Positions 1 through 64,000 of a stretch of DNA of 64,000 nt are shown here, one piece after another. Position 1 is the first letter of the stretch, and the number at the start of each line of letters is the position of its first letter. The DNA comes from Nitrosopumilus sp. (GTDB lineage Archaea > Thermoproteota > Nitrososphaeria > Nitrososphaerales > Nitrosopumilaceae). The position numbers and the translations under genes are program-made. The stretch spans positions 96,001 through 160,000 of the forward strand of contig CBDBCE010000004.1 in the NCBI GenBank assembly GCA_965203315.1, read 5' to 3'. The notes under the pieces were generated by a model. The model saw nothing but the letters and a program-made list of their open reading frames with translations. It had not been told where the DNA came from and did not search any database.

Positions 1-836
1 GATCCCTCGACATTAATTATGGTTGCATCATCGCCATGAACCTCCAATCCCATATTTCCCTGTTTTACACGAACTCCAAACAATTCTACTCTTGCATCTT
101 TTGCGACTATGTTTGGAATATCAGACTCGTCCTTTCCCCAGATTACTACGCCCGTGGTGTTGCCTTGTCCGCCCTTTAGTTTCATCTTTAATGCCTTGCC
201 TTGTCTACCTTTTGTCGTAGTAAACTTTATTCCTTTGATCTCTCCGTCGTTTGTTCCAAATATGGCGATGTTCTTGTCCCCTTCTTTTACATCACTGATA
301 TCTTTTACAATCTTGTCGATGCTCTGAATATCGCTCTCAGAGTTGACGAGTTCTATACTAGATCCATCTCCCATGTTTATTGTAGGCGATCCGTCGATAT
401 CAGCTTTAACATATGCCTTTATTATCTTGACAAGATCGCCTGGCTTTAGGTTATCAATTACAGCAAGTTTTGCTTGGTCGTTCCACAACCTTACGCTTGC
501 CGTTGCGTCTGTATCGTATACGGTCATTGTTCGTAGGGTTGTAGGCGAACCATCTTTTCTAGAAAACTCTTTGGGACCTGATAGATTCATTACTCTGGCC
601 TCTATGGATACCTCCTTTGCTCCGCCATACAGATCCTTTATCTTCATCTCTGTCTTGAGCGGTTTCTCCAATTTTATGCCATAGTCTCCAGCAATCAAGT
701 GTACCGCGCCACTATCGGTCAGATATCCGGCACCAATCTTGTCTTTCTTTATTTTTATCTGTTCGTTGATGTACTCTTTTGTAAGATCTGGTTTCTGATT
801 ACAAAGTATCTCAATAAGCTCTTCTGCCTCTGCCAT
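1..836 (-). CDS. Single-stranded DNA-binding protein (RPA-like, OB-fold), partial; runs off the window
   Basis: Not in the ORF track. Manual translation from ATG at 836: MAEAEELIEILCNQKPDLTKEYINEQIKIKKDKIGAGYLTDSGAVHLIAGDYGI...KIKDLYGGAKEVS, the typical thaumarchaeal RPA N-terminus followed by OB-fold repeats. Confidence 0.8.
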   Translation of the reverse strand, partial: MAEAEELIEILCNQKPDLTKEYINEQIKIKKDKIGAGYLTDSGAVHLIAGDYGIKLEKPLKTEMKIKDLYGGAKEVSIEARVMNLSGPKEFSRKDGSPTTLRTMTVYDTDATASVRLWNDQAKLAVIDNLKPGDLVKIIKAYVKADIDGSPTINMGDGSSIELVNSESDIQSIDKIVKDISDVKEGDKNIAIFGTNDGEIKGIKFTTTKGRQGKALKMKLKGGQGNTTGVVIWGKDESDIPNIVAKDARVELFGVRVKQGNMGLEVHGDDATIINVEG

Positions 837-1472
837 GATATTGTATGAATTACTCTACTATTAATAAGAATTTCATTCAATCGGTACACAGTTGCATGTA
901 TCTTTTTGTTATTATCACTCTTGGTTATGATTGTTGTCGTACTGACTTTTGTAACTAATTGTTAGACTAGACCAAACATCTTAATTATATCAATATCAAT
1001 ATCATTTTGTACCTCGTTGTCGTAAAATGATGGCGTTGTAAATGGTTGATTTTACGCTTTGGTCTACTGGACATGATATCCGTCTTTGACAGCTGCATTT
1101 TACGTATCTATACTGGATGTTGATAATTCTAGTCCCTACAATGCTATTTGTGACTCGACAAGATTGGAAAGAATCAAACATCTGATCACTAATAATTGTC
1201 GTCATATTGATTTTTGATGGGATGTATTGTTGACTTTATTAGACAAGATTGTCGTCTGACGATAAGTATCTTGTTTTTGCATAAATATGCATTTTAACAT
1301 ATTTGTATAACTGGTATTTTTTCATATACACGACGATAAAATTATCTCATCTAGTATTTATTGAAATGATTGGGCGCTGTCAAGATAGTATTTTGACGAA
1401 TCATGAATTGGTATTCTAAACTATACATGAATGTCTAACATGCATGCAAAAACACTCAATCGAGTATAATCC

Positions 1473-3158
1473 CTATGACTCTACGTTTGGGAAGCAATTT
1501 GCCTTGTCTATTAGGATATTATATTCACCAACTAGTGGATTTATCTCATCTACGATATTATTGATCTTGTCTACTAGGGGGTTAGATTTGGCTACTAGTC
1601 CCCTATAGTCTACACTGGGGTCTCGTTCAATATCCTCTGGTGTTAATCCATACTTGGCCAACACGTCGATATATTCTTGGAACAACATGTTGTACTCGTC
1701 ATTGAGTAGTTCCAATCGTTGATCCAACCTATCGATCTTATCCTGATTCGCTTTTTGACCTATATAGTGATCATATTTGCTTGAAATTGGTGGTATCTCG
1801 TATCCCATATCATCAAATGATATTTGTGTGAACTCGTCAGATCCGTACATCAAATGTGATTCAGATGAGTGATGAGCAAGACCTAGAGCATGACCAATCT
1901 CGTGCATTATTGTATCGGACACACTGTTTGTATCAAGCTGAATATATGATCCTGTACAATCTCGATTGCCTAGCGAGATTAAAAGTTCACAGTAGGCATA
2001 TTCGCAGATTGCCAATCCAACGTGTTCATCTTGTACAAATCTATCCCACGATACTATGATATCTGCATCAGGATGTTTTATTTGAATAAAGGTTAACGTG
2101 GGATTTAGCGACTGCCAGATTGCAAATGCTTGATGTGTGGCAACAATTGGTATTGTTTTATTTGTTACAGGAATTGATGAATTGATATAGTATGTGATTG
2201 GACTGTATTCGGAATCTACCGGTACGACTGTTATGGTACTATTCGTTGCGCGTATGTTGAGAAAACACTCTGCCCGTTCTACCAAAATAGATCGCTTGCT
2301 GTCTAGAATATTCATCTGTACGTTTATCTCGTCGATCTTGTCTTGAATGGGATTTAGTCGATGTACCATACTAGAGGGATAATTGTAGATACTATCTTTG
2401 ATATCTTTAAGAGTCACTCCATACTCTGCTAGTATCTTGTTGTATTGTTGTTCTAAATCTTTACGTTTTTGTTGTAATTGCGTCCGCTGCTCATCCAATG
2501 CATTGATATCATCTAGTATGGGTTCTTGCTCTGTATAGTATGCAGAGTCGAGTGGCTTTGGTATTGTGTATAAAGTATTTAGTGTATCTTTGGTATTTGT
2601 GCCATACATTAGATGAGATTTGTCATCGGTGTTACTGATACCTAAAAGATGTCCGATATCCTGCATGATCTCTGTAGTAATACTATCCGAGCTTCGATGT
2701 ACATATCTTCCATTACAGTCAGTTGTACCTAACAATACTATTATCTTACATTTGCTATAATCACATTCGATGTTTGAATATTCTCGATCTGTAGACTTGA
2801 TCCCTGATACTATGATATCTGCATCATCTGATGCTAAATGAGTAAAGGTTAGCGATGGGTTTAGTTCTTGCCATGATACAAATGCTTTATGTACTGCATC
2901 TGTTATACTGCTTGATGTGGGTGATGGATCTATATAGTATGTGTAAGATCTAGATTGTGTGTTATCTGGACTCTGACCGTATATTGGAGTGATAAACTCA
3001 TCTGTGCTTAGTATGACTGTGAATATCAGCATAACAAATGATGTTGTCATAACTGCTCTATCTCTAAATTCATTCCGTACTATACATTTGCTCACAATCT
3101 GTTCTAAATGATTAGATGCGTAAAAACCATCCTGTCTTAATCTATTCATGTCCGTCAT
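1473..3158 (-). CDS. Secreted matrixin/M10-like zinc metalloprotease with duplicated module
   Basis: HEIGHALGLAH zinc motif plus HLMYG Met-turn; hydrophobic N-terminal segment (probable start ATG 3050); an upstream degenerate copy of the domain. Confidence 0.8.
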   Translation of the reverse strand: MTDMNRLRQDGFYASNHLEQIVSKCIVRNEFRDRAVMTTSFVMLIFTVILSTDEFITPIYGQSPDNTQSRSYTYYIDPSPTSSSITDAVHKAFVSWQELNPSLTFTHLASDDADIIVSGIKSTDREYSNIECDYSKCKIIVLLGTTDCNGRYVHRSSDSITTEIMQDIGHLLGISNTDDKSHLMYGTNTKDTLNTLYTIPKPLDSAYYTEQEPILDDINALDEQRTQLQQKRKDLEQQYNKILAEYGVTLKDIKDSIYNYPSSMVHRLNPIQDKIDEINVQMNILDSKRSILVERAECFLNIRATNSTITVVPVDSEYSPITYYINSSIPVTNKTIPIVATHQAFAIWQSLNPTLTFIQIKHPDADIIVSWDRFVQDEHVGLAICEYAYCELLISLGNRDCTGSYIQLDTNSVSDTIMHEIGHALGLAHHSSESHLMYGSDEFTQISFDDMGYEIPPISSKYDHYIGQKANQDKIDRLDQRLELLNDEYNMLFQEYIDVLAKYGLTPEDIERDPSVDYRGLVAKSNPLVDKINNIVDEINPLVGEYNILIDKANCFPNVES

Positions 3159-3227
3159 TGTATACTAGTCAGATTTAAAACAGTACTCATGTAAAGTCGC
3201 ATCGATCTTGAGTAGAATATCTATTCT

Positions 3228-4130
3228 CTATATCTTTTGTGTTGGAATCTTTCTCCATTTGGGAATCGCACTGTCCTCCCTCTCGAACTCGAGTGTGATC
3301 GACTCATCTCGTATATGTGGTGGTTCATCGAGACGCATATTGGCATAATCAACATATGATTGCTGAATATCTATTCCATAGAATCGACGTTTTAGATATC
3401 TGGCAACCTTTGTTGTTTGACCTGCGCCATTAAAAGGATCTAGCACTAGATCGCCTTCATTAGAGTACAGGCTCAGTAACCTATATGGAATCTCTTCTGG
3501 ATAGGGACACGGATGCTGTAAAAAACCTGGAGGTACAGGCGCTATATGCCAAACAGAATTTGCTATCTCTTTCCATGTGATATCTTGGTTTATGTTAGTA
3601 AATGCGTGTTTTATCTTTCGTAGTCTGTTGTCACCTTTTCTCATCACTAGAATCACTTCGTGCATTATATTTGCACGAAAATATGACGGGTATGGATATT
3701 TTACAAAACTACCTGCTCTGTTTGCACCTCCAGTAACTTTATGCCATATGATCTCTTCATGCAGAGACCAACCTCGCTCATACATTTTTGATACGAGAAG
3801 TGCAGGGAGTGGTTCAAGTGTCCCTTTGTTTATCTCGTTTCCAATAACTATGCAACAGTATCCTCCGTACTTTGTTGCCTTGTACACTTTATCAAATGTC
3901 TGGACCATGTCGTCCATATATTCCTGTACTGTGATCGCAAGTTTGCCTCTATAGTTCTTGTCTGGATCGTTACCATATTTGGTATGCATAGAATAGTCGA
4001 TAGCATTTCGATATGGTGGAGATGTAATTGTAATATCGATGGTCTCTGGTTCCAGCTCCGCAAGTATGGTGCTATTGTCACCACATATGATCTGATCAAC
4101 ATTCAACTTGCACAACAGACCAAATATCAT
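3228..4130 (-). CDS. Orphan beta-class DNA methyltransferase (N4-C/N6-A)
   Basis: TSPPY motif IV precedes DPFNGAG motif I; HPCPYPEE motif; no adjacent endonuclease. Confidence 0.9.
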   Translation of the reverse strand: MIFGLLCKLNVDQIICGDNSTILAELEPETIDITITSPPYRNAIDYSMHTKYGNDPDKNYRGKLAITVQEYMDDMVQTFDKVYKATKYGGYCCIVIGNEINKGTLEPLPALLVSKMYERGWSLHEEIIWHKVTGGANRAGSFVKYPYPSYFRANIMHEVILVMRKGDNRLRKIKHAFTNINQDITWKEIANSVWHIAPVPPGFLQHPCPYPEEIPYRLLSLYSNEGDLVLDPFNGAGQTTKVARYLKRRFYGIDIQQSYVDYANMRLDEPPHIRDESITLEFEREDSAIPKWRKIPTQKI

Positions 4131-4277
4131 TTACTTAAATTTTTATTCTTGTGTGTAGTGAGTAGTTAGGCTGTCACTAGCAACAAGTTACTGAAATACA
4201 GAATAATTGATCTTGGCACTCAAGCGTATGATCGACCTAGTCGCTTGTAAACCCTTTAATTATGCACAAAAATTACC

Positions 4278-4883
4278 TTGTTTATGTCAATGATGTATAT
4301 GCCTGGCGCAACAGCAGTAGGTGTAACATTCGATACCGGTGTAGTCTTTGCAAGTGAGAGAAGGATCGCCATGGGAACTTTTTTGACGAGCAAGTCTACC
4401 AAGAAGACCTTTCCAATAACTCCCAAGGTAGGAGCTACTTGTGCTGGTCTAGTCGCTGACATGCAGATCTTGACTCTCCAGATATCAGCTATGGCAAAGA
4501 TTCGAAAGATGGAGTTGAAGCGAGATGTTCCACCAAATACTATAGCAAAGATGATATCAAATATGCTCTATGAACGTAGATACTTTCCTATCCTAACTCA
4601 AGTGATCGTTGGCGGTCTGATCGATAAACCAACTCTGTATACTCTTGATCCAATAGGTTCACTTCTTCCTGAACCGTATGCAGCAGTAGGTACCGGTGCA
4701 GAGATAGCACTAGGTGTACTGGATCCAAAATTTGATAAAAATATGAAACGAGATCAGGCAATAGATCTCGTACGTGAATCGGTGAGAGTTGCAACTCTTC
4801 GCGATGCATCAAGTGGCGATGGTCTAGATATATTGGTCATTACTGATCAAGGAATCGAAGAGTTTAGTGAAGATCTATCCTAG
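4278..4883 (+). CDS. psmB: Proteasome beta subunit
   Basis: GATAVGV...ASERRI, TLDPIGSL, RDASSGDG motifs. Confidence 0.93.
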   Translation: MFMSMMYMPGATAVGVTFDTGVVFASERRIAMGTFLTSKSTKKTFPITPKVGATCAGLVADMQILTLQISAMAKIRKMELKRDVPPNTIAKMISNMLYERRYFPILTQVIVGGLIDKPTLYTLDPIGSLLPEPYAAVGTGAEIALGVLDPKFDKNMKRDQAIDLVRESVRVATLRDASSGDGLDILVITDQGIEEFSEDLS

Positions 4884-5354
4884 TCGTAAACTCTTTCCAA
4901 TCTCCCAAAATTTATCCGATATGTAATGCAAGTTTTTCAGTACCTCTCCCTTTACCATTGTGTCGAGTTCCACACTAGATACCAGTGTCTTTCCAACTGC
5001 TAAGAACTTGCCATGCTTTTCTTCTACTATGCAGACCAATCTATCTAGTTCAAATTCATCAAACTCTGTGATGCCAGGTCGCATCAAGTTTGCCCCTTTG
5101 CACATGAACTTGACTGCTCCCATGTCTATCGTGATTCTTGGAAATCTCTTTAGAGTCTCAACCTCTGTCAAAAATGGAATATAGGTTTGATCTATCTTTA
5201 GGATCTTGAGTTCGCTTGCAGTAATAATCTGCTCACTAGCTGATATGTGATAGACATTAAAGTTTTTGATCTTTGGAATATCGATCGCCCATTGCTCTGT
5301 GACGTCATTGATTATCTTGACAGTCTCTCGCTTTGATATTAGATTTGATTTCAA
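4875..5354 (-). CDS. PUA-domain RNA-binding protein
   Basis: IDMGAVKFMCKGANLMRPGI and NLHYISD motifs; start reassigned to TTG 5354, which overlaps the hom stop (TTGA). Confidence 0.85.
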   Translation of the reverse strand: MKSNLISKRETVKIINDVTEQWAIDIPKIKNFNVYHISASEQIITASELKILKIDQTYIPFLTEVETLKRFPRITIDMGAVKFMCKGANLMRPGITEFDEFELDRLVCIVEEKHGKFLAVGKTLVSSVELDTMVKGEVLKNLHYISDKFWEIGKSLRLG

Positions 5355-6358
5355 GTCTGTACTATCTCTTTTCTGATGTCTAAAAGATCTCGCAAGATGG
5401 AACTTGCAGTCTCTATACCTCCTGCACCTCGTCCGATGATGGTTTGTATTCCAGAATGCTCTGAAGTAAAAGAGATTGCATTGAGTGTACCGTTGACGCA
5501 TAATGGATCATCTTTTTGGATCTCCCTGGGTTGTACAGTCAATTCTTTGTTACAAGATGCAACAAGTTTTACCACACAATTATTCTTTGCGGCATTCTTG
5601 ATATCTGTGCTAGATATATTGCGTATTCCAGTACGACAAATATTTGGTAGAGTGACCTTCATGTCCATTACCCAGTTTGCTAGTATGACGAGTTTTGCAG
5701 CTGCATCTAAACCGTCCAGATCTAGAGATTCATCTGCCTCTACATAACCTCGTTCTTTTGCATCCAACAATGCAGCCTTGAAAGATAGTCCTGTAGCCAT
5801 ATTTGAGAGAATATAGTTTGTAGTTCCATTGAGTATCCCGGCAAATGATACTATACGTTCGCCTCTGAGACTATTCTTGGCATAGTCGAGTATCGGAGTT
5901 CCGCCACCGACTGTCCCACTAAACTTGAGGATCACTTGATTGTATGTTGCAAGCTCTAGTAGTGATGGAAACGCAAGAGCGAGTGGACCCTTGTTTACAG
6001 TGATAACATGCAGTCCACGCTTCATCGCAGTTATGATATGAGACATGCCTGGTTCTGCATCGTGATAGTTACTTGCAGTAGTCTCGATTAGGACATCTGC
6101 ATCTACATTCTTGATGATATCTGGGCCAGAAATCCTACTCTTGAAGTTATATCCTCCTACTGTTCCTGCTTGTCTCTTTACGTCGACAAGTTTATTCAAC
6201 TCCAATCCTAGCGAGTCAACTGCACTACCCTTGCTATCAAATACCGCAACAACTCTTGGTTTGAGTCCATACTTTGCATATAGATCATCCATTCTAGACT
6301 CAAATAGTCGTACTAGACTCTGTCCTACGACACCAAATCCGCAGAGTATTATTCTCAA
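5351..6358 (-). CDS. hom: Homoserine dehydrogenase
   Basis: GFGVVG Rossmann motif, NKGPLA, TVGGGTP, GILNGTTNYIL, GRGAGG. Confidence 0.95.
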   Translation of the reverse strand: MRIILCGFGVVGQSLVRLFESRMDDLYAKYGLKPRVVAVFDSKGSAVDSLGLELNKLVDVKRQAGTVGGYNFKSRISGPDIIKNVDADVLIETTASNYHDAEPGMSHIITAMKRGLHVITVNKGPLALAFPSLLELATYNQVILKFSGTVGGGTPILDYAKNSLRGERIVSFAGILNGTTNYILSNMATGLSFKAALLDAKERGYVEADESLDLDGLDAAAKLVILANWVMDMKVTLPNICRTGIRNISSTDIKNAAKNNCVVKLVASCNKELTVQPREIQKDDPLCVNGTLNAISFTSEHSGIQTIIGRGAGGIETASSILRDLLDIRKEIVQT

Positions 6359-6410
6359 TATTTGCCTCCTCTATTCATTGTATAGATCTGTATTATTATT
6401 TTTTGATAAA

Positions 6411-6812
6411 TCATCTCTTAGCATCATTCTCATGTATCAGTGAGATAGAGTTGATGCAATATCTCTGGTTTGTAGGTGCTGGACCATCATCAAATACATG
6501 GCCTAGATGGGATCCGCATCGTGCACAATTGACTTCTACTCGTACCATCCCATATGATGTATCAGATATGTATTGTATCTTTGTTTTGTCGATAGGTTTT
6601 GTAAAACTAGGCCATCCAGAACCGGAATCAAATTTGGATGTGGATTCAAAGAGATCTTGGCCACAGCACACACATCGATATGTGCCTGGTTCTTTACTCG
6701 TGTTATATTCGCCAGAAAAGGGAGGTTCTGTTCCATGATTTATGCATATTTCATATTGTATATCTGTTAACTCTTCTCGCCACTCTTGTGGTGTCTTTAC
6801 AATCTTTTCCAT
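6411..6812 (-). CDS. msrB: Peptide methionine-R-sulfoxide reductase
   Basis: GTEPPFSG, KFDSGSGWPSF, HLGHVFDDGP, RYCINS. Confidence 0.97.
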   Translation of the reverse strand: MEKIVKTPQEWREELTDIQYEICINHGTEPPFSGEYNTSKEPGTYRCVCCGQDLFESTSKFDSGSGWPSFTKPIDKTKIQYISDTSYGMVRVEVNCARCGSHLGHVFDDGPAPTNQRYCINSISLIHENDAKR

Positions 6813-6834
6813 GGCACAGTTTTAGTACAACATG

Positions 6835-8445
6835 CTATATCTCTTCTTGCTTTCGTTTCATCTCGGTTCGTTTCTCTGCTTCGAATCTCTCGAGATCATA
6901 GTCTTTTAGATCAACAAATTTGATAACTTGACATATATTTGGATGTACTTTTTTGATCTCTGCAAACATCGTTTGTGCCACTCGTCTATAGTCCGCATGG
7001 CCTTGTGGTATTGTACGCAATTCGATGAGGTGACAGGCCTCTCTTAGATTCAGTCGTAACATGTACTGGTAATTGAACGCAAAGTTTACAACATACTGTG
7101 CTTGTTCTGGATACTTTGTTCGAATCTCCGTAAACGTCTTCTTTGTATCTCTCATACATTGTTCATAGGAACGATCTAGTCCCAAGATCTTGATCTCTTT
7201 TGGCACAGCATATCCAAGATCTGTTGTAAGTAGTTGTCTCTGTAGTGTTAAGAGTCGATGGCGATGCAGATCGCGAAACATACCAAAGTTGTTACATAGA
7301 TCAAACGTATAGTATATTCCCTCAAAAGCACGTGGTAGTCTATGTCTTCTGTTTCCTCGCTGTGCAGCAATACTGCATATTATCGATGTCTTGTCTTTTG
7401 GTGGCATTGAGCTTACTCGATCCTTGATATCTCTGTATCTCTGGGTAGCATTGTCGTACACTATCCCTGCCACCAATCTATTCATCGCTTCACTCTCTGG
7501 GATCCATTCTACCAAATCTACCAGGGGACCGAGTCTTGAATCTATACTTTTTATTGTACGCTTGGATTCAGATCGAACATTCTTGATATATTGCACAAGC
7601 TCTAGTCCATATCTATCTTCAACGCGTCTTACGAAAGCCTTTATCGTCATATCGAGCTCTCGTTTTATCTGTTGAGATAATCGACGTTCTTCGTCCAACT
7701 CTGACGACATGAGAATAGTTAAGAGATATTCGAACGCACGTCCATTTCCAGTTATGCCCACATTTGTGAGCGTTGCTGCAGGTAATAGACCTCGAAGGAT
7801 ATCGAGTGCTTTTGCTCTAGTTGATCCATTGTAGATTCGTACTGCAGACTCGACATCGTCACCAGCAAGTCTAGAGAATGACTCTTCAAGTTTGGTACTA
7901 GAATCCACAAACTTGTACATCTCGATAGGATATCGTTCTCGTATGTACTCGATCATGGGTTTGATATTTTTTGAATATGTCTCAAATGACTCGTTACATG
8001 TATCTTCGTACATGTCTGCAAATTTTGATTCCATTATTACTGGATCACGATAGAATCTATACTTGCCATGTACCTTCTTGTCTAGTTTGACATATCTGGA
8101 AGACTTTTCTAAAAAAGATAGACCGATACGACGATCTTGTATCTTCTTTACTGCAATGTTTGATAGACCTTCTATTGCTATCTGTGCTTCACCCAACTCT
8201 GCTACAGAGTCATCTCCGTACTCTAAGAGAACTCTATTGTAAAACACATCTCCTCTATCTCGATCTCTTAAAAACTCGTCAAGAAATACACGTCTCATAC
8301 TCTTGTCTGTTCTACTGTATCTGGACATGAGTGCCCCACGATCTACTTGTCTGGGGGTGATTATAGCAAAGACGTTACGATCTGTATTGGAAAAGTGTTT
8401 TGAGAGTATCTCTTTTTCATCTGCTGTAAACTCTGGCAATAACAC
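6835..8445 (-). CDS. thyX: FAD-dependent thymidylate synthase (tandem-domain ThyX)
   Basis: EKSSRY and RDLHRHR motifs, N-terminal YGDDSVAEL. Confidence 0.88.
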
Positions 8446-8469
8446 CAGATAAGACTATTCATCATTAAA

Positions 8470-8757
8470 CTATTTCTTTCTCTTGATCTGAATTAGATCA
8501 GGTCCCTTGTCTCTCTCATTGCCCTTTGTCTGCCATCGCAGTAATACCTCACGAAATGCAGCAGCGTCTGCCTCGTTTTCTGTGTACATTAGTGTAGTTA
8601 CCCAAAACCCTTTCTTTGCGGTTCTTCCGCCAACAGAGTTCATCCAAAAGTCATCTGGAAGTCCTTGTAAGACTCTACTCTTGGGATCTTTGGTCTCATC
8701 TATCCATCGTTGACCAACAAAGTTGAGTATCTGCTCCATCTCTTCCCTCTGAATCAT
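8470..8757 (-). CDS. Conserved hypothetical protein
   Basis: Clean 95-aa ORF co-oriented with thyX. Confidence 0.65.
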   Translation of the reverse strand: MIQREEMEQILNFVGQRWIDETKDPKSRVLQGLPDDFWMNSVGGRTAKKGFWVTTLMYTENEADAAAFREVLLRWQTKGNERDKGPDLIQIKRKK

Positions 8758-8886
8758 AGATGTGATGTAGAACGTCTCTAAATTTTAAAATTTCTACTCG
8801 TTATCATGGTGGTAAAAATTATCTTACCAAAACCAGAAACATTTCTTACTTTATCTTGGTTATATGGGAGCTCGAGAGTATGATAC

Positions 8887-9705
8887 ATGACCAAAGACGA
8901 TATCGATGTAATCGGTAAAAAAGTCAAAGACATGTATGGAACATTCATGGGCAAGGTTGCAGGAACGATAACGGACATTGATGGCAGCATTCAAACTGTC
9001 GGAATCGATACAGGTTCTATGGGATTACAGCAGATCCCATTTGAGCAACTCGTAGTACAACAAGAAGTCGTTATCTTTATTCCAAAGTGGAGACTCGATT
9101 CACAACGACTCATCCACGAGAAACAACTAACACTGCGTCGTCTCAAAGCATTGCTAGAGATTGTCTCTGAGAACGATGACATAAAGTCAGACGCAGAGAT
9201 CATCCATGAAAAGTACAGATCCAAACTTGCTACTTTGAATGAGACCGAGAGATCGATCAAAGATAAACTCGATGTGAGACTAGCCGAGTTAGACGAACAG
9301 ATAAAGTCTGCAAAGATGTTGGTCTTTGACGCACGAGTTCAGTTCAAGAGCAACGAGATCTCTGATACTGTATTTGAGACTGTGAGTTCTTGTACAAACG
9401 AGATCATCGAACACATAGATCACGAGATTGCTGAGATCAAAAACGTGAAACAGAGGATTGCAGATCTCGAACTCGAGGCACAAGAATTGACACCTAGTGT
9501 AGAATCTACACAACACATCGAAACAGATCCACGACAAACTGTACTTCCAGAAGCACCCACTGAGGCAGAGACACTCGCAATGAGTGAATCAAAGATACCT
9601 GAGCCACCTACAGAATATGCTATACCGTTTCCTGAACCACCAAAACAGGAAGTAGCAAAGAATGATGGCAGCAGTGATTGGCTTAAAAGAATGGAAGCAC
9701 AATAA
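8887..9705 (+). CDS. cdvA: Cell division protein CdvA
   Basis: PRC-barrel N-terminus (IGKKVKDMYG), IPKW motif, long coiled coil. Confidence 0.85.
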   Translation: MTKDDIDVIGKKVKDMYGTFMGKVAGTITDIDGSIQTVGIDTGSMGLQQIPFEQLVVQQEVVIFIPKWRLDSQRLIHEKQLTLRRLKALLEIVSENDDIKSDAEIIHEKYRSKLATLNETERSIKDKLDVRLAELDEQIKSAKMLVFDARVQFKSNEISDTVFETVSSCTNEIIEHIDHEIAEIKNVKQRIADLELEAQELTPSVESTQHIETDPRQTVLPEAPTEAETLAMSESKIPEPPTEYAIPFPEPPKQEVAKNDGSSDWLKRMEAQ

Positions 9706-9749
9706 TCTTTTTTTTAACATTTAGATAGTATTGTTGAACATTCTTCCTA

Positions 9750-11660
9750 ATGTCTGATGGTTATCTAATTGGATTAGGAAACAACGATACAGATACACGC
9801 AGACGGGCAGATAAAGATTACATATCTTTTTGGAATAGAGAGGCAAAAGGGATTCGATGGTTTAAAGATTGGGACAAGACACTTGATTGGCAACTTCCAT
9901 TTGCAAGATGGTTTGTTGGCGGAACCACAAATGCAGCATACAACACACTTGATATTCATCAGAGTACAATACCTGACAAACCCGCTATCATATGGGAGAC
10001 CGAAGGTGGACAGTCTCGCATACTATTGTATTCTGAGTTGTTTACACGGGTCAAACGATTTGCAAATGTGCTTAAATCATTGGGAGTGACTAGAGGAGAT
10101 CGTGTAACGATCTATATGCCGATGGTACCAGAGCTTGCAATTGCAATGTTGGCATGTGCAAGAATAGGTGCAGTTCATACGGTCATATTCTCTGGATTTA
10201 GTGCTACATCTATAAGAGATAGAGTTCATGACTCTGGTTCTGAGATCATCATCACATCTGACGGTGGATACCGCAGAGGCAAGATAGTAAATCTCAAAGA
10301 TACAGTTGATACGGCGATCAAAGACTTGGACTCGGTTAGATGTGTAGTGGTACTAGAGTATACTGGAACGCCAATTACCATGACTCTGCGAGATAAACTC
10401 TGGTCAGAACTAGAGTCTGACGTGTCGGATATCTGCCCTGCTGAAGAACTAGATAGCAACCATCCATTGTTCTTGTTGTATACATCAGGAACTACAGGCA
10501 AACCAAAAGGTGTACTACACGGAACTGGAGGATATCTTGTACATCTATGCTCTACAATGCATTGGACATTTGATATCCAAGACTCTGATATCTTTTTCTG
10601 TACAGCTGATCTTGGATGGGTTGCAGGGCACAGCTATATACTTTATGCTCCGTTATTATGTGGCGGAACCACACTGATGTATGAAGGTGCACCCGACTTT
10701 CCAGACGAGAAGAGAATTTGGGAGATACTAGAGAGACACAGAGTTACAATCTTTTACACTACGCCAACAACACTACGAATGTTTATGAAGTTTGGTGATG
10801 ATATCCCGAGATCCTTTAATCTCGACTCGTTGCGTCTACTAGGAACAGTTGGTGAACACATCAATCCTGAGGTCTGGAGATGGTACTATGATGTTGTGGG
10901 TAAAAATCGATGTCCTATAGTCGATACATGGTGGCAGACAGAAACAGGTGGTATAATTATATCACCACTACCGGGTCTGGAGACAATTCCACTAAAGCCT
11001 GGATCTGGTACATTGCCGATTCCTGGCATAGATGTCGATATAGTCGATGATGACGGAAGACAAGTTCCTCCTAACACAAAAGGCTCACTAGTTATAAAAA
11101 ATCCATGGCCAGGCATGCTCTTGACACTATGGAATGATGACCAAAAGTATCGCGATGTATACTGGACTAAATATGAAGACTGTTACTATCCTGGTGACTA
11201 TGCACTACGGGACGATGATGGATACTTGTGGTTGCTTGGACGCTCAGATGACGTGCTCAAAGTTGCAGGTCACCGTATAGGTACAGCAGAGATTGAAAGT
11301 TGTCTGGTGTCCAATGATGCTGTTGCAGAAGCAGCAGTATGTGGTATATCTGATGAGATCAAAGGTGAAGCAATAATTGCATTTGTGGTCCTAAAACATG
11401 GTATATCTAAAACTACTGCACTAGAGTCAGAACTAGCTACAGATGTTCGTACCGCTGTAGGTGCGATTGCAACTCTAAAACAGATCTACTTTGTAGACAC
11501 TCTTCCAAAGACGCGTAGTGGAAAGATCATGAGAAGACTACTAAAAGCAATTGCTAGTGGTGAAACGATTGGTGATACAAGTACACTTGAGGATGGTATG
11601 GCAATAGATGAGGTCCAAAAGGTCTTTGATAATATGAAACAATCACTTGGACAATGCTGA
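9750..11660 (+). CDS. acs: Acetate--CoA ligase (acetyl-CoA synthetase family)
   Basis: YTSGTTGKPKG, DTWWQTETG, LPKTRSGKIMRR. Confidence 0.92.
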   Translation: MSDGYLIGLGNNDTDTRRRADKDYISFWNREAKGIRWFKDWDKTLDWQLPFARWFVGGTTNAAYNTLDIHQSTIPDKPAIIWETEGGQSRILLYSELFTRVKRFANVLKSLGVTRGDRVTIYMPMVPELAIAMLACARIGAVHTVIFSGFSATSIRDRVHDSGSEIIITSDGGYRRGKIVNLKDTVDTAIKDLDSVRCVVVLEYTGTPITMTLRDKLWSELESDVSDICPAEELDSNHPLFLLYTSGTTGKPKGVLHGTGGYLVHLCSTMHWTFDIQDSDIFFCTADLGWVAGHSYILYAPLLCGGTTLMYEGAPDFPDEKRIWEILERHRVTIFYTTPTTLRMFMKFGDDIPRSFNLDSLRLLGTVGEHINPEVWRWYYDVVGKNRCPIVDTWWQTETGGIIISPLPGLETIPLKPGSGTLPIPGIDVDIVDDDGRQVPPNTKGSLVIKNPWPGMLLTLWNDDQKYRDVYWTKYEDCYYPGDYALRDDDGYLWLLGRSDDVLKVAGHRIGTAEIESCLVSNDAVAEAAVCGISDEIKGEAIIAFVVLKHGISKTTALESELATDVRTAVGAIATLKQIYFVDTLPKTRSGKIMRRLLKAIASGETIGDTSTLEDGMAIDEVQKVFDNMKQSLGQC

Positions 11661-12188
11661 ATCTCTTATCTTTCGGAGATCAACTCCACACAATACATCG
11701 AACATCTTTTGTAGGCCGTTATACTCTGATCTAGACTCTTCATCTAAATCTGCATACTCGACATCTCGTACGTGTTCTAACTCTTTACTAGACTTGTTAA
11801 AGAATATCTCATATTTTGTAATCTCGTCATCGGACATTGCTTGTAGATCAAAGATTATTGTATTACTGCCAAGCAAATCCCCGCCTTCGTCATACAAACT
11901 AGTCGCTTCAAGTAAACCTGGAAATGTTGTTCCGTCAGATCGTTGAAATGTTATTCTACGATCTATAACCTTGCCTGTCTCAAACCATGCTTGTAGAGAT
12001 CTGTTCATGGATTCCCATGACTCTTTTGGAACGTGTTCGAATATGGTTCTTCCGAGAATCTCCGATTTGGCATATTTGAGGTGTGCCGCATACGTCGAGT
12101 TACAGTCCAAAATTATTCCAATAGAGTTTATTCTTCGCCACATCACTGGCGCATCTTTTAATGTTCTTCTAGCTCTGGTCTGAACCAT
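11643..12188 (-). CDS. Stand-alone PAS-domain protein
   Basis: GIILDCN...LKYAKSEILGRTIFEHVP and RSDGTTFP PAS/PAC pattern. Confidence 0.75.
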   Translation of the reverse strand: MVQTRARRTLKDAPVMWRRINSIGIILDCNSTYAAHLKYAKSEILGRTIFEHVPKESWESMNRSLQAWFETGKVIDRRITFQRSDGTTFPGLLEATSLYDEGGDLLGSNTIIFDLQAMSDDEITKYEIFFNKSSKELEHVRDVEYADLDEESRSEYNGLQKMFDVLCGVDLRKIRDSALSK

Positions 12189-12500
12189 TACTTGGCGAAT
12201 GCCGTCTAGATATATTTAGATACAGTTTACATGTCAACTAGTGTTTGTCGCCTATTGGGTGTGGTTTTGTGTTCTCGTCGTGGCAATCACATGAGCATAG
12301 GTATGTCTTGTGATTGTTCAAACAATCGATACACTCGTAGTGTCTTCTAGACTCACACGCTGCACAGATCATCGTATCTGTGTTGATCTTTTGTTATTTT
12401 TAAAAATTATGATAGATTTTCTACCGACATGATGCCAAGTTTGACTCTGATGCACCTTTGCTATCTTGTAATTACTCTTGATGAGTAGTGTTATCTTGCC

Positions 12501-12620
12501 GGATCTCTTCGATTTATGTGAAATGACGTTTCACAAGGCTTTTTTTACATAATTTTTCTCTATAGGCTAGTGCAGTGCTTTTTCTATACCCGTTCTCTCT
12601 CATGTACACCGAAAAGATCC
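12501..12620. mobile_element. MITE family A, copy 1
   Basis: Ends GGATCTCTTCG / CGAAAAGATCC; body homologous to copies at 45249, 55984 and 59958. Confidence 0.8.
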
Positions 12621-12768
12621 TTATGACGATCTAACATCCTACGATTTGTGCATATTCATCGACTCAATGTATACTCTAACGCAATAGATGCAGGGAGGGC
12701 GACGATTCCAATCACAAAAATCCTATGGATATCTTTAACTGCTTTGACTTGGAATCAATCTTTGACTC

Positions 12769-12910
12769 TAGACTATATGCGTATTATTAAGAGTGCTCAT
12801 GTCCGACCATCAAACATGACCACAACGAATCAATTTGCCTCTAGAAATCACATGTGTGTTTGATTGTGTCTCAAAATATGCACAAGACATAAGAAATACG
12901 CATACAGTCT
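12769..12910 (+). mobile_element. MITE family B, copy 1
   Basis: TIR TAGACT(A)TATGCGTATT / AATACGCATACAGTCT; about 142 bp body shared with five other copies. Confidence 0.85.
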
Positions 12911-13344
12911 TCTGCATCCTTCAAACAGTTGATGTACTCGTCATATAAAAATTCATAATAGTTGTCAGGCATCTCTAACCATCCCTGAAATTCTGTCTCT
13001 TTTTTTATTTCAGCTAGTTTTTCGCCCAAGAAAGGAACTCTGTGATTCAGGACTGTTTAATCTTATGCATGACAAAATAGTTGTTAATAGTAATACGGTA
13101 CTGACTAAAATGCCTACATGCCAGTATGTGAAAACACCCTCTTGGTCTAGTGTCGGTATGGAGAATCGAAGAAATATGGCAAGATAATTCCGGCAATTGT
13201 CATCACATTTGTTGCTTTTTTGTCAAATATTCGGATGATATGTTGTGTCGATCAAGCTGTAGTCTTAACTCCTCTAGAAATGTCTTGCCCATAGAACTAG
13301 GAGCAAGTACAAACATTGATAAGTTTAGTAATGAATATAGTATT

Positions 13345-13452
13345 ATGGGTAAAGTAGATTTGTCTAAAATCAAACCAACAAGTGTTGGTGGTTACTTGAA
13401 GAAATCACTTAATAAAAAAGAGGAATCAGAGAAGACTGATAAAGACAACTAG
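13345..13452 (+). CDS. Possible small basic protein (35 aa)
   Basis: MGKVDLSKIKPTSVGGYLKKSLNKKEESEKTDKDN preceded by AT-rich promoter-like sequence; no family recognised. Confidence 0.3.
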   Translation: MGKVDLSKIKPTSVGGYLKKSLNKKEESEKTDKDN

Positions 13453-13496
13453 ATACCAAATTTCCTAGTATCGCATACTGATAACGAGTTACATGA

Positions 13497-13674
13497 GGTT
13501 CTGTTCAATTGACGGGTGTTGCCATTTTTTGCACAAAATTCTTGAAAAATTTTGCAAAATATAGAAACGACATCATGTCGGCTATCGTAAATTGCTACTG
13601 TTTTGAGTCTCATATTGGGCGTTCTTTAAGATAACGTCATCATCCTCTCAACCCCCCGTCAATTGAACAGAACC
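13497..13674. mobile_element. MITE family C (IS6-like ends)
   Basis: Perfect 20-bp TIR GGTTCTGTTCAATTGACGGG / CCCGTCAATTGAACAGAACC; GGTTCTGTT resembles IS6-family ends. Confidence 0.8.
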
Positions 13675-13703
13675 CAATAAAGTTTCTGAGATTATCCTCT
13701 ATT

Positions 13704-13821
13704 GATCCTTTTCGGTTTGATATTGTCCTAGCGGTTAAATTTTACTAACACTTGCGATGCCGTTATGGAATCTTGTAGTGCTTTTTGTAACCATTCTATT
13801 CCATGTAGATCGAAGAGATCC
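13704..13821. mobile_element. MITE family A, degenerate copy 2
   Basis: GATCCTTTTCGGTTT ... ACCATTCTATTCCATGTAGATCGAAGAGATCC. Confidence 0.7.
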
Positions 13822-14095
13822 TTTGACGATCATACAACTAAAGATACTAAACTAAACATGTACAATGATCAATATGGATAGAGAACGTACTGCCGATTAT
13901 CAAACAACCAGAGGGATCTTGGATATACTTGATCATGATGTAGATGATATTATGGCCAAAAAATTAGCAGAAGAGATATTGGAAAAACCACCAAATCAAG
14001 GGTACTTGACAATATCAAGCGCATTGCAGTGGAGACTTCAATATGGTAGAATCATTAACAATACAGATACAATCTCTGGAATTTGGAGGTACTAG
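13822..14095 (+). pseudogene. C-terminal remnant of a type II restriction endonuclease (NspV-like)
   Basis: RTADYQTT and PPNQGYLTISSALQWRLQYGRII motifs; 5' part missing and abutting MITE A; overlaps the start of the methyltransferase. Confidence 0.65.
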
Positions 14096-15588
14096 AGATC
14101 GTGAAGAACATAAAAAGATGGCAGTTTGGTGACTATCAAACCCCACGAGATCTGGCAGATGAATCTCTAAAATATCTTAAAGGTGTTATTGATATTCATC
14201 CTAAAAGCATAGTTGAACCAACATGTGGTGTTGGAAATTTCTTACTATCGGCGGCGGATAATTTTACAACTGTGGACAAACTTCTCGGTCTTGATATTAA
14301 CAATGAGTACTTGACAAAACTATACACAATAGTTCATAGTAGATCTGATTCGGACAAGTTTATTCTACAAAATAGAGACTTTTTCAAGGTTGACTGGGAC
14401 GTACTGCTCTGTTCACTACCTAAACCAATTCTCTTGGTTGGAAATCCTCCATGGGTTACCAACTCTGACCTTGGTAAGGTTGGTGGATTTAATCTTCCCA
14501 CTAAATCAAATTTTCAAAAATATGATGGCATAGATGCGATTACTGGAAGATCAAACTTTGATATTTCTGAATATATGTTGATGAGACAGTTAGGATGGGT
14601 CACTAGATATGCAATCTGTATCACTGTCTTGTGTAAAATATCTGTAGCTAGAAAGATTCTGTACAATGCATGGCGATCTAAAATTCCAATAAAATGCAGA
14701 ATAGTTCATATCGATGCTATGAAACATTTTAGAGCAGCTGTAGATGCATGTCTGTTTATTATTCAACCTATGTCATGTGTGGATAAGCAGATATGTAATG
14801 TGTTTGCTAATTTTACAGACAAGGCGTCAATCCAAACTATTGGACTATACAATGATATCTTGTTATCAGACGCATCTGGTTTTCACGAAAATAGAGATAT
14901 CTTAGGCGTGGATCCAAACTTTGTTTGGAGATCAGGAATAAAACATGATTGTTCTAAAGTAATGGAACTGACTATAAACGATGGAGTGTTGTTCAATGGT
15001 TTTGGCGATACCGTAGATATTGAAAGAGATCTCTTGTTCCCACTTTTAAAAGGAAGCGACATAGGAAATGGTCGTACCATAAATACCGACAAAGTAGTAA
15101 TTGTACCGCAACGTCGAGTAGGTCAAGATACTAACCACATTCAACGTACATATCCCAAGACGTGGGAGTATCTTGTGAAGCATTTGAAATATTTTGAGAG
15201 TAGAGGTAGTAGTATTTATCGAAATAAACCACCCTTTTCAATATTTGGAGTTGGTGATTATACGTTTTCTAATTGGAAGGTTGCAATATCTGGATTTTAC
15301 AAGAAATTGAACTTTCGTATAGTTGGGCCAATCGATCATAGCCCTGTTGTCTTTGACGATACTGTCTACTTTCTTAGTCTGAATACAGAGCTCGATGCAG
15401 AGTCTATATCTGCACTACTCAACTCGACTACATCCAAAGCTTTTCTCGAATCAATGATACTGTGGTCGAACAAACGACCAATCACTAGAGATCTGTTAAA
15501 GCGTGTACACATAGGCAAGCTTGCTACAAAACTTGGTTACTCGATCCATACATCGCACGAAAACAAACTTGTTGCAGAGATCAAATGA
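14083..15588 (+). CDS. Gamma-class N6-adenine DNA methyltransferase (M.NspV-like)
   Basis: GDYQTP, EPTCGVGNF (motif I), GNPPWVTNS (motif IV), C-terminal TRD. Confidence 0.88.
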   Translation: MEVLEIVKNIKRWQFGDYQTPRDLADESLKYLKGVIDIHPKSIVEPTCGVGNFLLSAADNFTTVDKLLGLDINNEYLTKLYTIVHSRSDSDKFILQNRDFFKVDWDVLLCSLPKPILLVGNPPWVTNSDLGKVGGFNLPTKSNFQKYDGIDAITGRSNFDISEYMLMRQLGWVTRYAICITVLCKISVARKILYNAWRSKIPIKCRIVHIDAMKHFRAAVDACLFIIQPMSCVDKQICNVFANFTDKASIQTIGLYNDILLSDASGFHENRDILGVDPNFVWRSGIKHDCSKVMELTINDGVLFNGFGDTVDIERDLLFPLLKGSDIGNGRTINTDKVVIVPQRRVGQDTNHIQRTYPKTWEYLVKHLKYFESRGSSIYRNKPPFSIFGVGDYTFSNWKVAISGFYKKLNFRIVGPIDHSPVVFDDTVYFLSLNTELDAESISALLNSTTSKAFLESMILWSNKRPITRDLLKRVHIGKLATKLGYSIHTSHENKLVAEIK

Positions 15589-15851
15589 TCACAGTTTAAC
15601 AACAAATGATCTCTTTTGTCTATTCTGTATCTGCAGATTAAGACGTTTCTTGATTAGCAGATCACTACCTTCCTAGATTAGAGTCGTAAAAAATATTCAG
15701 TATTGTAAGAAATTATGAAATAGTGAAGTTATTTCTGCACATGACCTAGTCTTTATTGGGAAAATCTGATGAGGCGATATTTTGAGATGATCATTGTCAT
15801 TGCATTACATTTGAAATTATTAAAGTTTTAATCATTACTAAATGGTAAACA

Positions 15852-16913
15852 TCACAAATCAAGTGAATCTAAAATATCGTGTATGTTATTTGGACCGACT
15901 TTTACAGACACCGTCTTTTTAGTTTCGAGTATATCTGCTATATTCTCTGATGATGTAGTGCTGCGTTTGGTTGTGGTCTTGATAACTCGATCAATATTGG
16001 CACCGATCTGTGTAGCATCCGCAGATAGATCACTCTCTGCTCCTGAAAGAGGTAACGCAAGGGTCTTTTTTGCAGATAAAACACATTTTATCGCATCATC
16101 GATATCTGTGTGTTGATGTAGTAGAGGTGACAATGCGAGAGATACTCGTTCTGATTCTTGTGATAGCAGCGTCATTAGGATCAGATTATAGTTACGGTTA
16201 TCCATACAAAAGAAGTTGAGATCAATAGAATCTTGAATCATTCTGGGAATTATTCTGTTTATCATCTTTACCAGAGTCATCAATTCAGATTTGAGTCGAT
16301 AACAGATTATTATCTCTGTGTTGTATCCTTGTCTTATTGTTTCATAACATGCTATTGCAGATAGATCATCATATACCGCACAAACAGTATCTCTTTTATC
16401 TCCAAACGGAACACCTCCGTTTCCATCATCTATATAGATACAGACATATGCACTAGTCTTTGTCAAGTATGTGTATAGTCGCTTGTCATGATCATGAATA
16501 GTTCCTGGTCGAGCTCCGAGATTTGATCTCTTTTCAATAATACTAGATGTTGCCGCCATCTCTACATCTTTTGTCAGGAATCCTTTAGATACTCCTTCTA
16601 CTTGTACAACAAATCTTTCGCCACGTAACAACAAGTTACCGCCTAACGATGTTATTGTAGATACTATGTCGTCAAAGTTGTTGTTGGTCTTTCTTGTAAT
16701 GGCAATCTTTTGTATGCCAAACAAGAGGTTTATGGCAGACGACGCAAAGACGGGATCATTTGCGCGAACAATAATTATGTCTCCATCACGCTTTACTGTC
16801 TGAAACTTTTGATTCTTTAGTTTAAGGATCTCTTTAATGTTTGATATGAGAAGTGGAATCTTTTTCTTTGCAAACATGGTTGGAAATACTACCACATATG
16901 ATGTTTCATCCAT
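15852..16913 (-). CDS. THUMP-domain ThiI-like protein
   Basis: N-terminal THUMP-like region, GNGGVP motif, degenerate PP-loop region. Confidence 0.65.
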   Translation of the reverse strand: MDETSYVVVFPTMFAKKKIPLLISNIKEILKLKNQKFQTVKRDGDIIIVRANDPVFASSAINLLFGIQKIAITRKTNNNFDDIVSTITSLGGNLLLRGERFVVQVEGVSKGFLTKDVEMAATSSIIEKRSNLGARPGTIHDHDKRLYTYLTKTSAYVCIYIDDGNGGVPFGDKRDTVCAVYDDLSAIACYETIRQGYNTEIIICYRLKSELMTLVKMINRIIPRMIQDSIDLNFFCMDNRNYNLILMTLLSQESERVSLALSPLLHQHTDIDDAIKCVLSAKKTLALPLSGAESDLSADATQIGANIDRVIKTTTKRSTTSSENIADILETKKTVSVKVGPNNIHDILDSLDL

Positions 16914-17162
16914 GATACGTATAGTAAATCCCCGTTTATAACTCAGAATGGATATGTAATGTCTTGTTCACACCAGATCCATGTTTTATGTGATTTAGAA
17001 CGTAATCTATCATCTCCTAGTCATCTATGGGTAAGACTATCTCGAGCGACTAGAATCACATACTATGAGATCAAATCGGCTTGGATTATACCTAGATATC
17101 TGTTAGACGATCTTTCTATTGACACTTGTAAAACAGATTTATTCGTCATATGACATGTCTAT

Positions 17163-18029
17163 ATGTTGATTCATGATATTGATCTAGAGACGGTTAAAAA
17201 TTTCATACCGCCACGAAGGCTATCTTCTCGCAAGGGCGAGAACGGTTCAGTCCTAGTTGTTGGTGGTAGTTATATGTATCACGGCGCACCAATACTCTCA
17301 TCGATAGCAGCACTTCGTTGCGGAACAGATCTAGTGTATACTTGTGTTCCAAAGATCAATGTAACACCAACTCGTGCAATGATGCCAGATCTGATAGTGA
17401 TACCTCTAGCTGATCAAAAGCTTACGCGTGGAGCAGTAAACAAACTAGTTGGTGTACTACCTCGTCTGGATTCTGCTACAATAGGGATGGGTCTTGCGGT
17501 ACAGGAACGTACAGCACTATTACGTCTAATAGAGTCACTGCTGAATAGAGATATTCGTATATCTCTAGACGCATCAGCCCTTGTCCCAGAGATTCTTCCT
17601 ATAATTCAAGACAAGGGTGTTGTAGTTACACCACATGCAGGTGAGTTTAGACGACTCTTTGGTAGAGAGATGCCAAAGTCTAGAGACGAACAGATCAAAC
17701 TGGTAGAGAGTTGTGCTGAAAAGTATGGTATAACAATACTGTTCAAATCTAGAACCGATATCATCTCTAATGGTACTATGACATACTTGAATGTAAAAGA
17801 GACACCTGCAATGACTGTTGGTGGTACAGGAGACGTTCTCTCTGGACTGGTCTCTGGAATGTTATCGAAGAACCGAGATGCACTCGAGTCTGCAGTCGCG
17901 GCTGCGTTTGTAAATACTATAGCAGGCAGAGCAGCACAAGATAGGCTGGGTCTTCACATCACATCGTCTGATCTCTTGACCGAGATTCCAAATGCAATGA
18001 AACCATTTGATAGGATGATTTCAGAATGA
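17163..18029 (+). CDS. nnrD: NAD(P)H-hydrate dehydratase
   Basis: SRKGENG, VVGGSYMYHGAP, TPHAGEF, GGTGDVLSG. Confidence 0.93.
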   Translation: MLIHDIDLETVKNFIPPRRLSSRKGENGSVLVVGGSYMYHGAPILSSIAALRCGTDLVYTCVPKINVTPTRAMMPDLIVIPLADQKLTRGAVNKLVGVLPRLDSATIGMGLAVQERTALLRLIESLLNRDIRISLDASALVPEILPIIQDKGVVVTPHAGEFRRLFGREMPKSRDEQIKLVESCAEKYGITILFKSRTDIISNGTMTYLNVKETPAMTVGGTGDVLSGLVSGMLSKNRDALESAVAAAFVNTIAGRAAQDRLGLHITSSDLLTEIPNAMKPFDRMISE

Positions 18030-19366
18030 CTCCCTTTCAATACGTCGACAGAAATATGCCTAACATGATATCTGATCTCCAAGAGCTGATACGACAACCT
18101 AGCATCTCTGCGACAGGTGAGGGAATAGAAGAGTGTGCATTGCTTGTAAAAGAGATGCTTGAGAGACATGGTATCTCTACTGAGATACTACGTTTGGGCA
18201 AAGCACCGCCACTCGTGTACGGTCATGTCGAATCGAAACAGAATCCATCCAAGACGATTCTATTTTACAATCACTATGATGTCCAACCTGCTGAACCGCT
18301 TGAACTCTGGCAGCATCCTCCATTCAGTGGAACTAGATGTGGTAACAAGATCTATGGTCGTGGCGCCACTGATGACAAGGGCGAACTTGTAACTAGAATT
18401 AACGCGGTATCTGCTTGGCTCAAGACCACCGGTGATGTACCATGTAACATCAAATTCGTAATAGAGGGAGAAGAAGAGACTGGTAGTGTAAACATTGCCA
18501 AATATCTGAAGAGATATCGTAAGAGATTCTCATGTGGTGGTGTAATCTGGGAGTTTGGATATGTAGACGTAAAGAACCGTCCAATAATTGGTTTGGGCAT
18601 GAAGGGATTACTCTACGTCGAACTAGTGTGTCAGGGCCCAAAACGAGATGTTCACTCTAGCCTAGCTGTTCTAGTAAAGAATCCTGCATGGCGATTGATT
18701 GAAGCATTAAAGACACTCTATAGCTCTAGTGGTAGAATTCTCATCCGAGATTGGTATGCTGATGTTAAACCATTCTCTGCTCTAGAATTAGATCTGATAA
18801 GACGTGAACCATTTGATGCAGAAGCATTTAGTCGAGAGTTTGGTATAGATTCTTTTGTTGGCAACATGCATGGTCTTGCTGCAAAAAAGGCACTAGTTGG
18901 TAACTCTACATGTAATATAGCTGGTCTGATATCTGGATATGCCGGCAAAGGCGCAAAGACTGTCTTACCTTCTATGGCAACTGCCAAGATCGATTTCAGA
19001 TTGGTACCGAACATGGATCCAACAAAGCAGATATCTAGACTACGTTACCATCTCAAATCCAAAGGGTTCAATGATATCAAAGTACGAGTTCTCAATGCCG
19101 AGGCAGCTGCGCGAACCAGTCCTACTCATCCTCTAGTTGGTCATGTCCAGAGAGCTGCTGATTATGCCTTTGGTAGTTCAATAATCAACATATCCAATGC
19201 AGGAACTGGTCCCATGTCTGCATTTGTTGATATATTACAAGTGCCCTGTGTGTCTATCGGTAGCACATACCTGTTTGCGCGAATCCATTCTCCAAACGAG
19301 TTTGCTAGAGTTGATCTACTTAAAAAAACTACAAAGTGTATGTGCAAACTAGTCGAACTAGTGTAG
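18026..19366 (+). CDS. M20 family metallopeptidase/deacylase
   Basis: HYDVQP, GRGATDDKG, EGEEETGS, HSPNE. Confidence 0.92.
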   Translation: MTPFQYVDRNMPNMISDLQELIRQPSISATGEGIEECALLVKEMLERHGISTEILRLGKAPPLVYGHVESKQNPSKTILFYNHYDVQPAEPLELWQHPPFSGTRCGNKIYGRGATDDKGELVTRINAVSAWLKTTGDVPCNIKFVIEGEEETGSVNIAKYLKRYRKRFSCGGVIWEFGYVDVKNRPIIGLGMKGLLYVELVCQGPKRDVHSSLAVLVKNPAWRLIEALKTLYSSSGRILIRDWYADVKPFSALELDLIRREPFDAEAFSREFGIDSFVGNMHGLAAKKALVGNSTCNIAGLISGYAGKGAKTVLPSMATAKIDFRLVPNMDPTKQISRLRYHLKSKGFNDIKVRVLNAEAAARTSPTHPLVGHVQRAADYAFGSSIINISNAGTGPMSAFVDILQVPCVSIGSTYLFARIHSPNEFARVDLLKKTTKCMCKLVELV

Positions 19367-19774
19367 TATACGTGGAATCTTTTTGATCCCTTGTACTAGC
19401 GATATTCTTCCTGGACCTGCAACCATTATCAATAGAGATGCTGCAAGAAGGATCAGATCTAACTCTACCCCTCTATCTCCAACAATACTGCCTGCTCCCT
19501 TTACATGAAATATTGCTCCTAACATAATTATCGACAACAATGCACCAGAGAATCTACTCAAGACTCCTATGATCAATAATATTCCGGGAACTACTTCTGC
19601 TAACACGATCAACATCTGCATCTCTGGAGGCAGACCCAATCTGGGTAAAAATTCAGCAAACCCTGGATTGAGCTTTTGCATTCCATGCAAAATGAATATC
19701 ACTCCGATCGATGCTCTCACACCCATGAATACTGCATCATTGAAGATCTTTTCTTTTATCTCGGCTGTCGCCAT
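19358..19774 (-). CDS. DoxX family membrane protein
   Basis: FILHGMQK, four hydrophobic segments, GPGRISL. Confidence 0.88.
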   Translation of the reverse strand: MATAEIKEKIFNDAVFMGVRASIGVIFILHGMQKLNPGFAEFLPRLGLPPEMQMLIVLAEVVPGILLIIGVLSRFSGALLSIIMLGAIFHVKGAGSIVGDRGVELDLILLAASLLIMVAGPGRISLVQGIKKIPRILH

Positions 19775-19944
19775 AAACTGACTTGTACTCGTTGCTATTT
19801 ATCTCTATATCGTATTGCTGGTTGTCTAGTTGTCTGTATACTTGTCTGTGCACTTACCGTCTAGTTGACTAGACCTGTAAAGATATAGATCGTATATTCT
19901 ATGTAAGCCACAAAACAAAAATTCTAGGCATATCTGATACTAAT

Positions 19945-20871
19945 ATGGATCTGCGAGTACACAATCTAAATGCCACATATGAATCGACTAGGGGAGAGAT
20001 ATATGCAGTGGACGACGTTGACTTTGATATCTTTGACGGTCAGTCTATAGGGATTGCTGGTGAGAGTGCATGTGGAAAGAGCACACTTGGTCTATCTATA
20101 ATTCGAGTATTGGACTCGGCGCAAGTTGACGGTCAGATAACTATAGATGACGTTTCTATTCTCGATATGGATGAATCTGAGTTTAATTCAAAGTACCGAT
20201 GGCGACAGATATCTATGATCTTTCAAGGAGCAATGAACTCTCTTGATCCTGTGTTTACTATAAAAGATCAGTTTGTTGAGATCTTGGAAGAGCATGATTT
20301 TGCAGGAAACTATGATCAAGTAGTCTTGGATGCAGTTAGATCAGTCGGTCTTGATGATACTGTGCTGTCACGATATCCACACGAACTTAGTGGCGGAATG
20401 AAACAACGAGTCATCATCGCAATGGCACTATTACTAAAACCAAAGTTTGTGATTGCAGATGAACCTACTACTGCACTAGACGTATTAATTCAAGCTCAGA
20501 TAGTAAATCTACTCAAAGATCTCAAAAAGGAAGGAATGGCATTCATGCTCATAACTCATGATCTTGCAGTTCTCTCTGAGATATCAGATGTGATCGGAAT
20601 CATGTATGGAGGTCAGATGGTCGAATTTGGTAGTTCTTTAGAGATATACAACTCTCCAAAACATCCCTATACTCAAGCCTTACTCAAATCAATTCCAACT
20701 TTGCATGGTGAGCGACCATCCTATATTGGTGGTATGCCCCCGAGCTTGTCTGCTCCGCCAACACAATGCAGATTTCTAGACCGATGTCCACAAGCTGTTG
20801 AAAAGTGTAAACAGAATCCACCTAAATTTAAGACTAAGACTGGTTATGTTCGGTGTTGGCTGTATGAGTAG
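19945..20871 (+). CDS. Oligopeptide/dipeptide ABC ATP-binding subunit (OppD-like)
   Basis: GESACGKS, LSGGMKQR, DEPTTALD, HPYT and C-terminal Cys cluster. Confidence 0.92.
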   Translation: MDLRVHNLNATYESTRGEIYAVDDVDFDIFDGQSIGIAGESACGKSTLGLSIIRVLDSAQVDGQITIDDVSILDMDESEFNSKYRWRQISMIFQGAMNSLDPVFTIKDQFVEILEEHDFAGNYDQVVLDAVRSVGLDDTVLSRYPHELSGGMKQRVIIAMALLLKPKFVIADEPTTALDVLIQAQIVNLLKDLKKEGMAFMLITHDLAVLSEISDVIGIMYGGQMVEFGSSLEIYNSPKHPYTQALLKSIPTLHGERPSYIGGMPPSLSAPPTQCRFLDRCPQAVEKCKQNPPKFKTKTGYVRCWLYE

Positions 20872-21250
20872 ATTTTAACAAGCCTTGAACAATAGGCATA
20901 CATGCATCGATTACTCGAAGCACCTCACTTCTAATCACATCTTTGTCTATCGAGACCCAAACCCTGTCTGACCTGATTGCAAACGATATGGTCTGAACCT
21001 TTTTGCGTTCCTCCCAAACAAAGTCAATCGTACCTAGACTCTTGTCAAAGTAACTCTCCATATCTGTTCTGAGCGAGATGTGTGAAAATTGATACTTTGT
21101 ATTCTTGGCATCTAGTAGAGGCACCAAATCCTTTCTTCTTGTGTATTTCACCAGTTCTCCATCTTCGTTGATTACCCCTACAAATCGAATATATGGACTA
21201 ATGGACATAATATCATCACATATCTTTTGAAACTCTTCGTTACTCATCAC
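20834..21250 (-). CDS. Thaumarchaeal hypothetical protein (DUF6659/roadblock-like)
   Basis: CDDIMSISPYIRFVGVINEDG pattern. Confidence 0.6.
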   Translation of the reverse strand: MMSNEEFQKICDDIMSISPYIRFVGVINEDGELVKYTRRKDLVPLLDAKNTKYQFSHISLRTDMESYFDKSLGTIDFVWEERKKVQTISFAIRSDRVWVSIDKDVIRSEVLRVIDACMPIVQGLLKSTHTANTEHNQS

Positions 21251-21553
21251 TAATAGTAAATAGTGATCATATTTTAATTATAGGTATGAGTAATAATGTC
21301 TGGAACATTTACTATTTAATCCGTACATCACATGGATGGTCTAGACGTCAGGTTATCCAAAATGAAGACTTGTACCAGTCATGAAACTATCTCTTGCAAT
21401 CATACCTCGTGTCTATAGATGCCTTTTTGTGTTGTCTGGCGATTCATGGAGTTATTGGTGCGCAATCAGGATATCATGTCCGATCAGAGACGAATCTGAT
21501 ATCACCCCAAACTGATCATTCCTATTAAATAAAGCACTAGTTCAGATCAATCT

Positions 21554-22183
21554 GTGGATCTGGCAGACCTATTTCCATTTGCTCCTGAGATAGGTTATCT
21601 CAGTCTCGGGTTGGTAAACTTTGTTGGTTCATTGGTACCTTTTGTTCCACTACCTGGATTTCTACTCTTGGCCACAATGTCTGTGGGAGACAAATTTGAT
21701 CTACACGTACTAGCACTCGTGTCTGCCGTCACTGCAACGATTGCCAAACAGATAATATTTCTTGTAAGTTATGGTGGCAGTAACATACTCAGCGAGACGA
21801 CTAGAGCAAGGATGCGTCCATTTGAGCGTCTAGTAAAACGTTATGGTGCAGCCGCTGCATTCTCTGCAGCTGCGACTCCAATTCCTGACGATCTAGTTTA
21901 TGTTCCACTTGGACTAGCAAAATATAATCCGAAACGATTCTTTATAGCGACATTTGCCGGCAAACTAGTTCTCAGTTATACTATTGTCTTCGTATCCAAC
22001 TATCTGGGAATATCTCTGGTAGAGCCGTTCATAAAAGATCTTGATAGCGCGACGCCGATATATGTTGGAATTATTGTATTTGGCGCGTCGATGACAGCTG
22101 TTGTGATATTGTTACTGCGACTTGACTGGGCGCGAATTCTAGGCAGATTTGCTCCTTGGACTCTAGATGAACGTGACGACTAG
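21554..22183 (+). CDS. DedA/VTT-domain membrane protein
   Basis: Hydrophobic; AATPIPDD and GK motifs. Confidence 0.8.
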   Translation: MDLADLFPFAPEIGYLSLGLVNFVGSLVPFVPLPGFLLLATMSVGDKFDLHVLALVSAVTATIAKQIIFLVSYGGSNILSETTRARMRPFERLVKRYGAAAAFSAAATPIPDDLVYVPLGLAKYNPKRFFIATFAGKLVLSYTIVFVSNYLGISLVEPFIKDLDSATPIYVGIIVFGASMTAVVILLLRLDWARILGRFAPWTLDERDD

Positions 22184-22728
22184 TTTATGGTAAAGTTCCA
22201 CCTCTTTGGTACCGACTCTTTAACTCCAATTCGATGCGATGCGGTTATCTCGCCCTTGATGCGACCATGTGTGATGTATAATGTCGGATCTGATGTGAGA
22301 TCAACTCCATACTGTAGTTTGGTAATGGATAGAGCCTTTGCAAGTTTTGCAGGGCCGTTTGTAAGATTTGTTTGATCTTCAAATCCTCGATTCTTCATCA
22401 TCATATCTACTCCAGATTCTGGTTTGATCGAGCGAATCAAGACTGCTCCAGCTATGGAGTCTCTATCTCTTGCAACAACATTGAAACAAAAATGCATTCC
22501 ATATGTAAAATAGACATACGCGGTTCCTACCGTTCCAAACATCGCCTTATTCCTCTCTGTCATGCCACGAAAAGCGTGACTTACAGAATCATTGACATGT
22601 CCATATGCCTCAGTCTCTGTTATTATTCCTGATAGCGTCTTGTCTTTTATCACTCTGACTAGTCGTTTTCCTAGTAGGCTCTTTGCTACCGTTACAGTAT
22701 CTCTGTGATAAAATCTCCTAGAGATCAA
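22180..22728 (-). CDS. DNA-3-methyladenine glycosylase (MPG family)
   Basis: ETEAY, YVYFTYGMHFCFNVV, AVLIRS, NGPAKL. Confidence 0.93.
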   Translation of the reverse strand: MISRRFYHRDTVTVAKSLLGKRLVRVIKDKTLSGIITETEAYGHVNDSVSHAFRGMTERNKAMFGTVGTAYVYFTYGMHFCFNVVARDRDSIAGAVLIRSIKPESGVDMMMKNRGFEDQTNLTNGPAKLAKALSITKLQYGVDLTSDPTLYITHGRIKGEITASHRIGVKESVPKRWNFTIN

Positions 22729-23299
22729 TATCTGGTTTGATCTTGTTGCCTTTTTTTAACCGTGCTACTATGTTGACCAACTTTGTGATATCGCTGTTGA
22801 GTACATCAATTAGAGATTGATTGTATATTGTAGCTGCAGGATGGATGGTCAGAAAGTATAACTGTTCTCTACTCTTTACTATCTTGCCACGATACTTTGT
22901 AATCTCAGATCCGCCCAAGATCGAACCAAACGCTGTATTCCCTAGAATGCATATTATCTTTGGTTCAACTATTGCGATCTCGTCATTCAAGTATGCTGAG
23001 CACATATCTCGTTCTGTTGTGTTTGGGACTCTATTGTTTGGCGGTCTACACTTTACGACATTTGTGATGTATATAGAGTCGCGTTGTATTCCAGCATTGG
23101 CTAGTGCTTCATCTAGTCTCTTTCCTGCCGCACCAACAAACGGGACACCTTGTGCATCTTCGTTCCGCCCTGGCGCTTCTCCAACAAACATGATATCTGA
23201 CTTGGAGCCCTGACCGGGAACCGCACAAGTTCGAGTCTTGTATAGATCGCACTTTGTACATATCGTGACTGACTGTTTTATCTCTAATAGATTTGTCAT
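22718..23299 (-). CDS. Family 4 uracil-DNA glycosylase
   Basis: CTKCDL, GEAPG, PFVGAAG, KCRPPNNR, HPAA; start set at ATG 23299. Confidence 0.93.
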   Translation of the reverse strand: MTNLLEIKQSVTICTKCDLYKTRTCAVPGQGSKSDIMFVGEAPGRNEDAQGVPFVGAAGKRLDEALANAGIQRDSIYITNVVKCRPPNNRVPNTTERDMCSAYLNDEIAIVEPKIICILGNTAFGSILGGSEITKYRGKIVKSREQLYFLTIHPAATIYNQSLIDVLNSDITKLVNIVARLKKGNKIKPDIDL

Positions 23300-23492
23300 G
23301 TATGTTGTTGTTACCTGCCTTATAATTGCGTAACATTGGTATTCAAATATCAACATGACCGTGAATTCGATCAAGTTACTAGACAACTAGATATCTAGTG
23401 AGATGATAGCCACACTAGCTCAAACAAAACAGACTCTCTACACTAAAAATTCTCACAACGATTCTATTATGTATTCATAGATAGTGAGAGTT

Positions 23493-23627
23493 ATGAAGAG
23501 TACAAGAAATGACGAGTTTTACAGCAACTGCACAAAATACTTTGAGCATCTGCGAGGCAAGGGTGATACAGACTTTGGGTTTGAAGATGAATACTATTTT
23601 ACTCTGCCTGCAATATCGCGTAGTTGA
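23493..23627 (+). CDS. Small conserved thaumarchaeal-type protein (44 aa)
   Basis: Below the ORF-track cutoff: MKSTRNDEFYSNCTKYFEHLRGKGDTDFGFEDEYYFTLPAISRS. Confidence 0.6.
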   Translation: MKSTRNDEFYSNCTKYFEHLRGKGDTDFGFEDEYYFTLPAISRS

Positions 23628-23783
23628 TGTATTCGCCTCTAAATGACATGATCTGTATTCATCAGTACACTATGTTGAGTTGATATCTATGCTGGGCGTA
23701 GTTTTTGATGATAACTTATGTGCCTGCGTGGCGCATCTTTTTTCTCTCTTTGGAAAGCTAATTAGGATAGATACTATGAATCT

Positions 23784-25583
23784 ATGATTGAGTTGACCAT
23801 AGTTGTTGATACGAGCATTATAATTAACGGTGAGATCATACCCTATATCTCTGACACTCTCTCAGGATCTCAACTGATCATACCTCAGGTTGTCATTGAT
23901 GAACTCCAATCCCAAGCTATCTCTAAAAAGGCACAGGGATTTGTAGGACTAGAGAATCTAAAACATATCCATACTCTGGCAACTAAATGTGGTATTGATA
24001 TAGTGATATCTGGGAACCATCCATCATCTGAAGAGATCAGACTTGCAGATATGGGTAGGCTCGATGGGATTATAGTCGATCTAGCAAAAAAAGAGAATGC
24101 AACACTTTACACATCTGATACTGTTCAAAGTCTTGTCGCTCAAGCACAGGGTGTTAAAACGATCTTTGTTGCTCCAAAACCTCAAGGTGATCTGGAATTC
24201 GTAAAGTTCTTTGATTCAAATACGATGAGCGTTCATCTCAAGCAAGGTCAACGACCTCTAGCAAAGCGCGGTAGACCAGGTAGTTCATCCCTTGATATCA
24301 TCCAAGATGAACCTCACTCCAAAGAGTATTTGGAGATGATCGTATCGCAGATACTCGATGTGGCACACTCTGACAGTAACACGATCGAGATATCTAAACT
24401 TGGAGCATCAGTCGTTCAACATGATAACTATCGAATTGCAATAACCAGACCGCCTCTATCAGAATCTTTAGAGATAACAATAGTTCATCCTACTGTTCAG
24501 CTCTCACTAGATGACTATTCTCTTAGTGAAAAGATGCTTGAACGTCTAACTGATCGTGCTGAAGGAGTAGTGATCTCTGGAGCTCCAGGTTCTGGCAAGA
24601 GTACACTTGCGTCAGGGATTGCCAACTTTTATCATCGGCAAGGCAAGATCGTGAAAACATTCGAATCACCTAGAGATCTTCAGGTAGATTCTGGGATTAC
24701 GCAATATGGTAAACTCGATGGCAGCTTTGACAATACTGCTGACATGTTACTTCTTGTTAGACCAGATTATACAATATTTGATGAGGTACGTAGGAGAGAA
24801 GATTTTAGAACGTTTGCTGATCTACGTCTAACTGGAGTTGGGATGGTCGGCGTGGTTCATGCAAACTCGCCTCTTGATGCAATACAACGATTCATTGGAA
24901 AGATAGAACTCGGTATGATCCCTAGCATCTTGGACACTGTCATCTTTGTCAAGAATGGTATGATCGACAAGGTATACGAGTTGGCTCTAAAGGTAAAGGT
25001 TCCATCAGGAATGACCGAATCTGATCTAGCTCGTCCTGTAATTGAGATTCAAGACTTTGAGAGTGGTAAACTAGAGTACGAGATCTATACGTTTGGTGAA
25101 GAGAATGTGATCGTTCCTGTATACGATGAAGAACGTTTTGGGATTGAAGGAATTACCGAAGAGAAGATTCGTGAGGTCTTTGCTAGATATGATCCACACG
25201 TCAAAGTTCACATCAGATCCAAGAATCGTGCTCAAGTTGTAGTAGATGAACAATACATTCCAAGTATAATTGGCAGAGGTGGATCGAACATAACCGATCT
25301 CGAGAAACAACTTCATATTCGCATAGACGTCGTTTCAAGACAAGACTCGCCCACACACGACACTGATATTCCTTTTCAACTCACCGAGTCCAAGACTATG
25401 TTGATGTTGACTGTTTCAAGACAATACTCGTCAATGCGTGCACTACTATACCTTGATGATACGTTGTTGACATCTGTCAAGATTGGACGACGTGGAAGGA
25501 TAAAGATCCCAAAGCGTTCAGAGACCGCACGCAAGATTACCTATATGCCTGATAGTCTCAAAGTTCTTCTCAGAGACTCTTAA
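23784..25583 (+). CDS. PIN-domain/ATPase/KH protein (PINA-type ATPase)
   Basis: N-terminal PIN (VDTS), Walker A GAPGSGKS, DEVR, KH motif IIGRGG. Confidence 0.9.
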   Translation: MIELTIVVDTSIIINGEIIPYISDTLSGSQLIIPQVVIDELQSQAISKKAQGFVGLENLKHIHTLATKCGIDIVISGNHPSSEEIRLADMGRLDGIIVDLAKKENATLYTSDTVQSLVAQAQGVKTIFVAPKPQGDLEFVKFFDSNTMSVHLKQGQRPLAKRGRPGSSSLDIIQDEPHSKEYLEMIVSQILDVAHSDSNTIEISKLGASVVQHDNYRIAITRPPLSESLEITIVHPTVQLSLDDYSLSEKMLERLTDRAEGVVISGAPGSGKSTLASGIANFYHRQGKIVKTFESPRDLQVDSGITQYGKLDGSFDNTADMLLLVRPDYTIFDEVRRREDFRTFADLRLTGVGMVGVVHANSPLDAIQRFIGKIELGMIPSILDTVIFVKNGMIDKVYELALKVKVPSGMTESDLARPVIEIQDFESGKLEYEIYTFGEENVIVPVYDEERFGIEGITEEKIREVFARYDPHVKVHIRSKNRAQVVVDEQYIPSIIGRGGSNITDLEKQLHIRIDVVSRQDSPTHDTDIPFQLTESKTMLMLTVSRQYSSMRALLYLDDTLLTSVKIGRRGRIKIPKRSETARKITYMPDSLKVLLRDS

Positions 25584-26028
25584 ATTTTGATATGATATCT
25601 GGATTTGCTTTGAGAAATGCGATGAACTTTCGTAGTTGTTTTATGGTCTTTGGGTTGAGGTGGTGTTCGATCCCCTCAATATCTTCATTTGCGGTATTGA
25701 ACTCGATCCCAAGTATATCAAAGAATTCTAATAATATTCCATGCCTCTGTCTTATTCCTTCTGCCACTTGAATCCCCTTTTGTGTGAGATTTATGCCATG
25801 ATACTTTTCATACTCTAAAAATCCTCCATCATCTAGCTTTTGTAACATCTTTGTGACGCTAGGAGCACTCACATTCATGTACTTTGAGATATCTAATGTG
25901 GTCGCATATCCTTTCAGATCAACCAACTCTGATATTATCTCCAAATAGTCTTCTACTCGTGAGCTGGATCTTGTCTTTTCTGAACGATGGGCAGCCTTTA
26001 TCGAATCAAGCCTCTTTGAGCTCTTCAT
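25570..26028 (-). CDS. DtxR/MntR metal-dependent transcriptional regulator
   Basis: EDYLEII, VSAPSVTKML, RHGILLEF, EGIEHHL; start set at ATG 26028. Confidence 0.9.
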   Translation of the reverse strand: MKSSKRLDSIKAAHRSEKTRSSSRVEDYLEIISELVDLKGYATTLDISKYMNVSAPSVTKMLQKLDDGGFLEYEKYHGINLTQKGIQVAEGIRQRHGILLEFFDILGIEFNTANEDIEGIEHHLNPKTIKQLRKFIAFLKANPDIISKFKSL

Positions 26029-26209
26029 ATGACTATATGGGTCGATTCTAGTATAATTGACTGTTGGTATGACGTTGGGCGATGTTCTCAGGCACGAGTG
26101 TCTACTGATCCCCTTCATGACACCGCCTAGTTTTAGATTAGGTTACTCTTTATTGACTACAAAGTTATAGTTGTTGATCCTTGTGCCTTAATTATATGGT
26201 ATTTGATGT

Positions 26210-26569
26210 ATGTCTGTTATGGAGGACCCGTTAAAGGAGCGTCTGACGAAACTACGTCAATTCTCAGACTCTGTGAATAGACGAGCCGAACTGTATAATG
26301 ACATCGCAAAGTTTGACGACAAGAGTACGGCTAGTTCGCTTGGGGCATTACGAAAGGCACCTGCGCCTGGTAAAAAGCTCCAAAAGATCGGATTCTTGAT
26401 GCTCTGGATTCCTGAACCGACTGGAGTGACCTGCGCGGTTGGTGGACCATTAATAGTGGCTGGGCGTTATCTGGACAAAAAGTACAATGGCGCCACAATC
26501 AATGATATCGGTCACGAGACCAAGAATACGATATCTACGATTAGCGACTTTAAACAGTCTATATCATAG
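26210..26569 (+). CDS. Hypothetical protein
   Basis: 119-aa ORF with hydrophobic WIPEPTGVTCAVGGPLIVAG segment. Confidence 0.6.
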   Translation: MSVMEDPLKERLTKLRQFSDSVNRRAELYNDIAKFDDKSTASSLGALRKAPAPGKKLQKIGFLMLWIPEPTGVTCAVGGPLIVAGRYLDKKYNGATINDIGHETKNTISTISDFKQSIS

Positions 26570-26895
26570 AGCACATCCATGTACTGGTGACAAAAGTGAG
26601 ATATCCAAGACTTCTATTAACTTGTCAGAGTTTGTAACATTGTTCCTAAATTCTCGGAGGACTCTCTCCGAGTCAATGTAAGCATGTTCTCGTATACACT
26701 ATTTGATCGTTTGATTCACAAACGCATGTTTTGTGGATTTGTTGCTATGAGGGATGGGCTTCAAATCACAAGTTGAGGGACTGAAACTGGACAGAACTTG
26801 AGGACTCGCTGATGTCTAAGACAAGAGACACCCATAAACTATCGAGACACAAACGAACTTGACTGTTTACTGTTCTGTTTTGGTAATTGTTATAA

Positions 26896-26906
26896 GGGGG
26901 GGGGGG
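26896..26906 (+). repeat. Poly-G (11) tract between TATA box and start codon
   Basis: TTATAA-GGGGGGGGGGG-AGTTCTTTT-GTG. Confidence 0.85.
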
Positions 26907-26915
26907 AGTTCTTTT

Positions 26916-27776
26916 GTGAAATTTCTCATTGGTATCCTTGTTACAGTATCTCTTATTGGAGTTATAGGTCTAGTCGATAACGCTGAAGCAGAATCATATC
27001 AAGAAGTAGATTTAGGATTGATATTGTCTACTTGTAATACAAAACCAATAGAACTAACTTCAAAGTTCATTCACTTAACAAATCATACTGACATATACAT
27101 TAGTAATCTAAATTCTCATAGTTTTCTTAGAAATCACTATGAAGGAAAGGAAACTGAAGGACTAAAAAACATACAAACGGAAAGACCAAATCAACATTGG
27201 CGTGATAGTGAAAGGATAATAATAATAATTTCTGAAGAAGCTGTTTATTGGGATATTGGATATTATCATAATGATAGTAATTACAGACATTCGTATTGTG
27301 AAAGAACTTATTATGACAAATTTGGAAATTTAGGGAATCAAACTAAAGAACATTATGAATATTATGGAGATTATGAAATAAGCGGATTACTAAAACCTAT
27401 AACATGGAACTTATCAGATGAACCTCAAATACAAAAACGGAACAAAATTAATGATGAGTATATCATAAACCTGATAGCAAAAACTTTCAACTTGACACCA
27501 GATAACCAACCAGATAGAACAGAAACAGTATCTAATGAACAGATCCAGAAACTCAAAGACAAGAACAAGGAACTCAAGAACAAACACCAAGCTTGTAATA
27601 ATGATAAAGATAGAGTAGTATCTGAACTATCTGAACTGCAGTCTAGATTTACTATACTGGAAACAAACTCTAATCAAACTCAATCTCAACTGAATGAAGC
27701 CTTATTCACAATAGAGAAACTTACAACTCAACTGAATGAAGCCAAGAAAAAGATAGAGGAGTTAGAATCGCCATGA
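26916..27776 (+). CDS. Secreted orphan protein with C-terminal coiled coil
   Basis: Signal-peptide-like start (GTG) KFLIGILVTVSLIGVIGLVDNAEA; heptad-rich C-terminus; AT-rich. Confidence 0.75.
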   Translation: MKFLIGILVTVSLIGVIGLVDNAEAESYQEVDLGLILSTCNTKPIELTSKFIHLTNHTDIYISNLNSHSFLRNHYEGKETEGLKNIQTERPNQHWRDSERIIIIISEEAVYWDIGYYHNDSNYRHSYCERTYYDKFGNLGNQTKEHYEYYGDYEISGLLKPITWNLSDEPQIQKRNKINDEYIINLIAKTFNLTPDNQPDRTETVSNEQIQKLKDKNKELKNKHQACNNDKDRVVSELSELQSRFTILETNSNQTQSQLNEALFTIEKLTTQLNEAKKKIEELESP

Positions 27777-28837
27777 AGGTTCTAATTTTGAGTCTTACTA
27801 CAGTATTTACTATCATGCTATTTGGCATATCTGATGTATATGCAGATCATTCACTTAACTATCAATCACATGGAACATTAGATGTTAGAATTAACAACTG
27901 TACTAGTTTTACCGTATTCGGAAATACAGATGAACCAAACCACCCTTTCCGTTTTGGATATGAGTTTTATGAATATCTTGGTAAAGATGACAACAACCAG
28001 CCTCATTTTATTAGCTATGAAGAACTTTCTAACTGGTCACATTCATTTTTTCCTAACAAAGATGGAAGTTTTGAGTTTACAGTATCAGTACCCATGACAA
28101 AGACTGTAAAGAATTATGGTTTCAATGAACGTACAGGTAATTGGGTTTCTACAAATACATATGACATTACACTATCAAAACTTTATCAAGGACATGTAGA
28201 CTTATACTTTAGTCAAAGTCATTACAAACCACATAGATCAGATTTTGTAGTTGATAATACTATATTTGATGTTATTGGTAATAGTACAAAAATAAATGTT
28301 AGAAACAACACAGATACAAATCAATTATGTTTCTATAAGATTACTTGCCCTTACAAATACTGTAATTATCCAGATGATTATACAGAAGTTGAAAACACAC
28401 CATCTATACAAGAACCAACTGCACCAAAGACCAAACTGCAGATAGCTAACGAGAATATCACAAATCTTGAAACCCAGATAGATAAATTTGAAACCAAGAA
28501 AGATAAACTCAAAGGCTTAAAGGACAACTGGAAAGAGAAATTTAAGCAATGCAAAGATGATAGAAAGGATCTAAGAACTGAAGTTGAATCATACAAGTCT
28601 AAATTCAACACAATAGAATCTCTATACAACACAACAGAAACGCAACGATCAGAACTTGAGAGACTATACACAGATTTAGATTTAGAACATGATAGAGTAA
28701 AACAAGAACTAGATGAAGCTAAAAATACCATATCTGGTCTATACTCACAATACTATGATTTACAATCCATACACAACTCAACCTTGAATGAACTGAATGA
28801 ACTTAGGGATCGAATGCAAGAGTTAGATTCTCAATAA
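27773..28837 (+). CDS. Secreted orphan protein with C-terminal coiled coil
   Basis: Signal peptide ending VYA; ATGA overlap with the previous gene; about 135-aa coiled coil. Confidence 0.8.
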   Translation: MKVLILSLTTVFTIMLFGISDVYADHSLNYQSHGTLDVRINNCTSFTVFGNTDEPNHPFRFGYEFYEYLGKDDNNQPHFISYEELSNWSHSFFPNKDGSFEFTVSVPMTKTVKNYGFNERTGNWVSTNTYDITLSKLYQGHVDLYFSQSHYKPHRSDFVVDNTIFDVIGNSTKINVRNNTDTNQLCFYKITCPYKYCNYPDDYTEVENTPSIQEPTAPKTKLQIANENITNLETQIDKFETKKDKLKGLKDNWKEKFKQCKDDRKDLRTEVESYKSKFNTIESLYNTTETQRSELERLYTDLDLEHDRVKQELDEAKNTISGLYSQYYDLQSIHNSTLNELNELRDRMQELDSQ

Positions 28838-29074
28838 CTACAATTGTGATCATAAATTATTGGTGGGGATTGACAGTTTTGCACAAGACTCAAAGTTATG
28901 CAATATATAAAATGGTCGTGTATCAATTATTATGAATTACTGTTGAATTGCATGATGTATGTTGCTTGAGATAGAATCATCACGATCCCAATCTCTTGCC
29001 AAGTTCAGACCCTAAGGTACACTAGACTAGTATTCCATCATGATTTTTTAAACAGAACTCTCTCTATTGTAATA

Positions 29075-29566
29075 TTGGCTACTAGATCTCAAACATTGAT
29101 TCCGATAATCATTGCTGCCGTGATAATTGGTATAGTTGGCTTGTACTCTATTCCGAGTGATACCAAACTAGAGTCTGTAGAATTTCCGCGAGGGACGATC
29201 CAAGTTGATGACATAACTTTGGAGGTTCAGATAGCAGACACCGAACCACGTCGAGTCCGTGGATTGATGTTTCAAGATGAACTGCCTCTAGATCAAGGAA
29301 TGATCTTTGTCTTTGACGAACCCAGTAAATATTCGCTATGGATGTTAAACATGCAATTTCCATTAGATATGATCTGGTTTGATGAGGCTGGAAGAGTGGT
29401 CCATATTGAGCAAGATATTCCTCCATGTATTACGGTAGTAGAGATAGCATCATGTACGAGTCTTGCACCAAACTCTGATGCAAAATATATTCTAGAAGTC
29501 ACAGCCGGTTTTGTCAAAACAAACAACATAACCCATGATTCTGTATTGGAGATTATATCGATCTAG
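29075..29566 (+). CDS. DUF192 family protein
   Basis: RVRGLMF, GMIFVF, WMLNMQFPLDMIWFD, YILEVTAG. Confidence 0.9.
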   Translation: MATRSQTLIPIIIAAVIIGIVGLYSIPSDTKLESVEFPRGTIQVDDITLEVQIADTEPRRVRGLMFQDELPLDQGMIFVFDEPSKYSLWMLNMQFPLDMIWFDEAGRVVHIEQDIPPCITVVEIASCTSLAPNSDAKYILEVTAGFVKTNNITHDSVLEIISI

Positions 29567-29663
29567 TGTGCGTCTACACAAACGACAGTAATTACATCTC
29601 TCTTGTGTCGATCTGCTAGAACTTTATACTCTGCTATATATTGGATAATATGAGTAGCGATCT

Positions 29664-30452
29664 ATGACAGATCCATATCTGCTTATCTTGATTGGATTTG
29701 TTTCTGGTATATTTGGTTCCATGCTGGGTCTAGGTGGAGGATCAATCAATGTGATGCTTCTTACCTTGTTAGGTGTCCCACCAACTACTGCTACGAGTAG
29801 TAGTCTCTTTGCAATTCTCGGAAACGCAACATCATCAACTGTATCATACGCAAAGCAGAAGCGAGTAGAGTTTAAACTTGGCATAAAGATGGGTTTGCTG
29901 GCAGTACCTGGTACAATAGTAGGTCCACTGATTCTAGCTAATACACATTATCAAGTATTTGAGATACTCTTTGCTATAGTGCTAATCTTGTCTGCATTGT
30001 ATGTTGTATTGCAACGAGAGATGCATTCTAGACAAAAGTCAGAATCTCTGGCATTGATCATAATCATTCCGATTGCGAGTTTTGGTGCTGGAATGATTGC
30101 AGCATTCTTTGGAATTGGTGGTGGAATAATCTTTGTACCTTTGATGATAATTGGACTGGGTCTAGGAATAAAACGAGCTGCACCTACATCTCAACTGATT
30201 CTTTTATTTACCTCTACTGCGGGATTTCTGACTCATCTTCTTTTAGATCATCCAGATCTATTCCAAGCAGGGTTTTTGATGGCTGGTTCTATTGCAGGTG
30301 GAATAATGGGGTCAAGACTGTCACTAAATATCAAAGAGCGATACCTTCGAATAATGTTTGCAATCGTACTCATCGTATCTGCAATTGAGTTGATGTTTGA
30401 TGCGACTATTCATGTCTCTGATCTCTTGCGCGCATGGGTACTGGAACAATAA
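29664..30452 (+). CDS. Sulfite exporter TauE/SafE family protein
   Basis: Duplicated GLGGG / GIGGG motifs, about 8 TM segments. Confidence 0.9.
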   Translation: MTDPYLLILIGFVSGIFGSMLGLGGGSINVMLLTLLGVPPTTATSSSLFAILGNATSSTVSYAKQKRVEFKLGIKMGLLAVPGTIVGPLILANTHYQVFEILFAIVLILSALYVVLQREMHSRQKSESLALIIIIPIASFGAGMIAAFFGIGGGIIFVPLMIIGLGLGIKRAAPTSQLILLFTSTAGFLTHLLLDHPDLFQAGFLMAGSIAGGIMGSRLSLNIKERYLRIMFAIVLIVSAIELMFDATIHVSDLLRAWVLEQ

Positions 30453-30483
30453 ACAACAATAAATGACAATATTTGACATATTG

Positions 30484-30915
30484 CTATCTCTTGAGCCGAT
30501 AGATGTTCTTTCTTGATATGACTATTGTGGTATCGTCTCTAGTGCCCTCATAGTCTAGTACGATATTGCCAAATGTATCATCGACGTTGATCTTGTCTGA
30601 TACTGTGAACTTTATCTTTAACACCTCGTCTGTGTATAGAGGGTTGAGAAATCTGACTGATCTGTTACTCCATGCTTGATCCCCATCAACTCCTACTAGA
30701 ACTATCTGGTTTCCATATATCTGACTCAGTCTGGTGAACTCACCTTCAATTCTTGCTAATATCGCTCTGCCTGGCACTATACGTCCATCTACATGGTTGT
30801 CCAGAAATGTATTCTTTATTCTTGAAAAATTCAGATATGTCTCTAGTTCGTTCTCTGATATACTACATGTAGAGTGAAATGATTCGCCTATCTTAAATTC
30901 ATCAAATCGTTTCAT
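30484..30915 (-). CDS. Hot-dog fold (MaoC-like) protein
   Basis: FDEFKIGESF, IVPG, VRFLNPLYTDE; overlaps the SDR stop. Confidence 0.65.
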   Translation of the reverse strand: MKRFDEFKIGESFHSTCSISENELETYLNFSRIKNTFLDNHVDGRIVPGRAILARIEGEFTRLSQIYGNQIVLVGVDGDQAWSNRSVRFLNPLYTDEVLKIKFTVSDKINVDDTFGNIVLDYEGTRDDTTIVISRKNIYRLKR

Positions 30916-32675
30916 CTCGACTCATCGACGAGTATTACCTCAGACGAGTTTGTCGATCTATCTGATACGATGTAATCGAACGCAGCTGCAACTCGTTTGT
31001 TGTCTATTTCGGCACCAGTGACCGATCCTTGAAGAAGTGTAAATACTCTGATCTTTGATCCTAGAACGTCACTCAACTCTTGATTTATCGTTGTAGTGAA
31101 TGGTCGTATTGCTCCTCTAAAGATCTCGATCTGTGCTCTTCGTGTTCCTGTAACCTTTCCAGCTGGTAGTTCAGGACCAATTATCAAGACTCTCCCAGTC
31201 GTCTCTTTGTATAGTCTAGGATCTATGCCGCCTCCTGGTACAAACTGCTCTAATGCCGATTGAAGTAGTGTCGCTGGCTTTGTGATGAACTTTTCTACTA
31301 GTCTATCCCATTCTGCTCTACTCTGAGATGTGATCGATGCAATGTCGGGCATCTTGCCTGTATCGTATATGACACATCTGATCTTACCTATCTTTGTACT
31401 TGCTGTGTTTAGCCATCTCTGCATCTCTTTTGGATCACCAGTATCGACCTCATGGCAATGAAATCTCTCACTGATGTATGCTCTAGCCTCATCTGGAGCA
31501 AGTTTGGATACAAAGAATACAATCTCCCCACCACACTCTTTAATGTGAGTCGCCAACTCTACAACTCTATAAACATCTGACATGTCTGTAGGATCCACAA
31601 CTAGAACTATTAAGTCACCTCCAAGTTCTGGTTTACGTGAAGTTGGTATAGTTCCAACATGTGGTTTCACTGGATAGAATACTCGATCACCTGGAATGAC
31701 CTTTCCGTTGAGTATAGTTGCAATCTCTTCGTCACAAAGGTTTAGAATGGATTCTGCAACTTGGTCCTGTGAAAGAAATTCACGATTTGCAATCATGTGT
31801 GATGTGTTCTTTTGAATCTTTGCAGCAATGGTCTGAATCTTTGCAAGTAGGTTTTGTAGGGTCTCTGCAAACTTTGTCTGTTCGTACTCGCCCCCAAGAT
31901 CTTTTGTTATTTCAGATATGCCTCTAGATATGACTTGTTCATCTTCACCTAATAACTCTAACAGCTGTTTGCTCGCCTTTTCTACCGTTGACGGCGACAG
32001 ATATTCGAATCCACTAACTCGCATAAACTCTGCTGCTGCCTTGGGATACACCGTCTTGTATATACGATCAGAGTGGACAGGACCTGGATTTGTTGCAATC
32101 GATACAACTCCTCGATCTACCAACTCCCATGACATTGCTTCTGCAAGTCTATTCTTTGCGCCTTGTGCAGCTGTATATGGACTACGAAATCGATACGGTC
32201 TCTGTTCTAGTGGTCTCTCTTCAGTAAAAAAGGTCGATATTGTGATTATCTTGTCTCCTCGTTCCATGACTCGTAGCGCTTGAACAGATCCCCAAAATGT
32301 TCCAGTCAGATGTATTCCTATCGTACTCTTAAACTCTGAGAGATCTGCATTTGGAAAACACGTAACAGGTCCTGAGACTCCTGCATTATTTATCATATAG
32401 TTTACTCGAGTATTGTCTTGTTTGAGTTTATCAAACATTGCACTCATTGCTGACTCGTCACTCACATCGACATTGGCAAATATTTGTACACTGGCATTAC
32501 TCTTTACATCTCTTATTATCTGTTCTAGTATCGCTGCAGTATCTTGTAATGGCTCACGACGTCGACCCAAAATTATTATGTTTGCCCCATTTTCGGCAAA
32601 CTTTTTTGCAATGGCCTGACCTATTCCAGTTCCACTTCCTGTAATCAGTGCAGTCTTGCCTTGGAATTTTAACAT
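30912..32675 (-). CDS. Two-domain short-chain dehydrogenase/reductase
   Basis: TGSGTGIG, NNAG, PGPV in the N-terminal domain; degenerate second Rossmann-like domain. Confidence 0.85.
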   Translation of the reverse strand: MLKFQGKTALITGSGTGIGQAIAKKFAENGANIIILGRRREPLQDTAAILEQIIRDVKSNASVQIFANVDVSDESAMSAMFDKLKQDNTRVNYMINNAGVSGPVTCFPNADLSEFKSTIGIHLTGTFWGSVQALRVMERGDKIITISTFFTEERPLEQRPYRFRSPYTAAQGAKNRLAEAMSWELVDRGVVSIATNPGPVHSDRIYKTVYPKAAAEFMRVSGFEYLSPSTVEKASKQLLELLGEDEQVISRGISEITKDLGGEYEQTKFAETLQNLLAKIQTIAAKIQKNTSHMIANREFLSQDQVAESILNLCDEEIATILNGKVIPGDRVFYPVKPHVGTIPTSRKPELGGDLIVLVVDPTDMSDVYRVVELATHIKECGGEIVFFVSKLAPDEARAYISERFHCHEVDTGDPKEMQRWLNTASTKIGKIRCVIYDTGKMPDIASITSQSRAEWDRLVEKFITKPATLLQSALEQFVPGGGIDPRLYKETTGRVLIIGPELPAGKVTGTRRAQIEIFRGAIRPFTTTINQELSDVLGSKIRVFTLLQGSVTGAEIDNKRVAAAFDYIVSDRSTNSSEVILVDESR

Positions 32676-32749
32676 CGATATCTTGTCCTGATCCTTGTGA
32701 TATTTATCTTACACTTATCTTTATTTGTGGGGTGATTATAATACCATTG

Positions 32750-32983
32750 ATGCATGATTCTGAATCTGATACTTTTGTATATCAGACATGGCCAGAAAAG
32801 TTTGCTACAATGCTTGATGATATTGGAGTGGAGTCTACTCCTATGGAGATCGGCTCTGATATAGAGCGTGGTGAATATTATTCTAGATATTTTGCACAGA
32901 CACCTAGAATGGTCACAAACAAGGGCTGTCTTGATATTAAGGGCACCAATATAGACGCGGTTCAGATCATACAAAAGGGGTAA
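32750..32983 (+). CDS. Hypothetical protein
   Basis: Start reassigned to ATG 32750; operon-like with the next ORF. Confidence 0.6.
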   Translation: MHDSESDTFVYQTWPEKFATMLDDIGVESTPMEIGSDIERGEYYSRYFAQTPRMVTNKGCLDIKGTNIDAVQIIQKG

Positions 32984-32987
32984 TGAT

Positions 32988-33365
32988 ATGCAGCAGATAG
33001 ATCCACTTCCTTGGGGCGCTCTGGATAGATATCAGGCACACTTTATTGTAAGACGAGATCCAGGTAATGATCACACTACCTTTCTCACAAAGACTGAACT
33101 GACAACGCAAGGTCACTTTGGCTCAAAACAACTGCTCTCAGTTAGATGGAGTGGTGGTGGCAAACTCGCATCGCGTCTCAACGATGACACTCAACTCTGT
33201 GATATGATCCTACAGCAATCTCTAGATGCTGCAAAGATGTACATAGAACCCACTGATAATGTGATACGCATTCATGGCACATGGAGTAACCATCTTGCTT
33301 TTGGTATCTCTCGTGAGCTCTATGAGATTTATGATCGTATAGCCGGTCACATAAAGTCAATCTAG
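32988..33365 (+). CDS. Hypothetical protein
   Basis: Clean 125-aa ORF. Confidence 0.65.
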   Translation: MQQIDPLPWGALDRYQAHFIVRRDPGNDHTTFLTKTELTTQGHFGSKQLLSVRWSGGGKLASRLNDDTQLCDMILQQSLDAAKMYIEPTDNVIRIHGTWSNHLAFGISRELYEIYDRIAGHIKSI

Positions 33366-33895
33366 GCCTTCCACCAGTCTAGTGCCACAAGATCAACATC
33401 ATTTGTTCGAGGTATCGCAAGTATGAACTGCTTTCTTACTGTTGTCGCAAGTCTTCCTGCCAAAACTATCTCCGTAGATGTGATCTGATCTCTTCTACTA
33501 TAAACTTGGACTAGATAAGGCGCGTGATCTATTCCTGGTCCTCTCTCGTATATTGCAAAATCACAACCAAACTTTATTCCTGGATTTACAATATATCCCA
33601 TATCTCTAAATTTTTTATAAACTTGATACTTTCTCTCAAAGTCGTGATACTCTTCCTTACACCTGTCGGTCATCTCTGATATGCTGACCTTTTTTCTTGA
33701 ACTAGTTATGTTCAGTCTATTGTTTTCTAGTAGGTATAGTCCCTCGATTAAATCTAATACTAGAGGAACGTCAATCTCGTCAGGTTTTGGTTTTGGCATG
33801 CCAATCGGTTTACCATAATATCCATTGACGAACAATTCTTTTGCATCTTTTATGTTCCACACAACTATGCGATTCTGTATAATCTCTCCTTTCAC
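33362..33895 (-). CDS. endA: tRNA-intron endonuclease
   Basis: GIKFGCDFAIY, HAPY, GRLATTVRK catalytic Y/H/K residues. Confidence 0.93.
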   Translation of the reverse strand: MKGEIIQNRIVVWNIKDAKELFVNGYYGKPIGMPKPKPDEIDVPLVLDLIEGLYLLENNRLNITSSRKKVSISEMTDRCKEEYHDFERKYQVYKKFRDMGYIVNPGIKFGCDFAIYERGPGIDHAPYLVQVYSRRDQITSTEIVLAGRLATTVRKQFILAIPRTNDVDLVALDWWKA

Positions 33896-33934
33896 AGATC
33901 AATCATATCACAATATGTATATGAACGATCGAGA

Positions 33935-34588
33935 TCAGAGACTTAGTGCTAGTAAGATAAACGAGTCTGACACACGTTGACACTTGTCTGCCATCTCTTC
34001 GATCCCTTCGACCACGTCTTTGATCAACATCAGTTCTTTGGTATTTGTTACTTCGGTTAGGATCTTTAATGTTACGGCGCGATATTTTATATCGATCTCG
34101 CGCTCAATCGTCTGTGTCTCTTGTGCAATCTTTATTGCATTTTCAGTATTTGTATTGAGGCTACGAATGATCTCATTTAGCTTGTATACTTCATCTACGA
34201 CTAGTTCGATGAGCTTTGTTACATCCTGGTCTATTCCCGCATTCTTTAGCGTTGTTGGTTTTATGTTAGATAATTTGAACGATATTCCGGTAATGTAACC
34301 TGCAATCTCATCCATGGTATATGCCGTGTTTAATAGGTTCTCACGATTCATGATCAATCCTCCGACATCGGCCACCTCGCGTGTGATCTTGCGACGCAAT
34401 GTCTCTACTTCATCTTCAATCGTAGATATCTCTTTTAGTACGTTCTTTATGCCAGGTTTGTCGCGTTTCATCATCAGCTCTGGTAGTGTCCCAAGCTCCC
34501 TTGCCGCATTTAGTATTCTGTGAATCTCGTCTTGTAGAACTGCTATCGCCTTTCGTTTTGCTTGAACCTCGAGCTCGCCACTATACAT
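33935..34588 (-). CDS. DUF47/PhoU-like phosphate transport regulator
   Basis: Helical repeat with IEDEVE / IEREID and EEMADKC motifs. Confidence 0.8.
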   Translation of the reverse strand: MYSGELEVQAKRKAIAVLQDEIHRILNAARELGTLPELMMKRDKPGIKNVLKEISTIEDEVETLRRKITREVADVGGLIMNRENLLNTAYTMDEIAGYITGISFKLSNIKPTTLKNAGIDQDVTKLIELVVDEVYKLNEIIRSLNTNTENAIKIAQETQTIEREIDIKYRAVTLKILTEVTNTKELMLIKDVVEGIEEMADKCQRVSDSFILLALSL

Positions 34589-34630
34589 AATATAAGAGTT
34601 CAACAACCCTTTGGTAATTTAAATATATTC

Positions 34631-36403
34631 TCATCTCTGATCTTGGGAATCTTTGTTCTTGATCTTGGTTTGACCACTATACAGTGCAATGACTTCTTGA
34701 TTCGTGGATGCATCTTCTGCTACTTTATCTTGGCGTATCTTTCCGGTAAACTTTGGAAACCGTAGTGCTAGACCAGCACCTCTTCGTATCTTGTCTTTAG
34801 CTGCCTGGTGTATGGGACTAAGTGTTATCTCTGATGCCACTATCTCGATTATAGTCGAAGGCTCGAACCAGACATCGGCTGGCATCTGGCTATCTATGCG
34901 TGGACTACGTTTGATGGTTACTTTTGGTTGCAGTACTTGATATATCTGATCCAAACTCTCGTCTGAGAATCCGGTTCCCACTTTGCATATGCTGGTAAAA
35001 GTATCCGAGTCATCATCGTACGTTGCAAGGAGTAACGTTCCATAAATTCCTGTGCGCCTGCCTTTGCCAAAAAATCCTCCAATTACTACAAGATCTAAAC
35101 TATCGCCCAACTCGTTTCGATACTCTCGTTTTAATTTTAGCCAGTAACTGCCTCGAGAACCAGCCTTGTACGGACTATCTGGTCTCTTGAGCATCAATCC
35201 TTCACTGCCTGCATTGATCCCATTCTCCATAACCTCTTCAATCTCGCTCTTGCTATGTACTGTCGTCATGGACATGTGTCTTGCATATCTGTCTTCTCTT
35301 ACCACTTTTGTCAACTTTGCACGTCTCTGATCATAACTCATATCTAGACAGCTCTTGCCATTGCAATAAAGAATATCAAAAAAGTTGACACTGATTGGAT
35401 ATTGGGTTACAGCTTTCTCTATCTTGTATTTACGTTTTCTATGCATCAACTCTTGAAATGGTAGAAACTCGCCCGTGTCCTCATTTATGGCAACAGCCTC
35501 TGCTTCGAGAATTACATCATCTGCGTTGATCACTTGTGGAATCTTTTCAATAATGTCTGGATAGTATCTTGATATGTTCTCTAGGCTACGTGAAAAGACG
35601 ACTGCCTTGTCTCCCTTTATGTGAATTTGTACTCGTTCACCATCTAGTTTGTATTCTGCAGCAAAAGACTCACCCAATCTCTCGATTGCTTCATGTTCGT
35701 TCTTGACTCTGTCTGCAAGCATTGGTCTTATTGGATTAAACAGTGATATCTCAAAAGACTCGATCTTGGATATTCCGTGTTCTGCAATAATCTGTGCAAC
35801 ATGCCCAAGATCACTCGATACGTTATATGCATGCTCTAGTGCATCTCGATTACTCTTGTCGTCTGAGAATGCGATCGCAAGTGCATCCATGACTGTGTTT
35901 TCAGCAATCCCGAGTCGTAGCGTCCCTAAAAGCAACTTTAGAATGAAACTGGCCTCAAGTGGCGTTGCATCGTTTAGTAGACTAGTGATGTACTTTAACT
36001 TCATATCTTGCGAGCGTGTTCCTTCCAATCTCGCAATCTTGAATAGTGTTTCGTATACTCGCTCTACTGTAATATCTTGTGCTAGAAATGTCGTCTGTGT
36101 CTTTTGTTCCAGGATCATAGCAGCCGCATGACCTAGATCTCCAGTATCTCGATATTTAGATTCGATCTCAGATATTGAGGTGCCTGACGACTTTGCGATT
36201 GCTTTTATTGCAATCTTTTCAGCAACCCCCAACTCTATCCCTTCAAAGTCTGGTCGTATCTTTCCTTGTATCAGATAAACTATCTTTGCAATATTGTTTT
36301 GGGGAGTACTCTTGAAGAGCTGTACCAAATGTTGTGTCAACTCGAGTCTCTTTCTAGTTGACTCCATCTTGCTAAATGAATCTGCTATTATGGAAAACTC
36401 CAT
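34631..36403 (-). CDS. lig: ATP-dependent DNA ligase
   Basis: EYKLDGER, EGLMLK, WLKLK, LRFPKF. Confidence 0.97.
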   Translation of the reverse strand: MEFSIIADSFSKMESTRKRLELTQHLVQLFKSTPQNNIAKIVYLIQGKIRPDFEGIELGVAEKIAIKAIAKSSGTSISEIESKYRDTGDLGHAAAMILEQKTQTTFLAQDITVERVYETLFKIARLEGTRSQDMKLKYITSLLNDATPLEASFILKLLLGTLRLGIAENTVMDALAIAFSDDKSNRDALEHAYNVSSDLGHVAQIIAEHGISKIESFEISLFNPIRPMLADRVKNEHEAIERLGESFAAEYKLDGERVQIHIKGDKAVVFSRSLENISRYYPDIIEKIPQVINADDVILEAEAVAINEDTGEFLPFQELMHRKRKYKIEKAVTQYPISVNFFDILYCNGKSCLDMSYDQRRAKLTKVVREDRYARHMSMTTVHSKSEIEEVMENGINAGSEGLMLKRPDSPYKAGSRGSYWLKLKREYRNELGDSLDLVVIGGFFGKGRRTGIYGTLLLATYDDDSDTFTSICKVGTGFSDESLDQIYQVLQPKVTIKRSPRIDSQMPADVWFEPSTIIEIVASEITLSPIHQAAKDKIRRGAGLALRFPKFTGKIRQDKVAEDASTNQEVIALYSGQTKIKNKDSQDQR

Positions 36404-36413
36404 CTCTTATCCT

Positions 36414-36821
36414 TTAGATGTATTTGAAGATCGTTGGTTTATCTCTGTTTGACATGTCGGATACTAGGGCAAAATTATACAACGGGTAATCTCTTTTGTA
36501 CTGTTTCATAAAACTCCATGCAACGTCATGTGTCTTGAACTCTGTTCTAATGCCATCTAGTATGGTAAATTTCCCATATGTGTCAAAGACTATTACGTTG
36601 TACTGTTTTGGGCGATTGTGTGGTTTTGCTCTGAGTAGCCACGCTAATGCAAATACAAAGACTGTGGCCAATACGACATACTCTCCTGCAACTCTGAAAA
36701 AGTCTAAAACTATGCTGGGAATGGTTTGACCAAATAACACTGCAACAAAGTTGGAGAAAGAGATCACAGCCAATGCCGTAAATATGTATGTCTTCCAATC
36801 AAAGATCTTTTGAAATTTCAA
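36414..36821 (-). CDS. Hypothetical membrane protein
   Basis: Two TM segments plus a soluble C-terminus. Confidence 0.7.
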   Translation of the reverse strand: MKFQKIFDWKTYIFTALAVISFSNFVAVLFGQTIPSIVLDFFRVAGEYVVLATVFVFALAWLLRAKPHNRPKQYNVIVFDTYGKFTILDGIRTEFKTHDVAWSFMKQYKRDYPLYNFALVSDMSNRDKPTIFKYI

Positions 36822-36957
36822 TTCGATTTTTGTATGTGTTGTTTTCTTTTAACTATTTCTCATAGGTGGTTCAGGTTGCACTATAAGGGTATCTAGAATA
36901 TTTACACTAGATATCGTCTAAAATATCACTCGTCTCTAATCGTGACTAGTTGGTTAT

Positions 36958-38091
36958 CTAGTCGGGATCTTCGTACTCTATCCTTCTCTGACCGCTTGTC
37001 GTATCTGACATGGGGCGCATCTTGCCTTCTAGAATCTCCATTCTTGCTCGATATCCTTCGGCATACTCGAGCTCTGAAGGAACAAGTGTGGCTGGATGGA
37101 TAAATCCTTGACTACGAATATTCATGGCCTTTTTTGTTGCATTCATTCTAATCAGATCCCAATCGGGAGTTGAGAATCCATCAAAAGGTCCAGTGAATTT
37201 TCCATTATGCATACTAAATACTAGTGCTTCTACTATGGGAATGCAAAAGTTGATCGTTGCAGCCGAGTTTAATTTGACCGGCATCAATGGCATATTGTGA
37301 CTTCCTCGTGTATTGCCTGCAACTAGATGCGGATTATTAAAGACACTTCCAACTTCTTCTGTCGCTGGAAATCTCTTCTGCGTTCGAACTATGCATATCG
37401 GATCATCTTTTCCTACATACGTTCCAGCGATATTGTGTAATCGATCAGTAGACGCAGCAAGTATCGGCTCTCCGTCCTTTGTCGTCACGGTGTCGACTAC
37501 ATATCTACCAGGATACATGAGCGCAGCTTCAATAGTCGGTTTGTCTTGCCATAACTCTAACTCTGCGATCTGTGCCTTTTCGACATCCATTATGTTGATC
37601 TTTACTCCTTGTGCTAGACTCTTGTTTACTATTAATCCTGTATTGCTCAAAGAATCTACAAACATTCGATATATCGGATAGTTGAATGCGCCAGGTTCTG
37701 TCTTGTCAGCTGCAAAGACAGTAAATGCCTCGTTTGCTCTCTCTTCAAACTCCATCTCTGCAACACCAGGTCCCATGCCTTTTACATTTCCAGAGAAAGA
37801 GTCTCGAAGCAGATCTTGACCTGCACCGTACAGTCCTTCTTCTTTTGCAATTTTTGTCCCTTCCATGAATGCATCCCATGCAAGCTTGTGGATCGACTCG
37901 TTGTTGGTACCATGTACATGAGACATTACGATATGTGTGTCATCTCCACAATATCCGATATAGTGATCCAAGAATAGATCTGAACTATGTGTGATCGTAT
38001 CTCTAATAGCTTGCAGTAAGCCTTTACTTGGTTTGGTATGTCCTCCTATACCTCCCACGTCAGCCTTGATAACCGATAATGTTATCTTCAT
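36958..38091 (-). CDS. fbp: Fructose-1,6-bisphosphate aldolase/phosphatase
   Basis: KADVGGIGGH, GLYGAGQDLL, DKTEPGAFN, YVGKDDP. Confidence 0.96.
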   Translation of the reverse strand: MKITLSVIKADVGGIGGHTKPSKGLLQAIRDTITHSSDLFLDHYIGYCGDDTHIVMSHVHGTNNESIHKLAWDAFMEGTKIAKEEGLYGAGQDLLRDSFSGNVKGMGPGVAEMEFEERANEAFTVFAADKTEPGAFNYPIYRMFVDSLSNTGLIVNKSLAQGVKINIMDVEKAQIAELELWQDKPTIEAALMYPGRYVVDTVTTKDGEPILAASTDRLHNIAGTYVGKDDPICIVRTQKRFPATEEVGSVFNNPHLVAGNTRGSHNMPLMPVKLNSAATINFCIPIVEALVFSMHNGKFTGPFDGFSTPDWDLIRMNATKKAMNIRSQGFIHPATLVPSELEYAEGYRARMEILEGKMRPMSDTTSGQRRIEYEDPD

Positions 38092-38248
38092 ATGGTGGAC
38101 ATGCTATCTACTTTGATTTATGTGTAGTTTTCGTATGGATATTTGGACTTGTTGGTTGGGTCTTAGTGTTTTTCTTACGACCACTCACCACACCGATCAT
38201 CTCGCACAAATCATAACAATAATAAATACCCAGAAATAGTGAGTTCAT

Positions 38249-39547
38249 ATGGCAGAAAAACCCCACCTGAACTTGATCGTTACAGGTCACATTGACAATG
38301 GCAAATCGACAACGATGGGTCACTTTTTGATGGATCTGGGAGTTGTAGATGAGCGAACCATAGCTGCACACGCAACAGAGTCTGAAAAGACTGGCAAAGG
38401 TGATACTTTCAAGTATGCTTGGGTTATGGATAATATCAAAGATGAGCGAGAACGTGGAATCACAATAGACCTCGCATTTCAAAAATTCGAGTCTTCAAAA
38501 TACTTCTTTACTCTAATAGACGCACCAGGTCATCGAGACTTTATCAAAAATATGATCACAGGAGCATCTGAAGCAGATGCTGCAATACTGGTGCTATCTG
38601 CAAAAGAGGGTGAGACCGATACTGCAGTCGCTGCTGGCGGTCAAGCACGTGAGCACGCATTTCTATTAAAGACGCTGGGTGTCAACCAACTGATCGTTGC
38701 AATCAACAAGATGGACGATAGTAACTACTCTGAAGCTGCATTCAAAGCCGCAAAGGAGAAAGGTGAAAAACTCGTAAGATCTGTTGGCTATAAACTAGAC
38801 CAAGTCCCCTTTATTCCTGTATCTGGTTGGAAAGGTGACAATCTGGTTAAAAAATCTGAAAATATGTCGTGGTATACCGGCAAGACTCTATTAGAAGCAT
38901 TTGATGATTTTACTATATCTGAGAAACCGGTAGGTAAACCACTACGTGTTCCGATTCAAGACGTATATACAATTACAGGTGTTGGTACCGTTCCTGTTGG
39001 TCGAGTCGAGACTGGAACTATGAAGCCAGGTGACAAGATCGTTGTGATGCCATCTGGTGCACCAGGCGAGATAAAATCGATAGAGACTCATCATCAGATG
39101 ATGCCTTCTGCTGAAGCTGGTGACAATATTGGATTTAATTTACGTGGTGTAGAAAAGAAAGATATCAAACGTGGTGATGTTTTAGGCACTCCAGACTCAC
39201 CTCCGACCGTTGCTAAAGAGTTCAAGGCACAAATAATCGTCATACACCATCCAACCGCAATTGCTCCTGGTTATACTCCGGTCATGCACGCACATACAGC
39301 TCAGGTGGCTGCAACTGTGACAGAGTTTCTACAAAAGATCAATCCTGCAAGTGGAGCAATCGAGGAGGAGAATCCCAAGTTCCTTAAAGTTGGTGACTCT
39401 GCAATAGTCAAGATCCGACCAGTCAGACCAACATGTATTGAGACATTTCAAGAGTTTCCAGAGATGGGAAGATTTGCACTACGAGATATGGGCGCAACCA
39501 TTGCAGCTGGAATTGTAAAAGAGATTACCGAAGAGTACAAACCATAG
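38249..39547 (+). CDS. tuf: Translation elongation factor EF-1 alpha
   Basis: GHIDNGKST, DAPGHRDF, NKMD, GRFALRDMG. Confidence 0.98.
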   Translation: MAEKPHLNLIVTGHIDNGKSTTMGHFLMDLGVVDERTIAAHATESEKTGKGDTFKYAWVMDNIKDERERGITIDLAFQKFESSKYFFTLIDAPGHRDFIKNMITGASEADAAILVLSAKEGETDTAVAAGGQAREHAFLLKTLGVNQLIVAINKMDDSNYSEAAFKAAKEKGEKLVRSVGYKLDQVPFIPVSGWKGDNLVKKSENMSWYTGKTLLEAFDDFTISEKPVGKPLRVPIQDVYTITGVGTVPVGRVETGTMKPGDKIVVMPSGAPGEIKSIETHHQMMPSAEAGDNIGFNLRGVEKKDIKRGDVLGTPDSPPTVAKEFKAQIIVIHHPTAIAPGYTPVMHAHTAQVAATVTEFLQKINPASGAIEEENPKFLKVGDSAIVKIRPVRPTCIETFQEFPEMGRFALRDMGATIAAGIVKEITEEYKP

Positions 39548-39560
39548 GTTTGATGTTTGC

Positions 39561-39869
39561 ATGGTACAACCCGCTCGTGTCAAACTCACTTCAACTAGTC
39601 TTCCAAAACTTGTTGGTGTATGTAATGAGATAATGGGGATTGGTAAAAGAACTGGTGTCAAAGTTAAAGGTCCAACACCACTTCCAGTAAAGCGTCTACA
39701 TGTGGCTACACGCAAGTCTCCTTGCGGGAATGGCACCGAGACGTATGAAAAATGGGAGATGAAGATGCACCGACGAATAATCAACATGCGTGCTGACGAT
39801 AGAGCTATACAACAGCTGGTACGTCTAAAGATCCCTGATGACGTATATATCGAACTATCTCTTACATAG
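39561..39869 (+). CDS. rpsJ: 30S ribosomal protein S10
   Basis: GPTPLP, RKSPCGNG, HRRII; follows tuf. Confidence 0.96.
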   Translation: MVQPARVKLTSTSLPKLVGVCNEIMGIGKRTGVKVKGPTPLPVKRLHVATRKSPCGNGTETYEKWEMKMHRRIINMRADDRAIQQLVRLKIPDDVYIELSLT

Positions 39870-39906
39870 TAATCATTAAAATTATGTTAAATGTTTGGTG
39901 AGATAC

Positions 39907-40089
39907 ATGTCAGACGAAATCATACCCTCAGATACCGATACCTTTGAAGTAAACTATTCGTGTTTGAGATGTGGTACACATGTGTCCAATGAAGAACTGA
40001 ATAGATTACCTGAGATAAAATGCATCTGTGGTTTTCGTGTATTTGTAAAGATTAGACCACCTATGGTCAAGACCATAAAGGCAGTCTAG
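39907..40089 (+). CDS. rpo12: RNA polymerase subunit Rpo12 (P)
   Basis: YSCLRCG...IKCICGFRVFVKIRP zinc ribbon. Confidence 0.88.
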   Translation: MSDEIIPSDTDTFEVNYSCLRCGTHVSNEELNRLPEIKCICGFRVFVKIRPPMVKTIKAV

Positions 40090-40274
40090 TTTTTGTAGCT
40101 ATGTTCTCGCTGTAGATGAGTCCGCATCTCATCCATACTTGCAAAGTACTGATTGCATTGTTTACAGTCATATTGTTGTTCTCCATGAAAAATCTCTTTA
40201 TGACTCATCAACTCTTCATCACTCGAGAAACGACGTTCACAAATATTGCATATTACTCTCTTGAATAGGTTCAT
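40086..40274 (-). CDS. Small C2H2-type zinc-finger protein
   Basis: Two CxxC-x12-HxxxxH fingers; ATG 40274 overlaps the upstream stop. Confidence 0.8.
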   Translation of the reverse strand: MNLFKRVICNICERRFSSDEELMSHKEIFHGEQQYDCKQCNQYFASMDEMRTHLQREHSYKN

Positions 40275-40681
40275 CCAAACTCTGCCTTTTTTTGATCCCA
40301 ACACCCTCGACACATCTGACCATCGATCTTCCATTTGCTTTTTGGATTGTATCTGATCAAGCCCATCTTTGTACCGCATACTGAACAAAAATTCTTCTGT
40401 TTTGCATGATTCGATTCTTTCTCATCAAAACATCGTTTACATAATAATCCATCCATATCCCATTGCCACCTAGGCTCCCATAGATCAGTAATCTTGTATG
40501 TGGCCTTGCACACCACGCACGGTTGTCTGACTTTGCCCTCATAGTACTCTTTTGACTTTTCAAAATGACAGTTACCACACAATGGACCCTTGATATTCCA
40601 TTCTCGTTTTGGTTTGTATTTGTGTTTCAACTCTTGGCTGCATATGATACAGTACGATGGTTCTCTATTCCAAAATCTCAT
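40271..40681 (-). CDS. Cys-rich repeat (zinc-binding) protein
   Basis: Three repeats of CxxC...P.xxW.xxG.xCxxC. Confidence 0.75.
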   Translation of the reverse strand: MRFWNREPSYCIICSQELKHKYKPKREWNIKGPLCGNCHFEKSKEYYEGKVRQPCVVCKATYKITDLWEPRWQWDMDGLLCKRCFDEKESNHAKQKNFCSVCGTKMGLIRYNPKSKWKIDGQMCRGCWDQKKAEFG

Positions 40682-40804
40682 AATATCATCTTGGATCTTT
40701 ATTCTATAAATTACTTTGAGAGGTCAAGCATTTGTACTATCAAAACTTTACAACTATCACAAAGCGATGCAAAAAGATATTAGGACAGCCCTATACGTTA
40801 TGTC

Positions 40805-40924
40805 ATGGTACGACGCAACATGCCTGTATGTTTTACAAAAAAACAGTACGCAATGATCGAGGAGTATGCAAAACGTAGTGGAATGCTAAATGCAAGCCAA
40901 GCACTTGAGCGCCTTCTCGATTGA
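40805..40924 (+). CDS. Small protein, ribbon-helix-helix-like (39 aa)
   Basis: Below the ORF-track cutoff: MVRRNMPVCFTKKQYAMIEEYAKRSGMLNASQALERLLD. Confidence 0.55.
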   Translation: MVRRNMPVCFTKKQYAMIEEYAKRSGMLNASQALERLLD

Positions 40925-40935
40925 TATTTTTTATC

Positions 40936-42072
40936 TTAACTCATTGACACTAGTAGCTGATCTGGGGTGTAAAAGTTACCATACTTTTTTGCAAGCTCTT
41001 CCAACTCTGATACTATCTTGTTCATGCCAATCTCTCTTGCTGTATCAAATAGCGGTTTTTTAAGTCCAAGTCCTAGACTAGCAGCACGTTCAATCTCTTC
41101 GATATCGCTTACCTCATTAGTTATCAACCATCCTGCATTGTTTAGTATATTTGCAACTAGTTGTATTGGATTGTGCCGAGTGGCCATTTCACTGTCGAGT
41201 ACAACTCGTTCATACTTGTCATCAGAATACTTGTAAAACCCTTCTCCAGATTTTTGTCCTAGTTTACCATCTTTGAACATTTGCTCAACTAGCGGATGAG
41301 GTCTGATCACTTTATTATCTCTAGAATACATCTCGACAGTCGCTTTGTGTATTACATCCATTCCAGTAAAGTCAGCAAGCTCGAATATTCCCATTGGGAA
41401 ACCCATATTGAACTTTACAGCAGAATCGATCTCTTCTAGTGTTGCAGATGTTCGATCTTTAACAAAACATGCTTCGTGAACCATGGGAATAAAGAGACGA
41501 TTTATAATAAATCCTGGAACATCTTTTTTGCATATTACCTCTTGTTTATTGATCGATCTCACATACTGTTTTGTAATGTCTACAACTTGTGCAGATGTCT
41601 CTTTACCAGGTATTATCTCTACCAACTTCATCAATTGTGGTGGATTGAAAAAATGAATTCCGATAAACTTGTCTGGACGTGATGTTGTATTTGCAATCTC
41701 TGTTATTGGAAGTGTACTGGTATTTGACGCAAAGATTACATTTGACGATGCGATTGCATCTAGTTCCGCGTATACCTTCTTCTTTAGATCCATATTCTCA
41801 GGCACAACTTCTATTACCATGTCTGCATCTTTTATTGCGTCCTCGAGATCAACTATTGGTTTGATTCTAGATAGGATATCTTTACGCTGTTCATCTGTGA
41901 TCTTTGATTTTGTCACCATCTTGTCTAGACTCCAGCTTATCTTTGAGATAGCTTTGTCTAGATACTCTTGTGCAATGTCTCTTAGAACTATATTGTATTC
42001 TGCCATAGCTGATATCTGTGCAATCCCATGCCCCATGACGCCTGATCCTAAAACCGTGATGTTTTTTATCAT
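40936..42072 (-). CDS. 3-hydroxyacyl-CoA dehydrogenase (probable (S)-3-hydroxybutyryl-CoA dehydrogenase)
   Basis: GSGVMGHGIA, SNTSTL, HFFNPP, PGFIINR, PMGIFELAD. Confidence 0.92.
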   Translation of the reverse strand: MIKNITVLGSGVMGHGIAQISAMAEYNIVLRDIAQEYLDKAISKISWSLDKMVTKSKITDEQRKDILSRIKPIVDLEDAIKDADMVIEVVPENMDLKKKVYAELDAIASSNVIFASNTSTLPITEIANTTSRPDKFIGIHFFNPPQLMKLVEIIPGKETSAQVVDITKQYVRSINKQEVICKKDVPGFIINRLFIPMVHEACFVKDRTSATLEEIDSAVKFNMGFPMGIFELADFTGMDVIHKATVEMYSRDNKVIRPHPLVEQMFKDGKLGQKSGEGFYKYSDDKYERVVLDSEMATRHNPIQLVANILNNAGWLITNEVSDIEEIERAASLGLGLKKPLFDTAREIGMNKIVSELEELAKKYGNFYTPDQLLVSMS

Positions 42073-42300
42073 TATGCCTAGTGTATCTGTGCTACAATTT
42101 TAATCATCACATCTTGGACATATCTACTAATATTGAGTATCGTAATCAGCCTTCGCAAGTGTGTTAAGACTGGGACAATTTTATGAACTGTATCTATCGT
42201 CATTGCATAACTTGACTGTATTATGTCGATATATCATCTATCCAAAAGCTAGAGTTGTCACGAAAAACCACACACTTGATTTGATGACAAAAACAATATC

Positions 42301-42441
42301 AGACTGTATGCGTATTATTAAGAGTGCCCATGCACAATCATCAAACATGACAACAATGAATCAATTTGCCTCTAGAAATTACACCTGTGTTTTACTGTAC
42401 CTTAAATGTGCGTATGATGTAAGAAATACGCATACAGTCTA
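42301..42441 (+). mobile_element. MITE family B, copy 2
   Basis: AGACTGTATGCGTATT ... AATACGCATACAGTCTA. Confidence 0.88.
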
Positions 42442-42664
42442 TCGTACTATACATTATGTCCACTTTAGGATGATTAGATCATCTGACTCTTATCTCGATC
42501 ATGAATCCTCTTGACATTGGGACACTTGTAAACATCATATTCTTCGGGATTATGTGGGTATTGTCAAGTAATGGGATTACGTGGAAATCGTCCCCCACTA
42601 GCTCTGACGAATTGTTACCCTGTCATTGAATATCTTGTTCTATGTACATCTTTGATCTTTTGTT

Positions 42665-42886
42665 TTAGTTGTCTTTGCATTTTCTGTAGATCGGTTCAAA
42701 GAATGGAGCGGGCAACTTCATGGTGTTAAGATATTTCTTAATTGAAAGTTCTGGATAAGAGTTATGTTTCTCTAGCGTAAATGACCCCATCTCTGGGTGT
42801 TTAAAGTACAAATTACCTTGTTCCATAGTAGGTATCTGCTTGTACCCTAGTATTGACAATACTTTTTTAAAATGATGCCAATTTAT
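42665..42886 (-). CDS. HicA-like toxin, diverged and possibly inactive
   Basis: Frame extends upstream as INWHHFKKVLSILGY...YFKHP, a HicA-like pattern; no canonical in-frame start for the full length; directly downstream of hicB-like gene. Confidence 0.55.
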   Translation of the reverse strand: MNWHHFKKVLSILGYKQIPTMEQGNLYFKHPEMGSFTLEKHNSYPELSIKKYLNTMKLPAPFFEPIYRKCKDN

Positions 42887-43098
42887 TTTTCAAATTTAAA
42901 CTTCACCATTTGATCGTTTTTTGGAAAGAATTTATGTTTTGTTTCCGGAAATGCTTCTACATAGCCATTTAAGAGTCGTTTTAGATTATCTTTGATCTCA
43001 GACTTTGTCTTGCCTGTAACAAGAATTTCAGGATGGTTGGGGCACTGAGCCAAATACCCTTCGGGAATTTTGAATAAATCAACAGACATTTGTTCCAT
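42883..43098 (-). CDS. HicB-like antitoxin (short form)
   Basis: GYLAQCPNHPEILVTGKTKSEIKDNL matches the HicB partial RNase H fold pattern. Confidence 0.7.
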   Translation of the reverse strand: MEQMSVDLFKIPEGYLAQCPNHPEILVTGKTKSEIKDNLKRLLNGYVEAFPETKHKFFPKNDQMVKFKFEK

Positions 43099-43266
43099 GT
43101 TTAATTAGTGAAATTGATATTATATAAGCCTACCTTATATAATTGTGATGCTCAATAGATTGATACATTGTTTGGACACACATACTGAACGCTTCTTTAA
43201 AAACCACATTTGATCGCTATGACGACTCATCGTCATCGATTCTAATCCTGCGTGAAACCGTTCAAA

Positions 43267-43407
43267 AGACTGTATGTGTATTTCTTACATCATACGCACA
43301 TTTAAGGTACAATAAAACACAGGTGTAATTTCTAGAGGCAAATTGATTCATTGTTATCGTGTTTGATGATTGGGCATGGGCACTTTCAATAATACGCATA
43401 CAGTCTA
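43267..43407 (-). mobile_element. MITE family B, copy 3 (inverted)
   Basis: Reverse complement closely matches copy 2. Confidence 0.88.
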
Positions 43408-43848
43408 AAGTAGATTCAGATGATGCCTAGCATATGAGTCGATCTAAATGATCATCCACAAAGCGATCTAAAAGAGGAAATGCAATCACTGTGAAATGTT
43501 TACAAGTTTTCAGATTTCCTGTCTTTGGTATAGTTTACACTAGTAATGTATTCCTCACAATCACAGGATTTCGGATATCTGTCCATCTGCGCTCAAAGCT
43601 CAACACCATCTTATCCTTTGTCAAAATCTGTCCATTTGTCTCACCGAGATTCTCCCTCATCGTTTTTACGGACTATGGGTTTTGACTATAATTGTACAAC
43701 AAACTTTTTCTCCTCTCTGAACACGCAATGTATCTCACGTAAATCGAAAAGATACTTACATGTACATGGATGACCGTTTGTCCATCTTGTTTCTACGCCT
43801 CACAATCTAGACGGAATCTAAAAAAAATAGATGAATGGGAGTCGTCGA

Positions 43849-44265
43849 CTATATTCCAGATGCTTCTGATGGATGAAATACGATGACGCCGACCCATTCT
43901 GATACACTTTTGAGTGCTCTATCTGATGTTATGAGAGTTAGGTTCTTTGCTTTGCATAGACTTAGTATCTTGTTGTCTCCATTGTGACATAGATGAAACT
44001 GTTCTGACATCTTTTTCGCATCTACGATGTTGTCTGTATTGACCTTTTGCACCTCTATCTCTCGTCCTAAAAGTTTCTCAACCTTTGAGATTATGTTTTC
44101 AGACATGTATCCACGTACACGTCTTACTTCTTTCAAGACTACATCGCACAAGACGATCTTTATCGATTTGCCTCTTAGTTGGGCTTTCAGCCCCGATGCT
44201 TTCTTTGGTTCGTCCATGATGGCTATCACGACACACGAATCAAGCATGACTTTTCTTATGTTCAT
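43849..44265 (-). CDS. PIN-domain (VapC-like) nuclease
   Basis: MLDSCVVI, VVLKEV, GDNKIL, LITSDRAL acidic tetrad; start set at ATG 44265. Confidence 0.85.
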   Translation of the reverse strand: MNIRKVMLDSCVVIAIMDEPKKASGLKAQLRGKSIKIVLCDVVLKEVRRVRGYMSENIISKVEKLLGREIEVQKVNTDNIVDAKKMSEQFHLCHNGDNKILSLCKAKNLTLITSDRALKSVSEWVGVIVFHPSEASGI

Positions 44266-44292
44266 AGACTTCTTGATACATACAAAATTATT

Positions 44293-44329
44293 ATATACTA
44301 CACACATACTATACATACTAGACATACTA
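44293..44329. promoter_or_regulatory. Tandem ACATACTA repeats in a divergent promoter (putative operator)
   Basis: ATATACTA then ACATACTA three times with 9-bp period, next to TTATTATATA in a 63-bp intergenic gap. Confidence 0.5.
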
Positions 44330-45084
44330 TGAAAATAATTGAGAATTTACGTGTACATGTAGCACCTGTTGGCTTTGAGATCGATAGAATAGTCCTGCCT
44401 GCAAAGAATATGAAGGCAGATCGAGTATATCTACTCGTACATGACAATCCTAGTCTCGACAAGGCAACAAAGTTCTATGATAGAATTGAAAAAAGCCTGA
44501 AAGAGGCAAATATTGAGACTGTACGGGAGAGTCATGATCGTCTAGATATGTTCAAGATTATAAAGTCAGTAAAAACAATCGCTGAAAAAGAGAAGGGAAA
44601 CACAATCTACATCAATCTGGCATCCGGCTCCAAGATTCAATCTATTGCATCTATGATTGCATCTATGATGTTCAATGATGATGCTAACATACATCCATTT
44701 TATGTAGAAGCAGAAAAGTATGTGGGATTTTCTGACAAAGCAATATCTTCTGAAAAGCCGATATCTTCTGGAATAAAAGAGATCCAATCTGTTCCTACAT
44801 ATGAGATACGAAAGCCGGCTCAGCGACATATAGATGCTCTCCAAATAGTTGTAGAGAGTGAAGGTCGACTATCGAAGAAGGAGATGGCTCGTATTGCAAA
44901 GGAGAGAAGACTCATTACAGTTAATGCCACAAACGAAAGTCAAGCTACCTTTGCCAGTCTCGACAAGAATATAATTCGTCCATTGGAAGATCAGTGGAAA
45001 TTTATCAAGGTAGAAAAGATTGGGCGAAACAGATGGATTCAAGTTACAGAACACGGACAAAATGCTGCAAAATTTCTACTTTAA
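44329..45084 (+). CDS. DUF6293/HFX_2341-type regulator (CARF-like Rossmann domain plus winged HTH)
   Basis: RVHVAPVGFEIDRIV, IYINLASGSK, C-terminal IIRPLEDQWKFIKVEKIGRNRWIQVTEHG. Confidence 0.8.
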   Translation: MKIIENLRVHVAPVGFEIDRIVLPAKNMKADRVYLLVHDNPSLDKATKFYDRIEKSLKEANIETVRESHDRLDMFKIIKSVKTIAEKEKGNTIYINLASGSKIQSIASMIASMMFNDDANIHPFYVEAEKYVGFSDKAISSEKPISSGIKEIQSVPTYEIRKPAQRHIDALQIVVESEGRLSKKEMARIAKERRLITVNATNESQATFASLDKNIIRPLEDQWKFIKVEKIGRNRWIQVTEHGQNAAKFLL

Positions 45085-45248
45085 CATGAACAAAAATCTT
45101 TAAGCTTGGACAGATGACACGAACACATCTCAATTCTCGCATGTTATTTTGTTATCGTGCTAGATCGACCCTCCGATGAATGTTTTGATCAATTAGTGAT
45201 TCAGACTTTGTCTAGACATCCCGATCAGAATTATGCGGGTACAGTTTG

Positions 45249-45367
45249 GGATCTTTTCGATTTATGTGGGGTAGCATTTTACAAGACAGCCCTTGCTAAA
45301 TTTTCCCCATAGAATCTCATAGTGCTGTCTCCATAACCATTCTATCCCACGTAAATCGAAAAGATCC
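45249..45367. mobile_element. MITE family A, copy 3
   Basis: 26-bp TIR with 2 mismatches: GGATCTTTTCGATTTATGTGGGGTAG / CTATCCCACGTAAATCGAAAAGATCC. Confidence 0.88.
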
Positions 45368-45688
45368 GAGAAAGTGTCCTGACTGTGGGTCTAGTCTGAG
45401 GCGGATATTTCACTCCTAGATCCATATCTCCGTTAACTAAAACGAATACAAATCACGGTTGTTTTGTAGAGGGATTACCAGCATATGATCTCTATGGTTT
45501 GTTGTGACAATACGTATTGTGATCAAACATTTAATCGTCTAATGTTTACAAAACTTATTGATAATTGGTAGACATGTCAAGATCAGTCAAGTGGACAGAA
45601 TCGACTCGTCTAGGGCACATATAAAAACATTACGTATCATAGATACGACTCTCATATATAGTAAAAAAGTTATACAACAATTAATAAC

Positions 45689-46636
45689 ATGAATAAGGTA
45701 CAAATCGCCACATCACGCTTGGTTGCTATACTCTTAGTGCCCGGCATAGTATTGGCACAAAACACGGACACAAACCAATCCAAATCTGAGATTGAACCAG
45801 AAGATGATGCAGTTGGATCAACTGGTAATGTTGGCTTGACACAATATGAAAAGTTTATGTTAGAAAATACGCCCAGTTTACAAAATGTTTCTAAAGAGCA
45901 AAAAGACAATTATCTTCAAAAATTTAAAGAATTCAGAACAAGTTTATCTGGTTATGAAGCTAATATAATGGACAAGTTGGAAGATTTAGCTATTGCTGAA
46001 TCTGAACTAAAAGATGCAAAAGAATCAAATAAAGATGAAAAAACAATACAAAAATATGAATCTCTGAAGGCCTTGAGAATTTTTGAGTTGGAGGATCTTG
46101 GTGTTCCTACGACCGATAGACTAAATGCTAATCCTGACTATTGGATGAAAAAAGCTATTGCTGCAAAAAATTTCGTTGAAAATAATGACACGCAAAAAAT
46201 TTCTGGAGAATATAATGACTCTACAATAACCTATGTCCATGCAACTAATTCTGCCCTAACACGAACTTCTATTATCTGGGTTCCTTGCTGGAATAATAAT
46301 TTTCAAGTAAGCTGTCCTAATCTTAATTGGGGGTGGAATACTGGCAGTACTACAACTGCATTTTGGTTCATTCCAACTGATGGCGCTATGAGTTTTGGAA
46401 GTCAGATATGTAATGACAAAAATATTGGACATGATAAAATTCATTACAGCGTGCGAATAGAACGTGATATTACCAGTATCTTTGGAACTTCATTGTATGA
46501 TTATGATCGTACAACCATCGAAAGTCTTGATGCTGATAGTGTCCAATGTGATGATACAACGATACACAAATCTGTCAATGCTGGAAGTCGTGCAGACCTA
46601 ACTACTTCTCTTAGTAACATTTCTGTTACTGGTTAA
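45689..46636 (+). CDS. Secreted orphan protein
   Basis: Signal-like N-terminus, helical charged middle, Cys/Trp/Thr-rich beta C-terminus; AT-rich. Confidence 0.75.
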   Translation: MNKVQIATSRLVAILLVPGIVLAQNTDTNQSKSEIEPEDDAVGSTGNVGLTQYEKFMLENTPSLQNVSKEQKDNYLQKFKEFRTSLSGYEANIMDKLEDLAIAESELKDAKESNKDEKTIQKYESLKALRIFELEDLGVPTTDRLNANPDYWMKKAIAAKNFVENNDTQKISGEYNDSTITYVHATNSALTRTSIIWVPCWNNNFQVSCPNLNWGWNTGSTTTAFWFIPTDGAMSFGSQICNDKNIGHDKIHYSVRIERDITSIFGTSLYDYDRTTIESLDADSVQCDDTTIHKSVNAGSRADLTTSLSNISVTG

Positions 46637-46653
46637 CCATTCCTTTTTTAATT

Positions 46654-46920
46654 TTGACACCTAAAACTAAAGTCATTATTGGCATTGTATTAGTTTTTAT
46701 ATCTGGATTATTATCAAGTTATTTTATTTCTGTAGTCTTAATAGAATTTGGCGGGGCTAGGTTATATGATGATATAAAAAATTCAAATGACATTACAGAT
46801 GTCCAAAAACCTGATATGTATTTTATTGTTAGTTTACTTGTAACAGGAAGTTATGGATTACCATTTCTTATTATTGGTATTTATTTAATTATGGGTTCCG
46901 TTAACTTATCTAGAGTATAG
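46654..46920 (+). CDS. Small two-TM membrane protein
   Basis: Two hydrophobic segments, directly downstream of the secreted protein. Confidence 0.65.
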   Translation: MTPKTKVIIGIVLVFISGLLSSYFISVVLIEFGGARLYDDIKNSNDITDVQKPDMYFIVSLLVTGSYGLPFLIIGIYLIMGSVNLSRV

Positions 46921-47021
46921 TAGACTGTATGCGTATTATTAAGAATGACCATGTCCAATCATCAAACATGATAACATGAACCAATTTGCCTCTAGAAATC
47001 ACACTTGTGTTTTATGTACTG
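46921..47021 (+). mobile_element. MITE family B, truncated copy 4
   Basis: Left TIR and about 100 bp of body; right end missing next to the IS remnant. Confidence 0.8.
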
Positions 47022-47034
47022 TCTTGTACTGAAA

Positions 47035-47720
47035 TTATTTAAATTCAGAGTTTTCGTTTGCCCAGTTGGGATTCTTTCTAATTTTGGCACTGGCACGTTT
47101 ATTTTTAAATGCCTTCAGAGGTGTTTCGCCGTTATCAATATATAGTGAGAAATAAAGTCTGTCTTTGTTATAGTAATTGATGTATACTCTTATGCTCTTG
47201 GAATGTTTAATTTCTGATTCAAATGTTCCAAAGAATCTCTCCAATTTGCCATTAGTCTGAGGATGATTTGCTCTTGCAAGTATTTGTTTTATTTTTCGTT
47301 TGCTTAATTCTGCTTCAAATAATGTAAGTTTTTTACGCCCGTTCTTTGGTTTTTTAGCAGATGTAAATTGCGTTCCACGATCAGATAGTATCTGTGCCGG
47401 TACGCCAAACTTTTTGATAGCTTTTCTCAACACACTGACCACATTTGCTGACGTTGCATGTTTAAAGACCCCAAAACCTGTGATGCATCTAGAAGCATCG
47501 TCTAGGTAGCAAATCAGGTATAGAGTTCCCCCATCTTGGGTCATCTATTGCGTGCCAGTCTACATGCCACATGGCGTTAGAGTATTTCCTCTCAAAACGA
47601 ATCTAGCTCCGACGTTTTCGCTTTGTAGGTGATGGAGTGATTAGACCCTTTTCGTACATTATCTTTCGTACATTATCTTTCGTACATCTCTGTAACTGAT
47701 TTGTATGCGCAAACGTCGTA
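47035..47720 (-). pseudogene. IS481-type DDE transposase remnant
   Basis: RFERKYSNAMWHVDWH, LICYLDDASR, ILSDRGTQF, PQTNGKLERFF; frameshift near 47535, in-frame stop near 47605, 14-bp tandem duplication near 47651-47687. Confidence 0.85.
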
Positions 47721-47781
47721 ATTCTTTTGTAATACGAACTACACCAAAATGATTATTTTGTAGTTAATTCTAACCTTTCTC

Positions 47782-50700
47782 ATGGTTCATGTGAAAAAGG
47801 TTGAGATCTTTGGGTTCAAATCGTTCGGTTTTAAAAAGACTGAAGTGACGTTTGAGCCTGGTCTCATGTCGATCTCTGGCCCAAACGGATCTGGCAAGAG
47901 CAACATCTTGGACGCAATAATCTTTGCGATGGGTGAGAACAAGCCAAGGATGATGAGGGTTGATCGGCTTCGCGCACTAATCCATGATATTCCAGGCAAT
48001 AAACGTGGTCCGTTGCTAGCTAGATCTAGCGTGCACTTTGACAATCATGATAGAAAGATCCCATTATCTCTCGACACTGTCGTAATAACCCGTGAGATGG
48101 ATGAGGGTGGTGAGAGTACATACTTTCTGAACGGTAAAAAAGAGGCTAGAAATAGAATCTTGAGCCTGCTTGATATGGCAAATGCTGGTATTGGCCAACT
48201 CAATGCTGTACAACAAGGAACTGTAACTAGAATATCCGAGTTTACATCTGATGAACGACGCAAGACCATTGAGGACATGATCGGTCTATCTTATTTTGAC
48301 GAACAAAAGATTGCTGCTGAAAAAAAGTTACATGATGCAGATCAAAAACTACAAATATCTTTTGCAAAGATGGATGAGATCAAGCACAATATTGATCAAC
48401 TCGATGAGGATCGTAATCAAAAACTTCGTTATGATCTACTGGTATGTGAACTAGAACGATACAAAGCTGTTGCTGCGGCTGATAGCATGTACAAGATATC
48501 ATTGCATGTATCAGACAAGAACTCAAAACTGTCTGATATCAAACTTGTCATAAATGATCTTCAATCTAGACAGAATGCGATAGATTATGATATTTTACAG
48601 ATCGAAGATGCTAGATCAAAACTACTTGAAAAGACTAAATCTCATGAACGAGAAAAAGCTGCACTAGAACGTGAGATCAGTTCTGCTGTTTATGGATCTA
48701 GAGAGTATGAGAGCAGGATCGAGTCAATAAAGAAACGCATGTCGTCAATCGATACTAGGCTTCCAGAGATCGATCTAGAGATAAAACAAAGACAATCCGA
48801 TCGTGACATGTTGCAGCAAAGTTTAGATGACACTAGAAAACTAGTTGAAACTCTTAGCGTTGAGATATCTAAAATTGATCAAAGAAAGATTACTACAACA
48901 TTAGATAAAAATAAACTCTATGCTCAAGAAGCAGACATAGCAGCAAAAAGGGACGAGCTAAATGAAAAGATTCGTAGTTTGCAATCACAACGTAATGATA
49001 TCGTTCAAAAGCGTGGAGAATCAGAGACTGCATTAAAACATTACAATGATCTCATAGCAAAAAATACTGCAAAACATCTAGCTCTAACTAATGGAATTGA
49101 ACTGCTTAATATTCAAAGTAAAAGACTCAAGTCCAGCATTGAGAATCACGATAGCACTGTTATTACATTAAATTCTAGGATTGCAAAACATACTGCAAAA
49201 AAGAACAAACTAGAGAGTTCTGTTAAAAAACTGGATACCATCTTAGATACATCTAGTCACGCTGTAACTAAACATGAATCAAAATTAAATATGGTAAAAA
49301 AACTTATGCATGAAGATTATTCCATCGCAAAACTAAAAGAGAATGCAGATACCCTTGGAATTCTCGGTCTAGTCTATGAGGTAATATCGTGGAATCAAGA
49401 GTATGAGCGTGCAATCATCGCAGCTAGTTCTGATTGGATAAAAGCAATAATTGTTAGAGATTTTACAACGATGCTTGGTATCGGTGAAGCAGTACGTCTC
49501 AAAAATCTTCCAAAGATAAAGATCATTCCTCTAGACACTATACCGCCTCTTAAAATATCGATCCCCAAGGGACATGGTATTTTGGGTTCTCTATCTGACT
49601 ATGTACAATGCGATGATACATATGTTGCACTTAAGACATTCCTCTTTGGTGGAATAATCCTTACCGATACTCGCGAGTCAGCACTTGGGTTATCTAAACG
49701 AGGATACAAAACAGTGACTACTAGTGGAGAATTCTTTGAAGCTAGAGGGGGACCAATTATAATTGATATTAACTCAAAGATATCAAAACTGACTAAACTC
49801 ATCTCAGCTGGAAGTAGCATCGACGAACTCACCAAATACATTAGAGCCCTTAAAAGAGCACAACAAAAAAAGATACGTGGTATACAAAAGATCGACAAAC
49901 ACATAAAATCTGACTATGATCGACTAGCTCTTACTAGATCAACTCTAACTAATGCCCAGTTTACATACAATCAACTACAAAACACAATCTCATCAAAAGA
50001 ACAAATTAAAATGAAACTCTCTGCAGAGATCGACAAACAGAGCGCACAAAAGGCTATACATGAATCTGACATACAGAAAAGTATTCCACTCATTGAATCG
50101 ATCGACCAAGATATTGCTCTAGTTAAAAAGAACTATTCTATAGGACAAAATAGTCAAATTGATACAGAACTACGTGAAATAAACACTAGACTCCAAGAGA
50201 TTGATGATGAATACAACAAATTAGAACAGAATTATCGTAATGTATCTAATGACTTGGTCCGACTCGAGTCCAAAGACAATCAGTACCAATCTGATATAAA
50301 CATGCTTCATAAAGAGATACGTGATATAACTTCTGAAAAGACGTCATTATCTGAACAGATTGAAACTGTCACTGCACAACATGCCTCTCAACAAAAAGTT
50401 TTATCTGATTTAAGAGATAGAGAGCAAGAGTTTATTGCAACACAAGGTGTATCTGCTGATATAGAAAGATATGATAGACAGCTCTCCATAAAACGTAATC
50501 ATAAAGATGTACTTTACAAAGATATTCACTCTTTAGATAAAGCAGAGACTTCTATCTCTAGAGATCTGCGAGAACTGCACTCTAAACAGAATGATCTCCA
50601 AAAGATACTCACTGTGTCTGGTTTTAAAGCATCTGTAGCAACATTTGATGTTGCAACAATAATTCAAGAACTGCAATCTGAGATTAATACTATTGGTCAA

Positions 50701-51294
50701 CTCAATGCTAAGGCTCCAGAATCATATCTTGAAATATCATCTGGTTATCGTTCGATGTCTAGCAGAAAGAATATCCTCGAAGGAGAACGAGATCGTATAG
50801 TGAACTTTATTAATGATATTGAAAAAGATAAGCGCCAAAAGTTTTTTAGTGCGTTTGAGCTAGTAGACAAAGAGATTCGTCTTATATTTAATACGATGAC
50901 CGGTGGTGAAGCATGGTTGGAACTACAAGATGAGGTTGATATATTCAACTCTGGTATATCGTATCTGATTCAATTTCCAAATAAACCAAAACGTGAATCT
51001 ACATCAATAAGCGGTGGTGAAAAGACGCTAGCGGCCATAGTATTCGTCCTCGCGCTTCAGAGATTACAACCATCTCCATTTTATCTATTTGATGAAGTGG
51101 ATGCACATCTTGATGGTCCAAACGCTGAACGCTTATCAAATATTCTTGCAGAAAGATCAAAACAGAGCCAATTTCTGATGGTGTCTCTAAAAGACTCTGT
51201 TGTCGAAAAGGCACAAAAGATCTATGGTGTATTTCCAAAGAATGGTGTGTCTAACGTGATCGTATACAAAGACAAAAAGATACCACAGCTGTGA
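47782..51294 (+). CDS. smc: Chromosome segregation protein SMC
   Basis: GPNGSGKSN, hinge region, ISGGEK, FDEVDAHLD, coiled coils. Confidence 0.96.
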   Translation: MVHVKKVEIFGFKSFGFKKTEVTFEPGLMSISGPNGSGKSNILDAIIFAMGENKPRMMRVDRLRALIHDIPGNKRGPLLARSSVHFDNHDRKIPLSLDTVVITREMDEGGESTYFLNGKKEARNRILSLLDMANAGIGQLNAVQQGTVTRISEFTSDERRKTIEDMIGLSYFDEQKIAAEKKLHDADQKLQISFAKMDEIKHNIDQLDEDRNQKLRYDLLVCELERYKAVAAADSMYKISLHVSDKNSKLSDIKLVINDLQSRQNAIDYDILQIEDARSKLLEKTKSHEREKAALEREISSAVYGSREYESRIESIKKRMSSIDTRLPEIDLEIKQRQSDRDMLQQSLDDTRKLVETLSVEISKIDQRKITTTLDKNKLYAQEADIAAKRDELNEKIRSLQSQRNDIVQKRGESETALKHYNDLIAKNTAKHLALTNGIELLNIQSKRLKSSIENHDSTVITLNSRIAKHTAKKNKLESSVKKLDTILDTSSHAVTKHESKLNMVKKLMHEDYSIAKLKENADTLGILGLVYEVISWNQEYERAIIAASSDWIKAIIVRDFTTMLGIGEAVRLKNLPKIKIIPLDTIPPLKISIPKGHGILGSLSDYVQCDDTYVALKTFLFGGIILTDTRESALGLSKRGYKTVTTSGEFFEARGGPIIIDINSKISKLTKLISAGSSIDELTKYIRALKRAQQKKIRGIQKIDKHIKSDYDRLALTRSTLTNAQFTYNQLQNTISSKEQIKMKLSAEIDKQSAQKAIHESDIQKSIPLIESIDQDIALVKKNYSIGQNSQIDTELREINTRLQEIDDEYNKLEQNYRNVSNDLVRLESKDNQYQSDINMLHKEIRDITSEKTSLSEQIETVTAQHASQQKVLSDLRDREQEFIATQGVSADIERYDRQLSIKRNHKDVLYKDIHSLDKAETSISRDLRELHSKQNDLQKILTVSGFKASVATFDVATIIQELQSEINTIGQLNAKAPESYLEISSGYRSMSSRKNILEGERDRIVNFINDIEKDKRQKFFSAFELVDKEIRLIFNTMTGGEAWLELQDEVDIFNSGISYLIQFPNKPKRESTSISGGEKTLAAIVFVLALQRLQPSPFYLFDEVDAHLDGPNAERLSNILAERSKQSQFLMVSLKDSVVEKAQKIYGVFPKNGVSNVIVYKDKKIPQL

Positions 51295-51331
51295 TCGTCT
51301 AGCGATAATGTCTAAAGACGAATCTATATCT

Positions 51332-52297
51332 CTAATCGAGATCAATATGACACGATATGTGATGCGTATCTGTGATCTGACGTAACTTTGGTTCGACCTC
51401 ACACTCTTTTATTGCATGCGGACATCTTGCTCTAAATTTACATCCCTCTAGTATCTGTGATGACTCTATGATTTTGATCTCTTTGGTCTTTGATAGATTT
51501 TCTGGATCAGGTTCTGATATTGCGCTTATCAAGGCTTGCGTGTATGGATGTTTTGGATTATCTAATACTTTTTGTATCGGTCCTATCTCAACTATGCTTC
51601 CTTGATACATCACTGCAATATTGTCTCCAAAATGTCTGGCAGTTGCAAGATCATGTGTGATGTAGATGAATGTTATGTTGTTTTTGGTTTGCAGATCTTT
51701 CATCAACTCTAAAATCTCTGCTCTTATTGAGACATCTAGCATAGATACTGGTTCATCTGCTATAATTATTCTCGGCTTCAATATCAATGCTCTTGCTAGT
51801 ACAACGCGTTGTCTCTGTCCTCCTGAGAGCATATGTGGATATCTATTGAGGATATCTTTTACTGATTCAAGCTTTACTTCACTCAGAACCTCTAGTAACC
51901 GTCCTCTTCGTTCTTTGGTATTTTTAGTACTGTGAATCTCTAATGGCTCAGATATGATATCTTTTACTTTCATTCTCGGATTGATCGAGTCGTATGGATC
52001 TTGTTGTACCATCTGGCAGTTTGCTCTAATCTCTTCTAGATTTGATTCGTCACTATGTACACCATCAAAGTATATCTTACCCGAATCTGGTTCTATTGCT
52101 CTTAGAATCAATCTTGCTATGGTAGATTTACCAGAACCTGACTCTCCTGCTATTACAAACACTTCATTCTGTTTAATTGAGAAAGATGCATCATCTACTG
52201 CCCGAACTCTAATCTCTGGTCCTAAAAATCCCTTCTTGACAAAATGTTTTGTTAAATGTTCTACTCGAAGTATCTCAGTGGTGTTATTTGATATCAC
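51332..52297 (-). CDS. Oligopeptide/dipeptide ABC ATP-binding subunit (OppF-like)
   Basis: GESGSGKST, LSGGQRQR, DEPVSMLD, HPYT. Confidence 0.92.
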   Translation of the reverse strand: MISNNTTEILRVEHLTKHFVKKGFLGPEIRVRAVDDASFSIKQNEVFVIAGESGSGKSTIARLILRAIEPDSGKIYFDGVHSDESNLEEIRANCQMVQQDPYDSINPRMKVKDIISEPLEIHSTKNTKERRGRLLEVLSEVKLESVKDILNRYPHMLSGGQRQRVVLARALILKPRIIIADEPVSMLDVSIRAEILELMKDLQTKNNITFIYITHDLATARHFGDNIAVMYQGSIVEIGPIQKVLDNPKHPYTQALISAISEPDPENLSKTKEIKIIESSQILEGCKFRARCPHAIKECEVEPKLRQITDTHHISCHIDLD

Positions 52298-52474
52298 TGG
52301 TGTGCATTAGACTCACTAGTATATCATTCATCTCTTTATTAGAGAGTCTGCATTTGATTGGTTCCTTTTAACTCATGGGGAGGAGGGCGGAGTGACTATG
52401 GAGTGTTATGAATGTCGTGTCAAACAATGTGTGTTGATTGGAATGATCTTGCAATGACCTTTGGTTACCGATAT

Positions 52475-52559
52475 GGATCTCTTCGGTTTATGTGGGATGA
52501 TATTGTACAAGACTGTTCTCACTGAATTTTCTCTATAGAATCATGTAGTACTTTTTCTG
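52475..52559. mobile_element. MITE family A, truncated copy 4
   Basis: GGATCTCTTCGGTTTATGTGGGATG... broken off at CTG-TA by MITE B. Confidence 0.8.
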
Positions 52560-52703
52560 TAGACTGTATGCATATTTCTTATGTCTCGTATATGTTTTGA
52601 GGTACAATGAAACACACATGTGTGATTTCTAAAGGCAAATTGGTTCATTGTTACCATGTTTGATGATTGGGTATGACACTCTCAATAATACGCATACAGT
52701 CTA
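52560..52703 (-). mobile_element. MITE family B, copy 5 (inverted)
   Basis: TAGACTGTATGCATATT ... AATACGCATACAGTCTA with TA at both ends. Confidence 0.88.
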
Positions 52704-52756
52704 CTGAACAGTTGAACAACGCAATAAAGAAAATTGAAGAACTGGAATACCAATAA

Positions 52757-53083
52757 TCAAGTCACATTTTCATCTTGTAATCTAGTTTTAACTTTCATAG
52801 AGTCGCCTAATTTGAATCCACTTCTATTTGTGTATAAATGAGCAAGGAACTGAAACAATACCTCCAACATACCTTTCTTCTTGAATGTCCTTATAGCTTT
52901 GTAATGGCAGAAACTATGGTTGACAGAATTCTTTGACATAATATCATCTAAAATAGAATTTAACATAGCTCTTTGTTCTGAATCTAAATTGCATATTACG
53001 ACATGAGAAATAGGTGCTTTATCTTGATGATTTGGTTTCGATAAATGCATATTCACTATAATATCATCAGACATGTAGATCAT
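52757..53083 (-). CDS. Hypothetical orphan protein
   Basis: 108-aa AT-rich ORF with TATA-like TTATAAAC upstream. Confidence 0.5.
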   Translation of the reverse strand: MIYMSDDIIVNMHLSKPNHQDKAPISHVVICNLDSEQRAMLNSILDDIMSKNSVNHSFCHYKAIRTFKKKGMLEVLFQFLAHLYTNRSGFKLGDSMKVKTRLQDENVT

Positions 53084-53111
53084 ATATTGAATCTTGTTTA
53101 TAATAGTTGTT

Positions 53112-53124
53112 GGGGGGGGGGGGG
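53112..53124 (+). repeat. Poly-G (13) tract
   Basis: TTTATAATAGTTGTT-G13-TCTG. Confidence 0.85.
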
Positions 53125-53349
53125 TCTGTTACATCTTCGAGACCTGAGAATTTAGGTATAAAACCAGATCGCAATAATGTGATAATGGTACGATGTTATA
53201 TTCCATTTGATCGTTCTAGATCGATTCTGTAGTTCGGGAGATTGAAATTTGAGGACTAGAGATCGCAAAATCTGGGATCCAAAGAATCACTAGATTGATT
53301 AAAATCCAATCTTGAGCACTAGTTCGCATACTATATCATACTATCATAC

Positions 53350-53489
53350 TAGACTGTCTGCGTATTATTGAGTGCTCATGTCCAATCATCAAACATGGTA
53401 ACAATGAATCAATTTGCCTTTGGAAATTACACATGTGTTTTACTGTACCTTAAAATGTGCATATGATGTAAGAAATACACATACAGTCT
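53350..53489 (+). mobile_element. MITE family B, copy 6
   Basis: TAGACTGTCTGCGTATT ... AATACACATACAGTCT. Confidence 0.86.
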
Positions 53490-53622
53490 CATGATAATTT
53501 TACTATGAGTATAATTCCACGAACTCTCCTAAATTCTAAATACCCTCGATGAGTTACAAGAACCTGCATCAAGCAACAGATTATGGTTAGATCTGAACTA
53601 TTCATTTATGTGATGCTATTAT

Positions 53623-54663
53623 GTGCATGCCTATGTGAGCGATGTCTCAAACAGTACATACAAGAGATACGTTGTGGATCCAAGACTACGTTACTTTAAA
53701 CCTCATACTGCTACAATTGACGAAAACTTTGCTGACGAGGTTACTTTTGGCCTGACATCCGTACCTCGTTTCATTCTACCAAAATTTTTCTATGACTCAT
53801 ATGGCTCAAAACTCTTTGATGAGATATGTTCTTTACCGGAATATTACTTGACTCGAGCCGAGATCTCTATACTGCGTGACATACGCACAAAACTTGGTCT
53901 CTTTCTAGATAGTGATACTAGATTGGTAGAACTAGGTAGTGGAACATCTACCAAAACTCGTCTTCTTTTGGACATACTGTTTGATATTACTTTAGATGTA
54001 GAGTACTTTCCAATAGATATCTCTGATATTCTGACAGAGAGCTCGGAGCTTTTGTTACGTGATTATCCACAGCTACGTGTAACTGGCATAATTGATACTT
54101 TTGATGGCGGGCTAGAATTTTTACAGACTTTTGATAAAAAAAGAAATCTCTTGATCTTTCTCGGCTCGAGCTTTGGAAACTTTGCTCCTGAGCAGGGCCG
54201 TGCTTTTTTACAAAAGATCTATGACATCATAAAGCCAGGAGATCTATTTTTGATTGGACTAGATCTAGTAAAAGACGTAAATATTATTGAAGCGGCTTAT
54301 AACGATCTACAAGGCGTCACAGCAAAATTTAATCTAAATGTCCTGTCTAGAATTAATAATGAACTCGATGCTGACTTTGTTCTAGACAACTTTGAACATT
54401 ATGCATTTTATAATCCTGACCTTCAACGAGTTGAGATGTATATACGTTCATTAACAAACCAATCGGTTATAGCGACAAAAACCAATATGAAGTTATTACT
54501 AAAAAATAACGAATTGATTCATACAGAATTTTCATACAAGTATAAACAATCCCAAATTCATACGCTTTTATCTGATGTAGGGTTTGATGTAAAACAGATG
54601 TGGACTGACAAAGATAATCTATTCTCATTGACTCTGGCTTCTAAACCTAATCTGCACATCTAA
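53623..54663 (+). CDS. egtD: L-histidine N-alpha-methyltransferase
   Basis: PKFFYDSYGSKLFDEICSLPEYYLTRAE, ELGSG, AYND, FNLNVL, IHTEFSYKY. Confidence 0.93.
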   Translation: MHAYVSDVSNSTYKRYVVDPRLRYFKPHTATIDENFADEVTFGLTSVPRFILPKFFYDSYGSKLFDEICSLPEYYLTRAEISILRDIRTKLGLFLDSDTRLVELGSGTSTKTRLLLDILFDITLDVEYFPIDISDILTESSELLLRDYPQLRVTGIIDTFDGGLEFLQTFDKKRNLLIFLGSSFGNFAPEQGRAFLQKIYDIIKPGDLFLIGLDLVKDVNIIEAAYNDLQGVTAKFNLNVLSRINNELDADFVLDNFEHYAFYNPDLQRVEMYIRSLTNQSVIATKTNMKLLLKNNELIHTEFSYKYKQSQIHTLLSDVGFDVKQMWTDKDNLFSLTLASKPNLHI

Positions 54664-55945
54664 ACCCTGCAAACATCCATCTCTCATCTAATCGGAAAAA
54701 GTTTCTATAACTTGCTCTTATTGACATGGAGGGAGTGGCAAATGATCCACCCCGTAATACTTTTTGATTTGTAAACCACTTGTCATTATATTCATCAAAC
54801 CCTGACTTGAATCCTGGATATCCCATAAACTCTGACGATGTCCATTCCCACACATCGCCTATCATCTGATGGCATCCAGACGGACTGACTCCATCCGGAA
54901 ATGAACCTACTTTGGTACAGCGCCAATTATGCGACTCTAATAAATTACATCTAGACTCGTCTGGTGGGTCATTGCCCCATGGAAATATTGTCTTCTCTTG
55001 CATGATATCGTTCCAACATGCCGCCTTTTCCCATTCTGCTTCGGTCGGAAGTCGTCTTTTTGCCCACTTTGCGTATGCATCTGCTTCATAATAGCTTACA
55101 TGACATACGGGTTCGTCCAGATCGATCTCTCGCGGTCCTGCAAAATCGTTAATGTACCACTTGTCATCCTTCATCTCCCAATACATTGGAGCTTTCCAGT
55201 TGTTTGTTTTGACCTTCTCCCATCCATCAGCCAACCAGTACTTGTAAGTCTCATATCCGCCATCTCTCATAAATTGCATATATGAGCCGTTTGTAACAGG
55301 ATATGCATCTATGGTATAGTCATTTAGAAAGACCTTGTGCTCTGGGAGTTCGATATCATAACAATAGTCTTTACCACTATATCCCATTGTATACATACCA
55401 CCTTTTATTGCAATCTGTTTATGTACGACACTGTCATTATGTGAAGTGTTATTGATCTTTACTGGTCTGTAATTGGATCCTAGCATGTGTTGTAGATCAT
55501 ATATCAAAAGTTCCTGATGCTGACATTCGTGATGACATCCCATCATCAAAAGTCTCATCTGTTCACTCGTAAGAGTATGTTCCTTGATGAACTCTTTGGT
55601 TCGTTGTGTTATTATCTCAAAGTATTCTAGAATCTGTGATGTGGTGGGTCTTGAGACTATGCCACGTCGCCCTTTATCGTGCGGTGTACCAAACTGCTGA
55701 TAATATGAGTTGAGATATGTTACAAACTCTCTTGAATAATACTCATAGTTTGAATCTATCTTGTCCATTATCGCTTCATATATCCAACTTACGTGACCCA
55801 TGTGCCATTTTGGAGGACTAGTAAAATGTTCAGTTTGAATAGTATAATCGTCAGACTCTAGCGTCTTAACTATCTCCAAAGTTTTGTCTCGTGTGTCTAT
55901 AAATGATTGAATTAGCGAAATCTCAACCTCTGAACTTGTAGACAT
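54647..55945 (-). CDS. egtB: Ergothioneine biosynthesis sulfoxide synthase (DinB plus FGE-sulfatase domains)
   Basis: SPPKWHMGH, HECQHQELL iron motif, RLPTEAEWE, GDVWEWT, RASYRNFF. Confidence 0.9.
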   Translation of the reverse strand: MSTSSEVEISLIQSFIDTRDKTLEIVKTLESDDYTIQTEHFTSPPKWHMGHVSWIYEAIMDKIDSNYEYYSREFVTYLNSYYQQFGTPHDKGRRGIVSRPTTSQILEYFEIITQRTKEFIKEHTLTSEQMRLLMMGCHHECQHQELLIYDLQHMLGSNYRPVKINNTSHNDSVVHKQIAIKGGMYTMGYSGKDYCYDIELPEHKVFLNDYTIDAYPVTNGSYMQFMRDGGYETYKYWLADGWEKVKTNNWKAPMYWEMKDDKWYINDFAGPREIDLDEPVCHVSYYEADAYAKWAKRRLPTEAEWEKAACWNDIMQEKTIFPWGNDPPDESRCNLLESHNWRCTKVGSFPDGVSPSGCHQMIGDVWEWTSSEFMGYPGFKSGFDEYNDKWFTNQKVLRGGSFATPSMSIRASYRNFFRLDERWMFAGFRCAD

Positions 55946-55983
55946 ATTTTACATCTATTGACATTTATTATATTTGTATATCA

Positions 55984-56095
55984 GGATCTCTTCGGTTTAC
56001 ATGAGATGGAATTTCGCAAGGCGTTTCCATAATTTTTCTATATAGGATATTGGTGTTTTCTGTAACCGTTCATTTCACATAAACCGAGGAGATCC
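55984..56095. mobile_element. MITE family A, copy 5
   Basis: GGATCTCTTCGGTTTACATGAGATG ... CATTTCACATAAACCGAGGAGATCC. Confidence 0.82.
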
Positions 56096-56415
56096 GATCA
56101 TTATACTGATACTAGAATCTTGAGAACAATCATATGATGATGTTGTACTGTTCATTTCGAGTACACACCGTGTAGCATTTGATTGTGTCGTTAAAACTTG
56201 ATCTAAATCTTTCGTCTAACATTCCATTTTGGCTCTCTGTAGAACGCATTTGGGGGAAAGATGGTGCTTCGATACCTCACATACACGCCAGAGATGTCAT
56301 CCACCACGCCTGAGGTGGCGATTTGATACCGTATGGATGTGCAGGCATATCTGTTATTCCAAAACGCAGAGTAAATTACTAAAGTTTTTATGGTAAAGTC
56401 TTTGTGCTCTAGTAC

Positions 56416-56586
56416 ATGAGTAGTAAAAAGAAGTCAGCTCCACTACCGGCGTCAAGTGGAGGTCTGATGAGATTCTTTGAAGATGAAACAAAGGGCTTTA
56501 AAATAGATCCTAGAATAGTAGTATCGATTCCAATAGGCTTGATTGCGATCTCATGGGCATTAGATCTATTTCTAGTATCTCCGTGA
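56416..56586 (+). CDS. Preprotein translocase subunit Sec61beta
   Basis: Below the ORF-track cutoff: MSSKKKSAPLPASSGGLMRFFEDETKGFKIDPRIVV plus one TM segment. Confidence 0.9.
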   Translation: MSSKKKSAPLPASSGGLMRFFEDETKGFKIDPRIVVSIPIGLIAISWALDLFLVSP

Positions 56587-56587
56587 T

Positions 56588-58342
56588 GTGATAATGGCTA
56601 GCGAGACAGATGGGGTCTCAAACATACATAATAGATTCTCTCTCACCTTGATAAACCCCGCATCACATTACTTTTCTCTAGTTGCATCACTAGGTATTGC
56701 GGCAGTAATAGCGATCACTACATACTTTGCATATATTCCACATGTCGACGAGTCTCAGATATGGTATAGGGTTCCTGCAATTGTCGGAGTACTTGCATTA
56801 GCTCAAATTTTGGATACTAGATATACCAAGAAAAAAGAATACTCCAAGTCTCTACATTCCTCGTTATTTGCAAACATGTTGTGGATCGTAACCATGCTAG
56901 TTGGTCTAGCAGCAAGTACAATCTTGGAAAAAGAGATCACATTGTTTTTTATAACTCTTGGAATGTTTCTCTTTGCAAGTTTTAGAATTGGTATCTATAC
57001 TGCAACGCTAGGAATCAATCTTACAAAGGCATGGGCTACATGCTTTATACAACCGTTAGCAATGTTTCTAGTACTAATTCCAACAGATCTTTGGGTACCT
57101 ATGTTGACAGATCCACTGTCTCTTGTATATGGTGTATCATTCATGGTAATTGCAAGTGTCTGGTCGGTAATGACAGACAGAGCTGGACGACCAGGAATGG
57201 ACAGCACGCACAAGACGATCCAAGCATATCTTGCATCACAGGGTAATGACTTTACAGATGCCGAGAAGATAATGGAGCAGCGCTCAAGCGAGACCCAAGT
57301 ATCTACCTCTCAGATACGATTTGAATCTTCAGACGGTAAGAACGAATTTCGTATGGTCTTGCCAGAGATACATCCTGGACCATATCATCCTGTTGGAGGG
57401 AGTAACATACCATACCTGATATACAAAAACTTGAACTCTTCTGCAATGGTGATGCATAGCATATCTGATCATGCATTAAATCTTCCATCACGAAATGAGG
57501 TCAAGAACTATCTCCAAAGTCTAGCATACAGCAAAGTACGAGAGACAGGTATGTATTGCACAGAGCCGGTAATGGTTCAGATAAACAAAGCACGAGTCAC
57601 TGGTCTGTTGTTTGGAAATAGTCCTCTCTTGTTTTTGTCATTATCGCCGCATGGAATGGAAGATATTCCAAATTACATGAAGATCAATATAGAGGAATAC
57701 GCAAAGACAAAAGACTATGCTAGAACAATGATCGTAGACTGTCACAATGCAATGGGACAAGAGATCTCGAATGAAGATGGAGAAGATATGTTCAAGGCAG
57801 CAAAGTCATGCTTGGATACACTAGGTACAAGAAAGAGTTTTGAGTTAGAGTTTGGATATGCAAACTCTGACAGCATGAATGTCTGGACAGAGGACTTGGG
57901 AATGGGAGGATTAGGCATTGTGTGTCTAAAGATCAATGGTAAGAGATACTTTCTAGGATGGGCCGATGCCAACAACATGGAGAACGGTATCCGTGAAAAG
58001 ATTGTGTCAAACTTTGCTAGTCGTGGTCTCAACCTACTAGAGATGTGCACGTCTGATACTCATTATGCTCCGGTAAAGGCTAGAAACAAGAATGGATATT
58101 ATCAACTAGGATTGATAACCAGCGCAGACAAGATCACTGAATGGCTATTAGATATTGCAAAGCGTGCAGAAAAGTCGACACATGCCGCAAAATTTGAGAT
58201 ACTGGAGAACAAGACAGATGTAAGAGTGATGGGACAAGGAATCTTTAAAGACTATTCCAAAGCTCTTGACAACTCTCTAAAAATCACGAAAGGATTCTTG
58301 ATTGGTGGAATAATCTTCTTTCTAACTAGTCTCTTTCTATGA
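56588..58342 (+). CDS. DUF2070 family membrane protein
   Basis: Multi-TM N-terminus; IHPGP, GGSN, VDCHN, DANN, TSDTH motifs. Confidence 0.85.
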   Translation: MIMASETDGVSNIHNRFSLTLINPASHYFSLVASLGIAAVIAITTYFAYIPHVDESQIWYRVPAIVGVLALAQILDTRYTKKKEYSKSLHSSLFANMLWIVTMLVGLAASTILEKEITLFFITLGMFLFASFRIGIYTATLGINLTKAWATCFIQPLAMFLVLIPTDLWVPMLTDPLSLVYGVSFMVIASVWSVMTDRAGRPGMDSTHKTIQAYLASQGNDFTDAEKIMEQRSSETQVSTSQIRFESSDGKNEFRMVLPEIHPGPYHPVGGSNIPYLIYKNLNSSAMVMHSISDHALNLPSRNEVKNYLQSLAYSKVRETGMYCTEPVMVQINKARVTGLLFGNSPLLFLSLSPHGMEDIPNYMKINIEEYAKTKDYARTMIVDCHNAMGQEISNEDGEDMFKAAKSCLDTLGTRKSFELEFGYANSDSMNVWTEDLGMGGLGIVCLKINGKRYFLGWADANNMENGIREKIVSNFASRGLNLLEMCTSDTHYAPVKARNKNGYYQLGLITSADKITEWLLDIAKRAEKSTHAAKFEILENKTDVRVMGQGIFKDYSKALDNSLKITKGFLIGGIIFFLTSLFL

Positions 58343-58973
58343 TGTGCATCATGTCTATGTTACCATAAAACTCATCGAGGAATGACTCGAATTGATGTAT
58401 AGGTACAATTGGAACCTTGTCGACAAAACTGACACAATCTTGGTATAGTGTGACTATGACTGGCACAGCTGATGGTTGGGTTGTCTTTGTGATGTATTGA
58501 CGTGCACGTTCGATCTGTTTTTTAATAATCTGTGTTGGTATGCGGCTGCGACTCCAGTGTTTACAATCGATCAAGATCGATATACCTAAACGAGTACCAA
58601 CTACATCGATCTCCATCTTGGGTTTGGTTAGAAACAGATTTTTAGATACAACAAAGTTATGTGACGCAAGGATCTCAGCTGTAAATCCCTCAAAGTCTCG
58701 CCAGTCAATTGCTTCGGATATGTCGCCTATGTCAAATCCAGAATTCAACATATCTAGCGCAATATCGATCTTTGCTCCTGCTGTAAATTGATATGCACCA
58801 TTTTCATATACAGCAAAACTGGCCGACACCAACGAATCAAGTATCTTTGTTGAGTCGTTCTCACTTATCCCTGTGGTGGTTATAAAATCTTGAACAGATA
58901 CACCTCCTACAGCTATACCTCGTAGACCCTCGATCATCTTTGGATGAAATCTAGTCATATCTGGACTCATCAA
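58326..58973 (-). CDS. PD-(D/E)XK restriction-endonuclease-like (Mrr-type) protein
   Basis: WRDFEGF, EIDVVG, IDCKHW. Confidence 0.75.
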   Translation of the reverse strand: MMSPDMTRFHPKMIEGLRGIAVGGVSVQDFITTTGISENDSTKILDSLVSASFAVYENGAYQFTAGAKIDIALDMLNSGFDIGDISEAIDWRDFEGFTAEILASHNFVVSKNLFLTKPKMEIDVVGTRLGISILIDCKHWSRSRIPTQIIKKQIERARQYITKTTQPSAVPVIVTLYQDCVSFVDKVPIVPIHQFESFLDEFYGNIDMMHIIERD

Positions 58974-59246
58974 TCTATAGATAAAAACGATTTATTCTGC
59001 GTATTGTTCTCTTCTAGTAACACTACTGTGATATCATTTTTTTAAATTGCTGATGTATGTATTGGTGCATATAATCAGCACGAGTACAAACACCTTGCAC
59101 TTTGAATATTTATCTTGAATATTTACGCAAACTTCAACCATGTTGTACTATTTAAAACATAATGGAAAGATTATCTCTTTGTATCTAAATTGTATGTGAT
59201 AGTGACTCTACAAAATTGATTTTGTTTTCAAGTTATATATAGAATA

Positions 59247-59831
59247 TTGAAATACATGAATGTGCCCGAACGCGAATTCTCTAATTCCTTATGGCATGTG
59301 GGGTGGAAACGCATCGATGATGGTAGATGGTTAATCTGCTATATGGACAATGCTTCTAGATTTGTAACAGGTTATGATACCTTTGAACACACTACAGTAG
59401 AGAATACACTACTGGTGCTAGACAAGGCCATCAAAGATCACGGACGACCTGCGTCAATACTGACTAGTCATAAAAAACAGTTCTATGCAAGCGAGTCTGA
59501 AGCCGAGAAAAATGTCGCATCCCAATTTGAGATGAGATTGGTAGAGCTGGGCATCAAACAAATCTTCGCGCGAGCAAATCAATCGTATACTAATAACAGA
59601 CTAGCTAGACTATTCAGTGAAGTACAGCGCAAGCTACCAGCGTTTGAGGCAATTATGCAAAGAGTGAGTGATCCTGTCGATCTATTCATGAAATGGTACA
59701 ACTATGACCGACCACACATGTCTCTTGGAAAAGGTGGGTACGAGACGCCACATGAAGCATTTAATCGAAAAATGCCAAAAGAAGGAACAGTTATTGACGA
59801 GTCGTCAGGAGATGAACACCATGTCAAATGA
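59247..59831 (+). CDS. IS481-type integrase-core protein with substituted catalytic residues
   Basis: Collinear with the 47-kb transposase (SNSLWH, LICYMDNASR, YNYDRPHMSL, TPHEAF) but the D, D and E positions read G, S and A. Confidence 0.75.
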   Translation: MKYMNVPEREFSNSLWHVGWKRIDDGRWLICYMDNASRFVTGYDTFEHTTVENTLLVLDKAIKDHGRPASILTSHKKQFYASESEAEKNVASQFEMRLVELGIKQIFARANQSYTNNRLARLFSEVQRKLPAFEAIMQRVSDPVDLFMKWYNYDRPHMSLGKGGYETPHEAFNRKMPKEGTVIDESSGDEHHVK

Positions 59832-59957
59832 AGGGGTGAACGACTTTTCATATCCCACAATTTACTTTTGGCTTTCCATGGGATCAAATATCAAAGAACT
59901 TGAACTTGAAATCAATACCTTAATTATTTGAAATTTAAGTGTATTTGGATGTATTAT

Positions 59958-60072
59958 GAATCTTTTCGATTTACGTGGGATGGCATTTTACAAGGCTGTT
60001 TTTACTAATTTTTTCCTATACCTCATAGTGCTGTTTCTATACCATTCTATCCCACATAAATCGAAAAGATCC
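59958..60072. mobile_element. MITE family A, copy 6
   Basis: GAATCTTTTCGATTTACGTGGGATGG ... CTATCCCACATAAATCGAAAAGATCC. Confidence 0.86.
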
Positions 60073-60385
60073 CAGATAAGAACAAGAAGAAAGGAACAAT
60101 CAAGTTTGAGATGAGATTGGCAAAAGTAGGGATACAACACATTCTTGGACAAGTAAATCGTCCGGAGACCAATGGTAAAGTGGAACAACTATTTGGAGAG
60201 GTAGATCTCGAATTTCCAGTATTTGCAGGATACATGCAACGAACAAGTGATCCAGTAGATATGTTCATGAAATAGTACAACTATGAACGCCTCCACATGT
60301 CTCTCAATATCGACATCAGATACACCATACAAAGCGTTTATCAACAAACAACCTCCAAAATGAGTAGAAATCGATGACCAGTAAG
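60073..60385 (+). pseudogene. 3' remnant of an IS481-type transposase
   Basis: FEMRLAKVGIQHILGQVNRPETNGKVEQLFGEV...SDPVDMFMK*YNYERLHMSL; internal stop, 5' end cut at MITE A. Confidence 0.8.
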
Positions 60386-60576
60386 AAAAATACCACATAA
60401 CCCGGGGCAACCACTTTCCGGATCCTACAATCAAATGACGTGATGAACAACTCTTTATATCACTCAGTGTGAAATGATGAGGTCTATTCATATTCCACAA
60501 ATGTGGGGGTGAATAACAAACCATATCTAATATTCGATCAGCCAATTTTTATTACAAGTGATATCTCAAGGCATTT

Positions 60577-63075
60577 GTGTATACTGTATCTATGCTGAAG
60601 ATAGTGTTATTGTGCACAATATCATTATGCGTAATATCGTTGGGAATAGAATTCAAGCTAGTACAGGCTAGTGCATTTGTAGAGTCCATAAAGTTTATTC
60701 AATATCTTGATGAGAACACCGCATTAGAAGAGGTTCGTAGTGGTAATCTAGACATGTATTACTTTAGAATGCCATCAGACAGACTAGAAGATATTTCGTC
60801 AAGAGAGAATCTCAAGATATTCGAGTCTACCGGTGGATCATATAGCATTCTTGCAAATCCTGCAGAGTCTGAAGAGTTTAATCCTTTCTCTATACGCGAG
60901 ATAAGATTTGCTCTAAACTATCTAGTTGATAGACAGTTGATCGTAAATGAGTTGATGGGAGGATATGGCGCGCCTATTGTATCGTATTATGGCCCAACTG
61001 ATCCTGAATTTCTTACTGCGATCGAGACGTTAGAGAGCTTTAATTTTAGATACAATCCAGCATTGGCCAATGAGATCATCTCAGATAATCTAAAGAATGT
61101 TGGAGCAGTGCAACACGATGGTATATGGCATATGGACTCCAAACCCATCAATATTGTGATATTCATTCGAAGTGACGATCCAGTGAGAAAGTCGATAGGA
61201 GAGTTACTGGCAACTGAACTTGAAAAGGTTGGTTTTATAGTAACAAAGAGTTTCGGCGATCTAAACAAAGCATTTGTTGTTGTATATGGATCAAATCCTG
61301 CCGATCTATCGTGGCATCTCTACACTGAAGGATGGAGCAGATCGGCGTTTGTTCGATATGATGCAATAGGTTTGAGTCAGATGTATGCTCCATGGTTCTC
61401 TAACATGCCTGGCTTTAACGATCCATCTTACTGGAACTATGAGAATGAACGAATCGATAACGTTACACAAAAGATCTATGGTGGCGAATTTGAGTCTGAT
61501 ATAGAACGAGCTGATCTGATCAACATCGCAATAGGTATAGGAATAGACGAGTCGGTTCGAGTATTTCTCGCAAGTAAGATAGATCAGTATGTTGTAAACA
61601 GTGATATCAGCGGTGTGATCAACGACTTTGGATCTGGAATAACGAGCAGATTCACTCCAATCAACGCACGCGGAACAGGTGAGACACTTGCCATTGGCGT
61701 AAAACAGATCTATCAAGGAGCATGGAATCCTATTATGGGACTAACAGATCTCTATAGTCGATATATCTGGGAAATTGTATCAGACCCTGCAACATTCAAG
61801 CATCCCTATTCTGGCAAGACTATTCCAATACGAGCCGAATGGAATGTTGAAACAGATGGTCTAAACAGTACAATAAACGTTCCCTCTGACGCAATGCGTT
61901 GGAATCCGGTCGAGGGTGTGTGGGAAAGAGTAGGTGAAAATGTTACATCGATCAGCAAAGTCACATACAACTATGAGTTTGGAGAATGGCATAATGGCAT
62001 AATGATGGATATGAGCGACATTTGGTATTCATTATACTTTACATCAGAATGGGGAGCTCAAACAGATGACGATGACAAGACATTTGATACAGAGTTTACT
62101 CCAAGGGCTACTCAAAGTATCGAGACGATAATCGGCGCTAGACAGATAGATGCGAATACACTAGAAGTCTATGTAGATTATTGGCACTTTGATGAAGGTG
62201 AGATTGCAGAATGGGCAGTGATCTGGAGTTCTACTCCATGGGAGATAACATATGCAATGGAGCAAGCTGTCTTGGATAGCAAAGCCTCATTTTCGAGATC
62301 GGGAGCAACAAGTAAGAATATCAGTTGGTTGTCGCTCCTTATTCCCAATGACGCCAACATGATCAAAAGTTATCTGGATGACTTTATTGTACAAGATTTT
62401 GTACCATATGGATTAGATGGTATAGTCGAATCTACCAACCATAAATCTAGATATGAATCATCAACAAGATGGATCGAAGAGAACAATCATGCAGTAATCA
62501 GCAATGGACCATTTTACATAGAGTCGTACTCTCCAGAGTCTAGAACGATATCTGCTCGATCATTCGAAGGTGTATATCCATTTCAAGTAGGCAAATGGAC
62601 CAAGTTTGAGTCTACTACATTTCCATCAATATTGCGAGTAGAGATAGAGGAGCCTATACTCCAAGAGGTGGGCTCTACGATAAAAGTTGAGACGAGAGCT
62701 GCAGACTCGATCCTATACTTTCTTACAGATAGTAAAGGAGATGTGATCTATTCGGATACAGTAAGCGCAGATGATGTGATCGAGATCGTACTCTCGCCAC
62801 AAAGACTGTCGATGCTGGACAGAGATGCCAACAGCATCAAGATCTTTGCACTATCTGATACAGTATTCAAACCAGATATGTATGAAAAGAGTTTCATCGT
62901 TCTAGAAGAACGACCCGAGTTTGATATAGAGTACAATGAATACAATACTGGTAGTGATCAAGAGTATTGGCCAATCATTATTCTAGTAGTAATTATACTT
63001 GGTACTGTGATATACGTCAAGAGACATAACATGCAAAGATCGAGATCAGTATCCGCGAGCAAAGATCGGATGTGA
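60577..63075 (+). CDS. Peptide/nickel ABC transporter substrate-binding protein (family 5)
   Basis: Signal peptide, NPFSIREIRFALNYLVDR, SNGPFYI, C-terminal TM anchor. Confidence 0.85.
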   Translation: MYTVSMLKIVLLCTISLCVISLGIEFKLVQASAFVESIKFIQYLDENTALEEVRSGNLDMYYFRMPSDRLEDISSRENLKIFESTGGSYSILANPAESEEFNPFSIREIRFALNYLVDRQLIVNELMGGYGAPIVSYYGPTDPEFLTAIETLESFNFRYNPALANEIISDNLKNVGAVQHDGIWHMDSKPINIVIFIRSDDPVRKSIGELLATELEKVGFIVTKSFGDLNKAFVVVYGSNPADLSWHLYTEGWSRSAFVRYDAIGLSQMYAPWFSNMPGFNDPSYWNYENERIDNVTQKIYGGEFESDIERADLINIAIGIGIDESVRVFLASKIDQYVVNSDISGVINDFGSGITSRFTPINARGTGETLAIGVKQIYQGAWNPIMGLTDLYSRYIWEIVSDPATFKHPYSGKTIPIRAEWNVETDGLNSTINVPSDAMRWNPVEGVWERVGENVTSISKVTYNYEFGEWHNGIMMDMSDIWYSLYFTSEWGAQTDDDDKTFDTEFTPRATQSIETIIGARQIDANTLEVYVDYWHFDEGEIAEWAVIWSSTPWEITYAMEQAVLDSKASFSRSGATSKNISWLSLLIPNDANMIKSYLDDFIVQDFVPYGLDGIVESTNHKSRYESSTRWIEENNHAVISNGPFYIESYSPESRTISARSFEGVYPFQVGKWTKFESTTFPSILRVEIEEPILQEVGSTIKVETRAADSILYFLTDSKGDVIYSDTVSADDVIEIVLSPQRLSMLDRDANSIKIFALSDTVFKPDMYEKSFIVLEERPEFDIEYNEYNTGSDQEYWPIIILVVIILGTVIYVKRHNMQRSRSVSASKDRM

Positions 63076-64000
63076 CACACTGAGCTTTGTACAATAGATG
63101 CACGGTCTCTGTGGGTTGTCATCATTAAACGGAATGACTCGGATATCTACTCCAGTCTCTTCCTTGATCTTTTCTTCACAGATATCGTTACCGCACCAAG
63201 GCGCGATGAGAAACCCGCCTTTTTTTACTTTTAATCTAAATTCATCATAATTTGTAACACGACTAGTGTTTTTCTCGGCTTGGTTCTCTGCGTTATGTAA
63301 CATCTGCGTTTGAATCTCAGATAATATGGATGGAATCTTGTCTAGTTTTGTAAACTCGAGTGCAAACTTTTGGTTATTATACCTAGTTGCAACAACAACA
63401 CTGCTCTTTGCTATATCTTTGGGACCAATCTCTAGTCGAATGGGCACACCTTTCATCTCCCAGTCATTAAATTTGAACCCTGGTGATAAACCATCACGTT
63501 CATCTATGTGAACACGTAGTCCCATACTTGCAAGTTTAAGCCTAATCTCCTCTGCCTTTGAGTGTACATCTGCAGAGTCACCACGTGTTATCGGTACAAT
63601 GACCACTTGAATTGGAGCAACTCTGGGCGGAAGAACCAGTCCCTGATCATCGCCATGTACCATTATCATCGCACCTATGAGTCGCCATGACACTCCCCAA
63701 GATGTCTGCCATGCAAAGTGTTCTACATTGTCCTTGTCTGCAAACTTTACATCAAATGGTATAGAAAAGTTCTGACCTAGATGATGCGAAGTACCCATCT
63801 GTAACGCCTTACCATCGGGCAAGATTGCCTCTATCGTTGTTGTATATATTGAACCAACAAACTTTTCTTGTTCACTCTTTTTTCCTGGAATGACAGGTAT
63901 TGCCAACTCTTCTTCAACGATACTCTTATAGATCATCAAGATCTTTAAGACCTCTTCTTCCGCTTCTGCTTGTGTTGCGTGTACGGTGTGACCCTCTTGC
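63046..64000 (-). CDS. proS: Proline--tRNA ligase, C-terminal part (5' end outside the window)
   Basis: ALQMGTSHHLGQNFS, QTSWGVSWR, HGDDQGLVLPP, C-terminal FARGY. Confidence 0.96.
   Translation of the reverse strand, partial: QEGHTVHATQAEAEEEVLKILMIYKSIVEEELAIPVIPGKKSEQEKFVGSIYTTTIEAILPDGKALQMGTSHHLGQNFSIPFDVKFADKDNVEHFAWQTSWGVSWRLIGAMIMVHGDDQGLVLPPRVAPIQVVIVPITRGDSADVHSKAEEIRLKLASMGLRVHIDERDGLSPGFKFNDWEMKGVPIRLEIGPKDIAKSSVVVATRYNNQKFALEFTKLDKIPSILSEIQTQMLHNAENQAEKNTSRVTNYDEFRLKVKKGGFLIAPWCGNDICEEKIKEETGVDIRVIPFNDDNPQRPCIYCTKLSVSHPIFARGY

Follow-up and report, generated by a model that had tools for sequence, protein, structure and literature searches.

IS481-family transposases (NF033577; rve and rve_3 domains) are the described system closest to the open reading frame (ORF) considered here: they are the top-scoring family for this frame and for its intact relatives, which carry the same core motifs, WHxD, DRGxQF and HPQTNGKxER. 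The bacterial IS4-family element Tn5 encodes the inhibitor Inh, an N-terminally shortened transposase without the DNA-binding part that acts in trans via inactive assemblies. A second start within the intact transposase gene gives rise to Inh, whose catalytic residues are still present. The P-element KP repressors and dominant-negative mariner copies are defective, non-catalytic forms that damp their own family and arise repeatedly. To our knowledge, and after a full-text literature search, no trans-acting inhibitor built from the DDE catalytic half has been described for IS481-like elements or for archaea. Damping by defective copies can be compared with transposase autoregulation (eLife 2013, PMC3687335). 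The PiggyMac partners are reported to be catalytically inactive domesticated eukaryotic transposases that kept the fold and lost the catalytic residues (PMC6143343).

The window analysed here is a stretch of 64,000 nucleotides (G000:C5:96001-160000) from an archaeal genome of 2.47 Mb with 39% G+C. Its integrase-like frame and the element ahead of it are as follows.

59256 (ATG) or 59247 (TTG) to 59831, plus strand: ORF of 191 or 194 aa, open, without stop or frameshift
59256 to 59831, plus strand: domains of the ORF, an integrase catalytic core and a small C-terminal domain, with the N-terminal helix-turn-helix (HTH) absent
59233 to 59240, plus strand: TTATATAT, a putative TATA-like octamer 16-23 nt ahead of ATG 59256

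A preliminary description had reported a 194-codon frame free of stops and frameshifts and lacking the HTH region, and both points hold. The frame has 194 codons from TTG 59247 and 191 from the ATG, within a stop-to-stop frame of 203 aa, and similarity to other copies begins at 59268 in both blastn and blastx, so that the HTH half is missing. Because blastx upstream of 59268 found no resemblance to the HTH half of a transposase, the start codon lies in non-IS sequence, four codons ahead of the truncation point. The TATA-like element of the same description is also present. Its octamer is rare in the window (2 copies versus 6.1 expected from shuffles), and TATA-like octamers are strongly depleted across the window. 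For example, TTTATATA occurs once in the 64 kb, at 28903-28911 on the minus strand, where 10 copies are expected from shuffles; this copy is intergenic, and no ORF of at least 60 aa starts close downstream of it on the same strand.

Profile searches and structure prediction both recover an RNase-H-like integrase core. The frame matches Pfam rve with an E value of 2.6e-7, although its 31.3 bits fall short of the 32.6 required, and rve_3 with 24.1 (cut-off 26.5). The top NCBIfam family is IS481 (NF033577), with 74.7 bits over profile positions 124-284 of 284; the curated cut-off is 224 bits, and the scores of full-length archaeal copies (183 and 181 bits) also fall under it. The AlphaFold model, computed from an 18-row alignment, reaches a mean pLDDT of 80.4, and its predicted fold is still that of an integrase core with a C-terminal domain. 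Confidence is low at residues 71-90 and 109-112, which span the region of the second catalytic Asp and the altered motif ahead of the former Glu. The top Foldseek matches of the model are retroviral two-domain integrases (E about 4e-10, TMq 0.62-0.71, 13-20% identity). A sequence-profile search of the PDB gave no solved relative at E<=0.001, and Rfam gave no match at E<=0.1 in 58300-60700. Public DNA contigs from three runs in two studies, spanning 58300-59708, 58300-59583 and 58300-59496, show 0 differences to the window across the 5' part of the ORF, and a search for RNA runs containing 58300-60700 listed none. All listed contig differences come from other repeat copies, and the contigs of those copies part ways at 59859/59860.

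The catalytic positions were placed by alignment with intact relatives of 317-371 aa from other genomes of the genus, which read WHTDYK, TDRGSQFYA and HPQTNGKLERLHG at the three motifs.

59301 to 59303, plus strand: codon 19, GGG (Gly), at catalytic Asp 1; GAC in relatives
59466 to 59468, plus strand: codon 74, AGT (Ser), at catalytic Asp 2; GAY in relatives
59604 to 59606, plus strand: codon 120, GCT (Ala), at the catalytic Glu; GAR in relatives

The frame thus has G19, S74 and A120 in place of the D, D, E triad, which bears out the earlier claim that all three catalytic acids are replaced in an open frame; an alignment with acidic residues at these positions, named in advance as the outcome that would count against it, was not obtained with the intact relatives. 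S74 lies inside the patch SHKK, where relatives have DRG[SA], and A120 inside QSYTNNRLARLFS, where relatives have HPQTNGK[LI]ER. The codons GGG, AGT and GCT are each at least two base changes away from the D, D and E codons of the relatives. A compensated double frameshift as the source of the altered motif was ruled out by eye, since identities are interspersed with the changes. The substitutions had been recognized in the preliminary description by comparison with another copy in the window.

47035 to 47760, minus strand: family-B IS481-like copy with D, D and E retained, its frame broken by an in-frame stop and a frameshift; a 13-nt tandem duplication is also present

The motifs quoted from this copy (WHVDWH, ILSDRGTQF and TNGKLERFF) are as described, yet the copy itself is broken by the stop and the frameshift and belongs to family B. 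It matches the ORF in BLASTP with 40% identity over 149 aa (E 2e-31). Family B has 5 intact copies of 309-310 aa, 43% identical, elsewhere in the same genome.

According to blastn against its own genome, the 1.6-kb gap between host genes in which the ORF lies contains a first relic, a spacer, a MITE-like repeat and a second relic.

58326 to 58973, minus strand: flanking conserved gene, 215 aa, with a weak Mrr_cat match
59268 to 59859, plus strand: relic 1, IS481-like 'family A', 5'-truncated, from blastn against the own genome
59715 to 59859, plus strand: 3' patch closing relic 1 (145 nt), with a single mismatch to G000:C1:1293980-1294114 (99% identity)
59956 to 60072, strand unassigned: MITE-like repeat, about 117 bp long, bounded by inverted repeats of about 26 nt, with more than 100 blastn hits in the own genome
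60073 to 60499, plus strand: relic 2, 3' portion of a different family-A subtype, 81% nucleotide identity to G000:C1:1334557-1334936
60577 to 63075, plus strand: flanking conserved gene, 832 aa, solute-binding protein (SBP_bac_5)

Relic 1 consists of the ORF plus 28 nt up to the right IS end at 59859, where the 15-mer 59845-59859 recurs at the ends of other copies. Neither blastn nor blastx found a left IS end, and relic 1 has a right end only rather than two inverted ends. Relic 2, whose end motif lies at 60485-60499, retains its Glu (NGKVE) and has a TAG at 60273-60275, just as the preliminary description of a remnant at 60073 had it. The ends of the MITE-like repeat hold the TGTGGGAT core, which also terminates the family-A IS. 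The 3' patch of relic 1 marks a recent recombination or gene conversion event, and the rest of the ORF is only about 47-82% identical per 60-nt window to the same copy (1293). Given the 99% identity of the patch, about a fifth of the open frame is young. Mosaicism is strong among the IS relics of this genome; copies 806914 and 1334611 are 95% identical in codons 128-156 and 60-69% identical further 5'.

The order of the host genes (a 584-aa gene, the 215-aa gene and the 832-aa gene) is kept in 29/29 of the relatives' loci fetched. Because none of these 29 loci has an rve gene between the 215-aa and 832-aa genes, the relics are a lineage-specific insertion between two host genes. The two genes lie close together in 26 of the 29 loci and are separated by 680-1000 nt in the other three. 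Two of the wide gaps were inspected (L033:555-1497 and L035:2137-3146); they hold two small unrelated ORFs, one of 74 aa and membrane-like and one of 62 aa, both conserved and absent from the window. Orthologues of the ORF with the same substitutions at a syntenic site, which the preliminary description proposed to seek, were found neither there (0/29 loci) nor in protein searches. In the flanking protein, even the nearest genomes share only about 60% identity, so young orthologues would not be visible in any case.

The ORF protein forms a singleton cluster. The nearest of its 127 hits is P0002 (211 aa, 67% identity), and the top match among longer proteins has 62%; names attached to related hits include Nitrosopumilaceae and Thaumarchaeota archaeon. 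P0002 is the sister of the ORF in the tree (SH-aLRT 98) and shares with it a Gly at the first Asp position and a rare 'KKQ' that replaces 'G[SA]Q'. These common features suggest that catalysis was probably lost before the ORF and P0002 split. Both frames are open at 33% protein divergence, and they differ at 18 of 73 conserved and 38 of 103 variable positions. About 10 of the 18 differences at conserved positions lie, by eye, around the catalytic residues. The P0002 locus was not found in 151 genomes of the genus; a wider contig search gave one locus, at 60%.

The own genome holds 40 matches to the ORF and about ten family-A relics. The family-A copies are 50-73% identical to the ORF, all in open frames of at most 218 aa, and none is an intact transposase (218 aa is the longest open frame over a family-A match). 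Open cores among these relics are found in the ORF, in copy 806 and in the 1293/1295 duplicate. Copy 806 is a further core without the full triad.

G000:C1:806917-807570 (L083:997-1650), minus strand: second dead core (G-D-K) in a 218-aa open frame

This second core has TTG starts only, and its N-terminal half is scrambled and includes an inverted piece. Its branch has an omega of 0.17, below 1 at p=0.0007.

Selection on the ORF was estimated with a GY94 branch model on 149 older codons from 11 sequences. Active copies evolve with an omega of 0.075 and the ORF branch with 0.37, a value that is above the background (p=0.0008) and not different from 1 (p=0.20). Pseudogene 1334 (0.34) and copy 1293 (0.39) are like the ORF branch. 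Thus, the dN/dS check proposed in the preliminary description does not set the frame apart from neighbouring pseudogenes. If the branch is read as active and then neutral, its neutral part amounts to about 0.14 substitutions per site. In simulations, the probability that the 149 old codons contain no stop is 0.04 at 0.137 and 0.14 at 0.08 neutral substitutions per site; since the genome has about ten family-A relics, these open-frame odds (4-14%) are not compelling.

The changes in the ORF are unevenly distributed. Conserved positions were defined as those invariant in seven active relatives, and the active-site windows as codons 18-20, 73-77 and 112-124. The ORF has changed at 10/14 conserved active-site positions versus 7/61 elsewhere (Fisher p=1.5e-5, a value weakened by the windows having been set after the alignment was viewed). 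Two control relics from the ORF's own clade and genome have no such skew, with 3/14 in the active site versus 15/60 elsewhere for 1334 and 2/14 versus 10/61 for 1293 (p=1 for each), and this contrast stands despite the post hoc windows. The second dead core, 806, has 6/14 versus 11/61. In total, the ORF has changed at 17/75 conserved positions and pseudogene 1334 at 18/74. The active site of the ORF is changed about as far as the synonymous distance of its branch allows, and outside the active site the ORF is better kept than the pseudogenes. Neutral decay should strike conserved positions evenly, so the 'active, then neutral' model misfits the skew of the ORF.

Replacement of the first Asp by Gly recurs in the wider family. 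In a tree of 193 family proteins built without the motif columns, this change occurred about 8 times independently (in at least 8 lineages), and a change to Asn occurred once. Loss of the Glu accompanies the change to Gly in about 6/7 independent pairs and never the reverse (p about 0.03). Across the 8 lineages, the other two catalytic positions changed in 10/16 cases versus 2.1 expected (P=3.6e-6). A DNA motif scan blind to the ORF (N-S-x-W-H-x-G-[WY]-K) found two real copies among 151 genomes of the genus, both in the own genome, plus one chance hit, and 11 loci in 10 genomes in a 401-genome family sample. Such G-type loci occur once in each of 9 genomes and twice in the own genome. Two motif hits were dropped as chance: G004, whose frame is not rve, and G202/L109, a 35-aa frame without rve or protein match. 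Among the 10 real G-type loci, nine have a core that is open to its natural end, and the only one that keeps the Glu also carries a stop. The loci fall on at least three structural backbones. That the G-type forms are one clade was rejected by the trees and by the different insertion backbones. Syntenic orthology was rejected for the one pair inspected, L115 and L116, whose neighbours differ. Without synteny, inheritance of any G-type locus as a host gene is at most a possibility.

The control set comprised 26 Asp-type motif loci from six of these genomes, classified by eye. After removal of 2 that lay at contig ends, 11 appeared whole; the other 13 were broken or truncated, 2 of them with a frame open across the core. 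The Glu is kept in 9/10 broken Asp-type loci versus 1/10 Gly-type loci (p=0.001). The core is open in 9/10 G-type loci versus 1/6 old Asp-type relics of the own genome (p=0.008), and versus 4/20 broken D-type loci (p=0.0004), a comparison that is partly circular because whole D-type loci had been set aside as active. The best-resolved G-type case, G216_GAA, adjoins its active sister and is plain decay: its omega is 0.95, its changes fall on 27/85 conserved versus 31/82 variable positions (p=0.42), and its frame stays open in a genome of 70% G+C, where stops are rare. This omega and the even spread indicate that G-type forms can be plain decay. Two other G-type copies have an omega of about 0.5. 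The pooled end-branch dN/dS of the G-type copies is 0.20 (versus 1: 2dlnL 141), a value not used as evidence because the branches include active-element time and base composition varies widely.

The replacements that recur on different backbones are the first Asp to Gly and the Glu to K, A, G or R, often with S to P ('PQFYA') and H to Y ('KLKRLYG'). They are seen in the dead-core proteins P0002, P0023, P0032, P0036, P0039, P0094, P0097, P0098, P0152, P0154, P0191 and P0208 and at the dead-core loci L106-L108 and L110-L114. E/K and H/Y are polymorphic within 90% clusters of dead cores, and recombination between copies together with mutation bias could spread or repeat the G-type residues. The G-type core of G284 adjoins an ORF for a 1433-aa helicase/methylase-like protein (L105, G284:C2:781000-797000, at 2509-6810 on the minus strand). 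The stretch upstream of that core is repeat-rich, and the neighbourhood as a whole may be a mobile or defence island.

Taken together, a dead branch kept for some time is the most that the data carry. The reading that we prefer, and to which we give roughly even weight, is that the ORF belongs to a branch that lost catalysis early and was then long kept, probably as a trans-acting inhibitor. The ORF would be a stranded, 5'-truncated copy of an archaeal IS481-like branch in which all three catalytic residues were lost early and the rest of the integrase core was then under selection for most of its later history. Its likeliest role during that time would be that of a core-only 'poison' subunit, which folds and joins transposase assemblies and cannot cut. 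Such a subunit would damp transposition of its own IS family and of the dependent MITEs, in the manner of the Tn5 inhibitor protein. The active cognate transposase on which a trans-dominant inhibitor would act is missing from the own genome. Thus, the role of IS481 inhibitor put forward in the preliminary description meets no intact transposase of the ORF's own IS family there to inhibit, and by now the copy may have fallen idle and begun to decay. A present-day function of the ORF is possible but doubtful.

A serious competitor, which we rate as somewhat improbable yet far from negligible, is an ordinary decaying IS fragment, killed by 5' truncation and drifting ever since, whose frame stayed open by luck with the help of the 3' recombination patch and whose loss of D, D and E belongs to that drift. 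Much of the locus fits this account. The ORF arrived by an insertion confined to its lineage, sits in a graveyard that also contains a MITE and a second relic, and is without an orthologue. Its dN/dS (0.37) is statistically compatible with 1 and matches the values of clear pseudogenes, conserved positions have changed in it to the same overall extent as in pseudogene 1334 (17/75 and 18/74), and the final 145 nt of relic 1 share 99% identity with another copy. Among about ten family-A relics, each open with a probability of 0.04-0.14, chance has several tries, and the ORF, 806 and the 1293/1295 duplicate do have open cores; G216_GAA is a G-type core that decays neutrally. The missing HTH and the scores under the Pfam cut-offs also speak against the preferred reading. 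However, drift should be as even as in 1334 and 1293, and the ORF shows 10/14 versus 7/61. Outside the active site, its 7/61 contrasts with 15/60 in 1334, 11/61 in 806 and 10/61 in 1293, and P0002 is also dead, with both frames open at 33% protein divergence. The skew, P0002 and the recurrence of G-type cores are likewise what stands of the earlier proposal of selection for a new role, namely an apparently targeted loss of catalysis; the part that made the ORF a domesticated host gene is not supported. A third account, in which the host recruited the ORF for a new cellular task, for example nucleic-acid binding, and expresses it at present from the TATA-like element, would agree with the open frame and its ATG, with the scarcity of TTATATAT in the window (2 versus 6.1 expected) and with a fold that the model predicts to be kept. 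We nevertheless consider it very unlikely, because no orthologue exists at the syntenic site or elsewhere in the searches, the G-type loci lie at different places in different genomes, and, at the usual archaeal spacing, a TATA element at TTATATAT would start the RNA at ATG 59256 or just past it.

Gene conversion could also have built the pattern, if short tracts from dead copies had pasted diverged active-site segments into an ordinary relic. Mosaicism is rife among the copies of this genome, both at the 3' end of the ORF and between 806 and 1334; G, K/A, Y and P recur on different backbones, and E/K and H/Y vary within 90% clusters. Yet no donor is seen, since no copy in the genome matches the 5' 450 nt of the ORF at more than about 68% identity; a tract of its own would be required for each of three separate motifs, and within the motifs identities are interspersed with changes. 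Such a recombination artefact is therefore hardly probable. The preferred reading of an early-dead, long-kept branch has a broader form, that genomes like those of ammonia-oxidising archaea repeatedly evolve core-only, dead 'poison' versions of IS481-like transposases, which silence the IS and its MITEs and can drive the family extinct. These cores would be marked by D to G and by E to K or A, often also by S to P and H to Y, and usually occur once per genome. The own genome would be one case, with a family A that has two G-type cores, no intact transposase and more than 100 stranded MITE copies. This whole generalization is unlikely, though worth stating. If the inhibitor reading is true, genomes or elements would have a simple and recurrent way to tame an IS family, the silencing of an IS family and its MITEs would be explained, and the G-type forms would be a ready set of natural dead-but-folded variants for studies of transposase assembly. 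If the inhibitor reading is false, ORF 59256-59831 is an ordinary IS relic.

What sets the ORF apart from IS481-family transposases is the absence of the HTH half, of the left end and of every catalytic residue, and even its intact archaeal relatives score under the 224-bit cut-off of that family. The KP and mariner repressors are eukaryotic, and KP keeps the DNA-binding N-terminus, whereas the ORF keeps the catalytic core. The PiggyMac partners are conserved host genes with orthologues and known roles, unlike the ORF, which is without an orthologue. With the retroviral integrase core and C-terminal domain (RSV two-domain integrase, 1C0M), the predicted model shares a relation of fold only. 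The ORF is without an HTH part and has kept the core and C-terminal domain, and it is by analogy with Inh that its proposed mechanism of inhibition may be understood.
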